This document shows positions 1 to 7,167 of a stretch of DNA of 7,167 nt, in pieces (the stretch's first letter is position 1; the number at the start of each line of letters is the position of its first letter). The notes beneath the pieces were generated by a model, which was not told the DNA's origin, did no database searches, and worked only from the letters and a program-made list of their open reading frames with translations. Location of the stretch: positions 1 through 7,167 of the forward strand of contig JAUWKS010000105.1 of the NCBI GenBank assembly GCA_030614005.1, read 5' to 3'. Source of the stretch: Candidatus Heimdallarchaeota archaeon (GTDB taxonomy: Archaea; Asgardarchaeota; Heimdallarchaeia; JABLTI01). A program made the translations under genes and the position numbers.

Positions 1-55
1 AGCGGTTTGGCAAAAATACCTTTACTCTAGTTTAAACTGAACAAACTAATTTAGG

Positions 56-1039
56 ATGAAAAAAATGACTATATTATCACAATTTCCTTGGTGGATATTT
101 CTCATAGTTGTGCTTTTAGCTTTTGTCTGTGAACTCACGGACTCATCTTTGGGTATGGGTTATGGTACCACATTGACTCCGATTCTCTTACTTTTAGGAT
201 TTGATGTAATGCAAATAGTACCTGCTGTTCTTTTATCTGAATTTCTTACTGGCATTGTATCTGCAGTTTTTCATTCACTTTTAAAGAATATGACTTTAGG
301 GCGAAATAAAGTTGTAGTTGGAAACCCCGTTATAAATTCAGAAACTGATATAATAAACCTAACAACTAGTGGTGGAAAATCATTGACAAAAATGTCTTCT
401 CCCCAAAAACCAACCTTTATTGAGAAAGTCAATGAATTGACTTTGGACACAAAAGTTATTATTGTCTTGACATTTTTTGGTATTTTAGGCACCTTGGCAT
501 CTGTAATAATTTCAATAATTTTCGGTTATGATGCCATATTCAAATTCGGTGTGAAAGTCTATATTGGTATAATGGTTTTCGCAATGGGTATCCTTATTCT
601 CATATTTAGAAAAAAACAAATCCGTTTTTCATTTAAGAAAATTACTTTGTTGGGCACAATCGCTGGTGCTAACAAAGGTATATCTGGTGGAGGATATGGT
701 CCGCTAGCAGTTTCGGGACAAATTCTTTCAGGTCGAGAGGGAAAAAATGCTATTGCATCTACTTCTCTATCAGAAGGAATTATTTGTTTTGTTGGAGCTC
801 TTGCTTTTCTTATAACTAGTATTGTTACCAGTAGTATAGCTGGAGGACCTATTTCTTATGGTAATTGGGAATTAGCTCCTTTTATAGTTGGAGGTGCAAT
901 ATTCTCAGCACCATTAGCTGCTTTTATAACAAAGAAAGTAGAAAATAGATGGTTGATAATAGTTGTAGGAATAGTTACAGTAGTTCTCGGGTTATTTAGC
1001 TTGACAAAAACAGTTCTTGGTTTTACTGGAGTATGGTGA
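56..1039 (+). CDS. Sulfite exporter TauE/SafE family (TSUP) multi-pass membrane protein
   Basis: 327-aa ORF with about 8 hydrophobic segments. It has the two pseudo-repeat Gly-rich motifs typical of this family: DSSLGMGYGTTLTPILL and GANKGISGGGYGPLAVSGQIL..G......AIASTSLSE. The true start may be the in-frame ATG at 65, since AGGATGA at 53-59 is SD-like. Substrate cannot be determined from sequence. Confidence 0.85.
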   Translation: MKKMTILSQFPWWIFLIVVLLAFVCELTDSSLGMGYGTTLTPILLLLGFDVMQIVPAVLLSEFLTGIVSAVFHSLLKNMTLGRNKVVVGNPVINSETDIINLTTSGGKSLTKMSSPQKPTFIEKVNELTLDTKVIIVLTFFGILGTLASVIISIIFGYDAIFKFGVKVYIGIMVFAMGILILIFRKKQIRFSFKKITLLGTIAGANKGISGGGYGPLAVSGQILSGREGKNAIASTSLSEGIICFVGALAFLITSIVTSSIAGGPISYGNWELAPFIVGGAIFSAPLAAFITKKVENRWLIIVVGIVTVVLGLFSLTKTVLGFTGVW

Positions 1040-1051
1040 GACCAAGTACCC

Positions 1052-1065
1052 TTTTCTTTTTTTTT
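1052..1065 (+). terminator. Oligo-T archaeal-type terminator after the TauE gene
   Basis: TTTTCTTTTTTTTT starts 13 nt after the TGA at 1037-1039; a second T-run lies near 1090-1097. Confidence 0.65.
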
Positions 1066-1150
1066 ATTACAAATTTAGCTTAGATCTAATTTTTTTTCGA
1101 AGCAATATACTTACACTATCAACTTCACTCCACAAGATTTTCGATTGAAG

Positions 1151-1167
1151 AACAAAATTAAAATATA
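1151..1167 (+). promoter_or_regulatory. Candidate BRE/TATA promoter for the POR operon
   Basis: Purine-rich AACAAAA is followed by TTAAAATATA. A second candidate, CATATAAG, lies at 1216-1223. This is motif resemblance only, in an AT-rich region. Confidence 0.35.
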
Positions 1168-1290
1168 GATAGCTTTTGTCTAGCATGATAGGAGAAAAAA
1201 GAACACACAATCAACCATATAAGAAGAAAAATCTAAAAATTACTTCAAAATGAAGGTTGATGTGAAGTATTCTCAATCTTATCATGCGCA

Positions 1291-1899
1291 ATGATAAAGA
1301 AAAAAAAACACTCTGAGTGTGACCTAAAATTGGTTGATGACAAATTAACTGATATTCGATTCCACGGTCGTGGCGGACAAGGTGTAGTAACCGCTTCTCG
1401 TATAGCAGCAGAAGCAGCCCTTGCCGAGGATAAATATGTCCACGCCTTTCCAGCTTTTGGTCCAGAAAGAGCCGGTGCACCTATAGAAGGGTTTACTCGC
1501 ATTTCCTCTGAAGAGTTCACTTTAAAAACAGAGATTCACTATCCCGATATAATTGTGATTTTAGATCCAACACTAATCGGTACAGTAAATCTAGGTAAAG
1601 GACTCAAAGAAGGGGGAATTGTTATAGCAAACTTTGCCGGGTCGATGGACGAGTTAAAGAAAAAAATAGGCCTTAAAACTAAGGCCGAATACCATAAAGT
1701 AGACGCTACTAAAATTGCTAACGAAGAATTAGGTAGACCGATTACCAATACTGTTATGCTTGGTGCAATGATCAAAATAACAGGTATTGTTGATTTAGAT
1801 CTTGTTTGCAATATCACCGCAGCACGATTCCCAGGAGCTGTAGGTGAGAAGAACGTTAAAGCAATAAAAAGAGCATTCAAGGAGACTGAAAGTGAATGA
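1291..1899 (+). CDS. porC: Pyruvate/2-oxoacid:ferredoxin oxidoreductase gamma subunit
   Basis: Hallmark IRFHGRGGQGVVTAS, FPAFGPERAGAP, DIIVILDPTL, VDATKIA..ELGRPITNTVMLGA. The start is ambiguous: ATG 1291 has no SD, while in-frame TTG 1330 follows an SD-like GAGTGTGA (1315-1322) and gives a more typical N-terminus (MVDDKLTDIRFHG). This subunit is often called porG in Thermococcales. Confidence 0.95.
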   Translation: MIKKKKHSECDLKLVDDKLTDIRFHGRGGQGVVTASRIAAEAALAEDKYVHAFPAFGPERAGAPIEGFTRISSEEFTLKTEIHYPDIIVILDPTLIGTVNLGKGLKEGGIVIANFAGSMDELKKKIGLKTKAEYHKVDATKIANEELGRPITNTVMLGAMIKITGIVDLDLVCNITAARFPGAVGEKNVKAIKRAFKETESE

Positions 1900-2219
1900 G
1901 CAAAAATAAACTCTCCGAAAAAGAAATGAAAGAATGGATAGAGCAACAATGGGGTTATGAAAAACTCCCAATGGGCGGATCTGTTCCTTTTGGTGGTTCC
2001 TCTATTTACTTCAAAACAGGTGACTGGAGCCCATTCAAAGCAGTGGTTGACCGCGAAACGTGTACTAAATGTACCAGATGTTTCTTCCTCTGTCCTGATT
2101 CAGCAATAACCATGGATGATGATGGAATTCCAATAATGGACTTCGATTATTGTAAAGGCTGTGGTATCTGTGCTGAAGAGTGTCCTGCTGACGCTATCGC
2201 AATGAAGGATCTTTCTTAA
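1896..2219 (+). CDS. porD: Pyruvate/2-oxoacid:ferredoxin oxidoreductase delta subunit (2x[4Fe-4S] ferredoxin-like)
   Basis: Two CxxCxxCxxxCP motifs (CTKCTRCFFLCP, CKGCGICAEECP), plus KTGDW and DFDYCKGCGIC. ATGA overlap with the porC stop at 1896-1899. Confidence 0.96.
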   Translation: MSKNKLSEKEMKEWIEQQWGYEKLPMGGSVPFGGSSIYFKTGDWSPFKAVVDRETCTKCTRCFFLCPDSAITMDDDGIPIMDFDYCKGCGICAEECPADAIAMKDLS

Positions 2220-2220
2220 T

Positions 2221-2227
2221 AGGTGAT
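2221..2227 (+). promoter_or_regulatory. Shine-Dalgarno site of porA
   Basis: AGGTGAT, complementary to the archaeal 16S 3' end AUCACCU, lies 5 nt before ATG 2233. Confidence 0.85.
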
Positions 2228-2232
2228 CACTT

Positions 2233-3429
2233 ATGACTAAAGCATCAAGTACCCCCGGTAAAAGAGTAGGTATGACAGGCGACGAAGCCGTTGCTAATTC
2301 TATGGCAGTTATTAACCCAGATGTTGTTGCTGCTTATCCGATTACTCCTCAAACAATCATTGTCGAACATTTCAGTGACTTTGTTAATGATGGCGAAGTA
2401 GACACAGAGTACATTACAGTTGAATCCGAACACAGTGCTATGAGCGCTTGTGTTGGTGCCAGTGCCACTGGTGCGCGAGTATTTACTGCCTCTGCAAGTC
2501 AAGGTATCGCTTTAATGTATGAAATTCTCTTTATTGCTTCCGCTTCAAGATTACCTATCGTAATGGCTGTTGCAAACCGAGCATTAAGTGGTCCAATTAA
2601 TATTCACGGTGAATTAACAGACCAAACCGTCTGTCGTGATACTGGTTGGATATCCATGTTCTCAGAATCTGCACAAGAAGCATATGATGCAGGATTCATA
2701 GCTTTCAAAATTGGTGAACATCCTGATGTTTCCTTACCAGTAATGTATGGTCTTGACGGGTTTATTTTAACCCATGCTCTAGAGGGTGTTTATCCTCTTG
2801 ACAGAAAATTCGTTAAAAAATACTTACCTGAACGTGAGATGGTCCATCCAACAATCCCTGGCAACCCAGTTTCTTCTGGTCTTCTAGCTCTCCAAAACTA
2901 TTACATGGAAATTAAGTACCAACAAGAAATTGCTATGGATGCTGCCCGAAAAGTAATTCCAAAAGCCTTCGAAGAATTTGGAGATTTAACCGGACGCTAT
3001 TACAAGAACGTTGAAGAACACCAAATGGAAGACGCTGAAGTTGCTTTTGTTACCATGGGTGCGTTAGCTGGTACAGCAAAATATGTTGTTGATAAGCTTC
3101 GCAAAGCTGGTGAGAAAGTTGGTATGTTGAAAGTGAAAACCTTCAGACCATTCCCAGAAGAGGATTTGGCTAAAGCATTGAAAGGTATCGAAACAATAGG
3201 CGTTATTGATAGAGACCTTACTTTTGGCGCACCAGGTCCAGCTCTATACACTGACATTAAAACATCACTTTATGACCACAAAGAACGTCCACAAGTGCTT
3301 GGTTTCGTTGCAGGCCTTGGTGGAAGAGATGTTGCACAAGATGAATTCAATTACATCTACAAGCAAGTGCTTAAGAATAAAGGCGCTGAAAAATCCGTTC
3401 CAGTAGAATGGGTCGGTCTTAGAAAGTAG
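2233..3429 (+). CDS. porA: Pyruvate/2-oxoacid:ferredoxin oxidoreductase alpha subunit
   Basis: AYPITPQT substrate loop, ESEHSA (catalytic Glu), TASASQG, VANRALSGPINIH (substrate Arg), DGFILTH and LKVKTFRPFP; 398 aa. Confidence 0.97.
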   Translation: MTKASSTPGKRVGMTGDEAVANSMAVINPDVVAAYPITPQTIIVEHFSDFVNDGEVDTEYITVESEHSAMSACVGASATGARVFTASASQGIALMYEILFIASASRLPIVMAVANRALSGPINIHGELTDQTVCRDTGWISMFSESAQEAYDAGFIAFKIGEHPDVSLPVMYGLDGFILTHALEGVYPLDRKFVKKYLPEREMVHPTIPGNPVSSGLLALQNYYMEIKYQQEIAMDAARKVIPKAFEEFGDLTGRYYKNVEEHQMEDAEVAFVTMGALAGTAKYVVDKLRKAGEKVGMLKVKTFRPFPEEDLAKALKGIETIGVIDRDLTFGAPGPALYTDIKTSLYDHKERPQVLGFVAGLGGRDVAQDEFNYIYKQVLKNKGAEKSVPVEWVGLRK

Positions 3430-3433
3430 GAGG
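3429..3433 (+). promoter_or_regulatory. Shine-Dalgarno site of porB
   Basis: GGAGG overlaps the porA stop codon and lies 11 nt before ATG 3445. Confidence 0.7.
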
Positions 3434-3444
3434 CATGAAAAAAA

Positions 3445-4431
3445 ATGACTTCATCCGAAGAATTAAAGAAAGTTAGAATTCCCCCAGCCAAGGAATTAAT
3501 GCGATTAAAAGATCGCTTGGCTCCTGGTCACAGATTATGCGCAGGTTGTACTGCTGGTACAATTGCTAGATGCGCAACCTTAGTTACCGATCCAGATGAT
3601 GTAGTAATATTCCATGCAACAGGTTGTTTGGAAGTCGCTACCACTGTCTATCCATTTACCGCCTGGCGAGTACCTTGGTTCCATAATGCATTTGAAAATG
3701 TTGCTGCAACTGCAAGTGGTGCAGAAGCTGCTTATCGCTCAATGGTCAAAAAAGGCAAATTAAAGAAAGTACCAGACATCATTGCTTTTGCAGGTGATGG
3801 TGGAACTTATGATATCGGTTTACAATCTCTAAGCGGAGCACTTGAACGTGGGCACGATTTTGTATACATTTGTTATACAAATGGTGCATACATGAATACT
3901 GGTATCCAACGTTCTGGTGGCACACCAATGTATGCTGCTACGACAACTTCTCCTGCCGGTACAGTTATTCCTGGTAAAATGGAGTGGCGAAAAGATTTAG
4001 TAGCAATTGCTGCCGCTCACAAAATTCCATACGTTGCAACCGCTTCCCCAGCAGATCATAGAGATTTGATGACCAAAGTTCGCAGAGCTTTGGATGTTGA
4101 AGGTCCAGCATTTCTTTTAGTTGATATGCCATGCCCAAGAGGTTGGCGATTCAATGAAAAAGACTCAGTTGCTGTTGCAAAACAAGCAATTGATAATTGT
4201 TACTTCCCATTATACGAAATCTACGATGGACGTGAATACGTGCTAAGTAGAATGAGTAAAACGATTGCTAAAAAGCCCGAAAAGAAAGTTCCAGTAGAAG
4301 TCTACTTGAAAGGGCAAGGAAGGTTCAAACACCTCTTCAAACCAACAAAGAGAGATGATTTGATTACATTGTTCCAACAAGCAGTTGACCAGGAATGGGA
4401 ACATCTTCAGAAATTAACTGAAATGTATTAA
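3445..4431 (+). CDS. porB: Pyruvate/2-oxoacid:ferredoxin oxidoreductase beta subunit (TPP-binding)
   Basis: PGHRLCAGC, ATGCLEV, TPP/Mg motif GDGGTYDIGLQSLSGALERGH...NGAYMNTGIQRS and MPCPRGW. All four Cys ligands of the proximal [4Fe-4S] cluster are present. Confidence 0.97.
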   Translation: MTSSEELKKVRIPPAKELMRLKDRLAPGHRLCAGCTAGTIARCATLVTDPDDVVIFHATGCLEVATTVYPFTAWRVPWFHNAFENVAATASGAEAAYRSMVKKGKLKKVPDIIAFAGDGGTYDIGLQSLSGALERGHDFVYICYTNGAYMNTGIQRSGGTPMYAATTTSPAGTVIPGKMEWRKDLVAIAAAHKIPYVATASPADHRDLMTKVRRALDVEGPAFLLVDMPCPRGWRFNEKDSVAVAKQAIDNCYFPLYEIYDGREYVLSRMSKTIAKKPEKKVPVEVYLKGQGRFKHLFKPTKRDDLITLFQQAVDQEWEHLQKLTEMY

Positions 4432-4443
4432 CTATAGATAATC

Positions 4444-4480
4444 GAGAAAAGGTTTAATCCTTTTTCTCCTCTTATTTTTC
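4444..4480 (+). terminator. Hairpin plus pyrimidine tract terminating the por operon
   Basis: GAGAAAAGG-tttaat-CCTTTTTCTC (9-bp stem with one bulged T, 4444-4468) is followed by CTCTTATTTTTC and starts 13 nt after the porB stop. Confidence 0.65.
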
Positions 4481-4536
4481 TATTCAAAAACTCTTGCCGA
4501 GAAGCAGTTGAGACTAAGATTTGGATCATTTAGACC

Positions 4537-4544
4537 TTTTTAAA
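4537..4544 (+). promoter_or_regulatory. Candidate TATA box for the small ORF at 4601
   Basis: TTTTTAAA would place a TSS near 4565-4572, upstream of the GGAGGT SD. Motif resemblance only. Confidence 0.35.
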
Positions 4545-4585
4545 CAAAAAATACTGTTGGTTTTATTGAGAATATGTCTCCTCTT

Positions 4586-4591
4586 GGAGGT
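4586..4591 (+). promoter_or_regulatory. Shine-Dalgarno site of the small ORF at 4601
   Basis: GGAGGT lies 9 nt before ATG 4601. Confidence 0.7.
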
Positions 4592-4600
4592 AAATGAAAA

Positions 4601-4735
4601 ATGATGAAACTGATGAAGAACAAACGATTAACATTGATCTTGCTTTTTGGAGCTATTATATTACTCTGGGTAACAATGACCTTAACAATTGGCCCACCTG
4701 ATGAAGCGCCACCTTTCATAACACCTGGTCCTTAA
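4601..4735 (+). CDS. Hypothetical 44-aa single-pass membrane or signal-peptide microprotein (not in ORF track)
   Basis: Translated by hand: MMKLMKNKRLTLILLFGAIILLWVTMTLTIGPPDEAPPFITPGP, then TAA at 4733-4735. It has a strong SD at normal spacing, a basic N-region, a 21-aa uncharged hydrophobic stretch and a Pro-rich tail. It fills an otherwise empty 390-nt gap. Alternative in-frame ATGs lie at 4604 and 4613. Confidence 0.7.
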   Translation: MMKLMKNKRLTLILLFGAIILLWVTMTLTIGPPDEAPPFITPGP

Positions 4736-4790
4736 AAATTTTTATTTTGGGAAACCAATAACAAAAATTACCGAGGAAAACATGGTTTAG

Positions 4791-4830
4791 GTGCCTTCTA
4801 AATTAGAAAGGCGCTTCTTTTACTTATTTT
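4791..4830. terminator. Probable bidirectional terminator between the convergent small ORF and the Rab-like gene
   Basis: Hairpin GTGCCTTCTA-aat-TAGAAAGGCGC (4791-4814, one bulged A). On + it is followed by TTCTTTTACTTATTTTTT. On - it begins 9 nt after the GTPase stop, with T-rich sequence further downstream. Confidence 0.6.
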
Positions 4831-5414
4831 TTTGCTTCTGCTGCTTCCTTCTCAGCTATCGATTTTTCTGCATTGCCAACCATAGATTTAGTCAAACGAC
4901 TGAAAACTTTCTTGATAGTTTCACCTGTTTTTGCAGATGTTTCGAGATAGGGGATTCTATAGCCTAATTCTTTTGATTTTTTAGAAGCAAAATATTTTCC
5001 TTGAGCTGTTGATACTTGTCGATTTTTCAAATCAATTTTGTTTCCAATGATGAGGATTGGAATAGTTATGCAGTTGTCTTGTACTTCCTTAAACCACATA
5101 TCAAGATTCCCAAAGGAAACCTTATTTGTAACATCAAAAACTATAAGACAACCTAATGCTCCACGATAGTAGAGTGGGCGTATCTTAGAAAAGCGTTCCT
5201 GACCCCCGGTATCCCATAATTGAATTTTTACTTTCTTGCCACCCATTACCATCCGCTTTATTGAGAAATCAACTCCAATGGTCATTTTGTAGCTATCTTG
5301 GAATTTATCTTCTGTAAATCTGAGTGATAGAGCAGTTTTCCCTACAGCACCGTCACCTACGATAATCGTTTTAAAAAGATAATCGAACTGTGATAGCACT
5401 GCTTCTTTGGTCAA
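4824..5414 (-). CDS. Rab-like small GTPase (Ras superfamily; Asgard-type eukaryotic signature protein)
   Basis: G1 GDGAVGKT, G2/RabF1 TIGVDF, RabF2 KIQLW, G3 WDTGGQ, RabF3 RFSKI, RabF4 YYRGA, RabF5 LIVFDVT, G4 NKID, G5 ETSAK. TTG start with SD-like AAGGATGG upstream; no C-terminal Cys. Confidence 0.95.
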   Translation of the reverse strand: MTKEAVLSQFDYLFKTIIVGDGAVGKTALSLRFTEDKFQDSYKMTIGVDFSIKRMVMGGKKVKIQLWDTGGQERFSKIRPLYYRGALGCLIVFDVTNKVSFGNLDMWFKEVQDNCITIPILIIGNKIDLKNRQVSTAQGKYFASKKSKELGYRIPYLETSAKTGETIKKVFSRLTKSMVGNAEKSIAEKEAAEAKK

Positions 5415-5676
5415 TTTTTCCCATCCTTTACTTTACCATTAGTGTATTTATGTGAAACCGTTTCTATAAGACTATCCTAAATTATAATGAAAACGTAAAA
5501 AACCTTTGCTTTGGGTACTTTTTCCTTTATGTTTCTGTTCATTTCTATATTAAGTAGTTGCTAAAAAGCTACGTATCATTATTATTTGTCAACTAAGTTT
5601 ATTTGTGATGAAATCTCATTATTCACAGCTGAATTTACTATCTTAAGCTACAATCAAAGGAGATTTCAATTGGTCA

Positions 5677-6585
5677 ATGTCAAACATGGATGATATTTAT
5701 GATGCAGCATTTGTTGGTGCACCTGGTGATAAAATCCTCTTGCCTCTTATGGGGTATCCATCAGAGCGCGATGCAATTTTCATTGCATTAGTAACTGCTG
5801 AATATTTTGGCAGTGATTTGCATGTTTTTCATGTAGAAAGTAAAAACCATGAAGCTGAGCGATTTTTCAAAGAACAAATAATCTGGTTACAAGAGAAAGC
5901 TAAGAAGATGAATGTTAACGTTGATATTATTATTAAAGAACAACTCTTTAACCTCCGACTTCATCAAGTCATTCTAAACGAAATTGAAATTATTAATCCT
6001 AATTTGACTTTTATGATGAGTCGTCGAAAAGGTATTTTTCAGAAATTTAGGGGAAGCATTGCTGAGCGTGTTGCTCGAGCGAGCCCAACTTCAGTAGTTA
6101 TAATACGTTCACCCATCAAAGATTGGACCACTTATGGAGATCATCTTGAACCGAGAAGAATAATCGTTCCTATTGGCACTGATTCTCCCTGTGAATTATT
6201 TGCAACTCAGTTAGCTATTGCACTTGCTAATGCCGGGAAAACCGAAGATGCAGAAATAATTCTTTTACATGTAATTGTTATCCCCGAAACAGTACCAATA
6301 GATACTGCTAATGATGAGATGCTTGTTGACCAGGAACTGAAATTCATCAAACAAGCTGGAAAATTCAGTACACTTCTTCTCTTTCCTATGCAGTCAAAAG
6401 TTCTTATCGGAAGAGATATCGGTCGTTCTGTTAGCCAATATGTCAATAAAGTCCATGCTGACATGGTAGTAATGGGTGTCCCTTATTTACCAAGAAAATT
6501 CTTGGGCTTGTACGGAACCGATACCAATGAAATCTATCATAAGAGTAAATGCCCCGTAGCAATGATTTTCAGAAAAAAATGTTAA
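5677..6585 (+). CDS. Universal stress protein with two tandem USP domains
   Basis: 302 aa with two USP-like halves: KILLP...LHVFHV...GSIAERVARASPTSVVIIR and RRIIVP...IILLHVIVIP...ADMVVMG...GT...I...SKCPVAMI. AGGAG at 5658-5662. Confidence 0.88.
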   Translation: MSNMDDIYDAAFVGAPGDKILLPLMGYPSERDAIFIALVTAEYFGSDLHVFHVESKNHEAERFFKEQIIWLQEKAKKMNVNVDIIIKEQLFNLRLHQVILNEIEIINPNLTFMMSRRKGIFQKFRGSIAERVARASPTSVVIIRSPIKDWTTYGDHLEPRRIIVPIGTDSPCELFATQLAIALANAGKTEDAEIILLHVIVIPETVPIDTANDEMLVDQELKFIKQAGKFSTLLLFPMQSKVLIGRDIGRSVSQYVNKVHADMVVMGVPYLPRKFLGLYGTDTNEIYHKSKCPVAMIFRKKC

Positions 6586-6706
6586 TTTAGTAATTACTGA
6601 TATTAATACCAAACAAAAGCATTAAAAGCTTCTCAAATTTGACTTTCTTTAGTTAGAGTTGTATTTGGCTCTCATATCATAATTAATTACTACGAAGGAA
6701 CTTGTT

Positions 6707-7167
6707 ATGAATTCTCCTGATGAATCAAATTTACAATTGAATCCAAAAGATGATTCAATTCAAACAAGTTCTAAATATATTGAAGCTATTGATACTGGTA
6801 TTGTCTCTCAAAGAGAGTTATCCAAAGAGTTGGGCTTCAAAGAAGCTTTGAGTATTGGCCTTGGTGGTACTATTGGTGGAGGAGTATTTAGTGTTCTAGG
6901 TATTGCAGTAGGCTTTGCTGGTCCAGCGGCAATCCTTTCTTTCGCTTTTGGTGGAGTTTTGGGTTTGCTTGTTGGTTATTCCTACGTAAAATTAGCTTTA
7001 AAATACCAATCTGCTGGCGGTAGCTATACCTATGCTCGTAAAGCTTTTGGAGAATATTTTGGTGGTGCTTTTGGTTGGCTCTTATGGACTGGTTATTTAG
7101 CTTCTTGTTCATTATATGCTTATACTTTTGGTTCCTTCTTCGCACACATGGTTCTCAATGAACATGC
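6707..7167 (+). CDS. APC-superfamily amino acid permease, N-terminal part, truncated by the window end
   Basis: Translated by hand from ATG 6707 (SD-like GAAGGA at 6694-6699), open to the window end: MNSPDESNLQLNPKDD...ELSKELGFKEALSIGLGGTIGGGVFSVLGIAVGFAGPAAILSFAFGG...SAGGSYTYARKAFGEYFGGAFGWLLWTGY... It shows the TM1 G-T-I-G-G-G-V-F motif, GPA, and the AGGxYxYxxxAFG loop typical of APC transporters. Confidence 0.92.
   Translation, partial: MNSPDESNLQLNPKDDSIQTSSKYIEAIDTGIVSQRELSKELGFKEALSIGLGGTIGGGVFSVLGIAVGFAGPAAILSFAFGGVLGLLVGYSYVKLALKYQSAGGSYTYARKAFGEYFGGAFGWLLWTGYLASCSLYAYTFGSFFAHMVLNEH

Follow-up and report, generated by a model that had tools for sequence, protein, structure and literature searches.

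A 44-residue predicted membrane microprotein with an invariant proline-rich motif, apparently restricted to one family of Asgard archaea

The annotation of MAGs systematically overlooks small membrane proteins. Those of bacteria commonly act as accessory subunits of larger membrane proteins, and AcrZ, KdpF, CydX and MgtS, which consist of 30-50 amino acids with a single helix, are each encoded by a small gene of their own, of a type that often escapes gene callers. The 44-residue protein considered here is like these four in size, in its one predicted helix, in having a small gene of its own and in its expected action, which would be the binding of a larger membrane protein. In sequence it resembles none of them. 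AcrZ-type genes are usually found in or beside the operon of the partner, whereas the microprotein gene stands alone, and its most conserved part, unlike that of AcrZ-type proteins, is a predicted extramembrane Pro-rich motif and not the helix. The microprotein also shares a basic n-region, a hydrophobic core, small residues at -3/-1 and an N-in orientation (predicted here) with class I Sec signal peptides and signal anchors; it differs from class I signal peptides in the invariant Pro-Pro that follows the candidate cleavage site, in an uncharged stretch of 21-24 residues and in a "mature" chain that would be only 13 residues long.

The gene is located in a genome of the Heimdall-type Asgard class, the archaeal class closest to eukaryotes. 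The window, i.e., the whole stretch of DNA that was analyzed, is an entire contig of 7167 bases from a 3.6-Mb MAG with a completeness of 90% and a GC content of 33.5%. The sequencing runs listed for this DNA are all of DNA, from metagenomes of marine sediment, cold seep and the like, and no RNA run is among them. A preliminary description of the window, made from its letters, had placed a hidden 44-codon open reading frame (ORF) with transcription signals of its own in the gap between porB and a GTPase gene.

The locus and its transcription signals

The features of the window are listed below.

56-1039: gene of a TauE-like permease, upstream of the por genes
1291-1899: porG, member of the porGDAB operon
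1896-2219: porD, member of the porGDAB operon
2233-3429: porA, member of the porGDAB operon
3445-4431: porB, the last por gene upstream of the microprotein gene
4444-4478, plus strand: terminator-like hairpin (4444-4468) and T tract found by pattern scan, closing the porGDAB operon
4528-4551, plus strand: candidate promoter block ATTTAGACCTTTTTAAACAAAAAA / ATTTAGACCTTTTTAAAYAAAAAA, called by conservation, which contains the TATA-like box
4537-4544, plus strand: TATA-like box TTTTTAAA, 64 nt 5' of the ORF and preceded by BRE-like bases
4568-4572, plus strand: GAGAA, ~27 nt past the TATA centre, predicted transcription start region
4577-4591, plus strand: 5' UTR hairpin TCTCC-N4-GGAGG, the 3' arm of which is the Shine-Dalgarno (SD) sequence
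4586-4591, plus strand: SD sequence GGAGGT, 9 nt 5' of the ATG
4601-4735, plus strand: microprotein gene, ATG to TAA, 44 codons plus the TAA stop
Residues 1-9 of the product: basic, net charge +4
Residues 10-30 of the product: hydrophobic, with the helix at 8-29
Residues 31-44 of the product: tail GPPDEAPPFITPGP, net charge -2
4739-4748: T5-A-T4 run, 3' of the stop codon
4771-4778, strand not applicable: CCGAGGAA block, conserved in the 3' spacer
4789-4836, strand not applicable: hairpin (4789-4816) and T-rich run, overlapping the 3' end of the GTPase gene
4824-5414, minus strand: gene of a Ras/Rab-family small GTPase (Pfam Ras, 1.8e-54), convergent with the microprotein gene
5677-6585: gene of a tandem-Usp protein, beyond the GTPase gene
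6707 onward: start of an APC amino-acid permease gene

The ORF was found at 4601-4735 of the plus strand, exactly where it had been proposed and with the sequence that had been quoted; the encoded protein of 44 amino acids reads MMKLMKNKR / LTLILLFGAIILLWVTMTLTI / GPPDEAPPFITPGP. Since there is an in-frame TGA two codons upstream, the start of the ORF is fixed. The signals named in the preliminary description could all be located as well: the TATA candidate lies at 4537-4544 within a block that is conserved across species, GGAGGT is present 9 nt upstream of the start codon and is conserved among relatives, and the ORF is followed by a hairpin (4789-4816) and a T-rich run.

At the GC content of this genome, a genome-wide analysis of TATA positions is uninformative, and the promoter call therefore rests on conservation. 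Across five species, 68% of the columns in the promoter block are invariant, compared with 4% in the spacer directly upstream, and both the position and the conservation of the block at 4528-4551 suggest an archaeal TATA/BRE. At the usual archaeal distance from TATA to the start site, transcription would begin near GAGAA, which every same-genus genome and L024 retain, and the predicted 5' UTR would be ~33 nt long. The SD call has a genome-wide reference: SD-like 5-mers peak sharply at positions -15 to -11, and the GGAGG of the microprotein gene begins at -15. When the porB-GTPase spacers are aligned, four conserved islands stand out, namely the promoter block, GAGAA, TCTCC-N4-GGAGG and the ORF. 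The TATA-like block and the SD sequence recur at a corresponding distance in the second genus and in the most divergent metagenomic members.

The TCTCC-N4-GGAGG element is invariant in 11 same-genus genomes, and the hairpin is absent in the second genus. Its fold (-5.9 kcal/mol) is no better than that of shuffled sequences and would occlude the SD sequence; with both arms invariant, there is no covariation in it among same-genus genomes. On the 3' side of the gene, the CCGAGGAA block is kept in 10 of the 11 same-genus genomes, the spacer around it having diverged and become gapped, and has no Rfam match. The hairpin at 4789-4816 (-12.4 kcal/mol, z -1.9) carries compensatory changes in four of its seven pairs across the genus, as judged from an alignment fold. 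The region 4789-4836 is probably a bidirectional terminator common to the convergent microprotein and GTPase genes.

The hairpin that ends the por operon, a terminator that the preliminary description had also called, folds at -8.5 kcal/mol (z -2.25). Relatives have an equivalent hairpin and T-run after porB, with stems of different sequence. A natural rearrangement of this region is seen in contig L026, where porB and the ORF are set apart by genes for a flavodoxin, a methyltransferase and a RING-finger protein, and where the promoter block, the SD sequence and the ORF are nevertheless all retained. Since the promoter block and the SD sequence accompany the ORF even behind a different upstream gene, the microprotein gene is best regarded as a separate transcription unit, in agreement with the independent expression that had been suggested for it. 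A role as a por-operon subunit was considered and rejected on account of the promoter block, the terminator after porB and the three unrelated genes that intervene in L026. The same signals help in reading a deposited gene call of 53 amino acids in L022, which starts too early: the spacing of the SD sequence and the TATA-like block indicates an internal Met, and a start at this Met restores the usual length of the family.

Coding evidence, distribution and database status

The comparative set for the archaeal family that harbours the gene comprised 12 genomes, i.e., the source genome, 10 genomes of the same genus and the single genome of a second genus. A six-frame search retrieved the ORF from 10/10 of the other same-genus genomes at 73-98% amino acid identity and from the second-genus genome at 55% identity, there with a GTG start. 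In 12/12 genomes the frame is exactly 44 codons long, has its stop at a fixed position and is free of indels and internal stops; the frameshifts and stops for which the preliminary description had recommended a search among homologues are thus missing. When metagenomic relatives are included, 22 distinct members align gap-free over residues 10-40, and in a few of them the N- or C-terminus is longer or shorter by 1-3 residues.

The substitution pattern points to purifying selection on the encoded protein. Pairwise dN/dS values, calculated by the NG86 (Nei-Gojobori) method on syntenic copies, range from 0 to 0.33 where dS is unsaturated, well below the value of 1 that had been named as a warning sign. 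Third-position changes dominate. In individual pairs, synonymous changes are significantly over-represented (binomial P between 1e-2 and 7e-5), and amino acid replacements are conservative, one hydrophobic residue being swapped for another. Among five non-redundant species, 50% of the ORF columns are invariant and none is gapped, compared with 4-7% invariant and 22-33 gapped columns in the spacers that flank it.

An antisense ORF of 59 amino acids (4540-4719, minus strand) complicates the reading of these figures. Its third codon positions coincide with those of the sense frame, and the wobble pattern alone cannot, for this reason, select the strand. The strand call for the microprotein ORF accordingly relies on the conservation of start and stop, on the SD sequence and on the putative promoter. 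The antisense ORF was rejected as a gene: its starts and stops are not conserved, it is startless in L004 and its length varies between 44 and 91 amino acids elsewhere. One could still suppose that 4601-4735 is non-coding and that its conservation reflects a noncoding RNA, a DNA element or the antisense ORF, and the partial ambiguity of the wobble signal would speak for this. We consider it extremely unlikely, given the behaviour of the antisense frame just described, the fixed start, stop and length of the sense frame without a single indel between indel-rich flanks, the SD sequence at the correct distance, the hydrophobic-for-hydrophobic replacements and the lack of an Rfam match. On these comparative grounds we are highly confident that 4601-4735 is a genuine protein-coding gene with a promoter of its own.

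The distribution of the gene was determined by a six-frame profile scan, which does not depend on gene calling. It found the gene in 11/11 other genomes of the family, in 0/70 genomes from the six other families of the class and, over 399 Asgard genomes, in 0/386 of those outside the family, barring one spurious match that corresponds to the hydrophobic part and lies within an ORF of 582 amino acids. Single-sequence matches in other families (E 0.1-2) were dismissed as noise from the hydrophobic segment, and they were gone when the profile was used. The microprotein gene appears to be an innovation of this one family; the gene arrangement in other families differs. One same-genus record is assembly JABLTI01, and the accession suggests that the family is JABLTI01. 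This is a placeholder name for an order and a family of Heimdallarchaeia (PMC13617573).

The family profile was also run on 5.8e9 clustered proteins, and an exhaustive search with it covered 1.84e9 representatives. About 20 distinct relatives of 43-53 amino acids were collected; the exhaustive search returned four small-protein relatives and one cadherin-repeat protein and nothing else. Relatives with a labelled source come from Asgard MAGs or metagenomes, mostly from Candidatus Heimdallarchaeota, and are annotated as "hypothetical protein". The word "hidden" in the preliminary description therefore holds in part: the gene is uncalled in the source genome, but relatives of its product had already been deposited, in GenBank and in JGI MAGs, under that annotation. 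The exact sequence of the source-genome microprotein is absent from a collection of 15 billion proteins. As had been anticipated, no annotated family was recognized. Pfam, NCBIfam and PADLOC gave no family at E values up to 10, the best matches in PHROGs (E 0.77) and in the PDB (E 0.23, a signal peptide) are not significant, Rfam gave no match and the ESM Atlas no usable match. In the searchable literature, no occurrence of the motif string and nothing on Asgard small membrane proteins were found. The family is thus already public but unnamed and unstudied, and what is new is a lineage-specific microprotein family, validated by comparison of genomes, with an invariant motif that is predicted to be exoplasmic.

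Predicted topology, the C-terminal motif and possible modes of action

The layout that had been read from the sequence, a basic N-region followed by one helix and a Pro-rich acidic tail, agrees with structure prediction. AlphaFold2, supplied with the family alignment, models one helix at residues 8-29 with pLDDT >90 and an extended tail with pLDDT 60-73; no domain is found C-terminal to the helix. Residues 10-30 have a mean Kyte-Doolittle value of 2.44 and are flanked by charges of +4 on the N-terminal side and -2 in the tail. A bitopic N-in/C-out protein is expected to have one hydrophobic helix of ~20 residues and to carry more positive charge on the N-terminal side of it, as is the case here. 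Since, by the positive-inside rule, the more positive flank stays cytoplasmic, the microprotein is predicted to be N-in/C-out; this rule and the signal-peptidase rules applied below derive from bacteria and eukaryotes.

The members of the family differ in how strictly the three parts are kept. The N-terminus retains 3-5 basic residues, with N7 and R9 nearly invariant among the family genomes. The hydrophobic segment varies conservatively; LLFG is frequent at residues 14-17, and W23 is conserved but replaced by G in divergent members. The string G31-P-P-[D/E]-E-A-P-P is invariant in 22/22 distinct members, and the next residue is F or L. Beyond it, the last 4-6 residues vary (ITPGP, LLDSGP, LIGPNP, WSPGP, LDSLINGGG). 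The pN/pS ratio is 0.17 in the tail, 0.42 in the helix and 0.49 in the N-terminus, so that the GPP[DE]EAPP motif is the part of the microprotein under the strongest constraint. Because the motif directly abuts the helix, an N-in/C-out orientation would place it at the outer membrane surface. We also asked how often it occurs in the genome: when the 3.6-Mb sequence was translated in six frames, PP[DE]EAPP, even in looser variants, turned up a single time. A shared sorting signal was therefore rejected, since a motif that occurs once genome-wide has no substrate set.

The following chain of events would account for these features. A leadered mRNA would begin ~33 nt upstream of the start codon, from the TATA-like block, and would be translated via the conserved SD site. 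The 44-residue product would enter the cytoplasmic membrane with its basic N-terminus (+4) inside and with the helix, residues ~8-30, spanning the bilayer. The invariant GPP[DE]EAPP[F/L] would then sit flush on the outer membrane face as an extended, rigid, acidic and proline-rich element. The sole site that conforms to the -3/-1 rule (T/A/S/V/I - x - G31) has an invariant Pro at +1, and the protein would stay anchored. The juxtamembrane motif would be a short linear element by which another membrane or surface protein is docked or regulated. We regard this chain as a whole, from its own mRNA through N-in/C-out insertion and lack of cleavage to an outward docking motif, as evenly poised between right and wrong; the topology, the uncleaved state and any partner in it are inferred. 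The only membrane protein encoded in the conserved neighbourhood is the APC-family permease, two genes away.

The step that decides between an anchored and a released product is cleavage. Residues 1 to ~29-31 may alternatively be read as a cleavable Sec signal peptide, with an n-region at 1-9, an h-region at 10-24 and a Thr-rich c-region at 25-31, and the gene as one for a secreted-peptide precursor. The released product would be a protease-resistant Pro-rich 13-15-mer, (IG)PPDEAPPFITPGP, acting as a signal, ligand or inhibitor; it would be the first secreted Pro-rich signalling peptide for Asgard archaea. Such an n/h/c layout does look like a signal peptide, G31 never varies and residue 29 is in every case small or aliphatic, as the -1/-3 rule demands, and the nearest PDB look-alike of the profile is the signal peptide mentioned above. 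An invariant C-terminal peptide joined to a faster-evolving hydrophobic part, with the pN/pS values given above for tail and helix, fits a secreted peptide equally well. The difficulty lies at the canonical site itself, which is compatible with the -3/-1 rule and is followed at +1 and +2 by invariant Pro in 22/22 members. Pro at +1 blocks type I signal peptidases and makes precursors inhibitors of the enzyme, as with E. coli LepB and the eukaryotic complex, and archaeal Sec11-type enzymes may behave likewise. The other candidate sites carry bulky or unconserved residues at -1. Furthermore, the uncharged stretch of 21-24 residues is modelled as a single continuous helix, LLFG and W23 are conserved within it, the motif abuts the helix without a spacer, and no processing or export gene lies nearby. 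A secreted peptide is thus rather unlikely in our judgement. Since the sole canonical cleavage site is followed by Pro-Pro and the alternative sites are poor, the microprotein is most likely uncleaved, and we favour the N-in/C-out anchored form.

For the partner of the anchored microprotein, gene order offers one candidate. The order porA-porB-ORF-GTPase (convergent)-Usp is found in 12/12 genomes of the family, and the same por-ORF-GTPase-Usp order in those divergent metagenomic contigs that are long enough to show it. In 15/15 loci inspected, the GTPase gene adjoins the ORF in convergent orientation, all of these loci being from one family and hence not independent. In L026, the link to the por genes is broken and the GTPase, Usp and permease side is kept, so that the Rab-like GTPase gene is the constant neighbour. 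The GTPase itself is without a lipid-anchor (prenylation) signal; PMC10933270 contains nothing on GTPase membrane anchoring.

It is conceivable that the microprotein recruits or regulates this Ras/Rab-family GTPase through its N-terminus (K-L-x-K-N-K-R) or its helix. The convergent pairing extends to the most divergent members and to L026, and the near invariance of N7 and R9 within the family genomes would be in line with such a contact. Adjacency is, however, the sole support, from genes that are convergent and not co-transcribed and from loci that share one ancestry. Only ~9 residues would be cytoplasmic, and the tail, where constraint is tightest, is predicted to lie outside. In a sister family, moreover, the best matches of the GTPase (47-55% identity) are encoded directly upstream of porG without a microprotein ORF, and the GTPase thus does without the microprotein there. 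We consider a GTPase partnership very improbable on this evidence. The fuller proposal that the microprotein gene is recently born and lineage-specific and that its product is a membrane receptor or regulator of the convergent Rab-like GTPase seems quite improbable.

Significance and comparison with described families

The microprotein is one among many conserved hypothetical small proteins and settles no long-standing question. What the analysis provides is a validated family that has an invariant 8-residue motif predicted to face outward and a putative promoter of its own, and that is restricted to one archaeal family. The 44-mer, which is simple to make synthetically or to tag, is a defined and testable object for the organization of Asgard cell envelopes and membrane complexes. 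It also bears on whether young lineage-specific microproteins arise beside conserved genes, and on whether it is meaningful that a Rab-like GTPase gene always adjoins the microprotein gene.

Other small proteins with one hydrophobic helix, namely Sec61beta/SecG, SecE/Sss1 and Ost4, along with class III signal peptides, resemble the microprotein in general build. No Pfam, NCBIfam or PDB profile match connects it to Sec61beta/SecG, SecE/Sss1 or Ost4, and these translocon and OST subunits are universal, whereas the microprotein is confined to one archaeal family. Tail-anchored Sec61beta differs from it in both orientation and charge layout. A class III (type IV pilin-like) signal had not been recognized in the preliminary description, and the boundary between the n- and h-regions indeed reads K-R-L; [KR]-[GA], the prepilin-peptidase site expected before the helix, is missing in most members.

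The PGF-CTERM and PEP-CTERM signals, by which archaeosortase/exosortase substrates are sorted at their C-termini, share with the microprotein a short Pro motif at the outer end of a helix and a basic cytoplasmic cluster. The chain runs in the opposite direction, however: the microprotein is arranged as basic-helix-motif and these signals as motif-helix-basic. There is also no passenger domain in the microprotein, and its motif, found once per genome, has no set of substrates.

The cadherin-repeat protein retrieved by the exhaustive search matched through a cadherin junction (PF00028, ...LTI.v.DvDEaaPvItsGP), with 12/17 identities in TLTIGPPDEAPPFITPGP / TLTIGNVDEAAPVITSGP. The match lies in a junction that recurs between the domains of this bacterial protein of 2100 amino acids, and five repeats inflate the E-value. 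About 20 such matches would be expected in 2.4e11 residues by our estimate, and a relation to cadherins was rejected as chance or compositional; the microprotein has no cadherin domain, and no similar junction is present in its own genome.

Taken by its sequence features, the microprotein appears to resemble a small single-pass accessory membrane protein or a signal anchor, and it belongs to no described family.

Start sites and the Shine-Dalgarno hairpin

The deposited calls of four relatives of the microprotein, P0023 (553-714 on metagenomic contig L022), P0003, P0004 and P0005, begin at upstream in-frame ATGs, which yields proteins of 47-53 aa. The position of the Shine-Dalgarno sequence and the spacing to the TATA box indicate, at the level of sequence, that translation of these relatives starts instead at a conserved internal Met, giving products of 43-44 aa.

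In the microprotein mRNA, a predicted hairpin overlaps the Shine-Dalgarno sequence and would sequester it:

4577-4590, hairpin TCTCC-N4-GGAGG, sequence invariant

No covariation was detected in this hairpin and its energy is unremarkable; it is absent from g2, the second genus of the family to which the genome under study belongs (f1).

Divergent members, database labels and a look-alike

On metagenomic contig L024, a Sec23/24-like gene (7422-8521; PF04811 Sec23_trunk, PF08033) is located ca. 5 kb 3′ of a divergent member's microprotein gene. On contig L026, porB is separated from the microprotein gene by inserted flavodoxin, SAM-methyltransferase and RING-finger genes (3031-5857), the last of them assigned from a weak match to zf-RING_2. 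This three-gene insertion 3′ of porB was seen in one metagenomic lineage.

In GenBank, some MAGs with the family-specific Heimdallarchaeial microprotein gene and the same gene order around it are filed under Candidatus Bathyarchaeia or Thorarchaeota; these labels are probably taxonomic mislabels. The family profile also matched P0024, a 2100-aa bacterial metagenomic protein with cadherin repeats, RTX-like, whose inter-domain junction TLTIGNVDEAAPVITSGP is similar to the end of the microprotein's helix plus its tail. The match was judged to be due to chance.

The 3′ spacer and the GTPase gene

Two features follow the microprotein gene:

4771-4778, conserved block CCGAGGAA in the 3′ spacer
4824-5414, minus strand, Rab/Ras-family GTPase gene

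The block is kept in 10 of the 11 same-genus genomes within diverged surroundings; no ORF, Rfam match or obvious pairing partner was found for it. The GTPase ORF as called begins with TTG, and the true start of the gene may lie further in.

Linkage of the GTPase gene to the por operon was seen in two families, f1 and its sister family f2 (counterparts at loci L027 and L029), and the arrangements differ. In f1 the gene lies beyond porB and the microprotein gene, on their downstream side and in convergent orientation, whereas in f2 genomes the best GTPase match (47-55% identity) shares the strand of porG and sits immediately upstream of it, preceded by a KaiC-like ATPase gene.
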